A stretch of 64,000 nucleotides of DNA. Source: an uncultured Bacilli bacterium. Its GTDB lineage: Bacteria > Bacillota_I > Bacilli_A > RF39 > UBA660. Numbering within the stretch: position 1 is the stretch's first letter; every line of letters starts with the position of its first letter. The notes under the pieces are model-generated. The model saw only the letters and a program-made list of their open reading frames with translations. It searched no databases and was not told the origin of the DNA. The translations under genes were made by a program, and so were the position numbers. The stretch lies in NCBI GenBank assembly GCA_934162125.1, contig CAKPHU010000001.1, positions 121,352-185,351 on the forward strand, in the 5' to 3' direction. Below, one piece after another: positions 1 through 64,000 of this stretch.

Positions 1-731
1 ATATATGATGAGCCACCAGCTCCAGCGTTAGTATCATTTCCGGCTCCACCACCATATAGACCACTACCGCCTCCAGCGATACCTGATCCACCTTTAGAAG
101 AGTTACCTACTCCAACAGGAGATATTCCAGGAATATGTTGTGTTCCACCAGTAATTAAAGGACTAGTGTTGCCACCTTTAATACCACCAGCAGGGGCACC
201 ATCTTCTTTAGCATTTGCTCCACCACCTCCGGCGGCAATCATAATATTGGTACCATTAATTTGCATTGTAGTAGCTCCACCACCACCAGCACCTTTACCG
301 GCAGTACCAGCTCCACCAGTGTTAGCTTTAACGTAGGCCTCACCAGACATACTACCACCAGCACGACCAACATAGAATGTTACATAAGTATTTTCAGCTA
401 AATATACAAGTCCAGAAGTATAACCTCCATAACCACCATGATAACTACCAAAGTCACCACCTGATGCTCCCCATAATTGGATATAGTACCAACCTGCTTG
501 ACCATATGGAACAATATAGACTTGTTCATCTTGATTATTATCATAGACTAAATCAGTTTTAGTTTCACTATAACGATCTAGTTCATCTTCAATAGTATCA
601 ATTAAATTCTTACTATTACGTCTTGAAGCAGCCATTAGACTCATTAATAAAATTACTATTAAAAAGATCATAATAACTAAAGTATATAAGACAGTAGATA
701 TTACAAAACCCCTATTATTCATTTTCTTCAT
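1..731 (-). CDS. Partial CDS running off the window start. The N-terminus is basic followed by a long hydrophobic segment (MKKMNNRGFVISTVLYTLVIMIFLIV...) resembling a class-III/pseudopilin-like signal anchor without the Glu at +5. The rest is a glycine-rich low-complexity domain (GGAG/GGGG repeats).
   Basis: I translated the reverse strand by hand: ATG at complement(729..731), open frame to position 1, no stop. Gly-rich repeats are seen directly. The pilin-like reading is inference from the K/R-G-F motif followed by a hydrophobic stretch. Confidence 0.5.
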   Translation of the reverse strand, partial: MKKMNNRGFVISTVLYTLVIMIFLIVILLMSLMAASRRNSKNLIDTIEDELDRYSETKTDLVYDNNQDEQVYIVPYGQAGWYYIQLWGASGGDFGSYHGGYGGYTSGLVYLAENTYVTFYVGRAGGSMSGEAYVKANTGGAGTAGKGAGGGGATTMQINGTNIMIAAGGGGANAKEDGAPAGGIKGGNTSPLITGGTQHIPGISPVGVGNSSKGGSGIAGGGSGLYGGGAGNDTNAGAGGSSY

Positions 732-775
732 CGTATTCACCAACTTATTCTATTATATATTTTATTTTAGCACAT

Positions 776-1315
776 TTATTTTAAGATAACTACCCATTTA
801 TCACCATATTTTTTTTCTTTAACACTTTTATATCTTGAAGGATAGATAATTCTGTCAAAGCTGTTGCTTTCGCAAATGATTAGGCCATCTTCATTTAAAA
901 GATTGTAGGTAGCTATTAGTTCAAGGCTTTTTTCAATGTAGTTAGTTTCATATGGAGGATCAAGAAAGATTAAATCAAACTTTAAATTGTTATTAGAAAA
1001 AGATTCTAAGGCTTTTTGATAGTCACTATTAAGGACTTTGGCATTAGAAATATTTAAGTCTTTGATATTGTCATTTATAGTTTTAACAGCTTTGGGATTT
1101 TTATCGACTAAATAGGCATATGAGGCACCATTACTTAGAGCTTCTATTCCTAAGTTACCACTACCAGAGAATAAATCTAGGATAAGACTATTACTGATAT
1201 TATTTTGAATCATGGCAAAAAGACTTTCTTTAACACGATCCATAGTTGGACGAGTTCCATCTAAAGTATAGCCTTTAAGAGTTCGTCCTTTATAGAGTCC
1301 ACTAATTATTTTCAT
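776..1315 (-). CDS. rsmD: 16S rRNA (guanine966-N2)-methyltransferase RsmD
   Basis: About 180 aa with a DPPY methyltransferase motif (LDPPYE) and an N-terminus typical of RsmD (IISGLYKGRTL). Its ATG overlaps the upstream gene's stop as ATGA. Confidence 0.8.
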   Translation of the reverse strand: MKIISGLYKGRTLKGYTLDGTRPTMDRVKESLFAMIQNNISNSLILDLFSGSGNLGIEALSNGASYAYLVDKNPKAVKTINDNIKDLNISNAKVLNSDYQKALESFSNNNLKFDLIFLDPPYETNYIEKSLELIATYNLLNEDGLIICESNSFDRIIYPSRYKSVKEKKYGDKWVVILK

Positions 1316-1596
1316 ATACGACACTTACCTTTACTATTGATCTTTTTTAGAGAATTATTTATTTCTAAAATTAAAATATTAATATCTGTTTCTTTTTCTT
1401 TAAATCTTTTGTAGAGAGGATCATTATATATTTCCTCTTTTAAACTTTCCTTTCGATTATATTTATACTTTTCAATAAGAGATAAGAGTTCCTTATCTTC
1501 CCCTATTTTTTCTTTTAATTCTTTAATTTCTTTGACATCAGCATTTTCATCTAGACTTTTTTTAAGTTCTAGGACTTTTTCTATTAATTCTTCCAT
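1312..1596 (-). CDS. YlbF/YmcA/YheA (UPF0342) family protein, a Bacillus ylbF-like regulator
   Basis: 94-aa helical protein whose pattern matches the UPF0342 family. Its position immediately upstream of rsmD mirrors B. subtilis ylbF-ylbG-ylbH. Confidence 0.45.
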   Translation of the reverse strand: MEELIEKVLELKKSLDENADVKEIKELKEKIGEDKELLSLIEKYKYNRKESLKEEIYNDPLYKRFKEKETDINILILEINNSLKKINSKGKCRI

Positions 1597-1617
1597 GATT
1601 TTATTTTAACATATTTT

Positions 1618-1839
1618 CTATTTTAATACATCTAGAAAATTAGAAACAAGAGAGATACTTTGTGATATTTTAGCGAGTCTGTCTTCGGGAGTTAGTTTGT
1701 AGACTTTTTTCATAGTCTCTTCTATTTCTTTAAGACTGGAAGGATCTCTATTTAAATATTTATATAGATGAGAATTTTCTCTTAAATATTGATATAGATT
1801 GGGATTATTTTTAATGTAGTTAATTGTGTATAGATCCAT
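1618..1839 (-). CDS. YlbE-like small protein
   Basis: 73 aa; the pattern YI..NP.L..YLRE...LYKYL.R.P resembles YlbE-like proteins (PF14003). It sits between ylbD-like and ylbF-like genes, as in Bacillus. Confidence 0.4.
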   Translation of the reverse strand: MDLYTINYIKNNPNLYQYLRENSHLYKYLNRDPSSLKEIEETMKKVYKLTPEDRLAKISQSISLVSNFLDVLK

Positions 1840-1841
1840 TA

Positions 1842-2204
1842 TTAATCCTCAAATGATTTATAGATAGGACGTGGTTCATAAGTTTCTGTTGGAGTACTTC
1901 TAGTGCCTAGTCCAATGTCTTGAAGGAGACCAATTGTTTTTTGAAGATTATTTACTCCTTGTTGAACAGAGTCTAAATCAATATTTTTGATAGTGTTATA
2001 GAGATCTTTAAAAGAAGAAAGAGAGGTAGCTTGAGAAGTTACAGCAGGAAGATTTTTTTCTAAATAGTTATTCCAGATAGTACTTTCAGCACCATATATT
2101 TCATAAAGTTCATAGAGTTTTTGCCAACTAACATTATCTTTTAAGACATTTTCCGCTAATTCAGGATGGCTTTTCGCAAATAATTTAAAACTTTCTTTAG
2201 ACAT
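1842..2204 (-). CDS. YlbD-like protein (putative spore-coat-associated family)
   Basis: 120 aa; the N-terminal FKLFAKSHPELAENV...W.K.YE and the central NLQKTIGLLQ pattern match the YlbD family. Synteny with ylbE/ylbF/rsmD supports this. Confidence 0.45.
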   Translation of the reverse strand: MSKESFKLFAKSHPELAENVLKDNVSWQKLYELYEIYGAESTIWNNYLEKNLPAVTSQATSLSSFKDLYNTIKNIDLDSVQQGVNNLQKTIGLLQDIGLGTRSTPTETYEPRPIYKSFED

Positions 2205-2273
2205 TTTATCACCAGTATATTTTATGTTTTTTAAAGAAAAAAAGAAGCAATTAGTTGGTTGCTTCTTAAAAAA

Positions 2274-4853
2274 TTATTTTAGAAAATCATCAATTGTCAT
2301 TAATCTATCGTCTATTTCTTTTAGAGAAATACGTTCTTTTTTAGGAAGAGGTTCTTCTTTTTTCTCTTCTTTTATTTCTTCGACTTCCACTTCTACTGGT
2401 TCAAGTAGTTCAACTTGTTCCTTAGTTCCTTTTTCTAAGTTAGCAACTAGGAAGGCGTCAGTTAATTGATGTTTAGTTAATTCTTTACCAGTTGAGTAAC
2501 GATCACTAATTGGCAATTCACTGGCTTTAATGAAGTTGATGTCAGCATTCTTGATACCTAGTTCAGAACGAGATCCAACGATAAATGTTTTTAATATTTT
2601 ATATGGATTAGTTTTAACTTCACGAATTATTTGAAGTCCACGACGAGTACGATTTGAGATTTCTAATTCATTTAAACGAATTCTCTTACCAGTACCTTTA
2701 GTAGTTAGAATAGCAACAAACTCATCTTGAGTTGGATCAAAGCAATTAGTAGATATTAGATGATCATCTTTTAATTTAATAGCTTTAACACCAGAAGCTT
2801 TAACACCTACTAGTGGAACATCGCTGGTTTTAAAACATAGACCATAGCCTGAATCTGTTGCTAAGAAAAGCGTATTTGCAGTTTCGCGGAAGACAGAAAT
2901 TACTTCGTCATCTTCTTTTAATTTCATACAGCTTGTAGCTTTAGAATATCTTTGAAGTTTAAACTCTTGAAGTTTAGAACGTTTAATCATACCATCTTTT
3001 GTAGCAATAACGACATTGGCATTAGTACTAAAGTCATAGGCTGGAATTGAAGCAATGATACTTTCATCAGCACTCATTTCAATTAGGTTACTGACATGTT
3101 TTGGCATGTCTTTCCATTTAAGATCTGGAATGATATGAACTGGAATATGAAGATAATTTCCTTTAGTTGTGAATAATAACAAAGTGTCTGTGGTATTCAT
3201 AACATATAGTCCTAAAACATAATCATTTTCTTTGATTGTTAAATCATTTTCATTTGATGATGTATAACTTCTTAGAGAAGTACGTTTTAAGTAACCATCT
3301 TTTGTAACAACTACAACTACTTCTTCTTTTGGAATCATTAGTGAAGTGTCAATCTTAATTTCAGTTATTTCATCTTTTATTTCAGTTATACGTGGTGTCT
3401 TATATTCATCACGAACGTCACGTAAGTCTTTCTTCATAACATTTCTTAGAGCGTCTTCACTAGCTAGGATAGTAGATAAGCCATTAATTATTTTTTCTAG
3501 GTTAGCCATTTCAGCTTCTAGAGCAACAACGTCTGTATTAGTTAAACGATATAGCTGTAAAGTAACGATAGCTTCAGCTTGTTCTGGTGAGAATTCAAAT
3601 TCTTTAACTAAATTGTCTTTGGCATCGGCTTTATTCTTTGAGGCTCTAATTACTTTTATTACTTCATCTAGAATAGATAAGCACTTAATTAAACCTTCAA
3701 CAATATGGTATCTAGCTTTAGCATGAGCTAAATCAAACTCTGTACGACGTCTAACAACTTCTTTTTGATGGTTAATAAAAGCATCAAGTGCTCCTTCTAA
3801 TCCTAGAAGTTTTGGTCTTCTATTAACGATAGAAACCATATTGAAATTGTAACTGATTTGCATATCAGTGTTTTTTAGTAAGTAATTGACAATTAAATCT
3901 TTATTAGCAGATTTTTTAATATCAATGACAATTCTAACATCAGCAGCTGATTCATCACGTACTTCAAGAATGCCATCTACTTTTTTATCAATACGAATGT
4001 CATCTATTTTTTTAACTAGTTGAGATTTATTTGTTTCAAAAGGAATCTCAGTAATGACTAATGAACATTTTGTTTTATCTTCTTCAAAAGTATATTTACT
4101 ACGAATATTTATCTTGCCACGACCAGTTTTATATGCTTCTTTAATACCTTCAATTCCTTCAACAATGGCTCCAGTTGGGAAGTCTGGTCCTTTGACAATA
4201 GCTATTAGAGAATCTAGAGTACAGTTAGGATGATCAATTCGATGAATTGTGGCATCAATTACTTCAGTTAAATTATGTGGTGGAATATTAGTAGCATATC
4301 CAGCGGAAATACCTTGAGCACCATAAACTAGAAGAGCTGGGAAACGAGCTGGTAAGACAGTTGGCTCTACTGTGGTGTCATCAAAGTTAGGAGCAAATTC
4401 AATAGTGTCTTTATCGATATCACGAAGCATTTCATTACTAATTTTAGAAAGACGAGCTTCAGTGTAACGATAGGCAGCTGGAGAGTCTCCATCGATAGAA
4501 CCGTTATTACCATGCATATCAATATATGGTAGACGAGTTTTCCAAGGTTGACTCATACGAACCATAGCATCATAGATTGAACTATCACCATGTGGATGGT
4601 AATTTCCGATAACGTCTCCTACTGTTTTGGCACTCTTACGATAACCTTTATCATAAGTGTTTTTTTCTTTGTACATAGAGTATAGGATACGTCTTTGAAC
4701 TGGCTTTAGACCATCTCTTGCATCGGGAATAGCACGATCTTGGATGATATACTTAGAATAACTTCCAAATCTTTCACCCATGATGTCTTCTAGGGTATAA
4801 TCAAATATTTTTTCGATTATTTCTTTTGTCTCTGAATTATCTTTTTTTGGCAT
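2274..4853 (-). CDS. parC: DNA topoisomerase IV subunit A (type IIA topoisomerase A subunit, ParC-type)
   Basis: 859 aa with a GyrA/ParC N-terminal breakage-reunion domain (RDGLKPVQRRILY, catalytic Tyr region AAYRYTEARL). The C-terminal region lacks a GyrA box (QRRGGKG) and resembles ParC (VVVTKDGYLKRTSLRSY, FSDRYSTG). It is paired with a B subunit rather than sitting at dnaA-dnaN-gyrB. Confidence 0.75.
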   Translation of the reverse strand: MPKKDNSETKEIIEKIFDYTLEDIMGERFGSYSKYIIQDRAIPDARDGLKPVQRRILYSMYKEKNTYDKGYRKSAKTVGDVIGNYHPHGDSSIYDAMVRMSQPWKTRLPYIDMHGNNGSIDGDSPAAYRYTEARLSKISNEMLRDIDKDTIEFAPNFDDTTVEPTVLPARFPALLVYGAQGISAGYATNIPPHNLTEVIDATIHRIDHPNCTLDSLIAIVKGPDFPTGAIVEGIEGIKEAYKTGRGKINIRSKYTFEEDKTKCSLVITEIPFETNKSQLVKKIDDIRIDKKVDGILEVRDESAADVRIVIDIKKSANKDLIVNYLLKNTDMQISYNFNMVSIVNRRPKLLGLEGALDAFINHQKEVVRRRTEFDLAHAKARYHIVEGLIKCLSILDEVIKVIRASKNKADAKDNLVKEFEFSPEQAEAIVTLQLYRLTNTDVVALEAEMANLEKIINGLSTILASEDALRNVMKKDLRDVRDEYKTPRITEIKDEITEIKIDTSLMIPKEEVVVVVTKDGYLKRTSLRSYTSSNENDLTIKENDYVLGLYVMNTTDTLLLFTTKGNYLHIPVHIIPDLKWKDMPKHVSNLIEMSADESIIASIPAYDFSTNANVVIATKDGMIKRSKLQEFKLQRYSKATSCMKLKEDDEVISVFRETANTLFLATDSGYGLCFKTSDVPLVGVKASGVKAIKLKDDHLISTNCFDPTQDEFVAILTTKGTGKRIRLNELEISNRTRRGLQIIREVKTNPYKILKTFIVGSRSELGIKNADINFIKASELPISDRYSTGKELTKHQLTDAFLVANLEKGTKEQVELLEPVEVEVEEIKEEKKEEPLPKKERISLKEIDDRLMTIDDFLK

Positions 4854-4869
4854 ATTTTCACCTATTTCT

Positions 4870-6774
4870 TTATTTTATCTTATAATCATCCTCTAGAGAG
4901 AATTCAACATTTTCATCAATCCATTCTTTACGTGGAGTAACATCGTCTCCCATAAGAACAGATACTCTTTTTTCAGCAAGTTGAGCATCTTCAATATTAA
5001 CACGAATTAAAGTTCTGCTTCCTGGTTTCATAGTTGTTTCACATAATTGATCGGCGTTCATTTCACCAAGACCTTTATATCTTTGAATTTCACATTTTTT
5101 GCCTTTACTTTTAGCTTGCATTTCCTCAATGGTATAAGCGTATTCAATGTCTTTACCACTTTGAATTTTAAATAAGGGAGGTAGAGCAACAAATAGACGA
5201 CCATCTTCTATTAAAGGTTTCATATAGCGATAGAAGAATGTTAAAAGTAGGCATTGAATGTGACCTCCATCTTCATCGGCATCGCTCATGATTATTACTT
5301 TAGAATATTCACAATCTTTAATATCGAAATTAGAACCATAACCTGCTCCAATAGTATAAATCATAGTATTTATTTCTTCATTACGAAGGATTTCGTCTTC
5401 TTTAGTTTTCTCAGTATTTAAAACTTTACCACGAAGAGGAAGGATGGCTTGGTAACGGCGGTCACGGCCTTGTTTTGCAGAACCACCAGCTGAATCTCCT
5501 TCGACTAAGAATAATTCTTTTTTAGTCTTGTCTTTGCTTTGAGCTGGGGCAAGTTTACCAGATAGAGAACGTTCTTTACTATTTTTCTTAGTTCCTTTAC
5601 GAGCTTCTTCACGAGCTTTTCTAGCAGCTTCACGAGCTATTTTACTACGAAGACTCTTGTTAATTATTTCTGTAGCAATTGTTTTATTTTCTTCTAGGAA
5701 AATTCTAATTTGTTCACTAACGATATTTTCAACGGCTGTTTTAGCTTGAGGAGTACCTAATTTTCCTTTTGTTTGTCCTTCAAATTGAAGAATGCCTTCA
5801 GGAATTTTTAAACTGATGATAGCAGTTAGACCTTCTCTTACATCGCTACCTTCTAGAGCCTTATCTTTTCCTTTAATAAAGCCATTGTTTTTAGCATAAT
5901 CATTAAAGACTTTGGTTAAAGCTGATTTGAAACCAACTTCATGAGAACCACCATCAATGGTTTTAACATTATTTACGAAACTAACAATTTCTTCATTGTA
6001 AGAGTCTGTGTATTGCATAGCAATTTCAACATCTATTTTTTCTTTAGTACCAGAAAAGTAAAGAACTTTATGAAGGGCATTTTTTCCTTTATTTAATTCT
6101 TCAACAAATTCTTCAATTCCACGTTCATAATGGAATTTTGCACTACGTTCATCTTCTTCATCAATTACTTCGATAGTAATACCTTTAAGAAGGAAAGCAG
6201 ATTCTTCCATTCTTTCACAGATTGTTGTATACGAAAAGTTAGTAGTAGTAAAAATTTCTGGATCAGGCAAGAATCTAACTGTTGTTCCTGTTTTATTAGT
6301 AGTTCCAATTTCTTTTAGAGGAACGGCAACATGGCCACCATTTTCAAAACGAATATAATACTCTTTTTTATCTCTTTTAATATTTACTTCCATCCATTTT
6401 GATAAAGCATTTACGACACTACTACCTACACCATGTAGTCCTCCTGATACTTTGTAGCCTTCACTTTCAAATTTACCTCCAGCATGTAATACTGTATAAA
6501 TAACTTCAGGAGTTGATTTACCAGAAGCATGCATTCCAGTTGGAAGTCCACGTCCATGATCTTCTACACTGACTGATTTATCTTTATGAATGACAATTTT
6601 TATATAGTCACCAAAACCATTAATTGCTTCATCGATAGAGTTGTCGACAATTTCCCAAACTAAGTGGTGTAATCCTCTTTTATCTGTTGATCCAATATAC
6701 ATACCTGGTCTTTTACGAACTGCGTCTAGACCTTCAAGGATCTTAATTGATGACTCATCATATTTTAATGCCAT
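4870..6774 (-). CDS. parE: DNA topoisomerase IV subunit B (GyrB/ParE family ATPase subunit)
   Basis: GHKL ATPase and TOPRIM motifs (ILEGLDAVRKRPGMYIG, LFLVEGDSAGGSAKQGRDR). I chose the start at the second Met (MALKYDE), which is preceded by GGAGTGA. The first in-frame Met of the ORF track lacks an RBS. Confidence 0.75.
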   Translation of the reverse strand: MALKYDESSIKILEGLDAVRKRPGMYIGSTDKRGLHHLVWEIVDNSIDEAINGFGDYIKIVIHKDKSVSVEDHGRGLPTGMHASGKSTPEVIYTVLHAGGKFESEGYKVSGGLHGVGSSVVNALSKWMEVNIKRDKKEYYIRFENGGHVAVPLKEIGTTNKTGTTVRFLPDPEIFTTTNFSYTTICERMEESAFLLKGITIEVIDEEDERSAKFHYERGIEEFVEELNKGKNALHKVLYFSGTKEKIDVEIAMQYTDSYNEEIVSFVNNVKTIDGGSHEVGFKSALTKVFNDYAKNNGFIKGKDKALEGSDVREGLTAIISLKIPEGILQFEGQTKGKLGTPQAKTAVENIVSEQIRIFLEENKTIATEIINKSLRSKIAREAARKAREEARKGTKKNSKERSLSGKLAPAQSKDKTKKELFLVEGDSAGGSAKQGRDRRYQAILPLRGKVLNTEKTKEDEILRNEEINTMIYTIGAGYGSNFDIKDCEYSKVIIMSDADEDGGHIQCLLLTFFYRYMKPLIEDGRLFVALPPLFKIQSGKDIEYAYTIEEMQAKSKGKKCEIQRYKGLGEMNADQLCETTMKPGSRTLIRVNIEDAQLAEKRVSVLMGDDVTPRKEWIDENVEFSLEDDYKIK

Positions 6775-6804
6775 TTTATCACTCCTATAATTCAACTATT
6801 TAAT

Positions 6805-6833
6805 ATTATAACGAATTTTTAATTTTTTTTCAA
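6805..6833 (-). promoter_or_regulatory. Sigma-A-type promoter for parE. On the minus strand: TTGAAA, 17 nt, TATAAT.
   Basis: Read directly: the -10 is complement(6805..6810) and the -35 is complement(6828..6833), about 30 nt upstream of the parE RBS. Confidence 0.45.
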
Positions 6834-6900
6834 TCTTCGTTTACTTTATTTTACAAGGAAAAAGGACTATTTGCTGACTTAAATCATCAGCGAAGAAAAA

Positions 6901-6931
6901 GAAGATATTTAATTTATAGAGAGATATCTTC
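6901..6931. terminator. Hairpin (GAAGATAT ... ATATCTTC, 8-bp stem) flanked by T-runs on both strands. A likely bidirectional or intrinsic terminator separating the recD2/small-ORF unit from the parE promoter.
   Basis: Inverted repeat seen directly. On the minus strand it is followed by TTTTTTCTTCG. Confidence 0.4.
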
Positions 6932-7061
6932 TTTTAAATATTATTTATAGTTTGACCTACTCTTGTTTCCTAATTTATTAGTTTATATGGAAAAAATAGA
7001 GATGTCAAGTCTAGGAAAAAAGCAAAGTACTAGGCAAAGAAAAAATTGACTGTTAAGTCAA

Positions 7062-7229
7062 TTATTCCATATCATCTAATTTATCATAAGTTTTTTTAGC
7101 AAGGGACTTTGCTTTTTCCTTCATATCATAGATCATTTCAGGATTTGTTTTCATGTAGCAACAAGCTGCTCCAATCATTATTCCAAGCATAAGCATAATT
7201 ATCTTGCCTTTACTACAACTGTTTTCCAT
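7062..7229 (-). CDS. Small 55-aa membrane protein (MENSCSKGKIIMLMLGIMIGAACCYMK...), absent from the ORF track because it is under 60 aa
   Basis: ATG preceded by GAGGTGA at 8 nt. It has a single hydrophobic helix. A hairpin (AATTGACT-gtta-AGTCAATT) follows its stop. Confidence 0.35.
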   Translation of the reverse strand: MENSCSKGKIIMLMLGIMIGAACCYMKTNPEMIYDMKEKAKSLAKKTYDKLDDME

Positions 7230-7266
7230 ATATATTTCACCTCATCTTTAGTATGGGTGAAATTCA

Positions 7267-9456
7267 CTATTTTATACCTGTTTCTAAAAATTCACGAATT
7301 GTTGTTCTTCTAATATCAGTCTTAGTATTATTTACAGCTAAGTTTAAAGCATTAGCTTCACCAATTAGATAAAGTTTTCTTTTAGCTCTAGTTATACCAG
7401 TATATATTAGTTTACGATATAGCATCTTATTAAAGTTATGAACTAGAGGTATAACAACAACTTCAAATTCACTACCTTGAGATTTATGAATAGAAATAGC
7501 ATAAGCAAGGCGGAAGTTATTAAAGTTAGAAGGTGTATATTTAACAACGTTGCCATCAAAATCAATGATGATTTCTTTCTTTGGTGAAGTCTTAATTTCT
7601 TTAATGATCCCAATATCACCATTATAAACATTTTCATCTGGCATATTTGTCAATTGAATTACTTTGTCTTCTTCCCTATAAATAAATTCACCTGCTATTA
7701 GTTCTTTTTTATTTTTTGATGGTGGATTAAATTTTCTTTGAAGAGCATTATTTATCTCATCAATTCCAGCAATTGTTTTATACATTGGGCATAATATTTG
7801 GAAATCTTTATAAGAGAGATCTCGATAAGTTTCAGCTATTTCAATAATGTTTGGAATGACATTTGAAACATCGCAATTTATGAATGTTAAGTCATCTCCA
7901 ATATTAAAGTTATCTTTATTAACTTCACCTCTTCTAATATCATAAGCAAGAGATAAAATGTGAGAATCTTTTCCTTGACGATATAGTTCAGTTAGCTCTA
8001 CTTTTTCTAGAGTATTACTCATAATAATGTCATAGAGAACTTGTCCTGGACCTACTGATGGCAATTGATGAAAGTCCCCTACTATAACTATTTTACAATT
8101 AGCAGAAATGCCTTTTAAAAGATTAGCCATTAGATAAGTATCAACCATACTAGCTTCATCTAGTATTACGAACTCAGCTTTACTTTTATTGTATTCATTG
8201 ACTTGGAAACGATTAGTTTCTTTTTGCCATTTTAGGAAACGATGGATAGTTGAAGCCCGAACTTGAGAAGTTTCACTCATTCTTTTGGCAGCACGACCAG
8301 TTGGGGCAAGAAGAACTACTTTTTCATTAAGAGACTCATAACTTAATTTATTCATAATACGATATAGTTCTACTATGCCACGCATGATAGTGGTTTTACC
8401 TGTTCCTGGTCCACCTGTAATAATTAGGAATTTACGTAAATAACTGTTTTTGATAGCTAGACGTTGTTCAGTATTATATTTAATGCCATAATGTTCTTCA
8501 AGTTCAGCAATACGTTCTTCAAGGCACTTTTCTTTTAATGGTTCTTCGTGGTTTAACATGCGGAAACGTTTAACGATTAAGGTTTCAGCTTCATACATTT
8601 CTTTTAGATAGTAGCAGTCTTCTTTAATGACAATTTCTAGGTTTTGATCTAGAGTCTGTAAAGCAGAATCTAATTTTTCAGAGGAGATGTTTACGCCTAA
8701 GACACGTGGTAAGTAGAAAGCTAGTTCATCTTTAAAATAATAACTATGACCATAAGTATTACTGATTTCATTCATAATATAAATTAGAGCTGCCCTAATA
8801 CGAATATCAGCATCTTTTGAAACATTGTTTCTTAAGGCTATATAGTCTACTTTTTTAAATGTTATATTGTAGATATCTCTAACTACTTGATAGATATCTT
8901 CAGTAATAATATCCTTAGTTTTATTTTTGTAGAAATTATATATTAACATGGCGTCTTTAGTAGAAAAGCCTAATTCAGTTAGATAAATAATTATCTCATA
9001 ACTTGCTTCATACTCAGCTAAAGTATCATGAAGAGTGTTGGCATTCTTCTTTGTTACACCAGGGATTAAGATAAGATTGGCAGGATTATCAAGAATTATT
9101 TTTAAGGTGTCTTTTCCTAATACATCAACAATGGCTTTAGCTTTTTTCTCACCTATTCCTTTAAATAAACCTGAAGTTAAAAATTCAATTATACCATCTC
9201 GTTCTTCTGGACGACATCTTTCATAACTTTCAACTTGAAATTGTTCACCATACTTTTCATGATTTATGAGATTACCATAAAAAAGATATGTATCCATATC
9301 ATTAAGTTCATGAAAGTAACCAGTAAAAGTAATAACTCGATCAATATAGGCTTCTAAGTCTTTGGTATCAGTATCAACTACTTTAAATAAACCAATGTGA
9401 TAGCCTGTTGGAGACTCATATATACTTTTACGATAATTTCCCTTAATGTATGTCAT
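7267..9456 (-). CDS. recD2: ATP-dependent RecD-like DNA helicase (RecD2/YrrC family)
   Basis: 729 aa with an N-terminal HhH region, Walker A (GGPGTGKTT) and SF1 helicase motifs (VILDEASMVD, QLPSVGPG) and a C-terminal RecD-like domain. Confidence 0.85.
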   Translation of the reverse strand: MTYIKGNYRKSIYESPTGYHIGLFKVVDTDTKDLEAYIDRVITFTGYFHELNDMDTYLFYGNLINHEKYGEQFQVESYERCRPEERDGIIEFLTSGLFKGIGEKKAKAIVDVLGKDTLKIILDNPANLILIPGVTKKNANTLHDTLAEYEASYEIIIYLTELGFSTKDAMLIYNFYKNKTKDIITEDIYQVVRDIYNITFKKVDYIALRNNVSKDADIRIRAALIYIMNEISNTYGHSYYFKDELAFYLPRVLGVNISSEKLDSALQTLDQNLEIVIKEDCYYLKEMYEAETLIVKRFRMLNHEEPLKEKCLEERIAELEEHYGIKYNTEQRLAIKNSYLRKFLIITGGPGTGKTTIMRGIVELYRIMNKLSYESLNEKVVLLAPTGRAAKRMSETSQVRASTIHRFLKWQKETNRFQVNEYNKSKAEFVILDEASMVDTYLMANLLKGISANCKIVIVGDFHQLPSVGPGQVLYDIIMSNTLEKVELTELYRQGKDSHILSLAYDIRRGEVNKDNFNIGDDLTFINCDVSNVIPNIIEIAETYRDLSYKDFQILCPMYKTIAGIDEINNALQRKFNPPSKNKKELIAGEFIYREEDKVIQLTNMPDENVYNGDIGIIKEIKTSPKKEIIIDFDGNVVKYTPSNFNNFRLAYAISIHKSQGSEFEVVVIPLVHNFNKMLYRKLIYTGITRAKRKLYLIGEANALNLAVNNTKTDIRRTTIREFLETGIK

Positions 9457-9473
9457 ATTTTTTTACTCCTTTA

Positions 9474-10745
9474 TTATTCTCCTATGCAGTATGGATAATC
9501 TATTTCTTTAATTGTTACATTTACAAAAGTATTATGTTCTAATTCTTTAGCAATTTTAACATGTAGGTAGTTACTTGTATGACCATAACTATAACCATCT
9601 TTTGTCTCTTCAATTAGAACTTCTTCTGTTTTATTTAAGAACTTTTTAGCATAAGCTATTTCTAAATCTTTAGATACTAATAATAATTCTCTAGCACGTC
9701 TTTTCTTTTCAGCTTGATCAATGTGATTAGGCATTTCCATAGCTTTGGTACCTTTTCTTTCACTGTATGGGAAGACATGTATTTTAGCAAATTCTAGTTT
9801 CTTACAAGTTTCAATGGTTGTTTGGAAGAGTTCTTCTGTTTCTCCTGGAAAACCTACAATTACATCTGTTGTAATACTAATATTTGGTCTAATCTTGCGA
9901 ATTTCTGCTATTTTAGCGAAGAAATAAGCTAAATTATATTTACGATTCATAGCTTTTAAGATCTCATCACTACCAGCTTGTAGAGGTATATGAAGATGAT
10001 CAACAATGATAGAACTTTCTCTTAAAATATCTAAAACCTCTTCATTTAATTCAGTTGTCTCAATAGAAGAAATACGTAATCTTTTAAGGCCTGGTATCTT
10101 GATAATGTCTTTTAAAAGAGAAGCGAATGATGTTTCTAAGTCGGCACCATAATTTCCTGTATGAATACCAGTTAAGACAACTTCTTGATAACCATTATTT
10201 ACGAGTGAAGTTATTTCAGATATTACTTTATCAGGATCTTTACTACGACATTTACCACGAACGTAAGGAATGATGCAATAACTACAGAAGTTCTCACAAC
10301 CATCTTGGATTTTTACAAAAGCTCTAGTACGGCCTGGGAAATTAGTTATATACATATCTTCAAATTCATCTTTTGGATCATCATATAACTTAACAATCGT
10401 TTCTTTCTTTTGAAAATATTCATCTAATAGTTCTACTATTTTAGATTTGTCTTTATTTCCTAAAACAATATCTAGGCCTTCTATTTCATAATCTTTGTTG
10501 GCTTCAATAAAACAACCCATTGCGACAACACATGCATGAGGATTCTTCTTTATGGCACTACGAATCATCTTTTTAGACTTAATATCACTTGTATTAGTAA
10601 CGGTACAAGTATTTATAATATAGACGTCACAAATATCATCAAATGACTTTATTTCGTAGCCATTATTCTTTAATAAATTCATAACGTATTCACTCTCATA
10701 CGTATTTACTTTACATCCTAATGTTAATATTCCAACTGTTCGCAT
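9474..10745 (-). CDS. mtaB: tRNA threonylcarbamoyladenosine methylthiotransferase MtaB-like enzyme (radical SAM MiaB/RimO family)
   Basis: 423 aa with an MTTase N-domain (GCKVNTYESE), a radical-SAM CxxxCxxC (CENFCSYC) and a C-terminal TRAM-like region. The size fits MtaB/YqeV. Confidence 0.75.
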   Translation of the reverse strand: MRTVGILTLGCKVNTYESEYVMNLLKNNGYEIKSFDDICDVYIINTCTVTNTSDIKSKKMIRSAIKKNPHACVVAMGCFIEANKDYEIEGLDIVLGNKDKSKIVELLDEYFQKKETIVKLYDDPKDEFEDMYITNFPGRTRAFVKIQDGCENFCSYCIIPYVRGKCRSKDPDKVISEITSLVNNGYQEVVLTGIHTGNYGADLETSFASLLKDIIKIPGLKRLRISSIETTELNEEVLDILRESSIIVDHLHIPLQAGSDEILKAMNRKYNLAYFFAKIAEIRKIRPNISITTDVIVGFPGETEELFQTTIETCKKLEFAKIHVFPYSERKGTKAMEMPNHIDQAEKKRRARELLLVSKDLEIAYAKKFLNKTEEVLIEETKDGYSYGHTSNYLHVKIAKELEHNTFVNVTIKEIDYPYCIGE

Positions 10746-11375
10746 CTAATCACTACTTTCTTTAAATTTTTGATACCAGGTATCTAGTTTGTTTTTAGTG
10801 TTTTGATAAGCTTCACCAATCTTCTCTTCAACTGGGGCTACACTTTCTTTATATCTTTCTAGATCATCATTAATAGTTTTTACTAATTCATTATAAGCTT
10901 CTTCCCCTACTTTTTCTTTATAGGAATTTAGAACTTTATCTTTTAATTCGATAGTACGTTCTTTAATATTTGTATAAGTTTTACTACCTTGTTTTTTAAT
11001 TTCTTCTCTTAGTCCAGGATACTTCTCATCTATTTTGTTATTCAAGTTATTATAATAAGTTAGAACTTGTATCTTAACTTCATCAGTTAATTCATTAAAA
11101 GTTTTATTATTAATAGTTCCACCATAAAAAATAAAGTCTGTTAAAGTTATAAAGGACTCTTTTAAAGATGATTTAGTTATAGTTTTTTCATCATTTAAAG
11201 CATTCTCTTGTTCTCTAATATAAGTATTTATTTCAGTATTTGAAACATTTTCAGTGTCTACTATATTAGTGCTTGTAGAACTATTTACTAAGTCTTTGTC
11301 ATTAGCAATTGACATGGTCTTACCTGCTAATAAGATAGAAGCTAGAAATGCTAATACTATAAATGTTTTTTGCAT
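10746..11375 (-). CDS. Hypothetical secreted coiled-coil protein with an N-terminal signal peptide
   Basis: Signal peptide MQKTFIVLAFLASILLAGKTMSIA, then a K/E-rich helical protein. Translationally coupled to mtaB. Confidence 0.5.
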   Translation of the reverse strand: MQKTFIVLAFLASILLAGKTMSIANDKDLVNSSTSTNIVDTENVSNTEINTYIREQENALNDEKTITKSSLKESFITLTDFIFYGGTINNKTFNELTDEVKIQVLTYYNNLNNKIDEKYPGLREEIKKQGSKTYTNIKERTIELKDKVLNSYKEKVGEEAYNELVKTINDDLERYKESVAPVEEKIGEAYQNTKNKLDTWYQKFKESSD

Positions 11376-11513
11376 ACTAATCCCCCCAAAGTAATTGCGA
11401 TAAAATTATATCATGTTTTCTAGTTATTTTCAATAATTCTATTTATATGGTAGACAGTAATAGTACTTTATCCCACAAAAAAATTGCATTTTTCTGCAAC
11501 TTTTTTATTCTAA

Positions 11514-12281
11514 TTACTTATCAAGAACTTTTACTAGTTTGTAAGTATCATTATCTTTAGCAAAAACAAATGAATATGTTTTCAAAGATGATGATATTTT
11601 TCTTAGTTCTGAATTTGTTAAAGTTAATTCATTATCACTAGTTGGATCACCATAGACAGCATTAGTACCATTTAAGGCATCTTCATAAGTAGCGTAATAA
11701 GCATTGTTTGGTCCGCAAGTATCAGAGCAATAATTACCATAAGCTATTTTTACAGAAATTGTATAGGTATCTTCATCAAGTTTATCAGATACATATAGAA
11801 CTCTGTTAACAGCAATACTACCAGGTCCACCATGGCCACCATGATTTTCATTATATGAATATGTCTTAGTATTTTCATCATAGTTATAAAGACTTTCATT
11901 ATCATATGGGCATAAGTAATTAGCATGTTTTATTTGAACATCTTTTAAATATTTACTAACCTCTTCATCAAGAATGGTACTAGACATTGGAAGAGAGCCA
12001 TTTTTCTCATTAAAAGCTAAGTACATACCAAAACCAATAAGTTCTTGATTAGAAAGGTTCTTGACATCAATTGGGTATTCTCCAAGGAAGTAATCATTAT
12101 AGATATCTTCGATATTAACTAATAAATCAGCTTTTACTGATTCATCAACTTTTATCTCTTCATCAGCTGGAAGAGTTGTTTTCATGTAATTCATACCTAA
12201 AATGAAACATAATGGACATAGTAATAAGGCTATGATAACTACTAAGACAATGATTATTGTTTTATACTTTTTTTCTTTCAT
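11514..12281 (-). CDS. Hypothetical single-pass membrane protein with an extracytoplasmic domain
   Basis: Start chosen at the ATG preceded by GAGGAG (MKEKKYKT...). One N-terminal TM helix. Confidence 0.5.
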   Translation of the reverse strand: MKEKKYKTIIIVLVVIIALLLCPLCFILGMNYMKTTLPADEEIKVDESVKADLLVNIEDIYNDYFLGEYPIDVKNLSNQELIGFGMYLAFNEKNGSLPMSSTILDEEVSKYLKDVQIKHANYLCPYDNESLYNYDENTKTYSYNENHGGHGGPGSIAVNRVLYVSDKLDEDTYTISVKIAYGNYCSDTCGPNNAYYATYEDALNGTNAVYGDPTSDNELTLTNSELRKISSSLKTYSFVFAKDNDTYKLVKVLDK

Positions 12282-12325
12282 AATTTCTCCTCTTTTCAAA
12301 AAATAACTTAAGGTTGTTTCTTAAG

Positions 12326-13633
12326 TTATTCTAAGTTCTTTTGTAGATCTTTAATCGTTGCTAAAAACTCATTTGTTTTCTTTATTTCAGCATCTAACTT
12401 TTCGTAGTTAGCAGTATTTTCAAGTTCCATGTCATTACTATTTCTAGTTTTCTCAATACCATAGATTGGAGAGATGACTGGACTAATTTTAAATACTTCT
12501 GTTTTATAAGCATTTGAGATAGGCTTTTCATTTATCTCAACAGTATTAAGATCTTCTAATACTAATTGTTCTTGTTCTTCTTTAATTGGTTCTATTGTTG
12601 GTGTTTCAATTAAAACTGGTTCAGCAGGAGTATCAAGAATTTCAGTTTCTTGTAGTGTTTCTTGAATTTGACGTTCTAGATCACTTAGACTAATTGGAAT
12701 ATTCTCATCATCATATTGACTAATTTCATTACTTTCATACATTTCTTTACTACGTTTAATTAGTTCTTCAAGACTGATGATAGCATCACGTTCTTGTTCT
12801 TCTTCAAAGCTAGTTAAAGTAATTTTTTCTTCTTGAGAAGAGGATGCTGCTTCTAATTCTTCTGTTAAGCGTCTTAATTCAGCTTGAGCTTCTTGTTTAG
12901 TTGGTTCAATACTTGTATATGTAAGTTCTTCTGTTTCTTTGACAGGTTCAATTACTTCAGGTTGAACTTCAAGAACTTCTTCTTCAGCAGTAATAGTTGT
13001 TACAGCAGGATTTTCTTCAACACTAATAGTATTTTCAATTTCTTCTTTATGCTCTTCTGGTTCTACTTTAGCTTGTTCTGTCTCAATTACTGGTACTTCA
13101 ATAGGCTCAATAGTAACTGGCTCTACTGGAGTAGTCTCTTCTATTACCTCTACTATTTCAGGTTCATCTAGTGACTCAGCAGTTAGTTCTTCTTTCTTAT
13201 TATCATTTAAAATTACTTCTTCCATAACTGCTGGAGCTGGAGTTGCGGTAATTTCTTCAATCATTGTATCAACGTTAATGGCTTTATTTTCTACTACTGG
13301 TACTGCTTTTACTTCTTCTTTTTTCTCTACTACTCTATTTATTGGTTCTACATAAACAAAATCATTATTACTAATAGGTTCTAATACTGGTTCATTATAA
13401 GTATTTTCAATATTCAAAAGGCTATCAGTATTAGTCATATCATTTTCTTTAGCTAATTCTATATTTATATCTTCTACTAATTGATTTAATTCCTTAGTAT
13501 TTTGTCTTCTCTTTCTTTTATAATAACTACGATCAATCATAAAAATTACGAAGTAAATAAAGCAGGCAATTCCAGTTACAATATAGACAACTATCATCTC
13601 TTGGGATGTTAATAAATTGATAATATTGCTCAT
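12326..13633 (-). CDS. Hypothetical membrane-anchored protein with a long acidic Glu/Pro/Val-rich low-complexity region
   Basis: N-terminal TM helix followed by KRKRRQ, then E/P/V/T-rich repeats. Start chosen at the ATG preceded by AAGAGGTG. Confidence 0.5.
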   Translation of the reverse strand: MSNIINLLTSQEMIVVYIVTGIACFIYFVIFMIDRSYYKRKRRQNTKELNQLVEDINIELAKENDMTNTDSLLNIENTYNEPVLEPISNNDFVYVEPINRVVEKKEEVKAVPVVENKAINVDTMIEEITATPAPAVMEEVILNDNKKEELTAESLDEPEIVEVIEETTPVEPVTIEPIEVPVIETEQAKVEPEEHKEEIENTISVEENPAVTTITAEEEVLEVQPEVIEPVKETEELTYTSIEPTKQEAQAELRRLTEELEAASSSQEEKITLTSFEEEQERDAIISLEELIKRSKEMYESNEISQYDDENIPISLSDLERQIQETLQETEILDTPAEPVLIETPTIEPIKEEQEQLVLEDLNTVEINEKPISNAYKTEVFKISPVISPIYGIEKTRNSNDMELENTANYEKLDAEIKKTNEFLATIKDLQKNLE

Positions 13634-13764
13634 TGTCGTCACCTCTTAATATAAGAATAGCACAACTGTTTTTAGAAATAAAGATACAATGTTAAAATAT
13701 AAAATATTTGACAGAAGTTTTTACAAGCAAACATATTTTTTTACTTTGGAACATAAAATTTAGT

Positions 13765-15072
13765 ATGAGAGAAAAGTTTATAAAATCAACACTTATTTTA
13801 CTAGTTGGAGGAGCAATTACTAAAGTTTTAGGAATGCTTATTAAGATTATTACAAATAGACTTATTGGGCCAGAAGGAATTGGACTTTATATGTTGATTC
13901 TGCCAACTTTTATTCTTTTTATTAGTGTCAGTCAATTAGGAATGCCTACGGCTTTAGTTAAGATGATTGCGGAGGATAAGAAAAACAACCGGAATTTGTT
14001 TTTTTCTATTGTACCGATTGTTTTACTGTTTAATTTGTTTTTAATTATTGTGATACTATTGGGAGCTAATTTTCTATCTTTAAGACTTTTACATAATAAA
14101 GATGCTGTTGTAGCTATACTTGCCATTGCATTAGTTATTCCATTTACTTCTATTTCTAGTATATGTAGAAGTTACTTCTTAGGTAAAGAGATGATGTGGC
14201 CTCATATTATTTCAAATATTGTAGAAGATATTGTAAGGCTTACTTTAATTATTTGTTTTACGCCTTTCTTTTTAAGGAAAGGAACAAAGTATGCAGTATG
14301 CTTTTTAGTACTTTGTAACGTTATTTCAGAGACAGCTAGTATATTAATACTATTTTTATTTTTACCAAAGAATTTAAGGATTAAAAGAAGTGATTTTAAA
14401 CCAAATAAAATATATATAAAAGAATGTTTAGATATAGGACTACCTAATACAACTGGTCGTTTTATTTCTTCTATTGGATATTTTTTAGAACCAATCATTT
14501 TAACAAATTCATTACTTTTATGTGGCTATAATAAAGATTTTATTATAAGAGAATATGGTATTTTATCAGGATATGCGATGCCATTAATACTTCTACCTTC
14601 TTTTTTTACAATGGCTATTTCACAAGCTTTACTACCAGTTATTGCGAAGAAATATAGTGATAGAGAGATTAGTTCTGTCCGAAGTAAGATTAAACAAGCT
14701 ATTTTCTTTTCACTAATAATTGGATTAGTTTGGACAATTATTCTTTTTAATGGCAATGAAATATTACTTAAATTTATTTATAATACTAATTTAGGTGGAT
14801 CTTATATTAAATTTCTTGGGCCTGTTTGCTTACTACAATATATTCAGGCTCCATTATCAGCAGCGTTAGATGCAATGGGTGAAAGTAAAGATATTATGAT
14901 GTCTGCAATATTAGGAGTTATAGTAAGAAGTATTTTAACTTTTGTTTTAGCATTCTTACACATTGGCATATGGGGCTTAATTATGGCAATTAGTGCTAAT
15001 ATTTTAGTTGTGACATTCTATCAGGCTAGTCGAGTTAGAAAACATTTAAAAGAAAAAGAGCTATATATTTAG
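13765..15072 (+). CDS. MOP-superfamily polysaccharide/lipid-II flippase-like protein (SpoVB/YtgP/MurJ-like)
   Basis: Multi-TM protein of about 435 aa whose N-terminus (MREKFIKSTLILLVGGAITKVLGMLIKIITNRLIGPEGIGLY) is typical of the SpoVB/polysaccharide-biosynthesis family. The start is uncertain: an in-frame TTG at 13708 is also possible and neither has a strong SD. Confidence 0.65.
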   Translation: MREKFIKSTLILLVGGAITKVLGMLIKIITNRLIGPEGIGLYMLILPTFILFISVSQLGMPTALVKMIAEDKKNNRNLFFSIVPIVLLFNLFLIIVILLGANFLSLRLLHNKDAVVAILAIALVIPFTSISSICRSYFLGKEMMWPHIISNIVEDIVRLTLIICFTPFFLRKGTKYAVCFLVLCNVISETASILILFLFLPKNLRIKRSDFKPNKIYIKECLDIGLPNTTGRFISSIGYFLEPIILTNSLLLCGYNKDFIIREYGILSGYAMPLILLPSFFTMAISQALLPVIAKKYSDREISSVRSKIKQAIFFSLIIGLVWTIILFNGNEILLKFIYNTNLGGSYIKFLGPVCLLQYIQAPLSAALDAMGESKDIMMSAILGVIVRSILTFVLAFLHIGIWGLIMAISANILVVTFYQASRVRKHLKEKELYI

Positions 15073-17099
15073 TTGTAAATATATAACTCATGTTGACATC
15101 TAGTACAAGCAACGTATAAAAGATTACGTTCATTAGCTTTATAAGAATTTTTACGATCATTATAAATGATAACACTATCAAATTCTAGGCCCTTCGCAAT
15201 GTAGGCTGGAATTATAATTAAATTATGTTGGAACTTCTTAGTATTAGCATCTACTAGTGAGATATTAATTTTATCTTTTAAAATATCATATAGAGCTTCT
15301 GCTTCTTTATAGTCTTTAGTAATAATAGCGGTACTCTTATAAGTACTTTGAAGAGTATTTATATCATTTAGAAGAGATGTTCCAAGTGAAGCTACATTCT
15401 TACGGAAAACAACTGGTTTATTGTTGTCTCTACGAATGGCATTAACATGTTTCAAGTTTAAAATCTTATTAGTGTACTCTATTATTTCTGGAGAAGAACG
15501 ATAAGTTTTTAATAGTTCTAAGTACTTAGTACTGCCTTTGAATAAATCTTTTAATTCTTCTAGAGAACTATATTTGTAATAAGGATTAATATTTTGATTA
15601 ATATCTCCTAAAATAGTAAAGTCTGCTCTTTGGAAGATCTTAGAGATAATGATGTATTGAAGACGATTATAGTCTTGTGCTTCATCAATTACGACTTGTT
15701 TAATATTATTTTCATATGGGAAACCTTCAAGCATACCTTTGATATAAGAAAATAGTAAAGCATCTTCATAATTGATAATTTTTTTATTGACGAAAGATTT
15801 TATTTCTATTTCACTTAGCGGATGTCTACAAAATTTACTAGTCCAGAAAGAGGAATAAATTTGTTTATAGTCTTTAGTAAAATTAGAGGCTTCTTTTAGT
15901 AATTTACCAAAAGTTTTAGCTTTTTTATTACTACCTTTGTAGAAGTTAGATGATAAGCGTTTGGACATTTCATCAATTCTTGCGAAAAGTGGGAAACGAT
16001 CATACTTATAAGTTAACATTTCATTTAATTCTTCTTTTAGAACAACATTAAATTCATTTTCAATAACATCTTCTGTAAACTTACAGTTAGAAATGTAGTC
16101 AGCTAAGTAAGCATCCAAGTCAGCTATTATTTCATCACTTTGTTTGTATTCTACTAATTCAGGATTTTCTTCTTTATAGCTGTAATATCTAGAAACAAAG
16201 TCTGTAAATGTTTCAATGTTTTGGTATTCAGTGATGAAATAAGATAAGTAATCATTAAATGTTGTTTGAAGAGTATTACTTTCTCCTAATGAAGGTAAGA
16301 CATCAGAAATGTATTCAGTAAAAATGTTGTTAGGAGAAAAGATTAAGATATTGTTACTGGTCAAGTTTTCTAGACGATAAAGTAAGAAAGCAATACGGTG
16401 AAGAGCAACAGTTGTTTTACCTGATCCAGCAATACCTTGTACTATTAAGTTATCATCTTCTAAGTTTCTAATTACCTGATTTTGTTCTTGTTGAATGGTA
16501 TTAACAACGTTTTTCATTTTTTCACTAGACTCGGTTGCTAAAACTTCTTGAAGAACTTCATCATCAATATTTAGAGAATTATCAAAGACTCCGACTAACT
16601 CATTATTTTCTATTTTATATTGACGTTTTCTTTTTAAGGTGCCTGAAACAATACCACCTGGAGCTTTGTAGGAACAAGGTCCTGTTTCATAATCATAGAA
16701 GAGACTACAAATAGGACTGCGCCAGTCATATAAAATGTTGTTATAGTCAGCATCTTTTAAGTATGTTAGTGAAATATAAATGTTGTAGTTCTTGTGATGT
16801 TCATCTTGAAAGATAATAGATGCAAAATATGGTTTGTTTTTGATTTGACATAATCTTTTGAAATAAGCTTGTTTTTGAAGAGCTCGTTCGGCTTCATGAG
16901 ATGTTGCAGCCATAACTTGTTGCATTTCACCTTCATCGAAACTGGTAGAGTCTTCCCACATCATTTTCTTAAACTCCGTAAGTCTTTCCTCATCGGCGTA
17001 AACATCGGCGCCTAAGTCTTCTAAAGTTTTTCCTAATAGGCTTTGTACTTTAGATAAGATTTTTTGTTCTGTTTTAAATTCTTTGTCACTGATAGCCAT
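15069..17099 (-). CDS. helD: UvrD-like DNA helicase IV (HelD family)
   Basis: 676 aa with an N-terminal HelD-like region and a UvrD-type Walker A (GIAGSGKTTVALHRIAFLLY), with helicase motifs through the C-terminus. Confidence 0.7.
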   Translation of the reverse strand: MAISDKEFKTEQKILSKVQSLLGKTLEDLGADVYADEERLTEFKKMMWEDSTSFDEGEMQQVMAATSHEAERALQKQAYFKRLCQIKNKPYFASIIFQDEHHKNYNIYISLTYLKDADYNNILYDWRSPICSLFYDYETGPCSYKAPGGIVSGTLKRKRQYKIENNELVGVFDNSLNIDDEVLQEVLATESSEKMKNVVNTIQQEQNQVIRNLEDDNLIVQGIAGSGKTTVALHRIAFLLYRLENLTSNNILIFSPNNIFTEYISDVLPSLGESNTLQTTFNDYLSYFITEYQNIETFTDFVSRYYSYKEENPELVEYKQSDEIIADLDAYLADYISNCKFTEDVIENEFNVVLKEELNEMLTYKYDRFPLFARIDEMSKRLSSNFYKGSNKKAKTFGKLLKEASNFTKDYKQIYSSFWTSKFCRHPLSEIEIKSFVNKKIINYEDALLFSYIKGMLEGFPYENNIKQVVIDEAQDYNRLQYIIISKIFQRADFTILGDINQNINPYYKYSSLEELKDLFKGSTKYLELLKTYRSSPEIIEYTNKILNLKHVNAIRRDNNKPVVFRKNVASLGTSLLNDINTLQSTYKSTAIITKDYKEAEALYDILKDKINISLVDANTKKFQHNLIIIPAYIAKGLEFDSVIIYNDRKNSYKANERNLLYVACTRCQHELYIYN

Positions 17100-17233
17100 T
17101 ATATTACCTCCCTACTTCTTTTTTGAAAACTAAACGCGAAAAACTACATAGAATTCATGTAGTAATACTTGTAATAGTATATAATTTTTCGCCAAACGTC
17201 TTTTTCAATATAACATAAGTTTAGTTTAAAGAC

Positions 17234-17262
17234 AAGAAAAAATATTCCAAAATGGAATATTT
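17234..17262 (-). terminator. Rho-independent terminator (AATATTCCA-ttt-TGGAATATT followed by TTTTTT) after the 162-aa gene and before the helD promoter
   Basis: Perfect 9-bp inverted repeat plus a T-run, read on the minus strand. Confidence 0.55.
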
Positions 17263-17749
17263 AACGTGTTTTTTGTTTAATTTTTGGTTGTTCCTTGACA
17301 CTTGCGATATCTTTTTCAGAAGAATTGAAATAAGTACCGACAAAATCAATAACGCTATCAATTAAATCAGCACTTGTTTCAACCTCTTTGGTATCTGAAG
17401 TTTTAGGTGCCACATAATTTTTACCTGATGGTGATGTATAGACAATCATTTCACCATCTGGGCAACTAGAGAAAAACTCTCTTGGATTTTGTAAGCGATA
17501 AGTGTCATAATCTGTTAAAACATTGGCAGCTGCTTCACACTTTCCAACAATATAGGTTATTGGGAAAGTCATTTCATGATGATGAAGATCAGCATCTAGG
17601 AAAGCAGTCTTTTGATATATTTTAACAAGTATTGGTGCTTTTTCAGGAAATTCCAAATCCTTTAATGCTGCTACTTCTTGAGTAGAACTACACAATGTAG
17701 GAAACTCTTTAGTAGTATGAAAAGCAATTGTTAACTTGTTTTTTGACAT
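17261..17749 (-). CDS. Hypothetical 162-aa protein
   Basis: Clean ORF with an RBS-like GGAGG upstream. No family recognised. Confidence 0.5.
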   Translation of the reverse strand: MSKNKLTIAFHTTKEFPTLCSSTQEVAALKDLEFPEKAPILVKIYQKTAFLDADLHHHEMTFPITYIVGKCEAAANVLTDYDTYRLQNPREFFSSCPDGEMIVYTSPSGKNYVAPKTSDTKEVETSADLIDSVIDFVGTYFNSSEKDIASVKEQPKIKQKTR

Positions 17750-17806
17750 ATAATAACCTCCTTCATAAGCTATTATTATAACTGATATAACTCTTTTTGC
17801 AAGAAG

Positions 17807-19180
17807 TTATTTATTATACTCATTTATTAAATCAGTAAATTCTTTTTGAAGAGAATTAAGACGTTCTTCAGTTTGAGCTTCAAAACGAGCAGTAAGATTA
17901 GGTCCAGTATTAGATGCTCTAACTAGTGCCCAACCATCGTTAAATAGAACTTTAACGCCATCAATATCTAAGAAATTATATCCTTTATCGATAGCATATT
18001 CTTTTACTTTATCTACAACTTGGAACTTTTTAGTATCAGGAGATGCAAACTTTAATTCTTCTGTTGAATAGTAATTAACAATACCATCTAATAATTCATC
18101 AACAGTTTTAGTTGTGTTAGATAAAATTTCAAGAAGGCGAAGTCCAGCATATAATCCTGAGTCAAATCCTGGCCAACGATCACGGAAATAAACGTGTCCA
18201 GATAATTCACCACCAAATGGTAGATCAGCATCACGTACTTTAGCTTTAGTATAAGAGTTACCAGTACGATAACATAATGTTTTACCACCAAGGCGGTCTA
18301 TTTCATCACTTAATGACTTAGAACATTTTACATCACATAAGAATTCTTTTTTAGCAACTTTATTAATAATGTCACGAATAATGATAATCATATATTTATC
18401 AGTTGGGATAAACTTAGCAGTATTAGAAATTACTCCCATACGGTCGCCATCACCATCAAAGCCTAGTCCAACGTCAGCATTTGTTTCTAAAACTTTTTGT
18501 TTTAACTGTTCTAAATTTTTCTCAACACAAGGATCTGGATGATGATTTGGGAATGATCCATCACTTGTTCCATTAATAGTAATTAGTTCAATTGGGAACA
18601 TTTTATATAACTCTTCCGCAATAATACTAGTAGTACCATTCCCTGGGTCAATGACAACTTTTAATTTACGAGGTCCAAAATGAAGATTAGTTCTAAATAA
18701 TTCTAAATAATCATTTCTAATATCGTAATCTGTTACTTTACCTTCTCCTGTGGCAAAGTCACCTTTCTTTATGTAAGCTAAGAAATCTTGAATTTCTTGT
18801 CCTTTACAGTTACCCTTCTCATCAAAAGCAAATTTTAGGCCATTATCATCTTTAGGATTATGAGAAGCAGTTACCATAACACCACTATATACTTGTAGTT
18901 TTATACAGGCATAATAGTACATTGGAGTTGTACATAATCCTAGAGAGATAATATTAATACCTGTTTCTAAGATACCAGTCTTTAGAGCTTCATATAAACT
19001 AGGACTACTCAATCTATTATCATGTCCTATTACGCAAGTAGTTTTACCTATACTTTTGATATAACTACCAAAGCCTACTCCAACAGTATAAGCTGTTTCA
19101 TCATCTAATTCAGTAGGATAGATACCTCTAATATCATATCCACGAAAAATATTTTCATTTATATTCTCTTTTATTTTCAT
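17807..19180 (-). CDS. Phosphoglucomutase/phosphomannomutase family enzyme (alpha-D-phosphohexomutase)
   Basis: Active-site TASHNP motif (VTASHNPKDDNGLK), N-terminal FRGYDIRG and metal-binding GFDGDGDR. Start set at the ATG preceded by AAGGAGA (MKIKEN...), not at the ORF-track upstream Met. Confidence 0.8.
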   Translation of the reverse strand: MKIKENINENIFRGYDIRGIYPTELDDETAYTVGVGFGSYIKSIGKTTCVIGHDNRLSSPSLYEALKTGILETGINIISLGLCTTPMYYYACIKLQVYSGVMVTASHNPKDDNGLKFAFDEKGNCKGQEIQDFLAYIKKGDFATGEGKVTDYDIRNDYLELFRTNLHFGPRKLKVVIDPGNGTTSIIAEELYKMFPIELITINGTSDGSFPNHHPDPCVEKNLEQLKQKVLETNADVGLGFDGDGDRMGVISNTAKFIPTDKYMIIIIRDIINKVAKKEFLCDVKCSKSLSDEIDRLGGKTLCYRTGNSYTKAKVRDADLPFGGELSGHVYFRDRWPGFDSGLYAGLRLLEILSNTTKTVDELLDGIVNYYSTEELKFASPDTKKFQVVDKVKEYAIDKGYNFLDIDGVKVLFNDGWALVRASNTGPNLTARFEAQTEERLNSLQKEFTDLINEYNK

Positions 19181-19281
19181 AACATTCTCCTTATCTAAAT
19201 ACATTTTAGCCGATTTAAGATTTATTTTCAATAAATAGAGCTTTTCTTTACACAATAAAAGTCCTATTACTAGGACCTTGA

Positions 19282-19989
19282 TTATTTATTCTTTGACTCA
19301 TTAATTTTCTTAATAAAGTTTTCACGCATTTTAGCAAAATGTTCTCTTGAGTCATTAGCGTTAGGGAAAGATCTTAATAAACGTTTGATTAAGAAACCAT
19401 TTTCTTTTAAGTCTGCTATTATTTTATTTTTTACTTCACTAGTATTATCTTTAGCATACTTATTGAAAGAACCATTGAACTTAATAACAGTTCTTAGTGA
19501 AATTAAAAAGTCGGTATAGAAGATTACAGATAAGATAATAGCAACTACTAAAGCAGTATGAGGACTCATCTTCATAATTAGTCCTTCAAAGAAACTGTTG
19601 ACATAGCGAATTATAAAAATACCTGCTACTCCAAAGAGAATACCATTTTCTAGACAGACACGACCATTGATGTTGAACTTTTTATCAGAATAGTTCCACC
19701 AACGAAGATGGAAAAGTTTCTCACCGATATAGCTAGTTAAATACTCTAGAGTAAGACAAACAATCATGCTCATAATAAATAAAGCAAATATATCATCATA
19801 GTACTTTTTTAAAATAAGTACCATTAAAATTGAACCTGTTCCAAAGATTGGAATATATGGTCCAATTAAAAAGCCCCTACTCCATACAACTTTTCCTTCA
19901 ATCATACTAACAGAAATAGATTCAACAATGTAGCCTAAGACTGAGTAAATAAAAAATAAAATAAATAAATTAACATAATTGTATTCCAT
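19282..19989 (-). CDS. Polytopic membrane protein, possibly of the CmpB/DUF1113 putative ABC-transporter type IV family
   Basis: About 5 TM helices. The GFLIGPYIPIFGTGS motif resembles that family. Weak assignment. Confidence 0.4.
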   Translation of the reverse strand: MEYNYVNLFILFFIYSVLGYIVESISVSMIEGKVVWSRGFLIGPYIPIFGTGSILMVLILKKYYDDIFALFIMSMIVCLTLEYLTSYIGEKLFHLRWWNYSDKKFNINGRVCLENGILFGVAGIFIIRYVNSFFEGLIMKMSPHTALVVAIILSVIFYTDFLISLRTVIKFNGSFNKYAKDNTSEVKNKIIADLKENGFLIKRLLRSFPNANDSREHFAKMRENFIKKINESKNK

Positions 19990-19998
19990 AATACCTCA

Positions 19999-20748
19999 CT
20001 ATATTAGGACTGATAATAATAAAATCATAACTCCTATTGCCATACCAACGTAGGCAACTTTTCTATTTTTCATTTCCTTTATTCTTGGGAATAATTCAGC
20101 GTATGCTATATAGATTAGCATACCTAATGTTACTGATAAAAGTAGTCCTAATAAGATACCACTAATTGAAGTTATATCTAAGAAGAACATAATTAGACCA
20201 CCTAAGAATGTTGATAAGGAAACCATAGTAATAATACCTATTGTCTTCCAAATATTTTCATTACTTTGATAGAAAGCTCCAGCAATTACCATACCTAGAG
20301 GAATATTATGAAAACCTACACCAATCGCAATAGGAAGGCCTAGACTTATATCAGTAATAGTAGTTGAATAAACAGCCATTCCTTCAATAATATTATGAAG
20401 AACTAAAGCAAGAGATGTTACGACACCAATATGAATTAGATTTTCTTTAGGTGGTAGAGCTTTATCTTTAGTTTCTTCGTGATCAGGAATAAATTTATCT
20501 AGTAATTTAAGCAAGAAATAACCAGCTATGGTACCTAATATGAAGATATAGATATGGCCTAGTCCTAGTTCTTCAATTATTTCAGGTAATAAGTCAGTTA
20601 TTACTAACATTGTTATAACACCGAAAGCAAGACCTAGAGAGAAGTCTACTACTTTTTCTTTTTTCTTAATAAAGAAAGCAATTAGCGCTCCTAATAAGAT
20701 AAATAAACCTAATAGAAGAGTTACTAATAAACCTAATTTTACATTCAT
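19999..20748 (-). CDS. ZIP-family zinc/metal transporter (ZupT-like)
   Basis: HNIIEGMAV and GFHNIPLGMV motifs typical of ZIP. The ATG overlaps the uppP stop as ATGA, so I trimmed the start relative to the ORF track. Confidence 0.75.
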   Translation of the reverse strand: MNVKLGLLVTLLLGLFILLGALIAFFIKKKEKVVDFSLGLAFGVITMLVITDLLPEIIEELGLGHIYIFILGTIAGYFLLKLLDKFIPDHEETKDKALPPKENLIHIGVVTSLALVLHNIIEGMAVYSTTITDISLGLPIAIGVGFHNIPLGMVIAGAFYQSNENIWKTIGIITMVSLSTFLGGLIMFFLDITSISGILLGLLLSVTLGMLIYIAYAELFPRIKEMKNRKVAYVGMAIGVMILLLSVLI

Positions 20749-21560
20749 TTTAACACCACCCATAAAATTACTACTATTGCTAGAAGAAGGCGATAAATCA
20801 TAAAGGCTTTAAAGTTATGATTGTTAAGATATTTTAATAAGAACTTAATACATAATAAGCCAATTACAAATGATGTTAGAATACCAACAATAAATGGTAG
20901 TGCATTAGCTCCGATGATTGTCCATGTTGAAGACTTTAGTAATTTTAAAGCAACAGCACCACATACTACAGGAGCTGATAAATAGAAAGAGAACTTTGCA
21001 GCATCTTCTCTATTAATACCTAAAAGACGTCCAGCAGCAATAGTTGTACCACTACGAGAAAAGCCTGGAATTAAGGCAAATACTTGACTACATCCAATAA
21101 TGATAGCATCTTTCAAATTCATACTCTTGATAGTTTTATTACTCTTACTGTACTTGTCAGCTAAATAAATAATTACACCAACGATTGCTAGAGAAAGAGC
21201 AATAATGATGAAGTTACTACGTATGGCATTTTCAATTACTTCTTCAAATAAGACACCAGCAATACCAGCAGGAATTGTCGCAATTACTAAATACCATAAT
21301 ATCTTACCATCAGCATCTTTTAATCCTTTAGTAAAACCTTTCGTAATCATTTTAATAAAGTCTTTAAAGAAGAAAACGAAGATAGCAAGTAATGTTCCTA
21401 AATGAAGAGCAACATCAAAAGTTAACTCCATTTCTTTACTCATTGAGGAAGCAATACCAAATAAATCTCTAAAAATAATTAGATGAGCTGAAGATGATAT
21501 AGGAAGGAACTCAGCTATTCCTTGAATAATTCCTAAAATTATAATTGATATTAAATTCAT
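20745..21560 (-). CDS. uppP: Undecaprenyl-diphosphate phosphatase
   Basis: 271-aa polytopic protein with the BacA/UppP signature FLPISSSAHL and a GFSRSGTTI motif. Confidence 0.85.
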   Translation of the reverse strand: MNLISIIILGIIQGIAEFLPISSSAHLIIFRDLFGIASSMSKEMELTFDVALHLGTLLAIFVFFFKDFIKMITKGFTKGLKDADGKILWYLVIATIPAGIAGVLFEEVIENAIRSNFIIIALSLAIVGVIIYLADKYSKSNKTIKSMNLKDAIIIGCSQVFALIPGFSRSGTTIAAGRLLGINREDAAKFSFYLSAPVVCGAVALKLLKSSTWTIIGANALPFIVGILTSFVIGLLCIKFLLKYLNNHNFKAFMIYRLLLAIVVILWVVLK

Positions 21561-21570
21561 GTTTTATCTC

Positions 21571-23190
21571 CTAACTTTCAAATATTGGCATAATAGTTGG
21601 TACAACGTGTTTCTTACGTGAAATAGTACCAGCAATGAATTCACCTTCACTGATATTTGGAAGGTTATAAGCAACTTCTAGTAAATCTTTACCTTTAGTA
21701 TTAAAGATTATATAACTACCATTACGAACAATATCAGTAACATATAAAGCAAGTAAGGTATAATGATTTGATTCACTTACTTCATTTAAGACATGAACAT
21801 AATCGTCTATGTCTTTTTCTATTTCATCAAAGTTCATAGTAAAGAATTGTCCTAAAGCAAAGCTTTTACCATTAACAGTATATACTTTAAAGTCATTGTA
21901 TAAGACATCTTCTTTAGTCATGCCTTCTAGAGAAGTACCAGCTTTTAGAAGATTCATTCCATATTCTTGATAGTTTACAGAAGAAATTTTAGCTAGTTCT
22001 TTAACCGCAATGCGATCAAGTTCTGTTGTGGTTGGGCTTCTTAAGATTAAAGTATCTGATAAGATTCCAGATAAAAGAGCTCCGGCAATTTCTTTTGGTA
22101 GTTCTAAGCCACGATCTTTGTACATAGTATAGACAATTGTACAAGTTGAGCCAACCGCCATATTAGTAAAATTAATAGGACTTTTAGTTGTGATACTTCC
22201 TAAATTATGGTGGTCTATAATTTCTAAGATTTCAGCTTCTTCGATACCATCAGCACTTTGCATAGTTTCATTGTGATCGACTAAAATAACTTTTTTAGGA
22301 TGTTTTTCAGATAAATCTGTAATCTTTAATAAACCTAAACATTTATTGTTCTTATCAACAATTGGATAATTAGTATGTTTTAATTTATTATTAATATCAA
22401 CGACATTATCAACGAACTCAGTATTTTCAAATTTAGTTGGGTTATAGCATCTTAATAATGTTTTTATGTAGTTAGCTAAAGATACTAATCTAGTTATGTG
22501 ATATGAAGTATATGGAGTTCTAATAATGTTGACATGGTTTTGACGAGCTATTTCAAGGTGTGTTTCGTGAATTTCAGCATCTCCTGCTAGAATAATTAAT
22601 TTAACGCCAGAGTTAACTGCGTACTCAATAATACTATGTCTGTCACCAACAATTAAGACCATATCACGTTCAAGTTTAACTGTTTCCATAAATGTAGTAC
22701 TACGATAGGCAGCAACTAGGATACGGCCAATTATTTCTTCATCGTTACGAACTAGGGCTTCTCCTTTTAAAACTTGTAGTAAATTATCATATGACGTGTA
22801 TAAGTCCTCAGCATTTTCATTAACGATTGTGTGAGATAAATCTTTGATAGTTACTAATCCAGTAAAATATCCTTTAGTATTGACAACAGGAAGACCAGTT
22901 AAGCCTTCTTCTAACATAGCCTGGTAACCATTATAGATTGATTCTGTCTCTTTTAAATAGAAATTTTTATGATAATCAATATCTTTTAATTGTAATTTAA
23001 CATCATTTAAATATTGAGGCTCTTTTAAATTAAAATATGATAAAGCATATTTTGTCTCTTTATTTATGTTACCTAGAACTCTTGGCTCGGTATTTTTACC
23101 ATAGTGGTTTTTTAAATATGATAATCCAATCGCAGACATTACTGAATCTGTATCAGGGTTCTTATGACCAAAAATATAGGTCTTACTCAT
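21571..23190 (-). CDS. Manganese-dependent inorganic pyrophosphatase with CBS domains (family II PPase, CBS-PPase)
   Basis: N-terminal DHH (GHKNPDTDSVMSAIG), internal tandem CBS-like region and C-terminal DHHA2. 539 aa is typical of CBS-PPases. Confidence 0.75.
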   Translation of the reverse strand: MSKTYIFGHKNPDTDSVMSAIGLSYLKNHYGKNTEPRVLGNINKETKYALSYFNLKEPQYLNDVKLQLKDIDYHKNFYLKETESIYNGYQAMLEEGLTGLPVVNTKGYFTGLVTIKDLSHTIVNENAEDLYTSYDNLLQVLKGEALVRNDEEIIGRILVAAYRSTTFMETVKLERDMVLIVGDRHSIIEYAVNSGVKLIILAGDAEIHETHLEIARQNHVNIIRTPYTSYHITRLVSLANYIKTLLRCYNPTKFENTEFVDNVVDINNKLKHTNYPIVDKNNKCLGLLKITDLSEKHPKKVILVDHNETMQSADGIEEAEILEIIDHHNLGSITTKSPINFTNMAVGSTCTIVYTMYKDRGLELPKEIAGALLSGILSDTLILRSPTTTELDRIAVKELAKISSVNYQEYGMNLLKAGTSLEGMTKEDVLYNDFKVYTVNGKSFALGQFFTMNFDEIEKDIDDYVHVLNEVSESNHYTLLALYVTDIVRNGSYIIFNTKGKDLLEVAYNLPNISEGEFIAGTISRKKHVVPTIMPIFES

Positions 23191-23321
23191 AAAAGTACCT
23201 TCTTTCTTAAAGTATAAAAAAGTATTATTTTATTAATACTTATTTTTTTTATAATATCATATTTGCAAGTCTAATTTGGTAGTTTTAAATCTCTTTTAAA
23301 ACTTCTTGACAATATTTTACA

Positions 23322-24644
23322 CTAGACTAGGCCTGCTAGTATTTCGTCCATTTCTGCAACATCTTGATCAGTTGCTTCTGTATTTTCTAGAGCTTTATTG
23401 AACCAGATTGGAAGGGACGAAGTATCATCAGTCTTTCCTGATGGTGTTTTCTTATTTTGACTCTTTTCAGGATTTTTTTCAAGTAGTTTTTTCATTTTTT
23501 TATGTTCTTTTTCTGTTAAAAGCATAGCTTCCTCTACTGTTTCGATATTTAGACGCTTCCATTGACCAGCAATTGTTTCAACGTAACTCTTTTTTAGTCC
23601 TTCATTGTTAGTTTTTAAGATATAAGATATTAGGACATTCACGACACCGGGATTAAATTTCTGATCAACTAAAAGACTTTCTATTAATCTTTTATCACGA
23701 TCAGTTGGTTCGGCTCCTTTATATTTAGCCTTAAGTAGTTGATATGGAGTGATATTTTCAAAAGTATAAACTAGTTGAGCCCATTTAGAAGTATCCCCTT
23801 CTGGTTTCTTTAAATAATCTGGTTGCTTGTTGTAGATTAGAGTTGGAAGAGAACCAGCTGTTTCAAATTGATAGTAGTCTCGGCAGCTTTTGCGAAGAAG
23901 AGTTTTATCAATTTGTCCTTTCTCATTTAAAGAAGTACGGATAAGTCCTTCCATTGCTAAAGTGTTTAAGTCATAAGTAAAGCTTAAAGCATTGATTAAG
24001 TCTTTTGTTTCTTTAGTAAAGCACTTTTCGCTGACAATATTTTCTGGAAGAGAAGAAATAAGTAAATTAAAGTCCACTCCCTTATTGATAAGAATATTGT
24101 TAGAATCTCTTTTAGTGACATCGTTTTCTATTTCTAGGTAAGATCCTTTAGTTGAAGAGAAAACTTCATCAAAACTGCAGGTAATATCTTCATATTCTTT
24201 TAAATTTATTTTAGGAATTTTATAATAGTTAAGCAATTTTTCATATTCTTTTTTACCTAAGTTATTATAAAGAACAACGTTTAAAATTGGATGAGAAAAG
24301 AACTCATTGGCTGATAAGGGAGAATATAAAAGATAAACATAACTATTAGTACTTCCCTTTTTATAATAAGTTTTAAGAAGGCCTGAGGCTTCTAGTTTTT
24401 CTCTAGCAATAACAATATCTTCTAGTTTTAATTGCATTGTGGCCATTAAATGATGATGAGTTAATTCATCGCTCATAATTTCTAACTTATCTAAGTCATC
24501 AATTAAGGTGTAATATAGAGAAATAGCTGTGTGACCAATGATTGGTTGGTACAACATACTTACAAGCTTACGATCTGTATCATTTAAAACTGTTTTATTA
24601 ACTACTGTATAAGTATCAGCAGGTAAGATAGTAGCATTTTTCAT
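23322..24644 (-). CDS. Replication initiation and membrane attachment protein (Bacillus DnaB/DnaD-like, not the helicase)
   Basis: The N-terminus (LPADTYTVVNKTVLNDTDRKLVSMLYQPIIGHTAISLYYTL) matches the B. subtilis DnaB N-terminal pattern. 440 aa. No dnaI follows it. Confidence 0.5.
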   Translation of the reverse strand: MKNATILPADTYTVVNKTVLNDTDRKLVSMLYQPIIGHTAISLYYTLIDDLDKLEIMSDELTHHHLMATMQLKLEDIVIAREKLEASGLLKTYYKKGSTNSYVYLLYSPLSANEFFSHPILNVVLYNNLGKKEYEKLLNYYKIPKINLKEYEDITCSFDEVFSSTKGSYLEIENDVTKRDSNNILINKGVDFNLLISSLPENIVSEKCFTKETKDLINALSFTYDLNTLAMEGLIRTSLNEKGQIDKTLLRKSCRDYYQFETAGSLPTLIYNKQPDYLKKPEGDTSKWAQLVYTFENITPYQLLKAKYKGAEPTDRDKRLIESLLVDQKFNPGVVNVLISYILKTNNEGLKKSYVETIAGQWKRLNIETVEEAMLLTEKEHKKMKKLLEKNPEKSQNKKTPSGKTDDTSSLPIWFNKALENTEATDQDVAEMDEILAGLV

Positions 24645-24703
24645 ATGATCACCTCTTCTTAATTATAGTACAATAAATAGAAAAAAAAAGAAAGATTAAC
24701 TTT

Positions 24704-25468
24704 CTAAAATCCTAACCATTCAGTAATCATAGTTGGAGTCATTTTAGTGAAATAGATAAATAAGGCTGCAAATAGTAAAAATGGTCCAAATGGAATTACT
24801 TTTTCTTTATTTTTAAATAATAAAAGTAAAGACATTGGAAGAGCAAAAAGACTTCCTAAAAAGATGGTTAGTGTTCCAAGAAGAGGATCTAGGATAAGGC
24901 CAAAGACAAACATCATTTTAATGTCTCCGCCACCTAAACTTTCTTTTTTTAATACTTTATTACCTATTAACATTATTAAGTACATAATCGAAAATAGGAA
25001 AATACCTGTGGCAATTTTTAAAAGACAACCAACAATGCCTAAGGATAGAAGTTGTACTATTATGAAATAGACACTAAAGAAGATTAGTACTTCATCTGGT
25101 ATTATTAAGTATGTTAAGTCACTTACGACGATAATCATAAATAATGAGACAAGTCCTAAGGCAATTAGAAGTTCATAACTGAAGCCAAAACTATAGTAGC
25201 TAACTGCGAATAAGAGGCCAGTAAAGAACTCCATATAGAGTGCTAGTATGTCTATCTTGGTGTGACAATAGCGACATCTTCCTCTTTGAACAAGATAAGA
25301 TATGATAGGAATCATCTCATAGAAAGATAATTCGTGTCCACATGTATCACAGTGAGATCTAGTTGTAGTAAAGTTTTCATTTTTGGGTAGTCTTAGACCT
25401 ATTACGGTGTAGAATGAGCCTAAGTGAGCTCCTAAAATAAAAAAGATAATTAAATATAGTACTTCCAT
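24704..25468 (-). CDS. Prepilin (type IV leader) peptidase, A24 family (PilD/ComC)
   Basis: Zinc-binding CDTC...CRYC tetrad and polytopic membrane topology, with catalytic Asp motifs (VSDLTY, GGGDIKM). Confidence 0.8.
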   Translation of the reverse strand: MEVLYLIIFFILGAHLGSFYTVIGLRLPKNENFTTTRSHCDTCGHELSFYEMIPIISYLVQRGRCRYCHTKIDILALYMEFFTGLLFAVSYYSFGFSYELLIALGLVSLFMIIVVSDLTYLIIPDEVLIFFSVYFIIVQLLSLGIVGCLLKIATGIFLFSIMYLIMLIGNKVLKKESLGGGDIKMMFVFGLILDPLLGTLTIFLGSLFALPMSLLLLFKNKEKVIPFGPFLLFAALFIYFTKMTPTMITEWLGF

Positions 25469-25490
25469 AATAATTATCCTCCTTAATATT

Positions 25491-27068
25491 CTATTTAATT
25501 TGACTATAAATACTGAACATTGGTGTTACTATTGAAAGTAAGATTACAGCAACAATACCTGCTAGCATAATAATCATAAATGGTTCCATCAAACTCTTTA
25601 ATTGATCAATGATGTTTTTGTGTAATAATTGGAAGTGAGCGGCAACTTTTTCCATCATGTTACCTAATTGACCAGTATTTTCACCAGTAACAATCATTTC
25701 ATAGGCAACAATTGGAATAGCCCATTCACCTTGGAAAGCAGATGAAACAGATTCACCTTTAGCTAAGTTAGCTAGAGTTTTATTAATAATTCTTTTATAG
25801 ACTTCGTTATCAGTTATTTTAGATAGGATTTCCATACTATCAGTAATGAAAACACCATGGTTTAATAATGAAGCGAAAGTCTTAGTAAAGTTTGATATTT
25901 CTTTATAAATAATAATATTTTTAACAACTGGTACATGCATTAAAAATGTTTGAACGCCTGTACGGAAAGCTGTTGACTTCTTGAAAGCTACAGTGAATCC
26001 TCCTATTAAGCCACCAATAACTAGTAATAAGATATACCAGTAGTTTTGAATAAATTCACTGGCACCTAAAACTGCTAAGGTAATACCTGGTAATTTAGCA
26101 TCATTTTCTGAGAACATTGATGCGAATTGAGGTACTAAGTATACTAACATGAAGATTAATACGCCTACAGCTAGAGTTAAGATAACTACTGGGTAGATCA
26201 TAGCACTCTTCATTTGTTTCTTTGTCTGATCCATTGATGTATAGTACTCTGCCATATCATCTAGGATTGATGGTAAGTCACCAGTCATTTCAGAAGTCTT
26301 AACCATGTTGATTAGTAATGGTGGAAAAGCTTTGCCTTGACGAGCAAGGGCTATTGAGAAACTTTCACCACGTAATAATTCATAAACTACTTGACCAAAA
26401 ATCTTTTTATGTGCTGGTTTAGTAGTTTGTTTTGCTAAGATACGCATTGAGTCAACTAGTGGGATACCTGATTTAATATATGTTGATAATTGGGTTAGTG
26501 AGAATGATAAGTCTCCAGCTTTAAAGCTAGCTCCACCTAAATCAACATCGAATTTACTTCTTAGTTTAATTTCTAGAACCTGGTAACCTTGTGACTCTAA
26601 GTAGTTACGAACTTCATCTTCTGTTTCAGCATCAAAAGTACCTTGTTCTTTTTTATTCATCGTATTGATTATACTATAACGATATGAATTTAATTTAACA
26701 CTTCTTTTTTCACGGCCTTTATCTGGGTCTTCTTTTTTAATAGCGTCTAACACTTCTTGAGCTTGAGCTTTGATTTCTTCATTAGTAGCCTCATGTGGTT
26801 GTGCTGGGGCTGTGGCAGTTGATGCTGATACTGTTGGCTCTGGAGCTACTGGAGCTTGAGCTGCTGGCATAGCAACTGGAGCGCCTGGTATTGGAGCAGC
26901 AACTGGTGCAGGTTGTACAGTAGGAGCTACTGGTTGTTGTTGAAGCATTGGATTACTTGCTACTTGAGGAATCTCCGCCTGGGCAGTTATTGGAGCACCT
27001 GTTACATTTGGTGTTGCTAACGCAGTGTTATTAGTACTTTCTTCTTTATTTTTCTTTCCAAATATCAT
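25491..27068 (-). CDS. Type IV pilus/T2SS platform protein (GspF/PilC/ComGB family) with an N-terminal Pro/Ala/Gln-rich extension of about 100 aa
   Basis: Two T2SSF-type repeats (LARQGKAFPPLLINMVKTSEMTGDL and AFQGEWAIPIVAYEMIVTGENTGQLGNMMEKVA). The first ~100 aa are low-complexity P/A/V/Q-rich. Confidence 0.75.
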   Translation of the reverse strand: MIFGKKNKEESTNNTALATPNVTGAPITAQAEIPQVASNPMLQQQPVAPTVQPAPVAAPIPGAPVAMPAAQAPVAPEPTVSASTATAPAQPHEATNEEIKAQAQEVLDAIKKEDPDKGREKRSVKLNSYRYSIINTMNKKEQGTFDAETEDEVRNYLESQGYQVLEIKLRSKFDVDLGGASFKAGDLSFSLTQLSTYIKSGIPLVDSMRILAKQTTKPAHKKIFGQVVYELLRGESFSIALARQGKAFPPLLINMVKTSEMTGDLPSILDDMAEYYTSMDQTKKQMKSAMIYPVVILTLAVGVLIFMLVYLVPQFASMFSENDAKLPGITLAVLGASEFIQNYWYILLLVIGGLIGGFTVAFKKSTAFRTGVQTFLMHVPVVKNIIIYKEISNFTKTFASLLNHGVFITDSMEILSKITDNEVYKRIINKTLANLAKGESVSSAFQGEWAIPIVAYEMIVTGENTGQLGNMMEKVAAHFQLLHKNIIDQLKSLMEPFMIIMLAGIVAVILLSIVTPMFSIYSQIK

Positions 27069-27206
27069 ATTATCACCTATTCTTAAATATCCAACCCTTG
27101 CGATTTTTATTTACTATAATGATTTTAACATAGTATTTTATTTTTGGAAACAGAAAATTAACTTTTTCTTGGCAATTGTCATATACTATCTTAGAAGAGG
27201 TGGGTT

Positions 27207-27485
27207 ATGTACAATTATCCTTACATGAGGCCTTCTTTATTTGGACGTTGGGCTAGTTTAGCAAAGGGATTTAGTTGGAGTGGCTTTTTAGATGGTACAC
27301 AAAAAACCTTAGGCGTAATTAATCAAGCAATACCGATAGTTAATCAAGTTAAACCACTTGTGAGTAACGCAAAAGCAATGTTTAAGATTGCAGATGAAAT
27401 AAATAAACCAGTAGTTAGAGAAAGTAGCACTTCTTCTAATGTTAATCCAACTTCAAATGTAAATAAGCCGATGTTTTATATGTAA
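27207..27485 (+). CDS. Hypothetical 92-aa protein
   Basis: Good RBS (AGAGGTGGG). Ends in a hairpin shared with the convergent tgt gene. Family not recognised. Confidence 0.45.
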   Translation: MYNYPYMRPSLFGRWASLAKGFSWSGFLDGTQKTLGVINQAIPIVNQVKPLVSNAKAMFKIADEINKPVVRESSTSSNVNPTSNVNKPMFYM

Positions 27486-28676
<1,191 letters not shown>

Positions 28677-28714
28677 GAAAAAGAACTAACTGAGTTAGCT
28701 CTTTAAAAGATCAA

Positions 28715-29233
28715 TTACTTTTTAATAATAGTTTTTTCTGTTTCTTTTTCATTGCCAATAGAAGTAACACTACCAGTTAAAGTATTGTTTCTTCCACCTA
28801 CTGATACTGTATAAGCAAAAGTATCGCCTACTTCTTTGTGATGAACACTTTTTCCAAATGGACTTTCAATACTTGTGTATCCAGCTTTTCCTTCTAAACC
28901 GATTAAATTTTCAACTAAAGTTACTTCTTCGTCTTCATCTTCATCAGCAAATCTAACTGTAAAAGTAGTTCCAATTTCTACTGAAGTTAGTGATGGCTCA
29001 TCAATGATTTCTGTTTCTGAACTACTTAAAATTTCAATTAAACTATTTAATTCTTGATTATTAATTCTAAGTGCTGTTTCACTAATGATATCAACGTTTG
29101 CCATTGGTGTTTCATTATCAGTGGCTTGACCGTTACGACTTTCTAGATATCCATTACGTAAAGTAGCATCATTACTTTTACGACTAGTAATTGCTTCTTC
29201 TATATATTCAACCTGTTTTCTAATTAGTTGCAT
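28715..29233 (-). CDS. GreA/GreB-family protein with a GreA-like C-terminal FKBP-fold domain and a divergent N-terminal half
   Basis: The C-terminal ~80 aa align well with the GreA C-terminal domain (TVRFADEDEDEEVTLVENLIG...YTSIESPFGKSVHHKEVGDTF...SVTSI). The N-terminal ~90 aa are not a typical Gre coiled coil. Confidence 0.5.
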   Translation of the reverse strand: MQLIRKQVEYIEEAITSRKSNDATLRNGYLESRNGQATDNETPMANVDIISETALRINNQELNSLIEILSSSETEIIDEPSLTSVEIGTTFTVRFADEDEDEEVTLVENLIGLEGKAGYTSIESPFGKSVHHKEVGDTFAYTVSVGGRNNTLTGSVTSIGNEKETEKTIIKK

Positions 29234-29361
29234 TCTGATTTCCTCCCTTTTTTCATATGCCCGCTTATTATATCATATTCTTTATGCTTTTTCAATAGAA
29301 ATTTTATATGATAAATAGCTGGTTAAAAAAGAACTCTTTGAGAGTTCCTCTAAATAATGTT

Positions 29362-30387
29362 TTATTTAATAAACATGGCATCTCCAAAAGAGAAGAAACG
29401 ATATTTTTCATCAACGGCATGTTTATAAGCATTTAAGATGTTTTCTCTTGTTGCTAAAGCTGAAACTAACATTACTAAGGTTGACTTAGGTAAATGGAAA
29501 TTAGTAATTAAAGCAGAGATACCTTTAAATGTGTAACCTGGATAAATAAATATATCAGTCCAGCCAGAACATTCTTGGAACTTACCATATTTAGTCATAA
29601 TAGTTTCAAGAGTTCTTGTAGATGTTGTTCCAACGGCAATGATTCTGTGACCTTCTTTTTTAGTCTTATTTAGAAGATCAGCAACTTCTCCTGTCATATG
29701 ATAATATTCACTATGCATTTTGTGTTCTTCTATTTTATCTACACTTACAGGTCTAAATGTTCCTAATCCAACATGAAGTGTTACATAGGCAACATGCACT
29801 CCTTTATTTTCTATTTTAGCTAAAAGTTCTTTAGTAAAATGAAGTCCCGCAGTAGGAGCAGCAGCACTACCTACTTCTTTGGCATAAACTGTTTGATAAC
29901 GAGATTGGTCAGCTAGTTTTTCATGAATATATGGAGGTAATGGCATTGTACCTAGTTCTTCTAAAACTTCTAAGAAGATACCAGAATATTCAAAAGTAAA
30001 ATGTCTAATTCCTTCATCCATTTCTTTAATGCAACGAGCTTTTAGTTTTCCATTACCGAAGGTAACAATAGTTCCTACTTTAATACGACGAGCTGGTTTT
30101 ACTAAACATTCCCAGTCATCACCAGCAATATTTTTCAATAGTAATACTTCAATTACAGCATGAGTCTCTTCTTTTTCACCAATTAGGCGAGCTGGTAGAA
30201 CTTTAGTATCATTTAGAACTAAAGTATCTCCTTCTTCTAAGTAATCGACAATGTCATAGAAATGTTTATCTTCATACTCCCCTGTTTTCTTATCTAAAAC
30301 CAATAACCTTGAAGAGTCTCTTTTGGCTAAGGGAGTCTGAGCTATTAACTCTTCTGGTAAGTAATAATCAAAATCTTCAACTTTCAT
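29362..30387 (-). CDS. queA: S-adenosylmethionine:tRNA ribosyltransferase-isomerase
   Basis: 341 aa; N-terminal [20 protein letters not shown] and conserved QueA core. Confidence 0.9.
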
Positions 30388-30399
30388 GGTTAATCTCCT

Positions 30400-31398
30400 T
30401 TATTTATCTTTTTCTATTCCTAGGACTTTATAAGCTTTATCTGTTACAACACGGCCACGAGAAGTTCTTTTTATAAGACCATTTTGAAGTAAGTATGGTT
30501 CGTAGACATCTTCAATAGTGGTTATTTCTTCACCGATTGTAGAACTGATAGCTTCAATTCCAACTGGGCCACCATTAAATTTGTTGATGATAGCTAATAA
30601 TAATTCACGGTCTGTATTGTCTAAGCCCATTTTATCAATTTTTAATCTATTTAGAGCTTCATCTGTTACTTCTAGATCTATTTTATTTTTTCCTTTAACC
30701 ATAGCAAAGTCACGAACTCTTTTGAAGAGACGATTGGCAATACGAGGAGTTCCACGACTTCTTTTAGCTAATTCTAGAGCGGCATCATCATCGATTGGAG
30801 TTTCTAATACACGGGAAGTACGTTTTACGATTTCCGTTAATTCTTCAGTGGTATAGAATTGAAGTTTAGAAATAATTCCAAAACGATCACGAAGAGGAGC
30901 AGATAAGTCTCCGGCTCTAGTAGTTGCTCCTACTAAAGTAAATGGTGGTAAATCAATTTTAATATTACGAGTATTTCCTTCGCTGCCAACAATTATATCA
31001 AGAGAAAAGTCTTCCATAGCTGGATATAATATTTCTTCAATATAACGAGGCATACGATGTATTTCATCAACAAATAAGACGTCTCCTGGTTCAAGAGATG
31101 AAAGAATAGCGGCTAAGTCACCACTTTTTTCAATAGAAGGACCAGAAGCTGTTTTTATTTTAGTTCCTAATTCATGAGCTATTATAAAAGCCAGAGTTGT
31201 TTTTCCTAGTCCAGGAGGACCGTACAATAAAACATGGTCTAGAGGTTCATTACGAAGTTTTGCTGCCTCTACAAAGACTTTTATATTTTCCTTAACATCT
31301 GTTTGTCCAATGTACTCTTCAATAGTCTCAGGACGAATAGTATTGTCTATTGTCTTATCATCTTCAAGAGAATATTTTTTTATAACACTTTCGTTCAT
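30400..31398 (-). CDS. ruvB: Holliday junction branch migration DNA helicase RuvB
   Basis: AAA+ Walker [12 protein letters not shown] and Walker [10 protein letters not shown]. Start trimmed to the ATG (MNESV...). Confidence 0.9.
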
Positions 31399-31415
31399 CA
31401 ATATCACTCATTTCT

Positions 31416-31979
31416 TTATCTTAGTAATAATCTTAAAGCTTCTTTTACTTGCTCTTCAATAGTTAGAGAACTATCAACTTTAGAAATTATTGGTTTAATT
31501 TCTTTTTCTTTATATCCTAAGCCAAGTAATACTTCTTTTAGTTCTTCAGACTTAGACATTTCGTCATCAGTAATACCAACACCAATAAACTCTAGTTTGC
31601 CTTTTAGATCAAGAACTATTTGACGAGCTAGTTTTTCTCCTATTTTAGGGAATTTCTTTAGATATAAAATATTTTCCCTTTCGATAGCGTCCATGATACC
31701 TTCAATGGATCCAACAGCTAAGATAGGCATAGCCATTTTAGGACCTAGTCCTTTTACACTAATTAGTTTTAAGAATAATTCTTTTTCGGCTAAAGTCTTA
31801 AAACCAAATAATAAATGTTCATCTTCTTTTATTTGTTGATAAACATAGACTTTGTATTCTTTGTTGTCATCAAAAACATAAGGATTTGAGACATATATTA
31901 AATAACCACAACCATTATTATCTAAAACAATGGCATTGTTTTTATACCCTGTTACTGTTCCAATTATATAGTCGTACAT
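31416..31979 (-). CDS. ruvA: Holliday junction DNA helicase subunit RuvA
   Basis: 187 aa with an OB-fold N-terminus, an HhH pair (VKGLGPKMAM) and a C-terminal RuvB-interaction domain. Immediately upstream of ruvB. Confidence 0.85.
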   Translation of the reverse strand: MYDYIIGTVTGYKNNAIVLDNNGCGYLIYVSNPYVFDDNKEYKVYVYQQIKEDEHLLFGFKTLAEKELFLKLISVKGLGPKMAMPILAVGSIEGIMDAIERENILYLKKFPKIGEKLARQIVLDLKGKLEFIGVGITDDEMSKSEELKEVLLGLGYKEKEIKPIISKVDSSLTIEEQVKEALRLLLR

Positions 31980-32083
31980 TTTATTACTTCCTTTGCTTTT
32001 TAAATTTATTTTATTGTCATTTTTATTATAAACTAAAACTTATGTTCAAGCAAGAGAAGAAAAAAAGAAAGGCCTTACGCCTT

Positions 32084-32806
32084 TTAATCTTCTTTTAAGT
32101 TGTAGTAAACATCTTGAACATCATCTAAGTCTTCTAGCGTATCAACTAAACGATGAACTTTTTCTGCTCCTTCTTCGTCAAGTGTTACTTCCATATTTGG
32201 TACATATGTTATTTCACATACTTGGAATTCTTTAACACCTGCTGTTTCTAGAGCTTCTTTTACAGCTGTAAATTTGTCAGCTGGAGTTGTTATTACATAA
32301 CCATCTTCTATTGTCTCGAAGTCTAGAGCTCCGGCATCAAGAGATGCCATCATCATAGTATCTTCATCATACTCTTTAGCAATTACTATTGAACCACGAC
32401 GTTCAAACATATAACTTACAGAACCATCTGTTCCTAAGTTACCACCAGCTTTAGTAAATGAACTACGTACTTGAGAAGCTGTTCTATTTCTATTATCAGT
32501 TAAGCAATCAACGATAAAAGCTACTCCACCATGGCCATATCCTTCATAACGAACACTTTCGTAATTGGCACCGTCTTGACCACCTGTTGCTTTTTCGATA
32601 GCTTTTTGAATATTATCTTTAGGCATGTTTTGAGCTTTTGCTTTATCTACTGCCATTCTTAGTGCAGCATTTTGATTCGGGTCAGGGCTACCTGTCTTAG
32701 CTGCCACCATAATTTCTTTGGCTAATTTTTGAAATACTTTTCCTCTTGCGGCATCTAGCAATCCCTTTTTACGATGGATTGTTGCCCATTTTGAGTGTCC
32801 ACTCAT
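32084..32806 (-). CDS. yebC: YebC/PmpR-family probable transcriptional regulatory protein
   Basis: 240 aa; the N-terminal MSGHSKWATIHRKKG signature is characteristic of the YebC family. Confidence 0.85.
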   Translation of the reverse strand: MSGHSKWATIHRKKGLLDAARGKVFQKLAKEIMVAAKTGSPDPNQNAALRMAVDKAKAQNMPKDNIQKAIEKATGGQDGANYESVRYEGYGHGGVAFIVDCLTDNRNRTASQVRSSFTKAGGNLGTDGSVSYMFERRGSIVIAKEYDEDTMMMASLDAGALDFETIEDGYVITTPADKFTAVKEALETAGVKEFQVCEITYVPNMEVTLDEEGAEKVHRLVDTLEDLDDVQDVYYNLKED

Positions 32807-32904
32807 ATTTATACCTCCTCATTTCTATAATATGATAACATATTTTTATAATTGTGAAAAGTTTTTTAGCTTTATTTTGCAAAGAAAAAGAAGAGATAAC
32901 TCTT

Positions 32905-33846
32905 CTACATCATTTCTTTATAGTAAATTGTTTTCTCAACAGCACTTCTGATTGATGATTCATTGAATGGTTTACCTAACATATCAACAATTTGATACTT
33001 GAAAGCTTTATCAATAGTTTCTTTTGAAGAATCACCAGAAATGATTGATACTGGGAACTTAGAGAACAAATTATTTTCTTTCATATACTCTAGAACAGCA
33101 AAGCCATCTACTTTTGGCATGTTAAGGTCAAGTAACATACATACGATATTATCATTTTCTCTATTAGCTGCTAAGATATCGATAGCTTCTTCACCATCTT
33201 TAGCTGTTCCTACACCATAAGTGTCACTGAAGATACGTTTAACAAAGTTTCTAATGATATTAGAATCATCGACAACTAAGATTGTTTTCTTATCATATAC
33301 TTCACCAGTTGGAATGTTTGCTGGTAAAGGGGCAGCAGCTGGAGCTTGAGCTTCTACAGCTGGAGCTACTGGGGCAGCTGGTGTCTCAGGTATAATTGGA
33401 GCAACAGCAGGTGCTGGTGCAGCTGGAGTTGCTTCTGCTACTGGAGCAACAGGAATATTTTGGAAAGCTGGAACTGATCCTGGATGAAGATATTCATTAA
33501 CAACATCAACTGCACGATCAACTTCATCTTTTAATTCTTGATAATGATTATAGATGTAATAGAAGTCTCCTCCTTTACATTTTTGTTCATGAAGACCAGC
33601 TAGTTCAGCTAAATGTGTAAAACCAAAATATGTTGCATCACTAGTTAGAGAGTGAGCATAAATAGCATAGTTTGATAAGTCTTTACTATTTTTATATACT
33701 TCTAGTTTAGCTAGTTTATCTTTAGCACTAACTACTAATTCTCCTACTGTTTGATTATATGTATTTATGTCTCCAAAGATTTCTAAACTCTTGTTGACAT
33801 CTACTCCGTTTTTAATTAAAAAATTTGTATCATTCATTATATTCAC
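32905..33846 (-). CDS. Hybrid HPt (histidine phosphotransfer) and CheY-like receiver protein joined by a Pro/Ala-rich linker
   Basis: N-terminal HPt-like motif (YAIYAHSLTSDATYFGFTHLAELAGLHE). The C-terminal REC domain has DD, the phospho-acceptor D in MLLDLNMP and the conserved K in DMLGKP. A PAVAP-rich linker lies between them. Confidence 0.55.
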   Translation of the reverse strand: MNIMNDTNFLIKNGVDVNKSLEIFGDINTYNQTVGELVVSAKDKLAKLEVYKNSKDLSNYAIYAHSLTSDATYFGFTHLAELAGLHEQKCKGGDFYYIYNHYQELKDEVDRAVDVVNEYLHPGSVPAFQNIPVAPVAEATPAAPAPAVAPIIPETPAAPVAPAVEAQAPAAAPLPANIPTGEVYDKKTILVVDDSNIIRNFVKRIFSDTYGVGTAKDGEEAIDILAANRENDNIVCMLLDLNMPKVDGFAVLEYMKENNLFSKFPVSIISGDSSKETIDKAFKYQIVDMLGKPFNESSIRSAVEKTIYYKEMM

Positions 33847-33946
33847 CTACTCTTGTAATCTAATTTGATTATAGCATAATTTTTATAAATGTAAAATGTT
33901 TTTTCTAAGAAATGTCAAGAAAAAAACATCTAATTTAAGATGTTTT

Positions 33947-35224
33947 TTAGGCTTTATAATCGAAATAGAAATCTAAGATACGAACAGCGTCACCATCTTC
34001 GGCTCCAAGGCTTTCTAGTTTAGCATCAATTCCCATTCTTCTTAATCTTTTAGCAAATTTATAAATAGCTTCTTCACTATTGAATTTAGTCATTTTAAAG
34101 ATTCTTTCTACTTCTTTACCAGAAATTACCCATGTACCATCATCATCTCTAGTAATAGTATATGGTTCTTCTTTCTTGAAGGTATAAAGAATATGACTTT
34201 CTATTTCATTATCTTCATATAGAGGTGTATCTTGAATGTTATTTAACATAGTAGCTAAATGATCTACTACTTTTTGTAGTCCTGTATTAGTTGCGGCACT
34301 TACTTCAAATATTTCAACATTTGGAACTTTTTTCTTAAATTCTTCTAAGTTAGTTGAAGCTTCTGGTAAATCCATTTTGTTAGCTATTATAACTTGTGGT
34401 TTTTCTAGAAGTTTTGGATTAAATTCTTTTAATTCATTATTGATTAGAACATAGTCTTCATAAGGATTACGTCCTTCACTAGCACTCATATCAATAACGT
34501 GAGCAATAATCTTAGTTCTTTCTATGTGACGTAAGAATTTATCTCCTAGTCCTTCACCATGAGATGCTCCTTCTATTAAACCAGGTAAGTCTGCTACTAC
34601 GAAGCTTTCACCAGTTGTAGCTTTAGTAACACCTAAGTTTGGTGATAGAGTTGTAAAGTGATAAGCGGCTATTTTTGGTTTTGATTTAGAAATGCAAGAA
34701 ATAATAGTACTCTTTCCTACTGATGGTAGACCAACAAGTCCCACATCAGCTAGCATTTTAACTTCTACTTTTAATAGTCTTTTCTCGCCTTCTTCTCCTT
34801 TTTCAGAATAATCTGGAGCTGTGTTAGTTTGGGTTTTAAAAGCAGTATTACCACGACCACCACGACCGCCTTTAGCGATTACTTCTTCTTGATCTTTTTT
34901 CGATAAATCAGCAATGATTAGACCTGTTTCTAAATCTGTTACAACAGTACCTTGTGGTACTTTAACAATTAGAGGATCTGCTCCTGCTCCATGTTGATTC
35001 TTACCACGACCATTTTCACCACGAGGAGCTTTTAGAACTTTTTGATAACGAAGATCTAAAAGAGTATGTAGTCCTTGATCTACTTTAAATATAATGTCAC
35101 CACCATGGCCACCATTACCACCAAATGGACCTCCCATAGGGACAAATTTTTCACGTCTAAAAGCAGTACAACCATCTCCACCAGAGCCAGCTTCTACTTT
35201 AATTGTGACTTCATCTACAAACAT
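33947..35224 (-). CDS. obg: GTPase Obg/CgtA
   Basis: N-terminal Obg fold (MFVDEVTIKVEAGSGGDG, glycine-rich), G-domain motifs (GLPSVGKST, DLPG, NKMD) and a C-terminal OCT/TGS-like domain. Confidence 0.9.
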   Translation of the reverse strand: MFVDEVTIKVEAGSGGDGCTAFRREKFVPMGGPFGGNGGHGGDIIFKVDQGLHTLLDLRYQKVLKAPRGENGRGKNQHGAGADPLIVKVPQGTVVTDLETGLIIADLSKKDQEEVIAKGGRGGRGNTAFKTQTNTAPDYSEKGEEGEKRLLKVEVKMLADVGLVGLPSVGKSTIISCISKSKPKIAAYHFTTLSPNLGVTKATTGESFVVADLPGLIEGASHGEGLGDKFLRHIERTKIIAHVIDMSASEGRNPYEDYVLINNELKEFNPKLLEKPQVIIANKMDLPEASTNLEEFKKKVPNVEIFEVSAATNTGLQKVVDHLATMLNNIQDTPLYEDNEIESHILYTFKKEEPYTITRDDDGTWVISGKEVERIFKMTKFNSEEAIYKFAKRLRRMGIDAKLESLGAEDGDAVRILDFYFDYKA

Positions 35225-35281
35225 ATTTTTCTCCTCCTTTTTTTCATTTTTAAGTATAACAAATTTTTTGATAACTCTCTA

Positions 35282-36502
35282 TTATTTTTTTACTTTTTGT
35301 TTCATGATACCATGAGTTGTAGCTCTACGTTCCATTTTAGAAAGTAATGTTTTAGTAGAACTAATACTTTCTGGTGTAATTTCACCAGTTAGACTTAACT
35401 CTAGGGTATCATAAATAAGGGCCTCATAATTAGTTAAATTTTCTCTACCAAAAGCACGTTCTAGATGATCATCACGATTAGTAATAGCACATCTATCTAA
35501 GAAGTGACTGTATTTGGCATCAAAATCATTATATAAAGGCTCTAGTAATGGTCTATAAGCAGAGCAAGACTCTCTTTCAAAACTTGGAAATAAAGGTCCA
35601 AGTGCTTCTAAATCTTTAATAGAACGGGCTTCTGTACGTAATTCATTGATATAACGATATTGAAAAGAATGATTTCTACTAGCAAAAGCTACACCATTGG
35701 GACCTGATTCAATAGCATGTCTATTTTCATGATAGAAAATACCATTAATATCTTTGTCAATATCCGCAATTAATGGAACATAAACATAGGTATAAGTTTT
35801 GCCATCAACAATTAAACTCTTACAGCAAGCTAGTTGATTTGGTTTATATAGTGTATTTACTAAATCAGAATTTGATACTTCTAGGCCAGTTGAAGCATAA
35901 AGTTCTCTTCTAATACGTTGAGCCCAAGGATTATCTGCTACCATAGTATATTTTTGGGCTCCTTTTATATAAGATATTTCGTTAATAATATAATCAAGCT
36001 TATCTTGATCTGATGGCAAGATAATACCATGTTCTTCATAAGTCGCAATTATTTTTTCACGAAAATCATAGTAAGATTCTCTAGACTCTATTGAGACACT
36101 TTCATCTTGATATTCACTAGCCTCGGCACTAGATAAAGAAGCTATTCTAATACGAGAAATCTTCTCTTTTTCTTCATATATTTCTGTATATGATTTAGTT
36201 ATTTTACATGTTTCATAGAGAAAATCCACTATTTCATTTTCCATTCTAGCAATACTTTCATCACGTAAACGACAGTAGATAGCACTTTCTTCTAATAAAT
36301 TACTTGGAACTGGTTCATGATGTTTTTGTAAGAAAGCAATAGTTTGCCATGGTTTAGATTCAAAAATATAACCTGTTTTCTTACTACGATGAACAATATA
36401 TGGTTTATACCAGTAACCATATTCATTTACATAATGTTTTAATAGTTCTTCTCTTTTGGCTTTCAACACTTCTTTAGCATGAATAATTTCGGAAATATCC
36501 AT
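35282..36502 (-). CDS. Hypothetical 406-aa protein occupying the rpmA-obg interval, where Bacillus has spo0B
   Basis: Strong RBS (AAAGGGGGGA) placed after the rpmA terminator. No recognised motifs and no resemblance to Spo0B by eye. Confidence 0.5.
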   Translation of the reverse strand: MDISEIIHAKEVLKAKREELLKHYVNEYGYWYKPYIVHRSKKTGYIFESKPWQTIAFLQKHHEPVPSNLLEESAIYCRLRDESIARMENEIVDFLYETCKITKSYTEIYEEKEKISRIRIASLSSAEASEYQDESVSIESRESYYDFREKIIATYEEHGIILPSDQDKLDYIINEISYIKGAQKYTMVADNPWAQRIRRELYASTGLEVSNSDLVNTLYKPNQLACCKSLIVDGKTYTYVYVPLIADIDKDINGIFYHENRHAIESGPNGVAFASRNHSFQYRYINELRTEARSIKDLEALGPLFPSFERESCSAYRPLLEPLYNDFDAKYSHFLDRCAITNRDDHLERAFGRENLTNYEALIYDTLELSLTGEITPESISSTKTLLSKMERRATTHGIMKQKVKK

Positions 36503-36520
36503 AGCTATCCCCCCTTTTGT

Positions 36521-36549
36521 GTTAAAAAAAAGAGCACTTAATGGCTCTT
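36521..36549 (-). terminator. Rho-independent terminator downstream of rpmA (AAGAGC-cattaagt-GCTCTT followed by a T-run of 7-8)
   Basis: Read on the minus strand directly after the rpmA stop. Confidence 0.55.
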
Positions 36550-36552
36550 CAA

Positions 36553-36843
36553 TTATGCTTCTTTAGGATATACTGAAGCTTGTTTCTTATCTCTTCCTAA
36601 GCGTTCAAACTTAACTACTCCATCAATAGTAGAATATAAAGTATCATCACTACCGCGGCGAACGTTAGTTCCTGGAAATACTTTAGTTCCACGTTGACGA
36701 TATATAATACTACCAGCAGTGATGAATTCTCCATCAGCAGCTTTAGCTCCTAATCTACGTCCTGCAGAATCACGACCATTAGATGTTGATCCTTGCCCTT
36801 TGTGGTGAGCAAATAATTGAATATCTAATTTCAAAAATTTCAT
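36553..36843 (-). CDS. rpmA: 50S ribosomal protein L27 with an N-terminal propeptide ([16 protein letters not shown]...)
   Basis: The mature part matches L27 ([12 protein letters not shown], GxxVxxGxxIxRQRGT). The 11-aa extension is typical of Firmicutes L27 processed by Prp. Confidence 0.9.
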
Positions 36844-36854
36844 AATTCTCCTCC

Positions 36855-37157
36855 TTATTTTACTTTTACGTTATCAGGATAATTCTCTGACAACTCTTTC
36901 AATAGACTAATCATATTTTTTATTAGTGTTTGGGTAATATTATCAGCTTTAATATTTGATATTATTAAACCATTTTCACTAACTTCATAACTTAGACTAT
37001 CCTTATCAAATGATAAAATTCCATTTACTGTAGTAGTTACGATACTACTTACAGAGCTACAAACTATATCTTTTCCGTAGTCAGCATACATGGCATGACC
37101 AGTTACTTCTACTTTTTGATATAAATCTTTGTCCTTGGTTATAATTACTTTAATCAT
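36855..37157 (-). CDS. prp: Ribosomal-processing cysteine protease Prp (YsxB family)
   Basis: 100 aa encoded between rplU and rpmA. The GHA...CSSVS pattern places His and Cys as in Prp. Confidence 0.8.
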
Positions 37158-37159
37158 AA

Positions 37160-37462
37160 TTATCCATTAATTTTAGTAATTTTAATTTTTGTATAAGGTT
37201 GTCTATGTCCTTTAGTCTTACGATTAGATCTGTCTTTACTTTTGTATTTGAAAACTTTAATTTTCTTTTGTTTACCATTTTTGATTACTTCACCTTCAAC
37301 GGTAACATTAGTAAGATAAGGACTACCTATTTTACTATCAAGCATTAATACTTGATCAAATTTTACTGTGTCTCCTACTTCAGCTTCTAGCTTTTCTACG
37401 TAAATTTCTGAATTTTCTTGTACATAGTATTGCTTTCCACCAACTTTAATTACAGCGTTCAT
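37160..37462 (-). CDS. rplU: 50S ribosomal protein L21
   Basis: 100 aa; MNAVIKVGGKQYYVQE is typical of L21, and the gene is the first of the rplU-prp-rpmA operon. Confidence 0.9.
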   Translation of the reverse strand: MNAVIKVGGKQYYVQENSEIYVEKLEAEVGDTVKFDQVLMLDSKIGSPYLTNVTVEGEVIKNGKQKKIKVFKYKSKDRSNRKTKGHRQPYTKIKITKING

Positions 37463-37560
37463 TAATATATACCTCCTTCATTTTATAACTTAAGACTCGC
37501 TCGCAAGGTACAATAAATTGTTTAAAACCTTTCAAATGCGGTTTGAGCATGAGGCGTCAA
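37463..37560 (-). ncRNA. Structured 5' leader of about 100 nt upstream of rplU, a candidate L21-type ribosomal-protein autoregulatory leader
   Basis: The long leader lies between a consensus promoter and the rplU RBS and contains a hairpin (GTTTGA-cgcctcatgc-TCAAAC). L21 leaders are known in low-GC Gram-positives. No covariance model was run. Confidence 0.3.
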
Positions 37561-37568
37561 ACAGTTAG

Positions 37569-37597
37569 ATTATAACATATGCTTTATCAAGTGTCAA
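37569..37597 (-). promoter_or_regulatory. Consensus sigma-A promoter of the rplU operon (TTGACA, 17 nt, TATAAT). The -35 lies inside a perfect palindrome TGTCAA-n4-TTGACA.
   Basis: The -10 is complement(37569..37574) and the -35 is complement(37592..37597), both perfect consensus hexamers. Confidence 0.65.
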
Positions 37598-37614
37598 CTT
37601 TTTGACATAATTTT

Positions 37615-39393
37615 CTATACTAGCTCAGTCTTTAATAGTTCTTTATTTCCTGTAGAAACTGATTCTTTTGGAGTAGCATTTAAAGCTTCTAAGTATTCTG
37701 GAAGTTTAGCATCCGGAACAATAAAAGTTGGATTTGTTAAGACTTCAGATAGAGACTCACTATCTACTTCTTGTCCAGTGGCATTTAAAAGAGCTACTCG
37801 GTCCCAACGTTTAGCGGGAATGTTTAATAGATTGATGTCTTCTTCTAGATCTTTGGCATGACCTAGATTAGAAACTTTTTCTATTAATTCATTAAGACTA
37901 CTATTTGTTAAGAAACCTACATTAGTATTGCGATCAATAGCAGATAATAAATCTCTTGATTTTAGAGAGTCAATAGAAGCTTTGATAGTAGTACTATCAC
38001 CTAGTAATGTCTTTGGCGAAGAGTTTAAATATAAAGGATTTAGTCCGGCAGAAACAAAGGCATGAACATTTTTAAAGACATTGATGTAGGCACTACTTTC
38101 TGAATCGAAAACTATTGGATAAGTTGTTAGAAAACTACTATCAATAATTTTACGTTCATATAAATTTTCAAGATGACTAATAGAGTCACTTGTCGCTTTA
38201 GAAAGTATTTCTAGTATCATGTCAGAATCAGTTATTTGCATTTTTCTTAAACTGGTAAGAGAACTATTTATTTCTGATGGAGTGCTTGTTAGTGTTAATA
38301 AATAAGCAAAAGGAACTTCGATACCATGTTTAGCAAAGATACGTTCATAATCATGTTTTTTATCTTGTTCAAGAGCAGTATAAGAAGCTTCTAATGGCTC
38401 ATAGTGACGCATGTTAAGACCATAGATATATTCTAGGACTTGTTTCTTAATCTTTTCATCTTTAGCTTTAGAAACTAGAGATTCATATGAAATACATTCT
38501 CTATCTTCATCTAGGACTCTAAGATCTGCGATTAGTCCATTGTAGCTATTGATAGTCTTAGTTTTTTGACGAACTCTAGTAACATATTTTTGATTTAATG
38601 ATTGGGTTTTATTATTGATACTATCGAGAAAAGCTTTGATGTCTTTTAAATATTCAAACTTAAGTAAAGTTTCTTTAACAACTTTTCTAGCAGTACTATC
38701 AGCTTTCTTTTTTTGTTCAGGTGTCAGAAATTGTTCACTAAGAATTTCGTCCACTGCTTCCTCTGATTGTCTTTGACAGTCATCATAATATTCTTTATAA
38801 GCATGCATCTTGCTGACAAAAGCAGCAGTGCTACCTATAATATCAGAATTATTTTTAATCTCTTCTAGATCTGTTATAAGTCCTTTTTCATCAGCTTCAA
38901 GCATATGTTCTTTAATACTTATTAATTGATATAGGCAAACTAGAAAATTATAAGAATAAGATGGAGCAACGTCTAGAACATTTCCTAAACCATATGCCAT
39001 TGTTATTCTAGCATCAAGTAAAGATAAGTAAGAACGATTTTCGTCTTCTGTTTTATTTTCAAGATCAACATTAACTAAGATATCTTCATTATCTAATACA
39101 ATACCAGCCAGAGCTGTCATAACATCGCGAATTTTATTAGCTGGTATTTGTTCAAATACAGGTGTTACTCTTAAAATAGCATCTTGAACTAATCCTTCGT
39201 CTAAGTTGGTATGATACCATAAATAGATAATGCAAGCACCAGTTATATCTACATCATAGAGGCTTTCATAACTAAAGTATGGATTGTGTTTAAAATATTC
39301 AAGAGCAAACTCAACAATACTATTATCATATTCAATACTTTCTAATCTAGCAATTTCTTCTTCTATTCGGGAAATTAAAAGTTCTTTAGTCAT
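37615..39393 (-). CDS. Hypothetical 592-aa protein, second gene of a two-gene unit with the 318-aa protein
   Basis: Overlaps the upstream gene by 8 nt. No NTPase or other recognisable motifs. Confidence 0.5.
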   Translation of the reverse strand: MTKELLISRIEEEIARLESIEYDNSIVEFALEYFKHNPYFSYESLYDVDITGACIIYLWYHTNLDEGLVQDAILRVTPVFEQIPANKIRDVMTALAGIVLDNEDILVNVDLENKTEDENRSYLSLLDARITMAYGLGNVLDVAPSYSYNFLVCLYQLISIKEHMLEADEKGLITDLEEIKNNSDIIGSTAAFVSKMHAYKEYYDDCQRQSEEAVDEILSEQFLTPEQKKKADSTARKVVKETLLKFEYLKDIKAFLDSINNKTQSLNQKYVTRVRQKTKTINSYNGLIADLRVLDEDRECISYESLVSKAKDEKIKKQVLEYIYGLNMRHYEPLEASYTALEQDKKHDYERIFAKHGIEVPFAYLLTLTSTPSEINSSLTSLRKMQITDSDMILEILSKATSDSISHLENLYERKIIDSSFLTTYPIVFDSESSAYINVFKNVHAFVSAGLNPLYLNSSPKTLLGDSTTIKASIDSLKSRDLLSAIDRNTNVGFLTNSSLNELIEKVSNLGHAKDLEEDINLLNIPAKRWDRVALLNATGQEVDSESLSEVLTNPTFIVPDAKLPEYLEALNATPKESVSTGNKELLKTELV

Positions 39394-40342
39394 TTACTTT
39401 CACCTTTTCTTTCTTGCTTGATTTGTCTTTTTGACCTAGCATTCTAAAAAGTTCTTGTTCATAATCATCTTGTATTTTTAAGAAATCTTCATTTTTTATT
39501 TGTTCTTTAAGGGTAGCTTCTACTTTACGATACTGACTACATCTTAAATTTAGTAGTTCAGAATGTTCTTTATTTCTAGTTGTTTTCTTAGTAAAGGCAC
39601 TGACAATAGCATAAGTATCTTCACCTAAACGATCAAAAACAACACGAACTTTGAAGTCTTTTACTTCTCCGAAGCCTTGTGTAAAGACATTATTAGAACT
39701 TAGACGGTTAAAGTTCTTGAATGTACCGTTTTTAATAGATTCAAATAGACCTAAGAATTTATCATAATAAGTACTATCAATATGACTTAGTTCTTCTAAG
39801 GCACGTGGATAACCAGTTGAAGTTGGAACGAAGATTAAATGGTTAGTGCTTGATATTTCAGTTAAGTCTAATTCTTCTTCGGACATCAGTTCTCTAAGAA
39901 GAGAAATTTGTTGGTTGTTAGTGGCAATGTCTTCGGCAAAAACAGCTAATTCTTCACTGTCTTCAGCAAAGTTTCTAATGGTAGCGTTATTTTTTAATAG
40001 TTCGATAATTAAACGATTAATTACTAATTCATATTTAGCTGAAGACTTGTCTGGTAAAAAGACTAAAAGATCTTCTTTAGTAGCTGGTTTTGGTAAATGG
40101 GCTAATTCTAATAAATAGATGGAAATATCATCTTCAAAATCCTGGTCGGTACGATCAATTTCAGGTGTTTCTTCTAATTCAGGTTTTCTCATATAGTCAG
40201 TTGGTTCGTAATGAGCTTCTTGAAGAGAAGAAGAGGCAACTATTTCACGACGCATTTCTTTAGCAATTCTGATATTTTGTGATAAGACTTTTTGCAGTGC
40301 TTCATTATTTAGAGAAGCTGGTTCAACTTTAATAAATTCCAT
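39386..40342 (-). CDS. Hypothetical 318-aa acidic protein whose C-terminal segment resembles RelE/ParE-superfamily (Gp49/HigB-like) toxin domains
   Basis: C-terminal ...VKDFKVRVVFDRLGEDTYAIVSAFTKKTTRNKEH... fits the Gp49/RelE-like pattern (...yRvlYf..gd.ivLLhgF.KKtqk...). Strong RBS (AAAAGGGGGA) and its own consensus promoter. Confidence 0.45.
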   Translation of the reverse strand: MEFIKVEPASLNNEALQKVLSQNIRIAKEMRREIVASSSLQEAHYEPTDYMRKPELEETPEIDRTDQDFEDDISIYLLELAHLPKPATKEDLLVFLPDKSSAKYELVINRLIIELLKNNATIRNFAEDSEELAVFAEDIATNNQQISLLRELMSEEELDLTEISSTNHLIFVPTSTGYPRALEELSHIDSTYYDKFLGLFESIKNGTFKNFNRLSSNNVFTQGFGEVKDFKVRVVFDRLGEDTYAIVSAFTKKTTRNKEHSELLNLRCSQYRKVEATLKEQIKNEDFLKIQDDYEQELFRMLGQKDKSSKKEKVKVND

Positions 40343-40370
40343 ACCACAATCCCCCTTTTTGTCTTTGCAT

Positions 40371-40398
40371 ATTATAGCATTTTTTTAGTGATATAGCA
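40371..40398 (-). promoter_or_regulatory. Sigma-A-type promoter (TTGCTA, 16 nt, TATAAT) driving the 318-aa/592-aa gene pair
   Basis: The -10 is complement(40371..40376) and the -35 is complement(40393..40398). Confidence 0.5.
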
Positions 40399-40427
40399 AG
40401 AAAAACTAGTATTATCAAGCATTTAGG

Positions 40428-40453
40428 CAAAAGAAAAAGTCCATTTCTGGACT
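40428..40453 (-). terminator. Rho-independent terminator (AAGTCCA-gaaa-TGGACTT plus a T-run) immediately after the 680-aa gene
   Basis: Read on the minus strand directly downstream of the stop at 40458. Confidence 0.5.
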
Positions 40454-40457
40454 TCAT

Positions 40458-42500
40458 TTAATCTCTTTTAACGTATGCTTCACCTTTAACCGGTTCATTT
40501 GATACAGTTTCAGTTACCATAGTTTCTAACTCATTTGTTTGAGCTTGTACTGGTGTGGCAGCTGGACTATAAAGAGTATCTACTGGATCAGTATATTGAA
40601 CTGCTGGCATAGTAGTTGGTGCAGGTGCTGGAGTTGAAACTGGTTCATAAGCCGGAGCTTCTATTGGAGCTGGTGCAACTGGAGTAACTGGTGTCATTTG
40701 TTCTTCTTCATAAGTATCAAACTTAATAGCAGGAATTGTTTCTGGTTCTGGCATTACCACAGCATTAAAGTTTACAGCTGGTGCTGATGCCATAGTAGGC
40801 ATTTGATATTCATCTTTCTCTTCTACTATTGGAGTTGTAACTGCTGGTGTTTCTTCAGTTAAAGACACTGGTATGTTAGCTGACTCTTTTGGTTGGAATA
40901 CTTCGTTCACAGCTTCACGTACTTCATTAACTTTTCCTTTTTCGTAAACTGTTTGAGCAGAAGTTTCAATTAGTCTCATGGCATCAGCATAAGTACTTGG
41001 AGCATAAAAATCAACATTTTCTTTTTCTTTGCCAGTGTAGAATCTAACATCTTTATATTCTTCTCCAGCATAAGATACGATATTTTCTCTTAACTGTTCT
41101 AAAACTTCTTGACGCTGTAGTTTCTCAGCTTGTAGTTGGCTTCTAGCTTTTGCGACATTCTCTTTTAGTTCAGATATAGCCTCTTCACTATGAGCTATAT
41201 CTCTTCCAACGGCACCTAAGCTTTCTTGCAGGCTTTCAGCACTACTAAAGTCTAAACCATTTTTTATACCTAGAAGAGAAGTATATTTGTTTTTATACCA
41301 GTTTATGATTTCACAACAAATCTCGTCACTAAATCTTTCTATTTGCATATTATAAATTGCAAGTTCAGATTTAACTCTAGAAGTTTTAATAATTTTTTTA
41401 GCAAGTTTATCACGACGTTCTGTAAGATCTTTTAGATGTTCATATGCAAAAGGTGTTTGAATCTTTGACTCGTGTTGTCTTATTTCTTCTAAAGTTGGAA
41501 CTCTTTTATTTCCGTTGTCATATCCAATATATTCATGGCCAACTAAGAAAGATATTTTTTCTGGAGTTAATTCTTCATATAATAAAGTGTTTTTAGCTTC
41601 TTTAAATCTTCTTTCATAATCTCTTACAACCATTTCAAGAATACTTCTATCTTCAATAGTGTGAATAAATGCATCTTTCTGTTTGTCAGTGTGTAAGGCA
41701 ACTAGATTTCTAAGATCTTCAGGTAACTGATATGGGTTTGATACAAATAATGTAGTTCGAACTGGGGACTGCAACATAAGATCTCTTTGAGCACCATAAT
41801 TAGCTACCATTCTAGCCATTTTATCGGCTTTTTCTGGATCGTTTGCGAATTGAGCTAACATCTCCGCACCTTTTGAAACATCTATACCATTAGTTAAAAT
41901 CATTTCATAATAAGCTGGGTTTCCAGTCTTTTCGGCAAGAGATCGTCTTATTTCTTCTGGAGTACGAGTTGCGATAGCATCAATTTCAAATTGAAGACTT
42001 TCTCTATCTCTAGCTATTGCTTGGAAAACATAGCCTGTTTTCTCATCATACCTATTTAATTCAGATTGGAAGTAATTTCTATCACGTAATGCTTCTCTCT
42101 TAGCTTCAGGAGTTTCGGCTGTTACACTTTTAGTAATACTTTCTCTTAATCTAGCTTCTAGAACAGTTTTAAGTTCACGAGCCTCACGCTCACGAGCAGT
42201 AATTTCATCAATACGAGGTTGGAATTCAGCTATTTTTTCTTGATTATAGGCTCCTAATTCTTCAGGTGTCATAGCTTTAATTCTAGCATAGGCAGGTAGT
42301 CCTACCATGTTATTTAGGCTATTCCATCTATCTCTAAGAAGACCTCTTTCTCTTGTAGCTTCTGCAATTATTCTTACATCTTCTTCAGTTTTCTGACGTT
42401 TGCTTTCATGTTCAGAAATTCTGTCATCTAAAGCTGTGACCTGGTCTTGAAGTTCAGCCATTTCACGTTCAAACATTGTTAAGAATTCTTCTTTAGTCAT
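40458..42500 (-). CDS. Hypothetical 680-aa protein with an Arg/Glu-rich coiled-coil N-terminal half and a Pro/Ala/Thr/Val-rich disordered C-terminal tail
   Basis: No enzymatic motifs. Composition is seen directly. Translationally coupled to an upstream 47-aa micro-ORF. Confidence 0.5.
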   Translation of the reverse strand: MTKEEFLTMFEREMAELQDQVTALDDRISEHESKRQKTEEDVRIIAEATRERGLLRDRWNSLNNMVGLPAYARIKAMTPEELGAYNQEKIAEFQPRIDEITAREREARELKTVLEARLRESITKSVTAETPEAKREALRDRNYFQSELNRYDEKTGYVFQAIARDRESLQFEIDAIATRTPEEIRRSLAEKTGNPAYYEMILTNGIDVSKGAEMLAQFANDPEKADKMARMVANYGAQRDLMLQSPVRTTLFVSNPYQLPEDLRNLVALHTDKQKDAFIHTIEDRSILEMVVRDYERRFKEAKNTLLYEELTPEKISFLVGHEYIGYDNGNKRVPTLEEIRQHESKIQTPFAYEHLKDLTERRDKLAKKIIKTSRVKSELAIYNMQIERFSDEICCEIINWYKNKYTSLLGIKNGLDFSSAESLQESLGAVGRDIAHSEEAISELKENVAKARSQLQAEKLQRQEVLEQLRENIVSYAGEEYKDVRFYTGKEKENVDFYAPSTYADAMRLIETSAQTVYEKGKVNEVREAVNEVFQPKESANIPVSLTEETPAVTTPIVEEKDEYQMPTMASAPAVNFNAVVMPEPETIPAIKFDTYEEEQMTPVTPVAPAPIEAPAYEPVSTPAPAPTTMPAVQYTDPVDTLYSPAATPVQAQTNELETMVTETVSNEPVKGEAYVKRD

Positions 42501-42636
42501 TTGTTCTAACCTCCTCTAGTCTATCTAATAAATCTTCTAATTCACTAACGGAAAGTTCAGAAAAAAGTTGAGTTAATTCTTCTTTACTTAAGGCTAGTAG
42601 TTTTTCCATAGTTTCACTACGTCCAGTTTCATTCAT
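42493..42636 (-). CDS. Micro-ORF of 47 aa (MNETGRSETMEKLLALSKEELTQLFSELSVSELEDLLDRLEEVRTND), acidic and helical, whose stop overlaps the start of the 680-aa gene (ATGACTAA)
   Basis: RBS AAAGGAG 8 nt upstream. A consensus promoter (TTGCTT, 17 nt, TATAAT; -10 at complement 42693..42698) lies upstream. Not in the ORF track because it is under 60 aa. Confidence 0.4.
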   Translation of the reverse strand: MNETGRSETMEKLLALSKEELTQLFSELSVSELEDLLDRLEEVRTND

Positions 42637-42692
42637 ATTTACAACTCCTTTGTATTTTTAGATGCCTTCTTACTATCATCTATTCTATGTTA

Positions 42693-42721
42693 ATTATAGA
42701 CTTTTTTAATGATAAAAGCAA
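42693..42721 (-). promoter_or_regulatory. Sigma-A-type promoter (TTGCTT, 17 nt, TATAAT) for the micro-ORF/680-aa unit, located just downstream of the addA stop
   Basis: The -10 is complement(42693..42698) and the -35 is complement(42716..42721). Confidence 0.5.
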
Positions 42722-42727
42722 GATATT

Positions 42728-45700
42728 TTACATGACCTTACGGGAGATAGAATCAGTTATAGAATATAGGTAACAACTAACAGGTTTATTAGTAAGACTT
42801 GAAATAATACGACTATAACCATTTAATTGTTTGTCATAGGCTTCATCAAAGATATTTTTTAGTTTGTAGTCAACAATAATTAAATGAGTTCCGCAATCAA
42901 TAAGGAGATCAATAATACCATGTTCTAGAGTATTGTCTTCTTCATAAATAAATTCATATTCTTTATAGAAGGCAGCATTCTTATTTTCTTTGATTAAATC
43001 CCATTCTAAGAACTTAGTAATCTTTGGGGCAATATTAGCTGGAATATTTTCTAAAGCAGTATTAGTAAAATCTAGAGTCTCAAGACATTCATGTACTTTA
43101 GTACCATATTCCATTAGTTCTTTTTCTTCTTTCGTTATTAGATGAAGACTCTCTTTAGAAAAATGACTTTCTGTTAAAGTCTCTTTTGGAAATTCTAACT
43201 CTTCTACTTTAAGAGGAGAAATATTGGTATTTAAATCAAAAAGAGCTTTATCTTTATTTAATAAATAGTCTTTAGAGATAGTTAAATCAACCTTTGTAAC
43301 ATAAGGTAGAAGAATGGTATAGATACTTTTCATAATACTTAAGAAACTATTATATTTACTTCTTTCATAATAAGGGACTACGTCAGATACTTCTTTAGTT
43401 TCTTCTTGTTCTGGTATGACAATAATCATCTTTTCTTTAGCTCTAGTTAAGGCTACATATAAAAGTCTTATTCTTTCAGATATTTCTTCTTCACGAGTAG
43501 CTTTTTTAGTAAGAGTTTTTAAAATAGTGTCTTTATAGTAACCATTTACATAGGGAAGTAAGAGACCATATTTGTTATCGAAAAGAATTTTTTCTTTTAG
43601 TTCACTTAAGTTAAAACGGCCAAAGAAAGAAGCAAAGTAACAGATTGGAAATTCTAGACCTTTAGACTTATGAATAGTCATTATTTTACAGCTATTTTGA
43701 CTAGATTCATTGATAGAGAACTTTAAGTCAAATGAGCTCTCCTCTACTTCATCAAGATATGTAATGAAATCATAGATAGTGTTACCTTCAAGAGAATAAT
43801 TACTAATTAAATTATAAATGTATTCACATCTTGTACGGTATAGAGAAACACTACCGATGGTAATTAGTTTCTTCTCATAATCTAGACTTTCTAAAACATA
43901 AAGTAAGTACTCAGAAACAGACATAAGATCCATATTTTTAATTAGAGGAAGACATGATGTATAAATAGATGATTCTTTATAAGTATTATTTACATAGTAT
44001 TTATAGATTTCTTGATCAGGAATTTTGAATAAGAAACTACGAGCTAGGGAAATAAAACTATATTTAAATTCATTGTCATAGTTATTTTTCTTGAGACAGA
44101 TCAAGAACTTTAGAAGACTCTTAATAACTAGTAAGTCATCGGCATTAGATAGTGAAGTATCTTTTAAAATACTTAGAGGGATTTGTTCATACTCAAAGAT
44201 TTTTTTATAAAGTTCAAAGTTTTTACTTTTATCTAAGAGAATAACGATATCAGAGTATTTTAAAGGACGAAGAACTTTAGTGTTTTTATCAAAGACTTGA
44301 TAGTTATTAGCCATTTTATTTTTAATATCTTCGGCAATAATAAATATTTCTTGTTCATCTTTAGTGATATTAGTACCTACAGCAGGGGTATAAGTTAAGA
44401 CATCAAGGTTATAGTCTTGAGATGTTTTACCTTCTTCGTTATAGCTCATGTTACCAAAAACCATGCGATGAGAAGCTTTATAATCAGCGCCACCTATCGC
44501 ATCATCCATAAATAGATCGAATAATAAATTGATTGAAGATAAGACTTCTTCACGAGAACGAAAATTCTTAACTAAATCAATTTTAATGCCGGCATCAGTA
44601 TCACGATAAGAATCATATTTATTTTTAAAGATATAAGGGTTGGCGTTACGGAAACGATAAATTGATTGTTTGATGTCTCCTACCATATAGACATTGTTTC
44701 TAGATATTAGAGAAATAAGCATTTCTTGAGTATCAGAAGTATCTTGATATTCATCAACCATAATTTCTTTAAAACTGTTAGTTAGTTCTTTTCTAATGTC
44801 TTCATTTTCTTCAACGACTTTGATAGCTAAAAAAGCAATATCTGTAAAGTTAAACATCTCATGTTCAGCTTTATAAGCTGTTAGACGTTTATCTAATTTA
44901 CGTAGAAGTTCAAAGATGACAGTAGCGTTTTCTTTAGTATTTTCTATTTCCTTAATGATTTCTTCTTCATTTTCATAGATAAGAAGATCTTTTATCTCAT
45001 TAAGCAAGACAGTTAAGGTTTCTTTTAGTTCTTTACCTTCATCAGGAGTATCTTTAGGTACTGATGGGAAACGTCCTAAAAGAGAAAGCTTTAATTCATC
45101 ATAAGTCGTAGCGTTAAAGAATAGTTCTAAGTAGTCTTCTACTTTACTAGTATAGGTTCCATCAAAGTAAAGAGAAAAAGAAGTGAGTAGATCTTTAATA
45201 GAATCCTTGTAACTTAAGATTAGAGAGATGTATTCATCAACAAACTTTCTAATATTTTCAGGTGTGTAATAAGTAGAAATATAATTTTTTAAGAAAGATT
45301 CTTTATCATATTTTAAAGATATTTTTTTATAAGTATTTAGAATGTACTTTTTTAACTCTTCATCATCTTTTAGGCAGAAGTCCATAATTAACTTTTTGAA
45401 GTCTTGTTTGTATGATAAATAATTTAAATCAAATATTTCGTCTAAGATCTTTTTGGTTTCAATGTTTATAAGTACTTCATCAGTTACTTTGATGTTGTTG
45501 GTGATATTTAACTTAGTATGATATTTTTTTACGATAGCTAGAGAGAAAGCATCAAAAGTAGTAATATAGGCACCATCTATTAAGTTAGCTTCAGCTTCAA
45601 GACCAGGAGTTTTATTAATAGCACTACGAATACGTTCTTTCATTTCAGCAGCAGCAGCATTGGTAAAGGTTAAAATTAATAGTTCATTGATGTGAGTATT

Positions 45701-45835
45701 TTCTTTTAATTTACGAATAACACGTTCAGTTAGAACGGCTGTTTTACCAGATCCAGCACCTGCTGAAACAATGATGTTTTTACCCTCTTCATTAATTGCG
45801 GTTAATTGTTCAGGTGTCCAAGCCATATTATTCAC
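42728..45835 (-). CDS. addA: ATP-dependent helicase/nuclease subunit A (AddA/RexA), compact 1035-aa form
   Basis: UvrD-like Walker A (AGAGSGKTAVLTERVI) with helicase motifs. The C-terminal RecB-type nuclease motif (GIIDLLID...IIVDYK) is present. Overlaps addB by 8 nt. Confidence 0.8.
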   Translation of the reverse strand: MNNMAWTPEQLTAINEEGKNIIVSAGAGSGKTAVLTERVIRKLKENTHINELLILTFTNAAAAEMKERIRSAINKTPGLEAEANLIDGAYITTFDAFSLAIVKKYHTKLNITNNIKVTDEVLINIETKKILDEIFDLNYLSYKQDFKKLIMDFCLKDDEELKKYILNTYKKISLKYDKESFLKNYISTYYTPENIRKFVDEYISLILSYKDSIKDLLTSFSLYFDGTYTSKVEDYLELFFNATTYDELKLSLLGRFPSVPKDTPDEGKELKETLTVLLNEIKDLLIYENEEEIIKEIENTKENATVIFELLRKLDKRLTAYKAEHEMFNFTDIAFLAIKVVEENEDIRKELTNSFKEIMVDEYQDTSDTQEMLISLISRNNVYMVGDIKQSIYRFRNANPYIFKNKYDSYRDTDAGIKIDLVKNFRSREEVLSSINLLFDLFMDDAIGGADYKASHRMVFGNMSYNEEGKTSQDYNLDVLTYTPAVGTNITKDEQEIFIIAEDIKNKMANNYQVFDKNTKVLRPLKYSDIVILLDKSKNFELYKKIFEYEQIPLSILKDTSLSNADDLLVIKSLLKFLICLKKNNYDNEFKYSFISLARSFLFKIPDQEIYKYYVNNTYKESSIYTSCLPLIKNMDLMSVSEYLLYVLESLDYEKKLITIGSVSLYRTRCEYIYNLISNYSLEGNTIYDFITYLDEVEESSFDLKFSINESSQNSCKIMTIHKSKGLEFPICYFASFFGRFNLSELKEKILFDNKYGLLLPYVNGYYKDTILKTLTKKATREEEISERIRLLYVALTRAKEKMIIVIPEQEETKEVSDVVPYYERSKYNSFLSIMKSIYTILLPYVTKVDLTISKDYLLNKDKALFDLNTNISPLKVEELEFPKETLTESHFSKESLHLITKEEKELMEYGTKVHECLETLDFTNTALENIPANIAPKITKFLEWDLIKENKNAAFYKEYEFIYEEDNTLEHGIIDLLIDCGTHLIIVDYKLKNIFDEAYDKQLNGYSRIISSLTNKPVSCYLYSITDSISRKVM

Positions 45836-48152
45836 CTCCTAAGAATGATAAGTCAGTGACTTTATCTAAATATTTATAATCTTTTTCGGTCTTGTAGCAA
45901 AGGTCTTTAAAGACACAGAAACTACAAGCAGCATCTGTTCCAGCATAGATTTTAGGATTAATCTTAAAGTCAGCTTCTAGAATAGAATCCGTAGTTTTAG
46001 AAATATAATCTTTAGTATAGTTAAGTAGATTACCTAACATTTCATCATTAATTATTTTGTTTTTAGTATGATATGAGAAACCTTTTTCTTCACTATAAGC
46101 CATACTTTTAATTAGTTCACTCTTTTCATAAGTAGAATCAAAGCGACTTAGAGCAGAAATATTTTCAGTAGAATAGCCATGGAGAAGATATTGATCAGTC
46201 TTTAATTTATCAACATTCTTATCCCAGGTTGGATAGTTAAAAAGAATATTTTGATAATAGATACCAGTGAATATTGGACTTTTAATGAACTTAGAATTAT
46301 GAATTAGATATAGATAGACTGGTAATTGCATATGAAGTCCATATTTCATAGGTTCGATGTGAGTATCAATAGTACCTGTTTTGTAGTCAATAATAGAAAA
46401 ATAGGTGTCCTCTACTTTTTGATAGTACATTATTTTGTCAATTGTTCCAGTAAAGATGACAGATACTTTCTTTTGAAGGTCAACATCTAATTTCTTTTCA
46501 TGATATTCTTCGTCATAGCCTGTTAGAAGTTTTTGTTTCTTTAAGACATTTAATAATTCAACTAAGTCATTTTTAATACGAACTAGTAATAATTTTTCTT
46601 TGAAAGTTAGTTCTCTTTTAGAAAGATAGTTTTCCCATTCTTTTTCAAAAGAAAAGGAAGTATTTGTATAAAGAGATAAAATATAATGGTATAGAGATCC
46701 TACAAAAGATGGAAAACTATCAGTATAGGGTTCTAGTTTTAAAACATGACGGATATAGTATTTAAAAGCACACTCGCTATAAGCATTTAGACTGGTATAT
46801 GATAGTTTTAATGGGTATGGTAAGTTAGTAAGATATAAGTCATTATCAAGACCAGTAAAGGCATTAGAATAAGTCTTATATGGGATATGGTAAGAAGAAG
46901 CAAGTTCTTCTAAGTAAGTTGACTTTTCGTTGTATAGATTATAGAGATCTAGTTTTTCAGCTAGACGTAATTCATTATAAGTATTAGAAGCATTATAAGT
47001 ATCTGGATGAGGAGGAATTACTTCTAGAGCTAGATCGATTACTAAACTAGATTTATAGTACTTGGCAAAAGGAGTAGACAATTTATAAGATAGATATAAA
47101 TTTGGTATTTTAGATAGACAAGTAATTAGAGCTAGTTTATTTCTTTTATTTAAGTAAGAGGTAGAATACAAGTCCACTTCTTCTTTTTCTTTATCACTGA
47201 TAAAAGCAATATCTTTTTCCATCTTTGGTAGAACATCTTGATTAAAACCTACTAAGAAGACATATTCATCGGAAGAAAATGTTTCATTATATAAGTTTTT
47301 GATATTGATGGCGTTCTTTAACTTAGAAGATGAAGTATGAGTATTTTTTAATTTATCTATTAAAATAGTTTTGTATTCTTTAGTCGTACTATCAAGAGAA
47401 GAAAGATCGCCTAAGATATTCAATAATTTTTTATTAAGTTCTTTTTTAGAAGGATCTTCTAAGTCAAGAATACCATCATTTAGATAATCTTTAATTACTT
47501 TTGTACTGTAAATGGAATATTTAAAATCTAAATTAAGAGGTATTTTATAGTAAGCAAAGATCTTTTTTAAAGGATAAAAGTATTCTTCTGTTACATTAGT
47601 TAAATATATTTTATTTAGAGGAACATTCTTTTTAAGTAGATCAATTATTGATAAGGCAACATGATTTATTTCTTCTTCAATAGTTTGACATTCAACAATT
47701 GGATTAGTAATTTTTATTTTCTCATCATAGATTAAAGTAGTATTTAACATTTTTTCTTCATAAAGATCTAGAGCATAAAGATTTTCTATTTTTAAGTCTT
47801 TAGTATTTAAATATTTTTGATAAGACTTATTGTAGACTAAGAGATGGTTTTCGATTAGTTCTTTTTTTAAATCTTTTAAAAAGTTTAACTTAGGACTTTG
47901 ATAAGTTTTGTTTTCATCAATTACGTAAAGATTTTTTAAATATATTTTACAAACATCAATATTATAATGATATTTTTGCATTAGATAATAATATGATTTT
48001 TCATCATAAGAAAAATAATAAATACTTTTGTATTCTTCTTTAGTTAAGTATTTAATATCTTTTAGAGAAGTAGATTCTCTTAATAATTTATTTTTAGTTT
48101 CTGTTGGACAAATTAAGAGTGTACTTTTTATTGTTGTCATGTTTATCACCAA
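45828..48152 (-). CDS. addB: ATP-dependent helicase/nuclease subunit B (AddB/RexB), short 774-aa form
   Basis: Position upstream of and overlapping addA. The C-terminal nuclease/Fe-S-like Cys cluster (CSFCVFKDLC) is present. The N-terminal inactive-helicase region is degenerate and shortened. Confidence 0.65.
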   Translation of the reverse strand: MVINMTTIKSTLLICPTETKNKLLRESTSLKDIKYLTKEEYKSIYYFSYDEKSYYYLMQKYHYNIDVCKIYLKNLYVIDENKTYQSPKLNFLKDLKKELIENHLLVYNKSYQKYLNTKDLKIENLYALDLYEEKMLNTTLIYDEKIKITNPIVECQTIEEEINHVALSIIDLLKKNVPLNKIYLTNVTEEYFYPLKKIFAYYKIPLNLDFKYSIYSTKVIKDYLNDGILDLEDPSKKELNKKLLNILGDLSSLDSTTKEYKTILIDKLKNTHTSSSKLKNAINIKNLYNETFSSDEYVFLVGFNQDVLPKMEKDIAFISDKEKEEVDLYSTSYLNKRNKLALITCLSKIPNLYLSYKLSTPFAKYYKSSLVIDLALEVIPPHPDTYNASNTYNELRLAEKLDLYNLYNEKSTYLEELASSYHIPYKTYSNAFTGLDNDLYLTNLPYPLKLSYTSLNAYSECAFKYYIRHVLKLEPYTDSFPSFVGSLYHYILSLYTNTSFSFEKEWENYLSKRELTFKEKLLLVRIKNDLVELLNVLKKQKLLTGYDEEYHEKKLDVDLQKKVSVIFTGTIDKIMYYQKVEDTYFSIIDYKTGTIDTHIEPMKYGLHMQLPVYLYLIHNSKFIKSPIFTGIYYQNILFNYPTWDKNVDKLKTDQYLLHGYSTENISALSRFDSTYEKSELIKSMAYSEEKGFSYHTKNKIINDEMLGNLLNYTKDYISKTTDSILEADFKINPKIYAGTDAACSFCVFKDLCYKTEKDYKYLDKVTDLSFLGGE

Positions 48153-48197
48153 CTTTATTATAATATAGATTAGCTATTTTAAGCAAAAAAAAAGCAA

Positions 48198-48407
48198 CTA
48201 CTTTGCTTCTTTTTCTTCTACTACTTTTTTTCCTTTGTAGCTGCCACAGTTAGAGCAAACTCTATGTGGTTTAATTACTTCGCCACAGCTTGGACATTTA
48301 GTCATACCAGGAAGTTCCATAGCATTATGACTTCTTCTCATTCTCTTTCTAGTTTTTGAAACTTTACGGAAAGGAACAGCAAACATTTGAATGTCTAATT
48401 TCATCAT
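48198..48407 (-). CDS. rpmF: 50S ribosomal protein L32 with a zinc ribbon, carrying a 9-10 aa N-terminal extension ([14 protein letters not shown]...) that mimics the L27 Prp-cleavage propeptide
   Basis: The mature-like part [18 protein letters not shown]...CPSCGE...CSNCG matches L32. The extension is preceded by GAGGAG at correct spacing, so it is translated. Confidence 0.85.
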
Positions 48408-48411
48408 ATTA

Positions 48412-48897
48412 TCACTCCTCTTTGTAATTTTCTAATAAATCAGTAAATGGATTATTTTCAATCTTGAAGTCTTCTTCACTAACCAATCTCCATCCATCCC
48501 CGTGAAATTTACTGAGATCTTTAACCTTAGTAAACTGTAAGGGGATCTCCAGTACAATATTTTCCCATAAAAACTGAAATATATCAAGTGTATTTTCATC
48601 TTTTTTGCAATTTTCTTCAAGAATATCATCATATTCGATAGTAAATGGATAAGAAACTGGTTCAAGAGAGATAGAATCAGCAATAATCATTTCACCTACT
48701 ATTTTAGCTTCAACGTAATCAGTATCTTCATCTAATGTGTCATCATCATGAGACATATAAACTTTACCAGTTACAGAAATGTTATTTAATTCTAGAACAG
48801 GGCTATCATGAAAATATTCTTTAGGAATAGTATATGTTCCAGTTATATCGATCTCTTCTTTAGTTCTACTATGTAAAAGACTTAAATCTATATCCAT
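48412..48897 (-). CDS. yceD: YceD/YlbN (DUF177) family protein, large-ribosomal-subunit accumulation factor
   Basis: 161 aa immediately upstream of rpmF, the conserved yceD-rpmF pair. The motifs VSYPF and VLEIPLQ match Bacillus YlbN. Confidence 0.75.
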
Positions 48898-48905
48898 TAT
48901 ATCAC

Positions 48906-49460
48906 CTACTTTGTCTCTTCTTCTACTTTTATTATACTATGATAATGAAGATTATTACTAATAGTTAAATCATGTGAGTTAGTAACCCATACACGAATTG
49001 TATAGTCAACAGTTCCTAGAGCAGGAATTGTTTCTAAGTCAATCACATTATCTTCTTTTTCATTTAAAGTAAATTCTTCAACTGGTTCTTTATTCTCTTT
49101 TAAAGCTACTTTAACAATATCTAATGGTATTTGAGATTCAGCACAACCATCTAGAGCTATTTCATTTTCATCTGGAACTAAAATCAACTTGTAGTTGACA
49201 GGAATTGTCAAGTTGTTTGTGACTGTTAAAGTATAGGCTGTTGATGATAGGCCAATAGAATCAGGTACAGGAGAAGATTTAGTTATACTAATCTTGTTAC
49301 CTTGTTTCTCATGAAAAGAAATTTCTAGAGATGCTGATGTATAGTCAGTATTTCTTTCATTTTTAAACTTGTAATATATTTTATATGTTGTAAACATGGC
49401 AAAAGCCATGATTATAGATATTATTAGAACATTTTTAATAATAAATTTCTTCATATGCAC
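48906..49460 (-). CDS. Hypothetical exported or membrane-anchored protein of 184 aa
   Basis: N-terminal hydrophobic signal/anchor. No family recognised. Confidence 0.5.
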   Translation of the reverse strand: MHMKKFIIKNVLIISIIMAFAMFTTYKIYYKFKNERNTDYTSASLEISFHEKQGNKISITKSSPVPDSIGLSSTAYTLTVTNNLTIPVNYKLILVPDENEIALDGCAESQIPLDIVKVALKENKEPVEEFTLNEKEDNVIDLETIPALGTVDYTIRVWVTNSHDLTISNNLHYHSIIKVEEETK

Positions 49461-49522
49461 TCCTCTTTTATATGATAAGCTTTTTAAATTACATAAGTCA
49501 ACTATTATTAGCGGGGAAATGA

Positions 49523-50437
49523 CTATTCTTGACAGTAAGAAGATGCAAGAGTTGCTAAAAGATAGGCAGCTTCTTTAGTTCTAGTTGCACAAAGAAATTG
49601 ACCATTATGACAGAATGTAATATCTTTAATGCCAGTCATTCTTTCAAGATCTTTTTCATCTAGACCACACCATTCTTTAGGAAATGGTTTTCTTAGAGTA
49701 TGATCAGTTAAAGTCTTTTGAAGAGCTTTTACCATATAGCCTCCTCTATTGGAAGGAAAGATAGCATAATAGATTTTATTTTTTAAATCATATTCTAGGA
49801 CTGCTTCTAAGTATGGCATATGTTCTTCTAAAACTAAGACATGGTCTTTTACTTGTGGTAATAATTCTAGAACATGCTTTTTAGCAATTATACGACCAGA
49901 TAAGCTATATAGTTCTTCAATTATTATAGTCTTGGCAAACTCTACAGCTTTTAAGAATTGATCATTTATATCTTCAGTACAACCATATTTAGGATTATAT
50001 AATTTAATAATATCACTTAATGTTTTAACTTTGTATGGAGCATCAATCTTAGGAAATTGACCATTGTCGTCAGCATCAATTGCTTCTACTAAGTCTTTAA
50101 TAAAAGCTTGGTATAGGTCTTCAACATTAGAATAGTTTTCTTTCTCTAAAAAGTCTTTACCATAAGACTCCCATAGAAGACCAAATGAGCAATAAATTAT
50201 ACCATCATCTCTTATTCTGGCATTTGTTTGATGATGATCATATTTACCTAATCCAATATCATAGATGAAAACATTTTCTTTTTCTTCATAAGTAGATGGA
50301 ATGTGTGGAGTACGAAAAACATAAATGTTTTTTTGATATAGTTCTAAGAATGCTGTAGAAAAAACATCATCTGCATGCATATTACCAGCATGAGTTATAC
50401 AGTTTGCTTCATTGATATCATTTACTAATTTAATCAT
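49523..50437 (-). CDS. UPF0160/MYG1-family metal-dependent hydrolase-like protein
   Basis: N-terminal His-rich motif ITHAGNMHADDVF typical of MYG1/UPF0160. About 300 aa. Confidence 0.55.
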   Translation of the reverse strand: MIKLVNDINEANCITHAGNMHADDVFSTAFLELYQKNIYVFRTPHIPSTYEEKENVFIYDIGLGKYDHHQTNARIRDDGIIYCSFGLLWESYGKDFLEKENYSNVEDLYQAFIKDLVEAIDADDNGQFPKIDAPYKVKTLSDIIKLYNPKYGCTEDINDQFLKAVEFAKTIIIEELYSLSGRIIAKKHVLELLPQVKDHVLVLEEHMPYLEAVLEYDLKNKIYYAIFPSNRGGYMVKALQKTLTDHTLRKPFPKEWCGLDEKDLERMTGIKDITFCHNGQFLCATRTKEAAYLLATLASSYCQE

Positions 50438-50475
50438 AATATTCCTCTTTTTCTAGTTAATTATAGCACATTTCT

Positions 50476-52068
50476 TTAATTATGGTATTTTTTAATGATG
50501 GCTTCTGCTACTTTAAAACCGTCCATAGCTGCGGTGGTGATACCTCCAGCATAGCCTGAACCTTCACCGCATGGATAGACACCTGCTATGTTAGAAGTAT
50601 AGTTTTCATCTCTTTCAATTCTAATTGGAGATGATGTTCTACTCTCTATGGCAGATAGAATAGCTCCTGGAGTATCATAACCAGTTATCTTTTTCGCAAA
50701 CTCAGGAATAGCTTCTTTTATTGATGAGGCAATAAACTCTGGAAGACATTCATTTAAGTTAGCGAATGTGTATGCTCCTTTATGAACTGGTTTAATATCT
50801 AAGAATGTTGTACTTTCATTATCTTCTTTAAAATCTTTATATAATTGAACTGGTACTTTACCATTTCCTAGTTTGTAGGCAGACTCCTCTAATTCTTCTT
50901 GGAAAGTAAGGCCAGCAAAAAGATCTGATCCATAATCTTTTGGATTTACAGTAACAACTAAAGCACTATTAGCATTTTCTTCTGAACGATTATAATTACT
51001 CATACCATTGATAGCTAAATGACCTTCTTGGGATGAGGCATTAACAACAAAACCACCTGGACACATACAGAAAGAATAGACTCCTCTATTTTTTTTAGTT
51101 GTATAAGTTAATTTATAATTAGCAGGAGGTAAGAGATGAGCGTATTTGCCATATTGAGACTCATTAATCATCTTTTGAGGATGTTCAATACGAACACCTA
51201 CAGCGAAAGGTTTTGGAGCCATAGAGAGGTTCTTTTCATGTAATAAATGGAATGTTTCTCTAGCACTATGACCAATAGCTAAAACAAGAACACTACAAGG
51301 GAGTTGTTCCTTATTATTGATTTCAATTGCTGTTACAGTGTTGTTTTCAATAATAAGATTAGTAAGCATAGTGTTATAGAGAATATTACCTCCATTAGCA
51401 ATTATCTTATTACGAATATTTTTAATAACTTTTCTTAAAAGATCGGTTCCAATATGAGGATTAGAGATATACATAATTTCTTCTGGAGCTCCATTCTCAA
51501 CAAATATTTCAAAGATTTTTTTACCACGAAAAGCTTTATCTTTAGACATCGTATTTAGTTTACCATCAGAGAAAGTACCTGCTCCACCTTCACCAAATTG
51601 AACATTTGAATCTTTATTTAATTTACCAGTTGCCCAGAATTCTTCAATAGTTTTTACTCTAGAATCAACATCTTCTCCTCTTTCAATTATTAGAGGTTTA
51701 TAACCTTGTTCAGCTAAAAGATAGGAACAGAAAAGTCCAGCTGGACCACTACCAACAATAATAGGTCTATTCTTTAACTCTTCACTACCAGTTGGTGGAC
51801 AGATATATTCTTCATTAGGTGAGGCAAAGATATCATTTGAAGTGTTAGACTTAAGTATTAGGGCTTCTTTAGGTGTTTTAACATCTACTTCATAAATATA
51901 GTAGATAGTGTCTTTCTTTCTAGCATCAAGAGACTTTTTCTTGATAGAGAAAGAAGTAATGTCTGATGTTTTGATATGAAGTATTTTTGCTATTTTAGAA
52001 AGCAGTACTTCATCATTTGAATTTTCTACTGGTATTTTAATTTGTCTAATTCTAAGCATTTTTATCAT
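50476..52068 (-). CDS. FAD-dependent oxidoreductase of unknown specificity (COG2509-like)
   Basis: Rossmann dinucleotide motif IVGSGPAGLFCSYLLAEQG and a second GxGxxG further in. 530 aa. Confidence 0.6.
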   Translation of the reverse strand: MIKMLRIRQIKIPVENSNDEVLLSKIAKILHIKTSDITSFSIKKKSLDARKKDTIYYIYEVDVKTPKEALILKSNTSNDIFASPNEEYICPPTGSEELKNRPIIVGSGPAGLFCSYLLAEQGYKPLIIERGEDVDSRVKTIEEFWATGKLNKDSNVQFGEGGAGTFSDGKLNTMSKDKAFRGKKIFEIFVENGAPEEIMYISNPHIGTDLLRKVIKNIRNKIIANGGNILYNTMLTNLIIENNTVTAIEINNKEQLPCSVLVLAIGHSARETFHLLHEKNLSMAPKPFAVGVRIEHPQKMINESQYGKYAHLLPPANYKLTYTTKKNRGVYSFCMCPGGFVVNASSQEGHLAINGMSNYNRSEENANSALVVTVNPKDYGSDLFAGLTFQEELEESAYKLGNGKVPVQLYKDFKEDNESTTFLDIKPVHKGAYTFANLNECLPEFIASSIKEAIPEFAKKITGYDTPGAILSAIESRTSSPIRIERDENYTSNIAGVYPCGEGSGYAGGITTAAMDGFKVAEAIIKKYHN

Positions 52069-53272
52069 CCTTTATATTTTTTCCAGCTAAAAGTCCGGTT
52101 AACCAGGCAACTGTTAAGTTATAACCACCACAGATACCATCAATATCTAGTAATTCTCCAGTAATGTATAAGTTTTGACATTTTAGAGATTCCATAGTCT
52201 CTAAATTTACCTCTGTTAGAGGAATACCACCTGTTACAGTTTGAGCTTCATAGAAAGTATTAGTTCCAGTTATTTGAACTTTAAAATTGCATAGATTAGA
52301 TAAAAGTATTCCTTTTTCTAAAAGAGTTAGTTCTTTATAAGTAATTGACTCTTTTAAATGACAATTTTTTAAAAGTGCAGTGACTAATTTATAGTTTAAG
52401 ACTTTTTCTAAATCATTAGATACTTTCTCATCAGCATAAGTAATACTTCTTTCTTTTAACCAGGTCTTTTTATCAGATATAAAAGGAAGAAAATCAATAG
52501 AGATTAGTTCTTTTTTACCTTCATCTAGTCCTCTAGATATTAAACTTGATAAATTAAAGATGCAAATACCTGATAGACCGTAATCAGTTATTTGAAGTTC
52601 TCCAGACTCTTCTTTTATTTTTTCTGTATCTTCATAAAGAGTTAAATTAACATCAGTTCTTACGCCACTTACTTCTTTAGCAAAAGGAAGAGTTGCCTTT
52701 AATTGAACTAAGGCTGGAAGAGGCTTAATAATGGTATGACCAAATTCTTTAGCAAAACTATAGCCTGCTCCATCACTACCTGTTTTAGGTGCAGCTGCTC
52801 CACCTGTTGCGATAATTAGTTTATCAGCAATAATAGTCTCATCAGTACTACGAATATAGAATTTATCTTTTTTAAAGATTTCTATAACAAGAAAATTAGT
52901 TTTAATAGTTACTTTTTTACTTAAAGCTTTCTCTAAAAGAGCATTTCTAATGCTTGAAGCTTGATTAGAGGTTGGATAATAATAACCATTCTTTATTTTA
53001 GGTATTATTCCTAGAGAAGTAAAAAAATCTCTAACACTAGTTAGGTTGTCTTCAGTTATTAGTTTTTTTATTAAATCATTATTAGTACTATGGTAATTTG
53101 TAAGTTTTTGATTATCATTATAGTAATTACAATGACCATTTCCTGTCGCTAAAATCTTTTTACCACATGAGGTATTTTTTTCTAAAATTATAACTTCATT
53201 AGTGGGAGTCTTAGCAGTTATTCCAGCAACTAGTCCAGAAGCTCCACCACCAATAATTACAATTGTTTCCAT
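52052..53272 (-). CDS. HI0933/YhiN-family flavoprotein (aminoacetone-oxidase-like FAD-binding protein)
   Basis: N-terminal IIGGGASGLVAG FAD motif, about 400 aa, and a C-terminal pattern typical of the HI0933 family. Overlaps the upstream flavoprotein gene by 17 nt. Confidence 0.65.
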   Translation of the reverse strand: METIVIIGGGASGLVAGITAKTPTNEVIILEKNTSCGKKILATGNGHCNYYNDNQKLTNYHSTNNDLIKKLITEDNLTSVRDFFTSLGIIPKIKNGYYYPTSNQASSIRNALLEKALSKKVTIKTNFLVIEIFKKDKFYIRSTDETIIADKLIIATGGAAAPKTGSDGAGYSFAKEFGHTIIKPLPALVQLKATLPFAKEVSGVRTDVNLTLYEDTEKIKEESGELQITDYGLSGICIFNLSSLISRGLDEGKKELISIDFLPFISDKKTWLKERSITYADEKVSNDLEKVLNYKLVTALLKNCHLKESITYKELTLLEKGILLSNLCNFKVQITGTNTFYEAQTVTGGIPLTEVNLETMESLKCQNLYITGELLDIDGICGGYNLTVAWLTGLLAGKNIKDDKNA

Positions 53273-53316
53273 TTAAATCACCATTCTTAGTATAACATAC
53301 TTTTCTTATTTAGAAA

Positions 53317-53344
53317 TGAAAAAATCCTCAGATACGTGAGGATT
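53317..53344 (-). terminator. Rho-independent terminator (AATCCTCA-cgtatc-TGAGGATT plus TTTTT) ending the 57475..53350 operon
   Basis: Perfect 8-bp stem followed by a T-run, read on the minus strand directly after the stop at 53350. Confidence 0.6.
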
Positions 53345-53349
53345 AAACA

Positions 53350-53895
53350 TTATTTTTTATAAATTGTATAACCACATGTTAAGACAAGTAAAATACCAAT
53401 ACTTATAGGAAGAACAATTTCATCAGTAAAGGCACTTATAGCAAGAGTACTGATAAGGATAAGAGCAGTCGTACCAATTTCATATTTACCAATCTTGACT
53501 CTAGTAGGAACTATCTCTTTATCGCCCCACTCTACTCTTTGTAATTCATTCATTGCAATGTCAGCACCTAAGTCTTCACAAATATTATTTTCAATTTTAT
53601 TTAAGTCTTCTTCAGAAACATCAGGAGTATGAACAGTTTTTTTAAAAACTAGAATTTTACCATTTTCACTTTGAACTGTTTCAAATAAGTAAATTATTTT
53701 AAGAATATCTTTTTCTTTATAGGCAAAAACAATATCTTTATTTTCTAAGGCATATTCTGTTTCTCTTACAATACTTGAATCGACTTTGACTAATTCACAA
53801 AATATTTTACCATCTAAAGTTTTCTTTTTTAATATAACTTCACGATAATGTTTTTTTTTGACTTTTTTTGAGTCTTTTTTCACTTCTTTTTTCAT
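53350..53895 (-). CDS. Hypothetical 181-aa protein with a C-terminal transmembrane hairpin
   Basis: Lys-rich N-terminus, soluble domain, then two C-terminal hydrophobic helices. Last gene of the operon. Confidence 0.5.
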   Translation of the reverse strand: MKKEVKKDSKKVKKKHYREVILKKKTLDGKIFCELVKVDSSIVRETEYALENKDIVFAYKEKDILKIIYLFETVQSENGKILVFKKTVHTPDVSEEDLNKIENNICEDLGADIAMNELQRVEWGDKEIVPTRVKIGKYEIGTTALILISTLAISAFTDEIVLPISIGILLVLTCGYTIYKK

Positions 53896-53907
53896 TTTTT
53901 ACTCCTT

Positions 53908-55062
53908 CTATATTCCAAAAAGTACTTTTTCACTTTTGAAACGTTTAATTATAAAGACTATTACTAAATAAGTTAAAACTAGTGATGAAACAATGCAGGC
54001 AATTATATTTAAATAGTTAACGGTACTAGAAAAGATATCCATTAATATTTGAACGTGACCTAGTATTGGGATAGCATAATAGATTAAGTTAGGTACATTA
54101 GACTCAATCATTGAGAAGATCATTGGAGCAATAGTGATATATGATAAGATTTGAGTAGCTGCTTGAGCTTCTTTATAAGTCTTAGTATAACTAGTTATAG
54201 CTAAAGCAATACCTGATATTAGGATTGATGCGACTAGGCAGATAATGACAGCGATTAGAATACTTTCTAAGTTGATATTTATGTTGATATCTTTATAGAT
54301 CGAATAAGTATTATTACAATATATTAGACTAAGAATAGTTACTAGAAGTCCAAATAAAGATGATAATGTACTCATAACAACTGTAGCAAGATACTTGCCT
54401 GAAATTAACTCTGTTGTGGTGATAGGAAAAGTTAAAATTGTTTCTAGAGTTCCTTGTTCTTTTTCTACGGCTGTAGCTGTTGTAGCCATTGATGATGATG
54501 TTAGAGCAATAGCCATAATAATGTAGGCAAAAGCTACAGATAAGAAAGTATCTAACATAATATTTTCACCAGAAATGTATTCTTGTTCGTAAGTAAAGTT
54601 TTGATAAATTACAGCTGGATCCATTCCTTCATTTAGTAAATATTGATCTCCTAGATAACGATTATAATTATCAAGATATGTCATAAGTAAACTAGCTGTT
54701 GTTAGACCAGAATTACCTTGATCAGAATAGACTGTGTACTTATTATTATCTCTATCATAGATGAGATAGGCACTAATTTCTTTAGAAGCAAAAGCTTGAG
54801 CTAGTTCTTCTTCTTGATAGACAACTGGTTTTAGAGATAGACTTTTCATAAGTTCTTTTTCAGTACTACTTAAGGTGTAATTAACGCCTACTTCATATTC
54901 TTTAGTTTCAGTATCTTCTATATTACTATAAAGACTTGAGAAAAAGATAATGAAGAAAGCAATGAAAATAGGAACAACAAATATCATTAAAAGAGCTTTC
55001 TTATCACGAAATATTGAACGAAGTTCTTTTTTTATGGTTGTTAAAACATTATTCTTATTCAT
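53908..55062 (-). CDS. ABC-2-type exporter permease with a large extracytoplasmic loop after TM1 (NatB-like)
   Basis: 384 aa: TM1, about 140-aa loop, then 5 TM helices. Overlaps the ATPase gene by 8 nt. The size and topology resemble Bacillus NatB. Confidence 0.6.
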   Translation of the reverse strand: MNKNNVLTTIKKELRSIFRDKKALLMIFVVPIFIAFFIIFFSSLYSNIEDTETKEYEVGVNYTLSSTEKELMKSLSLKPVVYQEEELAQAFASKEISAYLIYDRDNNKYTVYSDQGNSGLTTASLLMTYLDNYNRYLGDQYLLNEGMDPAVIYQNFTYEQEYISGENIMLDTFLSVAFAYIIMAIALTSSSMATTATAVEKEQGTLETILTFPITTTELISGKYLATVVMSTLSSLFGLLVTILSLIYCNNTYSIYKDINININLESILIAVIICLVASILISGIALAITSYTKTYKEAQAATQILSYITIAPMIFSMIESNVPNLIYYAIPILGHVQILMDIFSSTVNYLNIIACIVSSLVLTYLVIVFIIKRFKSEKVLFGI

Positions 55063-55807
55063 ATTTGCCTCCTATTAGAGCAAAGAAGCTATCTCTTAAA
55101 TTAGTTGTCTTAGTCTTCTTACAGATTTCTTCAGGAGTACCTGTGGCGATAACTTGTCCTTTATTAATCATAATTATACGATCACAAATATTTTCAGCTT
55201 CCTCCATATAATGAGTAGAATATAGGACACATTTATTATTAGCCTTCTCTTCTTTAATAAAATCTAGAATTGTTTTACTAGAAATAACATCTAGGCCAGA
55301 TGTAGCTTCATCTAGAATGTAATATTTAGGATTATGAACCAGACATCTAGCAATACTTACACGTTGATATTGACCAGTTGATAAAGTAGATATTTTTTGA
55401 TGAAGAAAAGGTTCAAGAGAAAATCTTTTAGAAATTTCTTTAATCTTCTTAGGTAGTTCTTTTTTAGAAACTCCATAGTAAGAACCACACATTTCAAGTA
55501 ATTCATTAGGAGAAATATCACGATATAATTTAGTGTTACCAGAAAGATAAGCAATTTTTTTCTTGATTTCTAATCCATTTTCTTGATAAGTTTCATCATC
55601 AATTAAGACTTCTCCTTCGGTTGGAGTCATGATACCAGCAATAAGACGAAGAAGCGTAGTCTTACCTGCTCCATTTGGACCAATTAGGCCAATTACTTCA
55701 CCTTCTTTAGCAGTAAAAGATATATCATTATCAGCTTTAAATTTAATTATTTCATTCTTATTAATAGTTTTTTCAAACTCTTTTGTGACATTTTTTACTT
55801 CTATCAT
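55055..55807 (-). CDS. ABC transporter ATP-binding protein (NatA-like)
   Basis: Walker A GPNGAGKTT, ABC signature LSTGQYQR and Walker B ILDEATSGLD. 250 aa. Confidence 0.85.
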   Translation of the reverse strand: MIEVKNVTKEFEKTINKNEIIKFKADNDISFTAKEGEVIGLIGPNGAGKTTLLRLIAGIMTPTEGEVLIDDETYQENGLEIKKKIAYLSGNTKLYRDISPNELLEMCGSYYGVSKKELPKKIKEISKRFSLEPFLHQKISTLSTGQYQRVSIARCLVHNPKYYILDEATSGLDVISSKTILDFIKEEKANNKCVLYSTHYMEEAENICDRIIMINKGQVIATGTPEEICKKTKTTNLRDSFFALIGGKYE

Positions 55808-55809
55808 AA

Positions 55810-56355
55810 TTATTCTCCTTCATCAAGAGCTGTTAAAATCCAATCATAGTCAACAAGATTGAAAGATGTACCACAATAAGGACAAATTCCAGTATGGTTT
55901 GAATCAATGCTGGCATTACAACCTGGACATTTTTTAATGACACCTGAGTCTTTAGCACTTATTAATTTTTCAAAAGTTAAGTAATTAGTCTTTTCAATAC
56001 GATGGTCGTTAATGCCAGAAATATATTTTTTAGTAGTTTTGTCAATTTGGTAATCCATATAACGAGATATAAGTTTTACTTCAATAATATATTTTTCAGG
56101 AGTCTTATCAATATTTATAATTTCAGATGATTTAACATTTAACTCATCATATAATTGTTGCTGATTATTAGAATTTAATTCTTTTAAAAAGTCATTATAT
56201 TTTTCATATAAAGTAGCTGATAGTTTGTGTTTTACTTTAGGTAGATTATCAGTCATTATAGCAGAAAGTAACATAATATAAGTGTTATCTACTTTAGCAA
56301 GAAACGAACTTTCAGAGAAAGTACTATCTTCTTTTATTAATTCTTTTAGTTCCAT
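55810..56355 (-). CDS. Soluble Tim44-like (NTF2-fold) domain protein with a C-terminal zinc ribbon (CPGC...CPYC)
   Basis: The pattern F..SSF...NTYIMLLSAIMTDNL...L...LYEKY and the terminal DWILTAL fit a Tim44-like domain. The zinc ribbon is read directly. It is a paralog of the upstream gene. Confidence 0.45.
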   Translation of the reverse strand: MELKELIKEDSTFSESSFLAKVDNTYIMLLSAIMTDNLPKVKHKLSATLYEKYNDFLKELNSNNQQQLYDELNVKSSEIINIDKTPEKYIIEVKLISRYMDYQIDKTTKKYISGINDHRIEKTNYLTFEKLISAKDSGVIKKCPGCNASIDSNHTGICPYCGTSFNLVDYDWILTALDEGE

Positions 56356-57239
56356 TCTTGTCCTTTGGCCTCCTTCTTAGATAAGATCCAAGTACTGCTG
56401 TCTTTAGTAATTGTTGATTTGCAGTATGGACATTGTTGTGATGATACATCTTCCAATTTTGCTCCACATGATGGACAAGTATCATCTTTAGATTTTTTAA
56501 CTGATTTTACGAAAGTTAATTCATAATGCATTCTAACTTTATCATTTTTGTGGCCTCTAATAGTTGTATTATTAGCGTTGACAATATAATCATAGAAGTT
56601 AGTTATAAGTTCAATAGTAACAGTTAGGTTATTATTTTCTCTAGTTACTTTGGTAATCATGGCATCATTATAGACAAATTCTTTCATGATGTTCTTTTGA
56701 CCTTTTATTTTTAAAGTGTCTAATTGCATAGAATATTGATTGTATAATTCGTCAGTTGTTTTACTTCTTAATGTATCATAATCAAAGTCCATCCAAGCTT
56801 CTTGAATTTGAACTAGATCAATATAACGTTTGTCAAGAAAGTCTTCAACTGTTTTAGTTTCTTTGTCTTTTAAGTAGTTATTAAATTCATCTTCAGATAT
56901 TTCCTTATTATGATTTAGTTCTAATCTTGGAGCTAATTTTTTAGCTCTTCGTTTCTTTTTAATCTCATTTTCTAAAATTACATATATGATACATGCAATG
57001 ATGACAAGTATATTTATTAAATGATTGCTGGACCCAGACCTACTAGATCCATGGTCATGTCCCCAGTCACTGCCACCACCAGATGACCAGCCGCCACCAG
57101 AACCTCCACTATCATAATCTGTATCAAAGCCAGCATCAGTAGCGATAAATTTAGGATTGTAGTTAAAAACAGTAAATATAGATGCTACAGCAATGATAAA
57201 CAATGCAACAAATTTTAATTTTCTTTTTTTCTTAAACAT
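56346..57239 (-). CDS. Membrane protein: TM1, Gly/Ser-rich acidic extracytoplasmic loop (DYDSGGSGGGWSSGGGSDWGHDHGSS), TM2, then a cytoplasmic Tim44-like domain and zinc ribbon (CPSC...CPYC)
   Basis: Topology and motifs read directly. The C-terminal domain is paralogous to the downstream 181-aa protein. Confidence 0.45.
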   Translation of the reverse strand: MFKKKRKLKFVALFIIAVASIFTVFNYNPKFIATDAGFDTDYDSGGSGGGWSSGGGSDWGHDHGSSRSGSSNHLINILVIIACIIYVILENEIKKKRRAKKLAPRLELNHNKEISEDEFNNYLKDKETKTVEDFLDKRYIDLVQIQEAWMDFDYDTLRSKTTDELYNQYSMQLDTLKIKGQKNIMKEFVYNDAMITKVTRENNNLTVTIELITNFYDYIVNANNTTIRGHKNDKVRMHYELTFVKSVKKSKDDTCPSCGAKLEDVSSQQCPYCKSTITKDSSTWILSKKEAKGQEWN

Positions 57240-57274
57240 ATTTTTCTCCTTTTACTTATTAGATATGTAAAATA

Positions 57275-57475
57275 TTAAAGACTTGCTGGCTGATGTTGGG
57301 ATTCAGAACTGGAATTATCTTCTTTTTCTTCAACGCTAGAATTAGTTGTATCAATAGAAGTAGATATATCTTCTTTAGGCATATTGGTATAAGTTGCGGC
57401 TGTCGCAACAAGAACAAAAGCTACTAGCATTGTGACCTTTAAAGTTTTTAATTTTTCTTTTTGCATATTTCTCAC
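57275..57475 (-). CDS. Small secreted peptide precursor of 66 aa: a signal peptide followed by a roughly 35-aa acidic Ser/Thr-rich peptide
   Basis: Signal-peptide-like N-terminus (LKVTMLVAFVLVATAATYT). Preceded by an extended -10 (TGtTACAAT) and RBS GGTGAG. First gene of the 57475..53350 operon. Confidence 0.4.
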   Translation of the reverse strand: MRNMQKEKLKTLKVTMLVAFVLVATAATYTNMPKEDISTSIDTTNSSVEEKEDNSSSESQHQPASL

Positions 57476-57554
57476 CTATTATCTACATTGTAACATTTTT
57501 AAGCTTCTGTTTCTACAAACATAAAAAAAAGAACATAATCTTTACACTTTTAGA

Positions 57555-58172
57555 TTAATATTCTTCTTTATTTACTAAATATGAAACTACTACTAGTTGT
57601 CTATCATTAGTATCTTTCTTACAAGTTATTAGTGTTAACGTATTCTGATTTAAGTCTCTACTTATTTCAACAGAGCCATCTTTTTTAACATCATATATCT
57701 CATCAATGTGGTAAGTATACTTTATTCCTTCATGATAGATATAGACAATGTCATTTAGTTCTAGACGATGAAATTGATTGAAGTAAGAAATACGAGCAGT
57801 ACCATTATGGGCTGCTAAAACGACATTTCCATTTACTTCTTGAGGTAGAGAACTTTCTTTTAGAATAGCAACATTTTTCTCAATTGTATTTTGATCTGAT
57901 TCTAATGAATAAACTCCTCTTTTTAAACCAATTTTAGGTATTTCTAAGATGAGTAGAAACTCCTCTTCCTTATTGTCAGAAGGTGGAGTTTCAATATTTT
58001 CCTTTTCTTCCTCTTTAACTTTAGAAGTATTTTCTAAATAATCATTTACCTTATTATTGTCTTCTGTTGTATGCTCTTTTTCAAGAAAAATAGGAACAAC
58101 TCCAATCATTATTCCTATTATCACAACAATTATTCCAAATGCTAGAGTTTTAGCTTTGCTTTTTTCTTGCAC
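57555..58172 (-). CDS. Sortase-family transpeptidase
   Basis: N-terminal membrane anchor, catalytic His region (LAAHNG) and the TLxTC Cys motif (LTLITCKKD). GTG start overlapping the upstream gene's end. Confidence 0.7.
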   Translation of the reverse strand: MQEKSKAKTLAFGIIVVIIGIMIGVVPIFLEKEHTTEDNNKVNDYLENTSKVKEEEKENIETPPSDNKEEEFLLILEIPKIGLKRGVYSLESDQNTIEKNVAILKESSLPQEVNGNVVLAAHNGTARISYFNQFHRLELNDIVYIYHEGIKYTYHIDEIYDVKKDGSVEISRDLNQNTLTLITCKKDTNDRQLVVVSYLVNKEEY

Positions 58173-58794
58173 TTATAATTATTCCTAATCCTATTAAAAC
58201 TATGATAATTGAAAATACAATTGTATAAGGAAAACTATTACTCATAGTATCTGGAGTTTCAACAATTTCAACAGGTGGTTTGCCATTATCATATTGAGCA
58301 TAGAATGACCAATCAATATATGATGATTCATTAAACTCTGTATTACCATAACTTTCAGATAATTTTGTTTCTACAACCATTTTAGAAGTCTTTGATGGTT
58401 CAAAATCTCCTAGTAGAATTGCTTGTTGAAGATCAATTCCTTGATTAGTATAGTCAAGGCCAGTAGCCTTTCCTTCATAGATAACTTTATCATCTAATTT
58501 AATTTTCATTATGATATTTTCTAGCAACTCATCTGCTTCAGCACTTTGACTTTTAGGTACAACTTTAAAAAATAAAGTATATTTTATTTTTGTTCCATTC
58601 TCAATAGTTAATTCATCTGTATAACTACTACCAGGAACCATATCCATATGCTTCATGAATACATCTTCATCTATTAATTTGCTTTCATAATATAGACGAT
58701 CATTTTCTTCTGTAAAATATAATCTGTTTTCTTTAGCTTGTACAGATATAGTACTAAGTACAAAAACAAATATTAATAATATGATTTTTTTCAT
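58150..58794 (-). CDS. Secreted protein with a cell-wall-sorting-signal-like C-terminus (motif region VETPDTMSNSFPY, hydrophobic helix, ARKKQS tail) but no canonical LPXTG; a candidate sortase substrate
   Basis: Sec signal peptide (ISVQA|KE) and a tripartite C-terminus, read directly. Immediately upstream of and overlapping the sortase gene. Confidence 0.5.
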   Translation of the reverse strand: MKKIILLIFVFVLSTISVQAKENRLYFTEENDRLYYESKLIDEDVFMKHMDMVPGSSYTDELTIENGTKIKYTLFFKVVPKSQSAEADELLENIIMKIKLDDKVIYEGKATGLDYTNQGIDLQQAILLGDFEPSKTSKMVVETKLSESYGNTEFNESSYIDWSFYAQYDNGKPPVEIVETPDTMSNSFPYTIVFSIIIVLIGLGIIISARKKQS

Positions 58795-58823
58795 AGCAAA
58801 CCTCCTAGTCCTTTCTTTGTTAA

Positions 58824-64000: not shown

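What the first reader, a model, noticed from the sequence alone, without database searches (positions are those of the whole stretch)
32905..33846. Orphan HPt-receiver hybrid beside obg, at the locus of Bacillus spo0B
This single protein has an N-terminal HPt-like domain (AHSLTSDATYFGFTHLAELAGLHE), a Pro/Ala-rich linker and a C-terminal CheY-type receiver. There is no histidine kinase or output domain, and none is encoded nearby. In Bacillus the phosphorelay phosphotransferase Spo0B is co-operonic with obg. Here a phosphotransfer-type protein of a different fold (HPt) sits immediately downstream of obg, while the spo0B slot itself (35282..36502) holds an unrelated 406-aa unknown. A window containing a ylbD-like coat gene and a SpoVB-like flippase suggests a sporulation-capable lineage, so this may be an alternative phosphorelay intermediate.
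Basis: partly seen in the sequence, partly recalled or inferred. Interest (0 to 1): 0.5.

Follow-up and report, generated by a model that had tools for sequence, protein, structure and literature searches.

The report
Orphaned HPt–receiver phosphorelay protein beside obg
This gene in an uncultured human-gut bacterium encodes a genuine two-part signalling protein (a histidine-phosphotransfer domain fused to a receiver) that has lost its neighbouring sensor kinase here, whereas in relatives the same protein sits in an operon with a membrane hybrid kinase, sometimes in the Bacillus spo0B slot or directly upstream of the sporulation master regulator spo0A.

Summary
The ORF encodes an N-terminal HPt four-helix bundle, a disordered Pro/Ala linker and a catalytically complete receiver. 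The true start is the ATG at 33837 (310 aa). The HPt call is sub-threshold in Pfam for this protein but is established by family-level HMMs, a PDB profile search and AlphaFold plus Foldseek. No histidine kinase lies within about 80 kb. The gene has its own promoter, ribosome-binding site and terminator.

The protein belongs to a large family confined to uncultured gut Bacilli. In more distant members the gene lies about 33 bp downstream of a 7-TM hybrid kinase that lacks HPt, usually preceded by a FadD-like ligase. In other relatives the same HPt is fused to the kinase and the receiver stands alone. So this is the H2–D2 half of an ArcB/LuxQ-LuxU-style phosphorelay, and its orphan state here is derived.

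Linkage to rplU-ysxB-rpmA/obg/yebC recurs across the family. In some lineages the kinase–HPt-REC cassette lies between rpmA and obg, directly upstream of spo0A, or near spoIVB. A sporulation role is therefore plausible in some relatives. Nothing in this window shows that this organism sporulates.

The parts
32905..33837 (-). CDS of the HPt-linker-receiver protein (310 aa from ATG 33837; stop codon 32905-32907). Residue numbers in this report follow the 313-aa GTG model.
   Evidence: homologs and independent gene calls start at this ATG.
33487..33837 (-). HPt domain (residues 4-120): helical bundle, helices at about 7-12, 17-24, 27-53, 57-74, 77-91 and 95-120.
33652..33654 (-). Codon CAC for His65 (His62 from the ATG), the predicted phospho-accepting histidine. 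Local motif is H-S-L-T-S-D-A-T-Y-F-G.
   Evidence: His is invariant in close relatives and present in 36 of 42 diverse members. It aligns with the phospho-His of CheA-P1 and LuxU. Thr at H+3 and H+7 is specific to this species-level clade.
33292..33486 (-). Pro/Ala-rich flexible linker (residues 121-185).
   Evidence: pLDDT below 50 over residues 128-179. Length and sequence vary among homologs, from about 12 to about 190 residues.
32908..33291 (-). CheY-type receiver domain (residues 186-313).
   Evidence: Pfam Response_reg E=2.5e-21; predicted (beta-alpha)5 fold; 54% identical to the stand-alone receiver of L003.
33127..33129 (-). Codon GAC for Asp240, the predicted phospho-accepting aspartate (motif LLDLNMP).
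   Evidence: Invariant in all 42 diverse members, together with D193, D194 and K292.
33868..33895 (-). Sigma-70-type promoter candidate: TTTACA, 16-nt spacer, TG-extended TATAAT (11 of 12 matches).
33844..33848 (-). Shine-Dalgarno sequence AGGTG, 6 nt upstream of ATG 33837. It contains the GTG that the ORF finder used as the start.
   Evidence: read directly from the sequence.
33918..33946 (-). AT-rich hairpin plus T-run directly after the obg stop codon (AAAAAACATCT-TAAATT-AGATGTTTTTTT). Probable obg terminator that separates obg from the target.
   Evidence: read by eye. The automatic scan missed it because the stem has few G-C pairs.
32880..32906 (-). Terminator-like stem-loop (AGAAGAG-TTAT-CTCTTCT) followed by a T-run, overlapping the stop codon of the target.

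Best explanation
The gene encodes the 'H2-D2' half of a four-step His-Asp-His-Asp phosphorelay. The N-terminal monomeric HPt bundle would accept a phosphoryl group on His65 from the receiver (D1) of a hybrid histidine kinase. It would pass the group to Asp240 of its own C-terminal receiver (D2), in cis or in trans through the flexible linker, and possibly also to other response regulators. D2 has no output domain, so it would act through protein-protein contacts or as a competing phosphate sink.

Shown: both domains and their catalytic residues; membership of a large family in uncultured gut Bacilli; a 7-TM HisKA-HATPase-REC kinase without HPt encoded immediately upstream in many relatives; and alternative splits of the same modules (kinase-REC-HPt plus a stand-alone receiver).

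Inferred: the direction of phosphoryl flow; that this genome still encodes a donor kinase elsewhere; and the nature of the output.

In this genome the gene is a stand-alone transcription unit. Its position between obg and yebC is inherited from an ancestral cassette location in the rpmA-obg-yebC block.
For: - Domains and residues.
- Family size and MAG-only distribution ('Bacilli bacterium', 'Mycoplasmatota', 'Tenericutes', 'Erysipelotrichaceae', Ca. Alloscybalousia).
- Hybrid kinase (HisKA 6.8e-18, HATPase_c 7.6e-26, REC 1e-22, no HPt) directly upstream in 17 of 30 distant lineages, median gap 33 bp. Independent gene calls agree in L097 and L098.
- Rosetta-stone evidence: L003 has 7TM-HisKA-HATPase-REC-HPt (742 aa), then 3 nt later a 124-aa receiver 54% identical to the target's receiver.
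- The top 120 relatives of that kinase all end in this family's HPt: 73 H1-REC-HPt and 45 H1-REC-REC-HPt.
- LuxU, the HPt partner of the HPt-less hybrid kinase LuxQ, is among the few PDB sequence hits and shares the H-x-L-K-S motif.
- Ser at H+4 is compatible with phosphotransfer (PMC6341664).
- Own promoter, RBS and terminators.
Against: - No kinase lies within about 80 kb of the gene. Whether the genome encodes any hybrid kinase is unknown.
- This species-level clade has replaced the family's Lys at H+3, and the Lys/Arg at H+7, with Thr. H+3 helps form the channel to the receiver Asp in Ypd1.
- In the kinase-less clade the HPt domain diverges about 1.6 times faster than the receiver, against 0.95 times in kinase-linked lineages. 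This could mean decay or re-targeting of the HPt half.
- The Pfam Hpt score of this protein is below the gathering threshold.
- There is no experimental data for any family member.
Confidence: 0.6

Rival explanations
1. Sporulation phosphorelay substitute. The kinase/HPt-REC module replaces Spo0F and Spo0B and delivers phosphate from the HPt His to Spo0A, in this organism as well as in its relatives.
For: - The cassette or gene lies between rpmA and obg, the marker neighbourhood used to find spo0B (PMC6136694), in L041, L047-52, L055/56 and L065.
- L041 also has an M23-like plus M50 protease pair upstream of rplU, like spoIVFA/FB in Bacillus.
- The order FadD-hyHK-HPtREC-spo0A, with a 143-bp terminator-free spacer, occurs in L098/L089, L063 and L092. 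Spo0A scores 265 bits on TIGR02875, above the 200 cutoff.
- SpoIVB lies 2-4 genes downstream in one abundant lineage. SpoIIIAH, GerE and Germane lie downstream in L014.
- Erysipelotrichia-related spore-formers lack Spo0F, Spo0B and KinA-E, and their route to Spo0A~P is unknown.
Against: - No Spo0A, SpoIVB or other verified sporulation gene lies in the window or about 16 kb of flanks.
- Spo0A or SpoIVB adjacency occurs in only 4 of 43 distant lineages, and the Spo0A cases may trace to one ancestral event.
- Many loci are beside unrelated genes such as murG-murB-ftsQ, truB, or a giant surface protein.
- L096/97 carry the cassette but show ftsA-ftsZ followed by topA rather than spoIIGA-sigE-sigG.
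- No 0A boxes occur upstream of any cassette.
- The rpmA-obg-yebC linkage could simply be inherited synteny.
- These orders mix sporulating and non-sporulating species.
Confidence: 0.2
2. Relic or re-purposed protein. After the cognate kinase was lost from the locus (or the genome), the HPt half became non-catalytic, serving as a docking or regulatory domain. Only the receiver remains functional, phosphorylated by another kinase or by acetyl phosphate.
For: - Thr replaces Lys at H+3 and H+7 only in this clade.
- HPt diverges about 1.6 times faster than the receiver in kinase-less lineages.
- Six of 42 diverse members have lost the His yet keep the receiver Asp. A His-less HPt with a live receiver is therefore a state this family does reach.
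- No kinase lies within about 80 kb.
Against: - His65, Ser at H+4, Gly75 and the bundle core are retained. The model is very confident (pLDDT 94.7).
- The sister lineages without an adjacent kinase (about 59% identity, P0012 type) keep the full H-S-L-K-S-D-A-K motif. This argues that a trans-encoded kinase is the norm.
- The identical protein is maintained in over 100 independent human-gut assemblies, with intact expression signals.
Confidence: 0.15
3. CheY/PilG-like regulator of the nearby type IV pilus or competence machinery (pilC and pilD lie about 6 kb downstream).
For: PilC (T2SSF, 4.6e-53) and the prepilin peptidase lie at 24704-27068. They are syntenic with the target in close relatives.
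Against: - Several housekeeping operons lie in between (yebC, ruvAB, queA, tgt).
- No che or chp genes are present.
- The linkage disappears in distant family members, where the conserved partner is the hybrid kinase.
Confidence: 0.03

Closest known systems
LuxQ-LuxU-LuxO (Vibrio) and similar hybrid-kinase plus separate-HPt relays (Sln1-Ypd1-Ssk1; P. aeruginosa hybrid kinases-HptB)
   Same: The membrane hybrid kinase has HisKA-HATPase-REC but no HPt, and a separately encoded monomeric HPt bundle takes the phosphate on. LuxU is a PDB sequence hit with a near-identical H-x-L-K-S motif. HptB is the top structural match.
   Different: Here the HPt is covalently fused, N-terminal, to the next receiver (H2-D2 in one protein). 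That receiver has no output domain. In this genome no kinase is adjacent.
Unorthodox tripartite kinases ArcB, BarA, TorS and EvgS (H1-D1-H2 in one protein, D2 on a separate response regulator)
   Same: The same four modules and presumably the same order of transfer. The kinase next to the family scores best against TorS, BarA, LuxQ and ArcB models. Relatives (L003, P0403-P0522) really are H1-D1-H2 proteins carrying this family's HPt.
   Different: In the target's family the split falls between D1 and H2 instead of between H2 and D2. The sensor part is a 5-7-TM domain, and a FadD-like ligase gene is usually co-located.
Bacillus Spo0F-Spo0B-Spo0A sporulation phosphorelay
   Same: His-Asp-His-Asp logic. 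The chromosomal association with rplU-ysxB-rpmA and obg defines the spo0B neighbourhood. Some relatives place the cassette next to spo0A.
   Different: Spo0B is a dimeric DHp-like helical hairpin with an alpha/beta domain, not a monomeric HPt bundle, and the target gave no Spo0B-type hit. Spo0F is free-standing. In this window the gene lies after obg and is transcribed separately. No link to Spo0A is shown for this organism.
CckA-ChpT-CtrA/CpdR (Caulobacter); comparison from general knowledge, not tested here
   Same: A hybrid kinase feeds a phosphotransferase that serves both a master DNA-binding regulator and a single-domain receiver. This is the layout proposed for the spo0A-adjacent loci.
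   Different: ChpT is kinase-like (DHp/CA-like), not an HPt bundle. The single-domain receiver CpdR is a separate protein.

Membership tests
HPt domain (Pfam PF01627; monomeric four-helix-bundle histidine phosphotransfer) | Score at or above the Pfam gathering threshold | tested here: not met
   21.9 bits against a cutoff of 24.6 for the window protein. However, 35 of 42 diverse family members match, best E=1.7e-8.
HPt domain (Pfam PF01627; monomeric four-helix-bundle histidine phosphotransfer) | Four-helix-bundle fold superposable on solved HPt structures | tested here: met
   AlphaFold model pLDDT 94.7, pTM 0.87. Foldseek top ~20 hits are all HPt proteins (7c1i, 3myf, 3iqt, 8pbw, 1yvi, 1a0b, Ypd1), TM 0.73-0.79, probability 1.00.
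HPt domain (Pfam PF01627; monomeric four-helix-bundle histidine phosphotransfer) | Conserved phospho-accepting His in the middle of a bundle helix | tested here: met
   His65 lies in helix 57-74. It is invariant in close relatives and present in 36 of 42 diverse members. It aligns with the phospho-His of CheA-P1 and LuxU.
HPt domain (Pfam PF01627; monomeric four-helix-bundle histidine phosphotransfer) | Small residue (Gly, Ser or Ala) at H+4 | tested here: met
   Ser69. Ser occurs in about 10% of HPts and Ypd1 G68S is functional (PMC6341664).
HPt domain (Pfam PF01627; monomeric four-helix-bundle histidine phosphotransfer) | Conserved Lys at H+3 | tested here: not met
   Thr68 in the window protein and its relatives at 79% identity or more. 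Lys is present in 38 of 42 family members.
HPt domain (Pfam PF01627; monomeric four-helix-bundle histidine phosphotransfer) | Reversible phosphotransfer between the His and receiver Asp residues | not testable with these tools
   Requires biochemistry.
Response-regulator receiver (Pfam PF00072) | Profile match above threshold and a (beta-alpha)5 fold | tested here: met
   76.4 bits against a cutoff of 30.2. Predicted alternating beta/alpha elements over residues 188-312.
Response-regulator receiver (Pfam PF00072) | Catalytic quintet: two acidic residues, phospho-Asp, Thr/Ser and Lys | tested here: met
   D193, D194, D240, S270 and K292. D193, D194, D240 and K292 are invariant across 42 diverse members; S270 is invariant in close relatives.
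Spo0B phosphotransferase | Spo0B-type sequence or fold (dimeric DHp-like hairpin plus alpha/beta domain) | tested here: not met
   Only Hpt and receiver families match. The fold is a monomeric HPt bundle.
Spo0B phosphotransferase | Gene located between rpmA and obg | tested here: not met
   In the window the gene lies downstream of obg. The feature is met by relatives L041, L047-52, L055/56 and L065.
Spo0B phosphotransferase | Transfers phosphate from a Spo0F-type receiver to Spo0A | not testable with these tools
   Only adjacency to spo0A in L063, L089, L092 and L098 is available.
Spo0F | Free-standing single receiver of about 120 aa | tested here: not met
   The receiver is fused to HPt. A free-standing ortholog exists in L003.
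Hybrid-kinase multistep phosphorelay (LuxQ/LuxU or ArcB type) | A cognate hybrid kinase (H1-D1) encoded with the HPt gene | tested here: not met
   None lies in the window or about 16 kb of flanks. The feature is met in 17 of 30 distant lineages where the upstream neighbour is visible, median gap 33 bp.
Hybrid-kinase multistep phosphorelay (LuxQ/LuxU or ArcB type) | The same modules found fused in other genomes (Rosetta-stone link between kinase, HPt and receiver) | tested here: met
   L003 has H1-D1-H2 plus a free D2. All 120 kinase relatives carry this HPt at the C-terminus.
CheA-P1 / chemotaxis system | HPt followed by CheA P2-P5 domains, or che genes nearby | tested here: not met
   No such domains or genes are present in the window or in any of the related loci.

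The most novel reading that the evidence does not exclude
In the uncultured RF39/Erysipelotrichales-like gut Bacilli, which lack Spo0F, Spo0B and the Kin kinases, Spo0A is activated through a third architecture. A 7-TM hybrid kinase, possibly sensing lipid or membrane status given the linked FadD- and PlsC-like genes, phosphorylates an HPt-receiver protein that passes phosphate to Spo0A. The attached receiver acts as a sink or second output. This module occupies the chromosomal slot that holds spo0B in Bacillus, or sits directly upstream of spo0A. The window's gene would be the surviving HPt-receiver component in a lineage that has dispersed or lost the kinase.
Probability: 0.2. Interest if true: 0.8.

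Novelty: new variant of a known kind. Interest (0 to 1): 0.5.

Why it matters
How Spo0A becomes phosphorylated is known for Bacillus (the Kin-Spo0F-Spo0B relay) and for some Clostridia (direct orphan kinases). It is explicitly unknown for Erysipelotrichia-related spore-formers and the uncultured RF39, RFN20 and ML615J-28 orders that are common in animal guts.

This family offers a concrete, testable candidate. It is a hybrid kinase plus HPt-receiver cassette that recurs in the spo0B neighbourhood and beside spo0A. Earlier neighbourhood screens would have filtered it out because they required candidates with no Pfam domains.

Even without a sporulation link, the family shows how one phosphorelay can be cut at different module boundaries (H1-D1|H2-D2, H1-D1-H2|D2, H1-D1-D1'-H2). 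It also shows how a relay component becomes an orphan, monocistronic gene during genome streamlining in a prevalent human-gut bacterium.

Tried and rejected
1. An alignment of 42 diverse members was too divergent for the metagenome scan. A 13-member alignment worked.
2. The genome-contig scan used a single protein and returned only three true loci.
3. Organism names: the listing of cluster members gave none. Only MAG labels and Ca. Alloscybalousia were recovered.
4. Spo0B-like candidates among the ~160-aa proteins next to obg: there are three unrelated families (HAD-like, an unknown, a lipoprotein), and none is Spo0B-like by inspection.
5. The 406-aa protein in the spo0B slot has no Pfam, NCBIfam or PDB match. 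Its only homolog found is at 24% identity in L027. It is one of at least three unrelated insertions in that slot, so I rejected it as a Spo0B analog.
6. Spo0A-box enrichment upstream of the cassettes or the window gene: none in 6.3 kb. This is uninformative at the background rate.
7. Walking outward from the window to find a kinase or sporulation genes: two look-ups failed on inexact gene models. Two succeeded but showed only housekeeping and surface genes.
8. Supplementary tables of PMC10868615 did not list spo0F or spo0B.
9. The full-length AlphaFold model (pTM 0.47) gives no reliable inter-domain geometry. I did not use it to argue cis versus trans transfer.
10. I considered a chemotaxis (CheA-P1) reading because CheA-P1 is the best PDB sequence hit. 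I rejected it because no che genes or P2-P5 domains are present.
Full report
**The object.** The minus-strand ORF 32905..33846 exists as described. Its GTG 'start' lies inside an AGGTG Shine-Dalgarno sequence 6 nt upstream of an ATG at 33837. Homologs begin at that Met. The 310-aa product from the ATG was called independently in 116 blocks of public assemblies, which are human-gut metagenomes including Hadza samples, on contigs up to 514 kb and always with the same gene order. Upstream there is an AT-rich hairpin plus T-run right after the obg stop codon. This is followed by a near-consensus extended -10 promoter (TTTACA-16-TG-TATAAT, 11 of 12 matches). A stem-loop plus T-run overlaps the target's stop codon. 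The gene therefore looks monocistronic and is not co-transcribed with obg.

**Domains.** The receiver is unambiguous: Pfam E=2.5e-21, and D193/D194, D240, S270 and K292 are conserved. The HPt assignment needed more work. Pfam Hpt scores 21.9 bits, below the 24.6 cutoff. Four further lines of evidence establish it:
- 35 of 42 diverse family members hit Hpt, best E=1.7e-8.
- A profile of the N-terminal domain finds only HPt structures in the PDB (CheA-P1, LuxU, a fungal HPt), with the conserved His aligned to their phospho-His.
- The AlphaFold model of residues 4-125 is very confident (pLDDT 94.7, pTM 0.87).
- Foldseek matches that model to HptB, Shewanella and BarA HPt domains, fungal and plant HPts, ArcB and Ypd1 at TM 0.73-0.79, about 2 A rmsd, probability 1.00.

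The linker (residues ~121-185) is disordered and varies from about 12 to about 190 residues among homologs. The family motif is H-[SA]-[LIM]-K-S-[DE]-x-[KR]-Y-[FL]-G. Ser at H+4 occurs in about 10% of HPts and is functional in Ypd1 (PMC6341664). The window protein and its relatives at 79% identity or more are unusual in having Thr at H+3 and H+7.

**The family and its contexts.** More than 1300 close homologs and about 80 cluster representatives at E<1e-30 exist. Essentially all come from gut metagenomes or MAGs labelled Bacilli, Mycoplasmatota, Tenericutes, Erysipelotrichaceae or Ca. Alloscybalousia. I fetched 95 loci, called and clustered their ORFs, and annotated the recurrent clusters.

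Two regimes appear:
- **Window-like clade** (47.5% identity or more; 19 lineages). The order is rplU-ysxB-rpmA-[variable slot]-obg-(Exo_endo_phos)-(232-aa unknown)-HPtREC-(110-aa unknown, opposite strand)-yebC-ruvAB-queA-tgt. No kinase is adjacent (0 of 13 lineages where the upstream neighbour is visible). The window has the most streamlined version: obg | HPtREC | yebC.
- **More distant members** (43 lineages). A 7-TM HisKA-HATPase-REC hybrid kinase without HPt lies immediately upstream in 17 of 30 lineages where the upstream neighbour is visible. The median gap is 33 bp. The kinase is usually preceded by a FadD-like AMP-ligase, and sometimes the kinase is duplicated with a PlsC-like acyltransferase in between. 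Independent gene calls with precomputed Pfam hits confirm this in L097 and L098.

**Rosetta-stone evidence.** In L003 (an Erysipelotrichaceae MAG) one 742-aa protein is 7TM-HisKA-HATPase-REC-HPt, carrying this family's HPt. Three nucleotides after its stop codon comes a 124-aa stand-alone receiver that is 54% identical to the target's receiver. All 120 best relatives of that kinase end in this HPt: 73 are H1-REC-HPt and 45 are H1-REC-REC-HPt. The same four modules are therefore cut at different boundaries. This ties the HPt to the hybrid kinase and, by analogy with ArcB/BarA-type systems, identifies the receiver as the HPt's downstream partner.

**The obg / spo0B question.** Davidson et al. 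used L21, L27 and ObgE as the marker neighbourhood for spo0B, and they required candidates with no Pfam domains (PMC6136694). An HPt-REC gene would have been excluded by that filter. In this family the linkage to that block is recurrent:
- The cassette lies between rpmA and obg in L055/56, L041 and L047-52.
- The gene lies directly after rpmA in L065.
- It lies between obg and yebC in L037/38, L096/97 and the window clade.
- L041 also has an M23-like plus M50 protease pair upstream of rplU, as with spoIVFA/FB in Bacillus (the Bacillus gene order is from general knowledge).

Separately, other relatives sit beside sporulation genes:
- In L063, L089/L098 and L092 the gene is directly upstream of spo0A (TIGR02875, 265 bits against a cutoff of 200). 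The spacer is 143 bp, has no terminator and carries a perfect 0A box.
- In one abundant lineage SpoIVB lies a few genes downstream.
- In L014 SpoIIIAH, GerE and Germane follow.

The literature confirms that Erysipelotrichia-related spore-formers lack Spo0F, Spo0B and KinA-E. It also shows that RF39, RFN20 and ML615J-28 mix sporulating and non-sporulating species.

**Limits.** For this organism nothing demonstrates sporulation. There is no spo0A, spoIVB or kinase in the window or in about 16 kb of extra flank. The 'SpoVB-like' flippase is below the equivalog cutoff. YlbD belongs to a ylbD-ylbE-ylbF cluster. The spo0A adjacency is confined to a few, possibly related, lineages. Many loci have unrelated neighbours. 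No 0A boxes precede the cassettes. In the kinase-less clade the HPt half diverges about 1.6 times faster than the receiver, against 0.95 times in kinase-linked lineages. This is compatible with re-targeting or partial decay of the HPt function. The rpmA-obg slot is a variable spot holding unrelated insertions, including the window's 406-aa HENRH-motif protein.

**Verdict.** The protein is the H2-D2 half of a hybrid-kinase phosphorelay, and it has become an orphan, self-transcribed gene in this streamlined genome (confidence 0.6). It gains real, if circumstantial, support at family level (0.2 for this organism), and it defines a testable hypothesis for a third route to Spo0A~P. The system is a new variant of a known kind, and I score interest at 0.5.

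Noticed in passing
window 35282-36502 (-): A 406-aa protein between rpmA and obg has no Pfam, NCBIfam or PDB match. It carries a conserved HENRH (HExxH-type) motif shared with a 24%-identical homolog in the same slot of L027. The rpmA-obg slot is a variable spot: empty in some relatives, and filled by at least three unrelated 300-430-aa unknowns in others.
   Followed up: partly
window 37615-39393 and 39386-40342 (-): An overlapping pair of unknown proteins (592 and 318 aa, no family hits) lies just upstream of rplU. Weakly similar pairs (25-40% identity) sit at the same position in relatives, so this is a fast-evolving conserved gene pair of unknown function.
   Followed up: no
window 40458-42500 (-): A 680-aa ORF has no Pfam hit at E<=1e-5. 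The gene at the equivalent position in relatives (673 aa) is a DEAD_2/Helicase_C_2 (DinG-like) helicase, so the window copy may be strongly diverged.
   Followed up: no
window 57555-62637 (-), continuing beyond the window end (L104): A surface or pilus-like cluster. It comprises a sortase, four small unknown ORFs (one with a faint signal-peptidase S26 hit), a 692-aa repeat protein (InlB-B/DUF11/SHIRT) and, just outside the window, a 1157-aa VWA protein. The sortase argues against an RFN20 or ML615J-28 origin, because those orders are reported to lack sortases.
   Followed up: partly
window 24704-27068 (-): PilC-like (T2SSF) and prepilin-peptidase genes follow tgt and a YqfQ-like gene, conserved in close relatives. 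This is type IV pilus or competence pseudopilus machinery in a reduced-genome gut bacterium.
   Followed up: no
window 28715-29233 (-): A 172-aa protein with only a GreA/GreB C-terminal domain is inserted between queA and tgt. It is present in some relatives (L016, L022) and absent in others (L007, L009).
   Followed up: no
window 1312-2204 (-) and L103: ylbD, ylbE and ylbF-like genes (Com_YlbF, faint hit) sit next to rsmD, as in Bacillus. YlbF/RicF is linked to phosphorelay control in B. subtilis (from the literature listing), but I did not examine this here.
   Followed up: no
L098 10120-10262: The 143-bp spacer between the HPt-REC gene and spo0A has no terminator. It contains a perfect Spo0A-box complement (TTCGACA) plus several TTGACA/ATCGAC-like repeats, consistent with an autoregulated spo0A promoter. 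Perfect boxes are rare in these loci (0.04 per kb).
   Followed up: partly
L012 174-12627: The most divergent family member examined (about 34% identity) lies after a 3073-aa protein and a 176-aa unknown, and before an S26/S24-like signal peptidase and a DUF5305 gene. This context is unrelated to obg or to sporulation genes.
   Followed up: no
L014 789-2105 (P0135) and P0136, P0143, P0145: Some family members are 400-440 aa because the inter-domain linker expands to about 190 residues of Pro/Gln/Ala-rich repeats. Six of 42 diverse members have lost the HPt His while keeping the receiver Asp (pseudo-HPt forms).
   Followed up: partly
L074, L079, L081, L082, L086: In one abundant human-gut lineage the hybrid kinase is duplicated, with a PlsC-like acyltransferase between the copies, and a FadD-like ligase precedes them. 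This hints that the sensed signal is related to lipids or fatty acids.
   Followed up: no

Follow-up and report, generated by a model that had tools for sequence, protein, structure and literature searches.

In the window, the whole 64,000-nucleotide stretch of DNA that was analysed, four minus-strand open reading frames lying between addA and the L21-L27 operon form two unrelated, independently transcribed and translationally coupled gene pairs, neither of which matches a described defence system. The first pair (Unit 1) encodes proteins of 47 and 680 aa, and the second (Unit 2) proteins of 318 and 592 aa, here called A and B. Both families are uncharacterised and confined to uncultured gut Bacilli, and the genomes carrying them are labelled Bacilli, Tenericutes, Mycoplasma sp. 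CAG:877 or Erysipelotrichaceae. We tentatively read Unit 2 as a chromosomally fixed derivative of a HigBA/gp49 type II toxin-antitoxin (TA) module and Unit 1 as a separate two-protein complex, a reading to which we give somewhat less than an even chance. For Unit 2 it draws on the toxin-like gene standing first, the co-evolution of A and B, their ancient duplicates and their fast evolution. All the evidence comes from sequences and predicted structures of metagenome-assembled genomes, and the gene models, folds, pairing, synteny, co-evolution and evolutionary rates are regarded as demonstrated.

Gene pairs and transcription signals of the block

The gene models of the original prediction were all recovered on the minus strand (Table 1), and AddA and L21 were identified on either side, in keeping with the core flanks assigned earlier. 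The translational coupling that had been proposed is seen as an 8-nt overlap in both gene pairs, and the junction sequence, AAATGACTAAAGAA, is identical in the two overlaps. All four proteins are acidic (pI 4.2-5.0), and no transmembrane segment was found in any of them. Walker motifs had been reported to be lacking; indeed, Walker A and HExxH are absent from all four. The block had also been said to match nothing nameable, and no consistent PADLOC, Pfam, NCBIfam or PHROG matches were obtained. The four window proteins gave nothing above threshold in Pfam, NCBIfam, PADLOC or PHROGs, and PADLOC-DB 2.0 returned noise alone for them (E > 0.2) and only sporadic coiled-coil-type matches for members of both large families. 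Relatives of the four proteins were not found in phage, plasmid and viral collections. Co-occurrence of the four genes and a setting in defence islands had been proposed as points to check. The genes do not form a joint block outside this genus-level lineage, and neither unit lies in a defence island at this locus. Of the two units supposed to have been inserted here, only Unit 1 lies in a variable slot; Unit 2 is an ancestral resident found upstream of rplU across the clade.

Promoter-like sites are frequent in this AT-rich stretch, the 33 found being at chance level (33.0 ± 5.9 in shuffles). The TTGCTA/TATAAT site assigned to Unit 2 is real, with a spacer of 17 nt and not the 16 nt originally given. 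It can be raised above chance because it is conserved: approximately 36 related loci have TTGnnn-17-TGnTATAAT in the same place, together with a short leader and a GGGGG ribosome-binding site. The TTGCTT-17-TATAAT site predicted for Unit 1 was read directly and has a counterpart, TTGCGT-17-TATAAT, in the sister species (L069). It was not listed by the scan because its -35 element fell under the cut-off. For both units, then, the independent promoters that had been claimed correspond to real promoter-like sites, and the intrinsic terminator proposed for Unit 1 was found as well.

Table 1. Features of the two gene pairs and of their boundary with rplU (positions in the window).
Feature	Coordinates	Strand	Description or evidence
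Unit 1 promoter-like site, TTGCTT-17-TATAAT	42693..42721	-	Direct reading; consensus -10, -35 with 3/6 consensus bases
47-aa micro-protein	42493..42636	-	ORF; acidic (pI 4.2), predicted helical; dN/dS 0.14 vs sister species
680-aa protein	40458..42500	-	Residues 1-~535, conserved helical/coiled-coil body; 536-680, tail
Intrinsic terminator closing Unit 1	40436..40455	-	8-bp stem, loop of 4, T-run
Unit 2 promoter, TTGCTA-17-TGcTATAAT	40371..40399	-	Extended -10; scan and direct reading
Protein A, 318 aa	39386..40342	-	Acidic helical N-terminus, basic HigB/RelE-fold domain, two C-terminal helices
HigB/RelE (BECR, Pfam Gp49-type) fold domain, A residues ~165-256	39575..39850	-	
Protein B, 592 aa	37615..39393	-	All-helical; AF2 pLDDT 81
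Putative mTERF/TALE-like helical-repeat solenoid, B residues ~300-573	37675..38496	-	Period ~30-33 aa
rplU promoter (TTGACA-17-TATAAT, 12/12) and L21 leader RNA	37483..37597	-	Boundary, outside both units; RF00559, 39.1 bits

Folds and distribution of the Unit 2 proteins

Protein A belongs to the RelE/ParE superfamily by its BECR fold (AF2 model, pLDDT 82). The RelE/Gp49-like C-terminus described for it earlier is thereby borne out, both by the fold and by Gp49 matches in relatives. The window protein itself does not match Pfam Gp49 (PF05973) even at E ≤ 1, whereas 24 of 34 relatives do at that threshold, and two of them, P0020 and P0064, score 24.9 and 26.0 bits, over the gathering score of 23.9. 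The RelE-fold domain is basic (pI 9.0) and follows an acidic, helical N-terminal region (residues 1-164, pI 4.4). Homologues of A fall into 77 clusters, all approximately 320-340 aa in length. Five residues, R233, R238, Y244, K252 and K253, are invariant; they are basic and aromatic and lie on the sheet. Position 260 is Y in relatives and H in the window protein. The A family profile found no HigB among PDB sequences, and the catalytic residues are therefore not alignable to those of solved HigB structures.

Protein B consists of an N-terminal bundle, a poorly modelled stretch (residues 100-175), long helices (169-293) and a probable C-terminal solenoid. There is moderate support for the C-terminal half being an mTERF/TALE-like helical solenoid, since its best structural matches, at modest scores, are MTERF4, MTERF1, MTERF3 and TALE repeats. 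At the sequence level, no mTERF domain (PF02536) was detected in 38 B-family members at E ≤ 0.1, hhalign revealed no significant internal similarity between solenoid segments (probability ≤3%), and the B family profile gave no informative matches to PDB sequences. Neither HTH, XRE nor another known antitoxin domain was found in B, and its 38 relatives have no consistent Pfam domain. The relatives of B were gathered from loci adjoining A homologues, as homologue searches starting from B, alone or as a four-sequence profile, gave only the same species among the 8000 candidates considered.

A pair of overlapping or abutting genes for ~320-aa and ~600-aa proteins is present in 54 of 56 species of uncultured gut Bacilli, and A-B has been inherited vertically across the 56 species. 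The identity matrices of A and B are correlated (Pearson 0.83), with paralogous pairs grouping together, and eight species have kept ancient tandem copies of the entire pair. Relative to the sister species, A is 73% identical and the N-terminal part of B 47%, as compared to 94% for AddA. The patchy, mobile distribution that is typical, although not defining, of type II TA modules was not observed for A-B. Strict vertical, syntenic inheritance beside core genes is atypical for TA modules and so is absence from phage, plasmid and viral collections; both observations speak against a TA reading.

Possible roles of Unit 2

A TA-type reading of Unit 2, suggested in the original prediction, is reasonable because of the RelE/Gp49-like domain. 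In PF_gp49 modules the toxin gene comes first (T/A order; PMC11980606). Unit 2 has the same toxin-first order, adjacency and co-transcription, with an 8-nt overlap and one promoter upstream of A. Protein A (residues ~165-256) also shares the BECR/RelE fold with HigB toxins of the HigBA/PF_gp49 group (PF05973), such as HigB of S. pneumoniae (6af3) and HigB1 of the TAC system of M. tuberculosis (7nbu), and in both cases the toxin-fold gene is followed by an overlapping partner gene, the two co-evolving as a cognate pair. However, known gp49/HigB toxins are approximately 100-120 aa in length, and A reaches 318 aa with an acidic N-terminal extension of 160 residues and additional C-terminal helices. 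Its partner is a ~600-aa helical-repeat protein without the XRE or HTH domain of HigBA antitoxins, and the pair is vertically inherited at a fixed core locus throughout the clade, unlike the patchy or mobile HigBA modules. Multidomain BECR toxins (gp49-HTH fusions, ToxM and ptuXYZ) resemble A in having a RelE-superfamily domain inside a larger protein. In the gp49 fusions described, the added part is a C-terminal HTH antitoxin domain (Gerdes 2025; PMC11980606), whereas in A an acidic helical region has been added at the N-terminus, and its partner is a giant protein with a gene of its own. Many multidomain BECR forms having no recognisable antitoxin were omitted from that analysis (Gerdes 2025; PMC11980606).

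MTERF1, MTERF3, MTERF4 and TALE repeats are all nucleic-acid binders. Protein B resembles the mTERF family and TALE in its putative solenoid, all-helical and with repeats of ~30-33 residues, and differs from mTERF in having no Pfam mTERF match and no detectable sequence repeat, the solenoid making up the C-terminal half only. DNA-binding mTERF-like proteins of prokaryotes, the pTERFs, are known from Bacillota metagenome-assembled genomes; they contain 3-11 tandem repeat units that can be recognised, and it was as a tandem repeat with a period of 35 residues that pTERF1 was detected (PMC11417379). Like these, B is bacterial, comes from gut Bacillota and is putatively mTERF-like by structure rather than by sequence. 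No such recognisable repeat units were found in B; by description it is set apart from pTERF (pTERF1 = MBQ3414883.1) by degenerate repeats, large extra domains and constant pairing with a RelE-fold gene. With B, bacteria would have a second type of mTERF-like protein besides the pTERFs.

In the working that we propose for a fixed HigBA-type module, A would be a RelE fold of the ribosome-dependent mRNase type placed behind an acidic 160-residue extension, and B, a giant helical protein, would stand in for the usual small HTH antitoxin. One strongly promoted mRNA with a short leader would supply A and B in a fixed ratio, and the cognate complex would prevent the RelE-fold domain from reaching the ribosome. 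The solenoid of B might bind DNA, at the promoter of the unit, or else an RNA. Should B be lost or displaced, the A domain would enter the ribosomal A site and cut mRNA, and translation would be arrested. The RNase activity of A and both the neutralising and the nucleic-acid-binding activities of B are putative. The neutraliser could also be A's own acidic N-terminal region, giving B another role. If Unit 2 works as proposed, it extends the RelE-superfamily architectures to a multidomain toxin-fold protein with a 600-residue helical-repeat guard, a module kept at one core locus across a whole uncultured gut lineage and evolving far faster than its neighbours. This pattern bears on the question of what chromosomal TA modules are for.

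The original prediction had named homology to housekeeping proteins, conserved at this position in related genomes, as evidence against a defence or TA-type module. The position of Unit 2 is conserved, and no homology to a known housekeeping protein was found. Unit 2 might be a domesticated ribosome- or RNA-associated housekeeping factor, its RelE fold docking on the ribosome and its solenoid binding rRNA or another RNA, as MTERF3 and MTERF4 do when the large subunit of the mitoribosome is assembled, in association with L21, Prp, L27 and Obg; we consider this unlikely. The pair immediately precedes rplU in 29 of the 56 species, or lies within 600 bp upstream of it at 29 of the 36 loci with rplU within reach, which suits such a factor, as do the vertical inheritance, the strong, constitutive-looking promoter and the binding of RelE-fold proteins to the ribosomal A site (PMC11980606). 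However, adjacency is weak evidence here, because the genomes of these gut Bacilli are small and rich in translation genes, and at least eight loci have no rplU within 8 kb downstream of the pair; at L009 it adjoins xseAB and spoIVB instead. There is no transcription unit common to Unit 2 and rplU-ysxB-rpmA either, since a separate promoter and the L21 leader stand between the B stop codon and rplU. In addition, A and B evolve much faster than core genes, and the retention of ancient tandem duplicates also argues against a housekeeping role.

A bolder version of the ribosomal connection, which we hold to be about equally improbable, is that A-B represents a hitherto undescribed class of modules that target the ribosome. 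A bacterial mTERF-like solenoid, able to bind nucleic acid and potentially to read its sequence, would hold and steer a nuclease domain of the gp49/HigB type, and the module would have been fixed beside the L21-L27-Obg cluster since the origin of this order-level clade of gut Bacilli. If true, this class would provide the first link of BECR toxins to mTERF-like repeat proteins, and the roles that MTERF3 and MTERF4 play at the ribosome would have a precedent in bacteria.

The micro-protein pair of Unit 1

Upstream of every member examined of the 680-aa family there is a 44-50-aa open reading frame with an 8-nt overlap, and the pairing of micro-ORF and large ORF is kept at all 11 loci examined outside this species (L068-L079 except L074). 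The micro-protein is 50-60% identical across loci, as compared to only 26-30% for the large partner, and has the conserved motif EKLLSLSKEELxxIFSQLSxxEIEDLLNKLNEV. A metagenome scan with the micro-protein alignment returned short contigs. In the 680-aa protein, the coiled coil and the P/A/T-rich tail that had been described are both present: a coiled-coil body is followed by residues 536-680, which are P/A/T/V/E-rich by composition and specific to this lineage. Exhaustive HMMER searches gave a family of 63 representatives with 22-30% identity over residues 1-~500. Its profile matched coiled coils alone in the PDB, and no Pfam or PADLOC family was assigned to the protein. We suggest that the two Unit 1 products may form a complex in which a small acidic helical subunit, itself highly conserved, is joined to a coiled-coil protein that evolves rapidly.

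The surroundings of Unit 1 vary. Homologues occupy different positions, mostly in core contexts (tuf, rpsJ, frr, cysS, alaS, nusA, recU). Here the unit fills a variable slot that separates addA from Unit 2; the nearest other species have a DinG-like helicase in that slot, and others have 0.1-9 kb of other genes. In other species the Unit 1 pair was absent within 10 kb of A-B.

One or both units could be new anti-phage systems of the abortive-infection type, in which a phage cue would free the RelE-fold nuclease of Unit 2 or a 680-aa effector; we rate this as rather improbable. The large proteins evolve at a pace fitting an arms race, the 680-aa protein being 55% identical to that of the sister species with a dN/dS of 0.56, as compared to 94% identity for AddA. 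Unit 1 sits in a variable slot, and the homologue at L078 lies among PoNi, AAA_14/DUF4143, serine-recombinase and Abi_2 genes. It has also been argued that BECR-fold toxins, multidomain ones included, serve in defence (PMC11980606). However, neither the window proteins nor the two large families gave consistent PADLOC matches, core genes make up most of the contexts, searches of phage, plasmid and viral collections yielded no relatives, and no recognisable enzymatic domain was found in the 47-aa or the 680-aa protein. Least probable of all is that Unit 1 is a structural or scaffolding coiled-coil protein, for example one connected with cell division or the envelope, plus a small subunit for assembly: the coiled-coil-only profile matches, the linker-like, low-complexity, lineage-specific tail and the cell-wall genes adjoining some homologues (LD-carboxypeptidase, VanY, PBP with RecU) would fit, but the 680-aa protein, which lacks a membrane segment, evolves very fast for such a role and gave no match to a known cytoskeletal family, and the genomic position is not conserved.

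Several other identities were considered and rejected. Unit 1 is not a degenerate duplicate of Unit 2: in hhalign, the 680-aa and 592-aa families aligned over the first 39 columns only (MTKEE[FL]L..I..E; probability 18%), and nothing aligned between the 47-aa and A families. That the two units share a start and have an identical junction probably reflects coupling constraints. No similarity was found between the 680-aa protein and either the DinG-like helicase of the slot or a 408-aa protein of L007. For the 47-aa protein, resemblance to the L7/L12 N-terminal domain (best E 0.0038; bL12 chain in the PDB, E 0.21) and to the H-NS N-terminal domain (best E 0.0018) remained below threshold. With the 47-residue protein of Unit 1, the list of genuine bacterial micro-proteins gains a strongly conserved member.

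Organization of the two gene pairs

The region between the AddA and L21 genes holds two minus-strand gene pairs, Unit 1, encoding a 47-aa micro-protein and a 680-aa protein, and Unit 2, encoding proteins here called A and B. All four open reading frames of the original prediction were found at their minus-strand coordinates, as were the core-gene flanks, the intrinsic terminator after Unit 1 and the 8-nt overlap of the A and B genes, which is present in the Unit 1 pair as well. The two pairs, otherwise unrelated, have an identical 14-nt junction, AAATGACTAAAGAA, which reads ...N D stop in one frame and M T K E in the other, so that the 680-aa protein and B both start with MTKE.

Coordinates of the features discussed in the text
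Feature	Position	Strand	Remarks
Unit 1 promoter	42721-42693	-	TTGCTT-17-TATAAT
47-aa ORF	42493-42636	-	Unit 1, first gene
680-aa ORF	40458-42500	-	Unit 1, second gene
Junctions	42486-42499 and 39379-39392	-	Identical, one in each pair
Intrinsic terminator	40455-40436	-	Hairpin and T-run, between Units 1 and 2
Unit 2 promoter	40399-40371	-	TTGCTA-17-TGcTATAAT
A, 318-aa ORF	39386-40342	-	Unit 2, first gene
B, 592-aa ORF	37615-39393	-	Unit 2, second gene
L21 leader RNA	37483-37553		Rfam; upstream of rplU
rplU promoter			Own promoter, 12/12 consensus bases; promoter scan
406-aa ORF	35282-36502	-	Between rpmA and obg
313-aa ORF	32905-33846	-	Directly downstream of obg

All four proteins are acidic and have no membrane segments. 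The expected lack of Walker motifs was borne out (neither Walker A nor HExxH occurs in any of them), and no family above threshold was obtained from Pfam, NCBIfam, PADLOC or PHROG. Long contigs of this species from human-gut metagenomes show the same architecture. Relatives come solely from MAGs labelled Bacilli, Tenericutes, Mycoplasma sp. CAG:877, Erysipelotrichaceae and Candidatus Faecimonas, and sources naming any of these proteins annotate them as hypothetical.

Promoter-like matches in this AT-rich region occur at chance frequency (33 vs. 33.0 ± 5.9 expected), and promoter hexamers alone are no proof; the evidence is their conservation. The Unit 1 promoter was present as proposed, and was missing from the scan list because its -35 element matches just 3/6 bases. 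In the case of Unit 2 both proposed elements were present, with a spacer of 17 nt instead of 16. In approximately 36 related loci, TTGnnn-17-TGnTATAAT is followed by a leader of about 20-30 nt and a GGGGG ribosome-binding site ahead of the A gene, and the preservation of this architecture shows A-B to be a conserved unit with separate and probably strong transcription.

Distribution and evolution of the A-B pair

Homologues of A fall into 77 clusters, all of about 320-340 aa, with 32-41% identity outside the genus. In a scan of one genome per species A was found in 56 species, and in 54 of these a B homologue of approximately 530-660 aa overlaps or abuts the A gene. The remaining two loci (L065 107-2654 and L066 9845-12019) have a shorter or truncated A-like gene matching the RelE-fold half only. 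About 250 bp beyond it lies a 438-aa ORF unmatched by the B-family profile, and this arrangement may represent a diverged form of the module.

The rplU gene is located at most 10 kb downstream of A-B in 36 loci (at most 600 bp in 29) and addA lies 89 bp to 9 kb upstream in 29 loci, which gives the ancestral order addB-addA-(variable slot)-A-B-rplU-ysxB-rpmA-...-obg. At least eight loci have no rplU in the 8 kb downstream of A-B, and in L009 the pair is flanked by xseAB and spoIVB. In the nearest other species (L010-L015, e.g., L013 7968-9986) the addA-A slot contains a 672-674-aa DinG-like helicase (DEAD_2/Helicase_C_2), in L010 together with a transposase, a VWA protein and a SpaA-like surface protein, and these differing contents mark the slot as a hotspot of gene turnover. 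Unit 2 had been proposed to be an insertion, which is contradicted by its retention across species and its proximity to rplU: it is an old resident of the locus.

Two tandem A-B pairs are present in eight species (L022, L024, L026, L031, L037, L039, L040 and L053). The copies within one genome are 30-44% (A) and 22-35% (B) identical and each is nearer to orthologues in other species than to the other copy, indicating that the duplication is ancient. A and B of one pair share nearest relatives and their identity matrices are correlated (Pearson 0.83), so they evolve as cognate partners. When compared with the sister species L069, which has the same gene order, AddA is 94% identical (dN/dS 0.08), the 47-aa protein 96% (0.14), A 73% (0.20) and the 680-aa protein 55% (0.56), the last diverging evenly along its whole length, and the first 205 residues of B are 47% identical. 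Clade-wide mean identities are 33% for A and 23% for B; L21 and Obg are 79-94 and 74-87% identical to the window proteins across the clade.

Predicted domains and role of Unit 2

The RelE/Gp49-like C-terminus proposed for A was upheld, as the domain has the RelE fold and 24/34 relatives match Gp49 (PF05973) at E ≤ 1. Two relatives score above the Pfam gathering score, and the window protein gave no Gp49 match in the Pfam search. R233, R238, Y244, K252 and K253 are invariant in the family; at position 260, at least 90% of relatives have Y, whereas the window protein has H. RelE-type mRNases use a constellation of basic and aromatic residues, and the invariant residues of A, compared at this general level, appear to be of the same kind. 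The pI is 9.0 (basic) for the RelE-fold domain and 4.4 (acidic) for the first 164 residues of the protein.

The structure of B was modelled from an alignment of partner genes at related loci (pLDDT 81; above 90 over most of residues 300-570). The model is all-helical, with an N-terminal bundle, a poorly modelled stretch (100-175), very long helices (169-293) and a solenoid that repeats approximately every 30-33 residues. Matches from Foldseek included MTERF3 (probability 0.95), MTERF1 (0.77) and TALE repeats, every E-value being at least 0.2. No B relative searched matched Pfam mTERF, and no sequence repeats were detected in B by segment-vs-segment hhalign. On this combination the solenoid is held, with moderate confidence, to be a putative mTERF/TALE-like, nucleic-acid-binding type. 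DNA-binding prokaryotic mTERF-like proteins (pTERFs) were reported from Bacillota MAGs in 2024, and by their description they differ from B in having recognisable tandem repeats (PMC11417379). Most B-family proteins have an extra C-terminal segment of about 70 residues with the motif TxRTYxIxGVxxSKNKVxRNL (e.g., L007 12600-12879 and L009 12600-12845), which is absent from the window protein and its nearest relatives (L010, L013).

Unit 2 resembles HigBA-type modules in its RelE fold, toxin-fold gene placed first, overlapping genes, own promoter, cognate co-evolution, retained ancient duplicates and fast evolution. It is unlike known toxin-antitoxin modules in its core location, fixed across the clade, in the size and architecture of both proteins, and in having no known antitoxin domain. 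Toxins of the PF_gp49 family cleave mRNA in a ribosome-dependent manner and their genes precede the antitoxin gene, and the multidomain forms described are C-terminal HTH fusions, the A-B architecture not being among them (PMC11980606). In its architecture, Unit 2 is thus a new variant among RelE-superfamily modules. Based on sequence and models, our preferred but tentative reading is a HigBA derivative that has become fixed in the chromosome, with a B protein that, perhaps together with the acidic N-terminal region of A, would restrain the predicted ribosome-dependent nuclease domain. The main alternative, domestication as a ribosome or RNA factor, suggested by the rplU-obg neighbourhood and by the ribosome-assembly roles of MTERF3 and MTERF4, is rather unlikely, being weakened by the evolutionary rates of A-B and by transcription separate from rplU. 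A defence role is compatible with the toxin-antitoxin reading and is itself quite improbable: there was no consistent PADLOC match and no relative in the phage, plasmid or viral collections searched. Neither unit is a known defence system.

Unit 1 and neighbouring genes

Exhaustive HMMER searches gave 63 representatives of the 680-aa family, mostly of 520-590 aa and 22-30% identical over residues 1 to about 500; the P/A/T/V/E-rich tail (residues 536-680) is specific to this lineage. The predicted coupling to a micro-ORF is general, as an ORF of 44-50 aa precedes the large gene at every locus examined, overlapping it by 8 nt in 9/10 loci with both gene calls visible. Between loci, the micro-protein keeps 50-60% identity even where the large partners share only 26-30%; it is a genuine micro-protein under constraint, not simply a leader ORF. 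Neither protein matched any family, and the profile of the large one matches coiled coils only. Resemblance of the micro-protein to the N-terminal domain of L7/L12 or H-NS was below threshold and was rejected.

Homologues of Unit 1 are found after tuf, before rpsJ-rplC, before frr, after cysS, beside recU, and between alaS with a pilin-like gene and LD-carboxypeptidase with nusA. One further homologue, in L078 (1-21656), departs from these core contexts: its neighbours are PoNi immunity-like, zinc-ribbon, AAA_14/DUF4143, sigma-70 region 4, large serine recombinase and Abi_2 genes, and the region resembles a mobile or defence-type island. In all other species the 10 kb on either side of A-B contain no member of the 680-aa family, nor are homologues of A or B located near this family elsewhere. 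Thus the four genes do not generally co-occur; Unit 1 is an independent, uncharacterised conserved pair in the variable slot, adjacent to Unit 2 in this lineage only. The units have only one feature in common: their large proteins both start with an MTKEE[FL]L helix (hhalign probability 18%), perhaps as a result of constraints on translational re-initiation.

The 406-aa ORF, for which Pfam, NCBIfam, PADLOC and PHROG gave no match, contains HENRH (HExxH) at residue 258; homologues 25-31% identical occupy the same position in L023, L035 and L045. Bacillus subtilis has spo0B here. The 313-aa protein, 49-60% identical and in the same place in most related loci, has an Hpt domain joined to a receiver domain by a P/A-rich linker and may act as a fused phosphorelay component. 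In a related MAG (L008 483-2099), weak SAP and Rho_N Pfam matches on ribosomal proteins L20 and S2 hint that ribosomal proteins of this lineage carry additional, fused helix-extension-helix modules.

Follow-up and report, generated by a model that had tools for sequence, protein, structure and literature searches.

The ribosomal protein bL32 encoded in the 64,000-nucleotide stretch of DNA analysed here (the window) is very probably a second, so far undescribed ribosomal substrate of the cysteine protease Prp, as judged by comparative sequence analysis. In Firmicutes, Fusobacteria and their relatives Prp (MEROPS C108) removes the propeptide of bL27. We propose, with a probability of roughly 0.8, that a precursor of bL32 is likewise cut by Prp, between Phe9 and Ala10, to give the canonical bL32. 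According to this proposal, translation of bL32, in this organism and in a large clade of uncultured low-GC Bacilli (Tenericutes or Mollicutes by their NCBI labels), starts at the upstream ATG and yields a precursor of 69 residues, of which the first nine, MMKLDIQMF, would form an L27-type propeptide (hereafter the tag). Prp, produced from the rplU-prp-rpmA operon, would recognise Leu at P6, Ile at P4, Gln at P3 and Phe at P1 and would cut before Ala10, releasing a mature bL32 that begins with AVPFRK, the N-terminus that other bacteria obtain by removal of the initiator Met. Cleavage would take place before or during assembly of the 50S subunit. The original prediction that L32 carries an L27-type propeptide cleavable by Prp was supported by every comparative test that we ran, and it is from these comparisons that we infer Prp as the protease, F9/A10 as the bond and the timing relative to 50S assembly. 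The positions that had been assigned to rpmF, L27, prp, the GAGGAG sequence and the shared tag all proved right.

The rpmF gene is located on the minus strand (48198..48407) and encodes a protein of 69 residues, of which residues 10-64 match the Pfam model Ribosomal_L32p (PF01783, E = 8e-25). The four-cysteine zinc ribbon (CPSC...CSNC) and the conserved N-terminal segment AVP(F/K)R(K/R)xSK identify the product as a bL32, and it is 66% identical (35 of 53 aligned residues) to the B. subtilis protein, which reads AVPFRRTSK from its residue 2. AVPFR had been taken as the canonical mature N-terminus of L32. In agreement with this, position 1 of the Pfam model corresponds to Ala10, and of the 36 bL32 chains with a structure in the PDB, 33 align from Ala10 and three from residue 11 or 13, hence just after it. 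The nine tag codons, which encode the predicted propeptide (48381..48407, minus strand), lie outside the Pfam and PDB alignments, and none of the 36 aligned chains covers tag residues 1-9. The predicted scissile junction Phe9/Ala10 (TTT GCT, 48378..48383, minus strand) has the F/A pair at which Prp cleaves L27 (PMC9405229), and tag-less orthologues begin with ATG-GCN at the same Ala. Directly 5' of rpmF we find yceD (DUF177; 48412..48897, minus strand), with a match to Pfam YceD (E = 4e-5) that is under the curated cutoff. The two genes likely constitute one operon, and the order yceD-rpmF is also present in three of the related loci (L161, L164 and L232). The exact L32 protein of the window is deposited as MCI5789931.1 and occurs on 235 contigs. 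Public annotation of rpmF is uneven, with the 69-residue tagged form in some MAGs and a 62-residue form starting MFAVPF in others.

The tag is translated. A Shine-Dalgarno sequence, GAGGAG (48415..48420, minus strand), lies within the 3' end of yceD, 7 nt 5' of the first rpmF ATG, and the TGATAAT that separates it from this ATG (at 48407) contains the yceD stop codon. Translation of the extension from a properly spaced GAGGAG, as had been postulated for the window, extends to the relatives: 119 of 119 species loci with enough upstream sequence have an in-frame ATG 2-4 codons before the Leu at P6, preceded by a Shine-Dalgarno sequence 5-10 nt upstream (mode 7). If translation instead started at the internal Met (MFAVPF...), the upstream codons would be an untranslated leader and the tag an annotation artefact. 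Such a start is used for the 62-residue proteins of two related MAGs in NCBI (MBR6949100.1 and MDO5392981.1), and the P2 codon is indeed ATG in 63 of the 119 species. However, there is no ATG at P2 in the remaining 56; at least 47 species carry a codon that is unable to initiate (TTA, CTN, ATT or TTY), and seven carry TTG. Furthermore, the distance from the Shine-Dalgarno sequence would be about 28 nt for the internal codon, whereas for the upstream ATG it is 5-10 nt in each of the 119 loci, and the upstream codons are kept as amino acids while their third positions vary freely (TTA/TTG/CTN, GAT/GAC, ATT/ATC/ATA, TTT/TTC, GCN). The codons that cannot initiate, together with a Shine-Dalgarno sequence that tracks the upstream ATG, exclude a start at the internal Met, and an artefact of annotation is extremely improbable. 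As judged from the position of the Shine-Dalgarno sequence and from the Leu variants at P2, the 62-residue start is wrong.

Conservation of the extension in relatives that carry prp, which had been suggested as a check, was readily observed. The tag is present in 119 of the 120 best whole-protein homologues of L32 (72-94% identical), and in these 119 sequences P1 is always Phe, P2 is Leu (59) or Met (55), P3 is Gln (118), P4 is Ile (118), P5 is Asp (94) or Asn (24) and P6 is Leu (118). With a degenerate DNA pattern spanning the junction of tag and mature part, tagged rpmF genes were found in at least 120 GTDB species, and all 120 matches listed are L32 genes. Since P5, P3 and P1 are fixed by this pattern, conservation counts from the genome scan were set aside for these positions and the unbiased homologue and addA sets were used. 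The latter set was obtained with addA as an anchor, which retrieves related loci independently of the tag motif, and here the tag is present in 17 of 17 L32 genes. Compared to the window, these anchored genes show 11 synonymous and three non-synonymous codon changes in the tag, versus 146 and 115 in the mature part. On these codon counts the tag is under selection at the protein level.

Within the bL32 family as a whole the tag is restricted. A profile search of 1.84 billion cluster representatives returned 2,915 L32 clusters, and among the best 150 of these (clustered at 50% identity) about 12 have a Prp-like tag, while Met directly precedes the conserved Ala in 106. Among these best 150, a Prp-like tag is the only recurrent long extension. 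The tagged clusters include L32 proteins whose mature part is only about half identical to that of the window, for example MKLDLQLFAVPARRVSKTAKRARRTHL... All carriers that we found are uncultured MAGs from low-GC bacteria of the gut and rumen; their labels are Bacilli, Tenericutes, Mollicutes, Mycoplasmatota or Clostridium sp. CAG:628. We take these lineages to be largely the GTDB order RF39 and its neighbours. Six GTDB MAGs (L002, L003, L015, L036, L052 and L068) with a tagged rpmF of the low-GC Bacilli type are labelled 'uncultured Muribaculaceae' or 'Paratractidigestivibacter sp.', and probably these labels or the binning are wrong. One metagenomic representative (P0130) has a degenerate tag, MKLNITLFGALPFRR, with Thr for Gln at P3 and an extra Gly; this variant may reflect a tag in decay or one that cannot be cleaved, or else an error of sequencing.

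The edge of the tag is seen most clearly in close relatives without it, which start with MAVPF (P0305-P0314, P0299 and P0105). At DNA level two tag-less loci, L161 (GAGGAGTGAGAATATGGCAGTTCCA) and L164 (GAGGTGTTAATATGGCAGTACCA), have the same Shine-Dalgarno sequence and ATG, followed directly by GCA GTN CCA; a tagged relative, L006, reads GGAGTGAAAATATGTTAGACTTAAACATTCAATTATTTGCAGTACCA for comparison. Because the same Shine-Dalgarno sequence and ATG are followed by the Ala codon (GCN) in the tag-less relatives, the tag is a discrete module with its edge at the predicted cut site. It measures nine residues and sits at the extreme N-terminus, whereas the 106 of 150 cluster representatives mentioned above start with Met and the core. 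An N-terminal Ala would thus be reached by two routes, by removal of Met in tag-less L32 and by F/A cleavage in tagged L32. The absence of the tag from some close relatives also indicates that it is dispensable. In the tag-less locus L161 (4307-5850) rpmF is followed by a gene for a Peptidase_U4 (SpoIIGA-type) and a sigma-factor gene, so that this lineage looks spore-forming, unlike what is expected for reduced genomes of the RF39 type.

The protease and its known substrate are encoded in the same window, 11 kb from rpmF. The operon consists of rplU (bL21; 37160..37462; Pfam PF00829), prp (36855..37157; Peptidase_Prp, PF04327, E = 6e-25) and rpmA (bL27 precursor of 96 residues; 36553..36843), all on the minus strand, and is preceded 5' by an L21 leader RNA (37483..37553, minus strand; Rfam RF00559, 39.1 bits versus a gathering score of 36). 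As had been recognised, this L27 has the classic Firmicutes propeptide: the Pfam model (PF01016) covers residues 12-90, and the 11 codons before it (36811..36843, minus strand) fit the published L27 cleavage motif and are conserved in 120 of 120 homologues. The window Prp, aligned to S. aureus Prp (4PEO/7KLD), retains the conserved GHA...G.D.VC pattern, its His21, Gly28, Asp30 and Cys33 corresponding to His22, Gly29, Asp31 and Cys34 of SaPrp, and hence has the catalytic His/Cys dyad (GHA...DIVC). The expected co-occurrence of the L32 extension with prp was found as well. Prp, L27 and tagged L32 are together on one contig in 14 metagenome loci and on adjacent contigs in the MAG JAZQNW01, and prp is the neighbour of rpmA in the window as well as in the 21 examined loci of relatives that include this region. 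On these data the L32 tag is confined to genomes in which Prp and a tagged L27 are present too. The DNA between rpmF and the rpmA operon includes addA (UvrD-type helicase, 1035 aa) and addB (PD-(D/E)XK nuclease, 774 aa; both within 42728-48152, minus strand), and the order rpmF-addB-addA ... rplU-prp-rpmA is kept in relatives with 57-69% AddA identity. Four minus-strand ORFs without a Pfam match at E <= 1e-4 (35282-36502, 37615-39393, 39386-40342 and 40458-42500, encoding 406, 592, 318 and 680 residues) flank rplU-prp-rpmA, three of them between the operon and addA.

The L32 tag and the L27 propeptide share the residues that Prp reads. The published L27 motif is MLxx(D/N)LQ(F/L)F'A(S/H)KK, and in the complex of SaPrp with a peptide structural roles were described for Phe at P1, Gln at P3 and the hydrophobic residues at P4 and P6 (PMC9405229). 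Taken as xx(D/N)(L/I)Q(F/L)F'A, the motif is fitted by KLDIQMF'A at all positions but P2, where Met or Leu (55 and 59 of 119) falls slightly outside F/L. The L27 homologues of the clade (n = 120) have Phe at P1 (120), Leu at P2 (118), Gln at P3 (119), Ile at P4 (119), Asp, Asn or Glu at P5 and Leu at P6 (120), and the L27 and L32 tags of the clade thus have Leu at P6, Ile at P4, Gln at P3, Phe at P1 and Ala at P1' in common. Ile at P4 was considered as a shared derived state specific for this clade, but this is weakened by L27 of Fusobacterium animalis, LFNIQLFAHKK, which also has Ile at P4 (PMC12341114). On the other side of the junction, known Prp substrates have small residues at P1'-P2' (PMC9405229). 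P1' of L32 is Ala and P2' is Val, which is larger than Ser or Ala and smaller than the His of the clade's own L27.

The original prediction saw the two tags as alike at protein and at DNA level. Both likenesses are real. The window contains exactly two matches to the 24-nt stretch AAATTAGAYATTCAANNNTTTGCT, at 36808-36831 and at 48378-48401, whereas 100 shuffles gave none, and the rpmA and rpmF copies are identical at 20 of 24 bases. Nonetheless, the DNA identity is not independent evidence and adds nothing beyond the peptide, because it reflects the same peptide written in the same AT-rich codon usage (the GC content of the window is 31%). A recent gene conversion between rpmA and rpmF was rejected on the same ground, since the 20 of 24 identities are predicted by the shared peptide and AT-rich codons. 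In six-frame translations of 0.93 Mb (the window and 120 related loci) the peptide motif was found 121 times in L32, once in L27 and in two short spurious ORFs. No residue co-variation between the L27 and L32 tags within a genome was seen in 14 same-contig pairs and JAZQNW01, in which P2, P5 and P7 vary independently; KLDIQMF of L32 is for instance paired with KLNIQLF of L27 (L139 and L141) or with KLEIQFF (JAZQNW01). This absence of co-variation neither supports nor contradicts a shared protease. In lineages with Leu at P4 of the L32 tag (the CAG:628 type, L036), L27 was not found within about 7 kb of rpmF.

These determinants also bear on the identity of the enzyme. The tag might be removed by a protease other than Prp, such as an Ntn hydrolase resembling Rrp or a general endo- or aminopeptidase, and a precedent exists in Rrp of S. 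pneumoniae TIGR4, which processes L27 without Prp and has a looser specificity (bioRxiv 10.64898/2026.08.10.744006). However, a change of Phe to Ala at P1 blocks Prp and not Rrp (bioRxiv 10.64898/2026.08.10.744006), and strict conservation of Phe at P1 and of Gln at P3 is characteristic of the specificity of Prp. Together with the constant neighbourhood of prp and rpmA, this makes removal by another enzyme very improbable, and Prp the preferred candidate.

Tags of the same kind are also found on phage proteins. A scan of IMG/VR for KL(D/N)IQxFA returned 62 contigs. In nearly all of these a phage ORF carries the motif N-terminally, and in 39 a Shine-Dalgarno sequence is present together with a start codon no more than four codons away. 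The PHROGs names of the tagged ORFs comprise tape-measure, head scaffolding, major head, major tail and tail proteins, which suggests that phages of low-GC hosts process a whole set of virion proteins with the host Prp. Examples among these loci (L168-L229) are ORFs on L170 (6648-8174, plus strand) and L169 (12258-13700, plus strand) and minus-strand ORFs on L182 and L187. Ala at P1' in all 62 contigs is fixed by the search pattern. P2' is variable (D, S, A, E, T, G, H, V, R, M, I, F or N), and Pro occurs at P3' (FAAP, FARP, FATP). On phage proteins P2' and P3' vary, Val and Pro being among the residues seen there, so that Val-Pro behind the cut would probably not be exceptional for a tagged protein. 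By analogy to the capsid (gp47) and scaffold (gp46) of phage 80alpha, which are cleaved by the host Prp (PMC9405229), the tag appears to work on unrelated protein bodies.

It could still be argued that the nine residues are translated and never removed, so that they form a lineage-specific extension of bL32 on the ribosome, with a likeness to L27 that goes back to common origin or chance. Cleavage of L32 is deduced rather than observed, some L32 lineages have short additions at the N-terminus (1-4 residues: MAIVP, MGAIAP, MPPQP), and Val-Pro at P2'/P3' of L32 is unlike the His/Ser-Lys of L27. Against this stands that conservation falls on just those positions that determine recognition by Prp (P6, P4, P3, P1 and P1') and not on an arbitrary subset. 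The extension ends precisely at the Ala that is free in 106 of 150 cluster representatives and from which 33 of the 36 solved chains align, the whole module is lost exactly in close relatives, leaving M-AVPF, and the same tag is carried by phage proteins with unrelated bodies. Permanent retention of the tag is therefore improbable, and the proposed removal by Prp is the better account of this pattern.

Why bL32 should carry a cleavable tag can be seen in two ways. The tag may be adaptive and provide a second Prp-gated step in 50S assembly, or it may be nearly neutral, being portable, harmless as long as Prp is abundant and kept cleavable by selection. Its repeated presence and absence among close relatives leans towards a nearly neutral passenger. 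In S. aureus, an uncleavable L27 tag blocks tRNA binding and no functional ribosome is obtained (PMC9405229), and selection for a cleavable tag would thus be strong. A more far-reaching reading, which we regard as doubtful, is that a portable tag was captured by a second core ribosomal protein, that 50S assembly is gated by Prp at bL32 and bL27, and that this is convergent with the maturation of mitochondrial bL32m. The two gates would then be located at bL32 beside uL22, before uL2 binding, and at bL27 in the peptidyl-transferase centre. In assembly intermediates of E. coli, bL32 is positioned beside uL22 and both precede the binding of uL2 (PMC11723945); this position and this requirement were all that we found in the literature concerning the presumed burial of the bL32 N-terminus in 23S rRNA. 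Should the portable-module reading hold, large-subunit assembly would have a natural checkpoint in the exposure of the bL32 N-terminus, and the cellular substrates of Prp would vary with the lineage.

Prp is under study as a target for narrow-spectrum antibiotics, with L27 regarded as the one essential substrate that it has in the cell. If L32 is indeed processed, the tag can be transferred between core cellular proteins and not only to phage proteins, and the tagged L32 proteins constitute a natural test set for which residues Prp accepts beyond the cut (Val-Pro at P2'/P3'). Genome annotation would have to be corrected, as NCBI holds 69- and 62-residue starts for the same gene and the propeptide is marked in neither. 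A tag on L32 would surprise specialists of ribosome assembly and of Prp, although its mechanism is taken over from L27 and only uncultured organisms are seen to carry it.

In the literature that we could search, no description of L32/bL32 as a Prp substrate was found. L32 is unmentioned in the 2026 preprint of the Dokland lab (bioRxiv 10.64898/2026.08.10.744006), and "L32" is absent from their 2025 preprint by full-text search. As a probable second ribosomal substrate of Prp, L32 is apparently undescribed, in line with the original prediction. However, substrates other than L27 have precedents: cleavage of phage capsid and scaffold was shown and FlhB was proposed (PMC9405229), and in the literature covered we found no further ones.

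The closest known system is the L27/Prp pair itself. Compared to the L27 of S. aureus (MLKLNLQFF'ASKKG), the L32 tag has the same length of nine residues and the same register, with Leu at P6, a hydrophobic residue at P4, Gln at P3, Phe at P1 and Ala at P1'; prp is likewise present in the carrier genome, and removal of the tag would expose the N-terminus of tag-less orthologues. Differences are that the carrier is bL32 instead of bL27 and that Ser/His-Lys at P2'/P3' of L27 is replaced by Val-Pro. The L27 tag is fixed across phyla, whereas the L32 tag is limited to one clade and was gained or lost repeatedly, and cleavage of L27 by Prp is known while that of L32 is predicted from sequence. In phage 80alpha, phage proteins exploit the host enzyme; here the tag is on a second core ribosomal protein of the cell. 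For FlhB of B. subtilis and of other bacteria with flagella, the proposal that Prp acts on the N-terminus comes from bioinformatics only (PMC9405229). Like L32, FlhB is a cellular protein other than L27 with an N-terminus that resembles the L27 cleavage motif, but it is a membrane export-gate protein and not ribosomal, and L32 is absent from that FlhB analysis.

Functionally, a protease-dependent maturation of bL32 would have its nearest parallel in mitochondria. The mitochondrial bL32m (MrpL32) belongs to the same family and is likewise made as a precursor with an N-terminal extension, which the m-AAA protease takes off before the ribosome is assembled (PMC5438985, summarising Nolden 2005; Bonn 2011), and there removal before incorporation into the large subunit is obligatory. 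However, the protease is unrelated, an ATP-dependent AAA metalloprotease, and the presequence has 71 residues compared to nine in the bacterial tag. The cut in MrpL32 is set by the folded zinc domain and not by a sequence motif, while the bacterial tag is a motif of a cysteine-protease system, and the mitochondrial presequence is tied to organelle import, which has no counterpart in the bacterial tag. Thus, the bacterial tag is not of the m-AAA type, and its likeness to MrpL32 is functional only, an analogy and not a homology.

Follow-up and report, generated by a model that had tools for sequence, protein, structure and literature searches.

The six minus-strand genes at 53350..57466 in the window (the whole stretch of 64,000 nucleotides of DNA analysed, from an uncultured gut Bacilli bacterium) form one transcription unit of parts with differing evolutionary histories. 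Its conserved core consists of a membrane-anchored protein (g2) and a soluble protein (g3), both with a Tim44/mL45-type (NTF2-like) domain and an inserted C4 zinc ribbon; this long/short pair is a conserved and widespread unit, and the other operon genes are lineage-only add-ons. The NatAB-like exporter encoded by g4 and g5 persists alone in sister genomes, where it has a promoter-like element of its own and is followed by the same genes as here, and g1 and g6 encode small membrane or secreted proteins that accompany the Tim44 pair in one lineage only. We favour, with a probability of roughly one half, the explanation that g2 and g3 are a membrane-face adaptor pair that is incidentally co-transcribed here with an autonomous exporter.

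The initial annotation described six tightly packed genes delimited by an extended -10 promoter and a strong terminator, and most of this description is borne out. The six ORFs were confirmed, and by their coordinates g1 and g2 are separated by 35 nt, g2 and g3 overlap by 10 nt, g3 and g4 are separated by 2 nt, g4 and g5 overlap by 8 nt, and g5 and g6 are separated by 12 nt; all six are preceded by a Shine-Dalgarno sequence, and the terminator scan found no terminator inside the unit. The candidate promoter (57487..57515, minus strand), a consensus match only, comprises a weak -35 (TAGAAA), a 17-nt spacer and an extended -10 TGtTACAAT (TGTTACAAT at 57495..57487), identified by a scan with the TG motif combined with reading of the sequence; the scan by itself performs at chance level (42 sites versus 32 +/- 6 expected). 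Downstream, the scan detected an intrinsic terminator-like hairpin with a T-run (53323..53344, minus strand; 8-bp stem, 6-nt loop), which folds at -11 kcal/mol (z = -4.3; 0 of 200 shuffles equally stable). With 3 GC pairs among its 8 bp this terminator is real but moderate, and the qualification "strong" was dropped. The gene that follows it has its own -10-like element (TGtTATACT). Upstream of the operon, a terminator-like hairpin with U8 (57517..57569, minus strand; -11.5 kcal/mol, z = -3.3) closes a sortase gene; strain L088, which lacks the sortase cluster, still has this hairpin as a scar. Together with the downstream terminator, this hairpin shows that the unit is bounded at both ends.

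Both proteins of the pair exceed the Pfam cut-off of 29.6 bits for Tim44 (PF04280): g2 (56346..57239, minus strand), a long protein of 297 aa, scores 50.6 bits, and g3 (55810..56355, minus strand), a soluble short protein of 181 aa with a C-terminal C4 zinc ribbon, scores 42.8 bits. The proposed Tim44-like and zinc-ribbon assignments are upheld, as is the paralogy of the two proteins (23% identity between residues 118-287 of g2 and 2-175 of g3, E 1e-11). The CxxC...CxxC pattern is present in both; in g2 the ribbon (C255, C258, C270, C273) is inserted ahead of the last strand. The AlphaFold2 (AF2) model of g2 has a pLDDT above 88 across the Tim44 domain, and its top Foldseek match in the PDB is the C-terminal domain of human Tim44 (2cw9, E 1.4e-6), with further matches to mL45 and yeast Tim44; the top PDB match in the profile search by sequence is mL45 (E 0.003). 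Hydropathy predicts for g2 a signal peptide or first transmembrane segment (6-29), followed by an extracytoplasmic DAGFDTDYDSGGS motif, a Gly/Ser/Trp/Asp-rich segment, a transmembrane segment (69-95) and a cytoplasmic part with the predicted Tim44-fold domain at approximately 110-250. Since a conserved V-x-A / DSGFD junction follows the first hydrophobic segment, this segment may be a cleaved signal peptide; of the two transmembrane segments originally assigned to g2, the second stands and the first is in doubt.

The searchable literature offers essentially no characterisation of bacterial Tim44-like proteins, in line with the initial annotation. The g2/g3 domain belongs, by HMM score and predicted fold, to the same family as the Tim44 C-terminal domain, mL45 and Mba1 (PF04280), whose position on the inner side of an energy-transducing membrane it is predicted to share. 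It differs from them in the inserted C4 zinc ribbon, in its occurrence as an obligate long/short gene pair, and in a long form that combines a putative signal peptide and the conserved DSGFD motif with an external segment rich in Gly and Ser and a membrane-spanning anchor. Neither an import motor nor the ribosome is linked to it. There is also weak Tim44-domain similarity to NCBIfam NF033779 (Tim44/TimA family putative adaptor protein; 27.5 and 49.2 bits), which embodies the same "adaptor" idea, but neither score reaches the family cut-off of 80 bits, and architecture and host group differ.

A survey of the Tim44 loci of 80 species-representative genomes revealed how regular the pair is. Exactly one short gene stands beside one to six same-strand long genes in 80 of the 84 loci considered in the short-gene count, at a median distance of 8.5 nt, and the g3 orthologues found beside long paralogues are 34-64% identical. 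The four Cys residues are retained without exception in the 118 long and 80 short proteins, and the motif [DE]SG[FWY][DN] occurs in 117 of 121 long paralogues. The flanking genes vary widely (folD/hisS, yidC/mnmE, mraY/ftsW, ruvAB, clpB), and it is this joint occurrence of long genes and one short gene in many different contexts that identifies the pair as a conserved unit.

The remaining genes behave differently. The initial annotation assigned g1 a product of 66 aa from a GTG at 57475, but this start was rejected because the codon falls within the ribosome-binding site GGTGAG; the -10 element ends ca. 21 nt ahead of the ATG at 57466, a distance at which the ribosome-binding site fits only with this ATG. 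The resulting gene (57275..57466, minus strand) encodes 63 aa, and public gene callers predict exactly this product on 62 public contigs. A Lys-rich N-terminus and a hydrophobic segment (ca. 11-24) are followed by an acidic, Ser/Thr-rich tail (pI 4.1), so g1 could be a precursor with a Sec-type signal sequence or else a small membrane protein anchored by its N-terminus. Its dN/dS versus strain L088 is 0.21, and no relationship was found with the N-termini of the long Tim44 paralogues. In the 181-aa product of g6 (53350..53895, minus strand), a Lys-rich N-terminus leads into a predicted alpha/beta region, and hydropathy places a two-helix membrane hairpin at the C-terminus (143-179), in agreement with the C-terminal anchoring proposed initially. 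No family match was obtained in Pfam, NCBIfam or PADLOC and the AF2 model is unusable (pLDDT 43); a word-indexed search returned only close homologues (at least 84% identity) and HMMER 52 distant representative clusters (21-36% identity). The protein belongs to a small uncharacterised family. Neither g1 nor g6 was found at any other Tim44 or ABC locus examined.

The assignment of g4 and g5 as a NatAB-like exporter is supported. The ATPase g4 (55055..55807, minus strand) has a nucleotide-binding domain of the DrrA/ABC-2 type (ABC_tran, 118 bits; TIGR01188 drrA, E 1.5e-59, with a score under the model cut-off), and g5 (53908..55062, minus strand) is a NatB-like ABC-2 permease (ABC2_membrane_3, 81 bits) with six hydrophobic segments and a loop of ca. 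118 aa between TM1 and TM2 (hydropathy). A homologue with 53% identity to g5 is annotated as "ABC-type Na+ efflux pump permease component-like"; no solved relative of g5 was found by sequence. The two genes share with the Bacillus subtilis NatAB type (COG1668 NatB-like permease plus DrrA-like ATPase) the two-gene organisation, the permease family and the large external loop after TM1, a likeness drawn from families, architecture and homologue annotation, but no NatKR-type regulator adjoins them and they lie in an operon behind unrelated genes. Likewise, g5 aligns along the permease half of NCBIfam NF041647 (ABC permease/CPBP intramembrane protease fusion; E 8.8e-52), but its score of 176.7 compares with a cut-off of 435 bits, and neither g5 nor the neighbouring g6 has a CPBP protease domain.

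Orthologues of g4 with 70-80% identity occur both with and without upstream Tim44 genes, and only 6 of the 80 species-level loci have an ABC-2 exporter behind the pair. When sampled from the ABC side, four sets of orthologous loci all carry the ABC genes and the downstream HI0933 (flavoprotein) genes alone, with an extended -10 promoter-like element of their own (L094, L095-L101); no Tim44 genes are present at these loci, and the genomes may encode the pair elsewhere. The flanks of L097 and L004 are 86-89% identical, and the difference between them is a 2.45-kb segment with three Tim44 genes. In strain L091, g1 and the g2 anchor are deleted and g3 contains a stop codon, with the ABC genes and g6 intact, as judged from a single contig with 6.6x coverage for which misassembly is possible. 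The exporter thus largely behaves as a separate natAB, and the functional module for export, immunity or sensing that was first suggested for the six genes is not supported.

The commonest neighbour of the pair is a gene whose product is a soluble SPFH protein ending in a zinc ribbon (Band_7_1, PF13421; YdjI-like architecture). It adjoins the pair on the same strand in 29 of the 80 loci, in three gene orders, and these loci are distributed over five or more clades in the tree of the short proteins; the gene is absent from the 64-kb window. This recalls the PspA-YdjG-YdjH-YdjI (SamGHI) membrane-stress system of B. subtilis, in which YdjG combines zinc ribbons, an NTF2-like domain and a transmembrane segment, and YdjI, a soluble protein of the SPFH/zinc-ribbon type, is held at the membrane by YdjG and YdjH (PMC8581546; PMC11237479). 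The SPFH-linked Tim44 loci share with it a membrane-anchored zinc-ribbon, NTF2-like protein and a neighbouring gene for a soluble SPFH protein that ends in a zinc ribbon. However, the domain order of YdjG is reversed relative to g2, with the ribbons first and the transmembrane segment last, and no pspA, TPM (YdjH-like) or LemA gene recurs beside the SPFH-linked loci. Since hhalign detects no homology between YdjG and the Tim44 domain and aligns the zinc ribbon alone, the parallel is architectural only.

Other explanations have to be weighed against the adaptor pair. It is unlikely that the pair handles lipids, its Tim44-fold pockets binding lipid or hydrophobic cargo at the inner leaflet together with lipid-organising SPFH proteins and, here, feeding or sensing an ABCA-like type-V lipid exporter. 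Consistent with such a role are the JGI name of a homologue ("predicted lipid-binding transport protein (Tim44 family)"), the fold match to yeast Tim44 crystallised with detergent (3qk9), the finding that the solved nucleotide-binding domains closest to that of g4 are those of the phospholipid transporters ABCA3, ABCA4 and ABCA1, and the CDP-alcohol phosphatidyltransferase genes that adjoin four SPFH-linked loci. However, DrrA-type nucleotide-binding domains in general resemble those of ABCA proteins, the JGI annotation is itself a prediction, and the exporter link is facultative.

Distinctly doubtful is an integrated transporter, in which g2 and g3 serve the ABC-2 exporter as accessory or regulatory subunits and, for example, dock on the ATPase or gate it when the external segment of g2 senses an envelope signal, with g1 and g6 as further membrane subunits. 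The continuous operon agrees with this, as does the ATPase that begins at most 12 nt after the short gene in L004, L014, L029 and L033 and overlaps it, as called, in L009. However, tight spacing is the norm in this compact genome with nearly all genes co-directional, and the 74 loci without such an exporter, the stand-alone orthologues and L091 all argue against it. Some functional coupling of pair and exporter may nevertheless exist, given the 2-nt gap and uninterrupted passage between g3 and g4 and the retention of the arrangement in six other species. A tether that would bring translating ribosomes or YidC clients to the membrane, as mitochondrial mL45/Mba1 do, is improbable: mL45 is the top PDB match by sequence and its entries dominate the fold matches, and in one lineage the cluster lies between rnpA-yidC-jag and mnmE, but yidC is a neighbour in that lineage only, out of ca. 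80, the mL45 similarity reflects the shared Tim44 fold (12-17% identity), and no ribosome-binding element was identified. Export of, or protection against, a processed g1 peptide sensed by the Tim44 proteins, as envisaged initially, is very improbable despite the small acidic peptide gene at the head of the operon and the between-strain divergence hot spot shared by g1 and the 5' third of g2, as g1 is absent from the other Tim44 and ABC loci and has a Sec-type N-terminus without a double-glycine leader or Cys, no modification genes lie near it, g4 consists of the nucleotide-binding domain only and lacks a C39 peptidase, and PADLOC and bacteriocin-type families gave no matches.

For the adaptor pair, we infer that g2 and g3 would assemble as an adaptor or scaffold on the cytoplasmic face of the membrane, with g2 as the anchor bearing a short acidic, Gly/Ser-rich external segment and g3 as the common soluble subunit that partners one or several long paralogues. 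The exporter of the window would most likely operate independently, sharing just transcription with the pair. In many related genomes the partner of the pair would be the soluble SPFH zinc-ribbon protein, and by analogy the pair may act on it as YdjG and YdjH do on YdjI, recruiting a scaffold that organises or maintains the membrane. It is the recurrent SPFH zinc-ribbon neighbour, and not the exporter, that keeps a role of the Tim44 pair in the envelope or membrane plausible.

The six-gene operon recognised in the initial annotation was confirmed with small corrections. Six minus-strand ORFs occupy 53350..57475 and encode a small peptide (g1), a long, membrane-anchored Tim44-like protein (g2), its short, soluble paralogue (g3), an ABC ATPase (g4), an ABC-2 permease (g5) and a tail-anchored protein (g6). 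Each gene is preceded by a Shine-Dalgarno sequence and, as calculated from the coordinates, neighbouring genes either overlap (by 10 nt for g2/g3 and 8 nt for g4/g5) or are separated by short gaps (35 nt for g1-g2, 2 nt for g3-g4 and 12 nt for g5-g6). Nothing separates g3 from g4 in the window, and their co-transcription there is, therefore, very likely. The GTG at 57475 originally assigned as the start of g1 falls within the gene's own ribosome-binding site (aGGTGAGaaatATG); the start is thus the ATG at 57466 and the product comprises 63 aa, and public gene callers predict the identical 63-aa product on 62 contigs. Hairpins with U-runs bracket the unit, upstream 3' of the sortase gene (-11.5 kcal/mol, z = -3.3) and downstream 3' of g6 (-11 kcal/mol, z = -4.3). 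Directly upstream of g1, on the minus strand, lies an extended -10 element (TGTTACAAT, 57495..57487) with a weak -35. Since promoter-like matches across the window are not above shuffle expectation, this promoter is called from its position and TG motif only, and internal matches (e.g., 55836..55809) were left unused for lack of an excess over the same expectation. The window has a G+C content of 31%, and its minus strand holds 50 of the 52 ORFs of at least 120 aa, so that a common orientation is weak evidence of function here. As its single match, the Rfam scan of the window gave a ribosomal protein L21 leader (37483..37553, minus strand, 39.1 bits); the operon itself had no match to any RNA element.

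The Tim44-like assignment of g2 and g3 holds for both proteins, with PF04280 scores of 50.6 and 42.8 bits, respectively (gathering threshold 29.6 bits). Both carry the CxxC...CxxC zinc ribbon, and their paralogy was likewise borne out (23% identity over ~170 residues, E 1e-11). Scores against the NCBIfam model for the Tim44/TimA putative adaptor (NF033779) were 27.5 bits for g2 and 49.2 bits for g3, below its whole-protein cut-off of 80 bits. An AF2 model of g2 based on 53 sequences, with pLDDT >88 over residues 110-250, places the zinc ribbon as an insertion ahead of the last beta strand. Foldseek searches with this model returned the C-terminal domain of human Tim44 (2cw9, E 1.4e-6) as the top match, followed by mL45, yeast Tim44 and the NTF2-like domains of ARC6/PARC6; by sequence profile the best PDB match is mL45. 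As modelled, the g2 domain has the alpha+beta NTF2-like fold of the Tim44 C-terminal domain. The hydrophobic segments of g2 (residues 6-29 and 69-95) are both flanked by Lys/Arg clusters, which, by hydropathy and the positive-inside rule only, would place the acidic Gly/Ser/Trp-rich stretch between them outside and the Tim44 domain inside the cell. Our literature search found no functional studies of Tim44-fold proteins in Firmicutes.

A scan of species representatives (one genome each) for the Tim44 genes yielded 80 loci, which without exception come from metagenome-assembled genomes of uncultured gut Bacilli labelled Mycoplasmatota, Tenericutes or Erysipelotrichaceae; the closest match was only 46% identical and, consequently, the species of the window is absent from these representatives. 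When loci obtained through homologues were added (84 loci in total), 80 of the 84 were found to contain exactly one short gene of the g3 type, which adjoins one to six same-strand long genes of the g2 type (median spacing, 8.5 nt). The four cysteines are kept in all long (118/118) and all short (80/80) proteins. In 117 of 121 long proteins the motif [DE]SG[FWY][DN], typically in the form A-DSGFDSSYDSGGS, directly follows a signal-peptide-like segment. A fuller and nearly invariant form, [DE]SG[FW]D-x2-[YF]D-SGG, occurs after a V-x-A junction (L008-L087 among the related loci; 57120..57140 in the window) and is followed by a low-complexity stretch of Gly, Ser, Trp and Asp; it is likewise recorded in 117 of 121 proteins and corresponds to no known family. 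The subfamily defined here thus combines a signal peptide, the DSGFD motif, a Gly/Ser-rich segment, a transmembrane anchor, a Tim44 domain and a zinc ribbon, and is always accompanied by one soluble paralogue. It is kept across many small-genome gut Bacilli. The genes flanking the pair differ widely (folD/hisS, rnpA-yidC-jag/mnmE, mraY/ftsW, ruvAB, clpB), which indicates that the pair, and not its surroundings, is the conserved unit. Several lineages have fmt and the gene for a single-pass membrane protein of ~200-214 aa without family match (L056:9064-9684, L064:3941-4585, L085:9367-9999 and L057:8969-9565) ahead of the pair, and this protein is possibly a further partner.

Clustering of the three genes on each side of every Tim44 cluster revealed one dominant neighbour family, a ~370-aa protein whose gene adjoins the Tim44 genes, in the same orientation, in 29 of the 80 loci. 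This protein combines an SPFH domain (Band_7_1, PF13421) with a low-complexity tail and ends in a zinc ribbon; NCBIfam and PDB searches gave no name for it. Its gene occurs in three orders (long-short-SPFH, SPFH-short-long and SPFH-long-short) that are scattered over at least five clades in a neighbour-joining tree of the short proteins, and this argues for a maintained linkage and not for one inherited accident. The 64-kb window itself contains no SPFH gene. A CDP-alcohol phosphatidyltransferase (PgsA-like) gene is found among the nearest neighbours in four SPFH-linked loci (including L035:7230-7826).

The SPFH neighbour resembles YdjI of Bacillus subtilis, which has the same architecture of an SPFH domain and a zinc ribbon and is tethered to the membrane through YdjG and YdjH (PMC8581546, PMC11237479). 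YdjG has been described as consisting of zinc ribbons, an NTF2-like domain and a transmembrane segment (PMC8581546, PMC11237479). A putative YdjI sequence, for which no exact database match was obtained, gave a collinear BLASTP match of 22% with the SPFH neighbour, which is to be taken as a lead only. Homology of the g2 family to YdjG beyond the zinc ribbon was considered and rejected: with the YdjG sequence confirmed through an exact database look-up, hhalign aligned 27 zinc-ribbon columns only (probability 65%), and the only Pfam domain in YdjG is Zn_Ribbon_TF. The likeness to YdjG is, therefore, one of design, for which homology is not demonstrable. The window locus also differs from the pspA-YdjH(TPM)-YdjI operon of the YdjG/SamG family, and none of the 113 neighbours near SPFH-linked loci belongs to the PspA, TPM or LemA families.

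The exporter itself was correctly recognised as a NatAB-like ABC-2 pair. Its ABC ATPase, g4, is of the DrrA type (ABC_tran, 118 bits), and g5, whose gene overlaps that of g4, is an ABC2_membrane_3 permease (81 bits) for which hydropathy predicts six transmembrane segments and a large external TM1-TM2 loop at residues ~49-166. A homologue of g5 is labelled as Na+ efflux pump permease component in one source annotation, and it is solely through this label that Na+ becomes a candidate substrate. Assignment of g5 to the NCBIfam ABC permease/CPBP protease family NF041647 was rejected: membership calls for a score of 435 bits or more together with a CPBP domain at the C-terminus, and g5 scored 176.7 bits over profile positions 3-400 of 636 only.

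The proposal that the exporter and a secreted peptide form a functional module with the Tim44 proteins was not supported by the comparison. Of the 80 representative loci, only six have orthologues of g4 and g5 (70-77% and 51-55% identical, respectively) directly 3' of the short gene; the same HI0933-like flavoprotein genes follow there if the contig reaches far enough. Since these loci had been chosen through Tim44, loci reached through g5 homologues were added as a control. At L094, the locus with the closest ABC orthologues outside the species (g4 80%, g5 72%), no fewer than 128 nt of non-coding DNA, with TGgTACAAT and a ribosome-binding site, lie ahead of the ATPase gene, and g6 is absent. 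The loci L095/96, L097/98 and L099-101 share the order of a Sua5 remnant or DUF1015, a non-coding gap with TGTTACAAT, ABC ATPase, permease and HI0933, without any trace of Tim44 genes. In all of these ABC-side loci the exporter genes thus stand alone with a -10-like element of their own, contrary to the idea that they are tied to the upstream genes. Both flanks of L097 are 86-89% identical to those of the Tim44-bearing locus L004, but between them L004 holds 2.45 kb with three Tim44 genes and L097 only 435 nt. The ABC/HI0933 block is consequently a stable unit that is able to stand alone, with Tim44 genes present or absent upstream, and the association with exporter and peptide is a local operon fusion.

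The extended -10 TGTTACAAT found before the stand-alone ATPase gene of sister genomes (L095:3187-3255, L097:3180-3255) is identical to that before g1 (57487..57495). This would fit a position of the Tim44 genes between the ABC genes and an old promoter of the latter; alternatively, it may be a simple consensus match. In the window the two HI0933-like flavoprotein genes overlap (50476..53272) and have their own -10-like element; the ABC-HI0933 synteny is kept in all related genomes with sufficient contig, with or without Tim44 genes.

Five strains of the window's species group retain the peptide g1, with a dN/dS of 0.21 relative to the most divergent strain. It remains with the operon in strains that lack the entire sipW-sortase cluster upstream and, hence, belongs to the g1-g6 unit; no homologue was found in any other Tim44 or ABC locus examined. 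That g1 is the remnant of a lost long paralogue was rejected, as a profile of 116 long N-termini scores it at -0.7 bits. Its Lys-rich N-terminus is followed by a hydrophobic Sec-type segment, which argues against export through the ABC system, and g1 contains neither a GG motif nor Cys. A locus for export of and immunity to a peptide bacteriocin would be expected to combine a double-glycine or modification leader with a C39-peptidase ABC exporter or a dedicated immunity gene; g1 has no double-glycine leader, g4 is a nucleotide-binding domain of 250 aa only, and Pfam, NCBIfam and PADLOC gave no bacteriocin-type family matches in the operon. A defence system was dismissed, as PADLOC yielded generic ATPase similarity for g4 only and E values of at least 0.003 for the other proteins.

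The cluster upstream of the operon (57555..64000, minus strand) is variably present among strains and encodes a VWA protein, a 692-aa surface protein with Flg_new, DUF11 and SpaA-like domains, a 201-aa ORF, a SipW signal peptidase, a BsaA/TasA-like SipW-dependent matrix protein, a 214-aa ORF and a sortase. Strains L088 and L089 lack it except for a scar, made up of the final ~25 nt of the sortase gene with its terminator. Most of the divergence between strains falls within the 3' half of g1 and g2 codons 62-101 (window about 56950..57360), the latter covering the transmembrane helix together with the juxtamembrane region and the end of the external segment. Nucleotide identity in these parts is 77-81% compared to 96-99% elsewhere. 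This hot spot is a mosaic tract over exposed and transmembrane parts; its dS of ~0.3, raised about threefold over the values of at most 0.09 elsewhere, points to a tract of recombination or to pressure on the exposed parts that is relaxed or diversifying. In a natural variant (L091, 1401-3880) a deletion joins the upstream gene for the Flg_new-repeat surface protein to g2 codon ~112 and removes g1 and the g2 anchor along with the sortase cluster; g3 carries a TAT-to-TAG premature stop, and the ABC genes and g6 are intact. If real in this single contig of low (6.6x) coverage, g1-g3 decay together and independently of the exporter.

The last gene of the operon, g6 (53350..53895), was not assigned to a family by Pfam, NCBIfam or PADLOC. 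An indexed search retrieved close relatives only (at least 84% identity), and a full HMMER search yielded 52 distant representative clusters (P0293-P0343) that share its layout, with proteins of 165-200 aa and a conserved stretch 'W-x-D-K-E-I-V-P...K-I-G-K' ahead of a C-terminal two-helix hairpin. This small, unannotated family was found in no other Tim44 locus, a metagenome scan for its context found nothing, and its position in sister species is empty or taken by an ABC-FtsX fusion gene. The AF2 model of g6 (pLDDT 43) was unusable.

The best-supported reading of these data is that a conserved Tim44-fold adaptor pair is co-transcribed in the window with an autonomous NatAB-like exporter and two lineage-specific small membrane proteins, and that the natural partner of the pair in many relatives is the SPFH zinc-ribbon protein. 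Based on architecture, gene linkage and published analogy, g2 would bind g3, and the pair would sit at the cytoplasmic face of the membrane and recruit the SPFH protein. A more far-reaching reading, to which we give a probability of about one in four for its parts taken jointly, holds that the pair is an undescribed, widely conserved membrane-face adaptor of uncultured gut Bacilli that recruits a YdjI-type SPFH scaffold, that it represents a bacterial counterpart of the Tim44/mL45 membrane tethers, that its external DSGFD/Gly-Ser segment couples an envelope signal to sub-membrane organisation, and that in the lineage of the window it additionally controls the co-transcribed ABC-2 exporter. As the link with exporter and peptide is a local operon fusion, experiments should turn from peptide export towards membrane organisation. 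For the role of the Tim44/mL45 fold in bacteria, the analysis defines a distinct subfamily with a concrete candidate partner, the SPFH zinc-ribbon protein.

Follow-up and report, generated by a model that had tools for sequence, protein, structure and literature searches.

What does a sortase recognize in a protein that carries the hydrophobic helix and basic tail of a cell-wall sorting signal and lacks the established sortase motifs? The question is raised by a 214-residue protein encoded in a 64,000-nucleotide stretch of DNA from an uncultured Bacilli bacterium (the whole of this stretch, 64 kb in length, is the window referred to below). Its gene stands next to last in a co-directional operon with the order VWA protein, B-repeat protein, BsaB-like protein, SipW, BsaA, 214-residue protein, sortase, and the sortase gene overlaps its 3' end (Table 1). 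We refer to the 214-residue protein as the anchor protein, after its predicted role.

The first-pass annotation of this DNA had described a secreted protein ending in a motif, a hydrophobic helix and a basic tail, and the open reading frame, the signal peptide and the homology of the family all bear this description out. The translated reading frame ends in ...GKPPVEIVE-TPDTM-SNSFP-YTIVFSIIIVLIGLGIIIS-ARKKQS, followed by the stop codon, with a spacer of 5–6 residues between the motif and a hydrophobic helix of 19 residues, and with the basic tail as the stop-transfer element. The protein begins with a standard Sec signal peptide, an ordinary AxA one (MKKIILLIFVFVLSTISVQA, followed by KEN), whose last residue, Ala20, is conserved in 90% or more of 65 diverse homologues. 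Helices occupy residues 2–14 and 191–213 in the AlphaFold2 (AF2) model. In the window, this is the only ORF in which a hydrophobic C-terminal segment is combined with such a basic tail. A scan of the protein sequence for LPXTG, NPQTN and [SP]PxTG found none of them, as had been stated; the pentapeptide TPDTM has Pro at position 2 and Thr at position 4, but not the combination of Leu, Asn, Ser or Pro at position 1 with Gly at position 5. No NCBIfam or Pfam model, the sorting-signal models TIGR01167 and TIGR03063 included, matched the protein at E<0.01, and members of its family are annotated in the sources merely as ‘hypothetical protein’. Since no curated model matches, surface-protein predictions that are built on LPXTG models miss such proteins entirely.

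Table 1 Features of the fibre operon, the anchor protein and the overlapping sortase, in window positions.
Feature	Position	Strand	Basis
3' part of the 1157-aa VWA-domain, BsaC-like protein; first gene of the operon	62700..64000	minus	runs past the window end
692-aa secreted protein with InlB-type B-repeats and DUF11/CLIPPER	60559..62637	minus	Pfam, synteny
Second, more divergent BsaA/BsaB-like subunit, 201 aa	59952..60557	minus	TIGR04090 47.9 bits (below 60); TIGR04088 18.4 bits (below 19)
SipW-type signal peptidase I	59446..59961	minus	TIGR02228 108 bits; SipW model 2.9e-28
BsaA-family subunit with SipW-type signal peptide, presumed major subunit	58824..59477	minus	TIGR04090 116.8 bits (cut-off 60); TIGR04088
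Gene for the 214-aa anchor protein	58150..58794	minus	ORF and translation
Sec signal peptide, residues 1–20	58735..58794	minus	sequence
Beta-sandwich domain, residues 21–179		minus	AF2 model
Pentapeptide T180-P181-D182-T183-M184	58243..58257	minus	aligned with xPxTG(D) of homologues
Spacer SNSFP, residues 185–189, then hydrophobic segment Y190–S208	58171..58242	minus	sequence, AF2 helix, conservation
Hydrophobic segment alone, residues 190–208	58171..58227	minus	sequence
Basic tail ARKKQS	58153..58170	minus	sequence
Gene for the 205-aa sortase	57555..58172	minus	23-nt overlap with the anchor gene, 58150..58172

The nature of the motif is best judged from the family to which the protein belongs, which a profile search of 1.84 billion cluster representatives set at 357 representatives. 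In the wider family, the columns that hold TPDTM are mostly occupied by xPxTG, often with Asp as the next residue (NPDTGD, PPKTGD, APSTG, VPITG, IPNTG). Among the 150 representatives listed, of the 357, approximately 100 possess an xPxT-x motif, with Gly at position 5 in 65 of those; S, Y, K, V, D, F, N, H, M, L, A, W and Q also occur there. The candidate pentapeptide had earlier been given as either ETPDT or TPDTM; because in most of the family xPxTG(D) falls in the TPDTM columns, the second register is retained and the first is dropped. Just ten positions reach 90% conservation or more in the 65 diverse homologues, and Pro181 is among them; in an alignment of 14 sequences with identities as low as 45%, neither Pro181 nor Thr183 varies. 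Closer to the window protein, Met184 becomes invariant as well and the spacer takes the form [KR]NSFP: among the 120 closest homologues, which originate from rumen and gut metagenomes at 67–100% identity, PPVEII-x-[STA]P[ND]TM[KR]NSFP is nearly universal, and its latter part, [STA]P[ND]TM[KR]NSFP, is present in about 114. Conservation of Pro181 and Thr183, together with the alignment to xPxTG, marks TPDTM as the homologue of a sortase pentapeptide in which Met has taken the place of Gly. As far as sequence comparison can tell, TPDTM is a derived variant of the (S/P/N/V)PxTG-type signal and not an unrelated sequence, and the tripartite C-terminus is, by homology, a genuine sorting signal. Few residues make up the pattern of a lone P-x-T ahead of a membrane helix, and the likeness to a sorting signal might be put down to coincidence, with the gene overlap devoid of functional meaning; the family-wide conservation, the homology to PxTG, and the retention of the overlap in a clade of sortases whose substrates are unrelated (described below) effectively refute this reading, to which we give next to no credence.

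The overlapping gene is the only sortase gene in the window, and the ORFs reproduce the 23-nt overlap that the first-pass annotation had reported. The sortase reading frame starts with GTG, preceded by AGGA, within the basic-tail codons of the anchor gene; the codons for ARKKQS thus double as codons for the sortase N-terminus in another frame, and gene callers have made the same 205-aa call on public contigs. Anchor–sortase fusions exist among the family representatives; they lack the motif, the two parts share one membrane helix, and the catalytic residues are degenerate, which rules these fusions out as frameshift artefacts of the 23-nt overlap. The window sortase itself has an N-terminal membrane helix followed by a catalytic domain with His122, Cys184 (in TLITC) and Arg191. 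These residues align with the catalytic residues of Clostridium perfringens SrtD (PDB 4d70), the closest solved sequence relative (E 1.7e-10), and the triad is intact.

The class of this sortase is less readily given than its fold. The AF2 model is a confident sortase fold to which class E, A and D structures are equally close. The protein passes the generic sortase models (PF04203/TIGR01076) only, which places it in the superfamily; against the NCBIfam cut-offs it reaches 79.8 versus 160 bits for class C, 65.3 versus 140 for SrtD, 47.5 versus 165 for class D, 43.8 versus 160 for class E, and 18.4 versus 158 for GN, and the NCBIfam class A, B and F models do not match it. Seven relatives from its clade likewise fail every NCBIfam class model (A–F, GN). 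These scores bear on the possibility that the enzyme works as a ligase or polymerase, linking Thr183 to a Lys of BsaA, of the BsaB-like protein, of the 692-aa protein or of the VWA protein, as class C enzymes do in pili, with any wall attachment left to another enzyme. We consider this unlikely: the class C score is half the cut-off, structures of three other classes are equally close, and neither a class C-type DPW lid nor a C-terminal membrane helix is visible in the sequence or in the AF2 model. A DPW-type lid and a C-terminal membrane helix are typical features of class C sortases. The operon, too, argues against polymerization, since only one of its proteins bears a sorting signal, so that no homopolymer is possible; furthermore, the isopeptide bonds of BsaA are reported as self-generated.

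Given the replacement of Gly by Met in the window protein, we compared the residue after the conserved Thr with whether a sortase gene occurs, across about 100 related loci. The loci were found with the 14-sequence anchor alignment, and ORFs were called in 93 of them and searched with iterated profiles; the count took in those whose anchor gene was complete and which had, in addition, either some 550 bp or more of DNA downstream or a sortase start within the DNA available. Because a single-sequence phmmer search with the window sortase might miss divergent sortases downstream of PxTG anchors, an iterated profile was used in its place and the downstream ORFs were also inspected by eye. Where Met follows Thr, an overlapping sortase is present in all 17 loci. 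The same holds for two of three loci with Asn (L036 and L103) and for the one locus with Leu (L094). An overlapping sortase was found in none of the 31 loci with Gly and in none of nine with Ser, Phe, His, Arg, Asp or Ala, and neither the iterated profile over all ORFs of the 93 loci nor the listing by eye revealed a sortase-like ORF downstream of PxTG anchors. The loci are not independent of each other; in a neighbour-joining tree of the anchor N-terminal domains, which is crude, sortase-less lineages with VP[DN]TG, NPKTS, VPNTF, VPDTF and VPDTN are interleaved with the sortase-linked Met lineages. The association of sortase with Met therefore represents several transitions, not one. This pattern points to a private enzyme–substrate pair, made up of the TPDTM anchor and its putative cognate, the overlapping sortase.

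The same data weigh on a rival explanation, in which the anchor protein is merely a membrane-anchored (tail-anchored) fibre base, the PxT is a decaying, uncleaved remnant, and the sortase acts elsewhere or in a non-catalytic capacity, for example as a chaperone. Family members that have only the membrane helix and no motif do exist (P0200, P0234, P0243 and others), as do the motif-less fusions to pseudosortases with degenerate catalytic residues; the BsaA fibres of C. perfringens are membrane-anchored, and TPDTM is without the canonical Gly. A decaying motif would drift, however, and [STA]P[ND]TM[KR]NSFP is near-invariant in those ~114 of 120 homologues at 67–78% identity. Met is seen only together with the sortase, the window sortase retains its His, Cys and Arg, no other substrate is encoded nearby, and the clade relatives of the sortase are paired one to one with [VST]PxT-x proteins. 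Membrane-only anchoring thus appears quite improbable to us, and cleavage of the motif by the adjacent sortase remains the reading that we carry forward.

The pairing in the clade became apparent when relatives of the window sortase, at 33–47% identity, were examined on their own contigs. In two of them the substrate is an anchor homologue, with the motifs SPDTL (L094) and VPNTN (L103). Elsewhere it is an adhesin of a different architecture: a thioester/SpaA-domain adhesin on a conjugative element with VPSTN (L095), a thioester-domain adhesin on a conjugative element with VPDTV (L096), a thioester/SpaA-domain adhesin with VPNTH (L097), a SpaA-domain adhesin with VPKTD (L098), a thioester-domain adhesin with VPDTG (L099), a SpaA-domain adhesin with VPDTA (L100), and a 671-aa adhesin with VGKTG (L101). 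In all nine cases the substrate gene runs at its 3' end into the sortase gene, with overlaps of 17–32 nt among the clade relatives, and in the eight other than L101 a membrane helix and then a basic tail come after the motif. At one further locus (L102), the sortase gene lies downstream of a gene for a T4SS coupling protein and no substrate gene adjoins it. The motifs of the clade substrates thus give a cognate signal of the form hydrophobic-hydrophobic-(E)-[VST]-P-[DNKS]-T-x, in which the position after Thr is free. On the contig of L094, a true class B sortase (TIGR03064, 179 bits) is encoded 2 kb downstream of the dedicated sortase, an arrangement consistent with two parallel sorting pathways per cell. 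Since the clade sortases typically serve one adjacent substrate, an absence of the motif from other proteins of the genome, which the first-pass annotation had offered among the grounds for rejecting a new recognition motif, would fit poorly as a refutation.

We offer as a plausible if tentative proposal that the overlapping sortase belongs to an undescribed class outside A–F, whose members each serve a single translationally coupled substrate through an extended [VST]-P-[DNKS]-T signal for which Gly is not needed. Such a class would have been recruited at least twice, for BsaA/TasA fibres of gut and rumen Erysipelotrichaceae/Bacilli and for thioester/SpaA adhesins of conjugative elements. In the literature searched, nothing relevant was found for SPNTM, TPDTM, VPNTM, SPDTM, VPDTM or APNTM; Met, Leu, Val, His or Asp after Thr in sortase motifs was not described there, nor were these motifs or this clade for the thioester adhesins of conjugative elements. 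The suggestion that the locus defines an uncharacterised sortase recognition motif gains support from comparative genomics, through the co-occurrence of Met with the sortase, through the unclassified clade and through the coupling of its more distant members to one substrate each, with the qualification that the motif is a derived form of PxTG. If the proposal of an undescribed class is true, these cells would hold a naturally separate sorting pathway beside a nearby class B sortase, and a new specificity for sortase-mediated ligation.

What the anchor protein may do is suggested by its operon and its fold. The genes for SipW and BsaA lie immediately upstream of the anchor gene, as in BsaA-type fibre operons, and a local profile built from the product of 59952..60557 converges on the BsaA family. 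The full VWA gene (1157 aa) and its VWA domain are visible on a public contig (L001), and more than 20 loci keep the gene order from the VWA protein to the anchor; they come from MAGs of Erysipelotrichaceae, Bacilli and Clostridia and from Clostridium culturomicium. A scan of the operon for promoters and terminators gave counts no higher than in shuffled sequence. A functional link between fibre subunit and anchor, stronger than that from the fold, comes from fusion proteins: nine of ten long homologues (430–670 aa) are genuine BsaA proteins (TIGR04090, 122–185 bits) in which the anchor domain and a PxTG signal make up the C-terminal half, most of the fusions have a SipW-type signal peptide, and the loci L078–L083 carry the same fusion.

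AlphaFold, run with a 65-sequence alignment, predicts the anchor protein (pLDDT 88.5) as a compact beta-sandwich that is followed directly, with no stalk, by the motif and the membrane helix. The best structural neighbours of the domain, at modest scores, are donor-strand fibre proteins, namely TasA (8aur), archaeal bundling pili (7ueg) and Sulfolobus threads (7pnb), with the thread subunit as the top Foldseek match. In an hhalign comparison of the anchor family with local BsaA profiles, a probability of 22% was obtained over 41 columns, with a common PG...v.v.N.G stretch. Membership in the BsaA family itself was considered and rejected: TIGR04090 and TIGR04088 do not match the protein, its signal peptide is of the AxA and not of the SipW type, and the hhalign probability is only 22%. 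Owing to the modest structural scores and to this probability, we call the fold TasA-like, tentatively, and do not place the protein in the BsaA family.

Taken together, a model for the anchor protein emerges that we regard as reasonably probable: the dedicated sortase processes the 214-aa protein, which serves as the wall-anchored base of a SipW-dependent fibre of the BsaA/TasA type. The protein would be exported by Sec, its signal peptide would be removed after Ala20, and the C-terminal helix and basic tail would hold it in the membrane. Cys184 of the co-translated sortase would then attack the Thr183–Met184 bond of TPDTM, within the candidate motif peptide ...VEIVETPDTMSNS, and pass the protein via Thr183 to a peptidoglycan precursor. 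A nearly stalkless TasA-like beta-sandwich, covalently held in the wall, would in turn bind or nucleate the BsaA fibre. The cleavage site, the acceptor, the attachment to the wall and the role as fibre base are inferred. As to its origin, the ancestral signal of the family would have been xPxTG(D), for which the enzyme was probably a class B-type sortase with its gene elsewhere; the window lineage may have recruited a private sortase, exchanged the Gly after Thr for Met, and so become a separate enzyme–substrate pair.

The locus offers a clean and testable case for how TasA/BsaA-type fibres are fastened to Gram-positive cells. If TPDT/M is truly cleaved, the recognition repertoire of sortases would be wider, and enzymes of this kind might be used for ligation without cross-reaction with LPXTG enzymes. 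The clade escapes all current class models, and the residue of the cognate leaving group varies freely between Met, Leu, Asn, Val, His, Asp, Ala and Gly.

In Bacillus subtilis, the TapA-SipW-TasA system forms a SipW-dependent donor-strand fibre that a minor accessory protein connects to the cell. The window operon resembles it as a SipW-dependent fibre system with a minor, cell-connecting protein; unlike the anchor protein, TapA has no sorting signal and its system has no sortase, and no homology of the anchor domain to TapA was detectable (no family match among the NCBIfam and Pfam models). The closer parallel is the Bsa system of C. perfringens, where sipW-bsaA-bsaB-bsaC adjoins a sortase gene and bsaC encodes a VWA protein; in strain 13, deletion of the sortase was without effect (PMC7395162, PMC11580942). 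Most C. perfringens strains have a BsaB-like gene with LPXTG, from which its authors speculate that the fibre is anchored to peptidoglycan with the adjacent sortase (PMC11580942). Both systems combine SipW, BsaA-family subunits, a VWA protein, a neighbouring sortase and one small sorting-signal protein. They differ in that the anchor here is a separate 214-aa protein outside the BsaA model with TPDTM in place of xPxTG, in that the sortase gene is co-directional with the anchor gene and overlaps it, and in that the operon adds a 692-aa B-repeat protein.

Among known sorting signals, the first four positions of TPDTM, [ST]PxT, agree with the (S/P)PXTG signals of Clostridioides difficile SrtB, a class B enzyme (PMC4155245, PMC5569036). 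Close relatives of the anchor have SPNTM or SPDTM, and the wider family often has PPKTGD, SPKTGD or NPKTGD, with a weak match to the srtB_target model in one member; the window pair differs from the C. difficile system by the Met at position 5 and by the adjacent sortase, which has no class B match (a true class B enzyme scores 179 bits). The gene for C. perfringens SrtD (4d70) shares its operon with that for an LPQTGS anchor protein (PMC4498605); the enzyme has the His/Cys/Arg triad in common with the window sortase, and in both cases a small sortase gene lies beside the gene for a single cognate substrate. A residue other than Gly after Thr is accepted by Staphylococcus aureus SrtB (NPQTN) and by Bacillus anthracis SrtC of class D (LPNTA) (PMC3208642). 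These enzymes, too, are dedicated to one or two substrates and illustrate that the leaving group can start with a residue other than Gly, whereas their motifs keep Leu or Asn at position 1 and they belong to other sortase classes. Finally, RrgC, the basal pilin of Streptococcus pneumoniae, carries VPDTG (PMC5640630), a motif that also occurs in the anchor family (L010) and beside a clade sortase (L099). Like RrgC, the anchor protein would be a small terminal subunit that fixes a fibre to the wall through a VPxT-type motif; in contrast to pili of the RrgC type, which are polymerized by class C enzymes through Lys isopeptide bonds, the fibre here is of the SipW/BsaA donor-strand type and the signal is on the anchor only. 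What sets the present locus apart from these systems is the Met after Thr, the unclassified sortase clade, the conserved overlap of the sortase gene with the 3' end of its substrate gene, and the anchor of a BsaA/TasA-type fibre as the cargo.

In the sortase alignment, Lys occupies the catalytic Arg column in most clade relatives of the dedicated sortase (as [RK]Q) and Leu does so in one, that of locus L099; the window sortase and its closest relatives retain Arg at this position. Some sortase relatives reside on conjugative elements (loci L095, L096 and L102; also L097–L101), near markers that include a TraG/VirD4-like coupling protein, ParA/ParB, SSB and a T4SS pilin. Directly preceding the sortase relatives at L095 and L096, and also at L097–L101, are genes for thioester (TED)/SpaA-domain adhesins, the C-terminal motifs of which are VPSTN, VPDTV and similar. 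It is possible that adhesin and sortase relative together constitute a mating-adhesin anchoring system with non-canonical motifs. At locus L094, the dedicated sortase gene is followed, 2 kb downstream and past intervening spoVA genes, by the gene for a bona fide class B sortase; the host is thus likely to form spores and to have two sortase pathways.

Coordinates of features in the window and at related loci
Feature	Location	Strand	Detail
Two adjacent Tim44-like-domain genes	window 55810..57239	-	297 aa and 181 aa; directly downstream of fibre operon
Small ORF	window 57275..57475	-	63-66 aa; between sortase and Tim44-like genes
Sortase residue R191	window about 57600-57602	-	sortase alignment
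VWA protein C-terminus	window 62700..62730		ends ...GSMASPYIVETGD
Bona fide class B sortase	L094 8681-9643		TIGR03064, 179 bits
Anchor-sortase fusion	L070 4001-5098
BsaA-anchor fusions	L078-L083, ORF about 3152-4744		same architecture in proteins P0132, P0198, P0212, P0219, P0237, P0241, P0259, P0266, P0268

Within the window, the small ORF beyond the sortase gene, which is annotated as a gene on public contigs, encodes a product with a signal peptide-like N-terminus and an acidic, Ser-rich tail. Both Tim44-like proteins possess C-terminal zinc ribbons, and the first additionally has a membrane segment and a stretch rich in Gly and Ser. Next come the genes of an ABC transporter pair, and the arrangement of the two gene pairs is kept on contigs L001 and L002. 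At the other end of the fibre operon, the C-terminus of the VWA protein is devoid of a membrane segment. An IVET string there resembles the EIVETPDT of the anchor, a likeness that is probably coincidental.

The anchor itself recurs in several contexts. A single Bacilli MAG, CASPWD01, harbors five paralogous anchor genes (L012, L016, L018, L019 and L020), all of the NPDTG type, only some of which belong to full BsaA operons. True fusions in which the anchor domain is joined through one membrane helix to a sortase-like domain are found in the anchor family representatives P0123, P0146, P0181 and P0210. These proteins and the fusion at L070 lack a PxT motif, and the catalytic residues of the anchor-sortase fusions are degenerate through loss of Cys and/or His. 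All of them have the look of pseudo-sortases held in a permanently tethered state. A second fusion architecture, in proteins of 430–670 aa, places a BsaA domain ahead of the anchor domain, with a PxTG(D) sorting signal last. The BsaA portion is genuine (TIGR04090, 122–185 bits), and the LPXTG-bearing BsaB-like protein that most C. perfringens strains are reported to carry may be the counterpart of these proteins.
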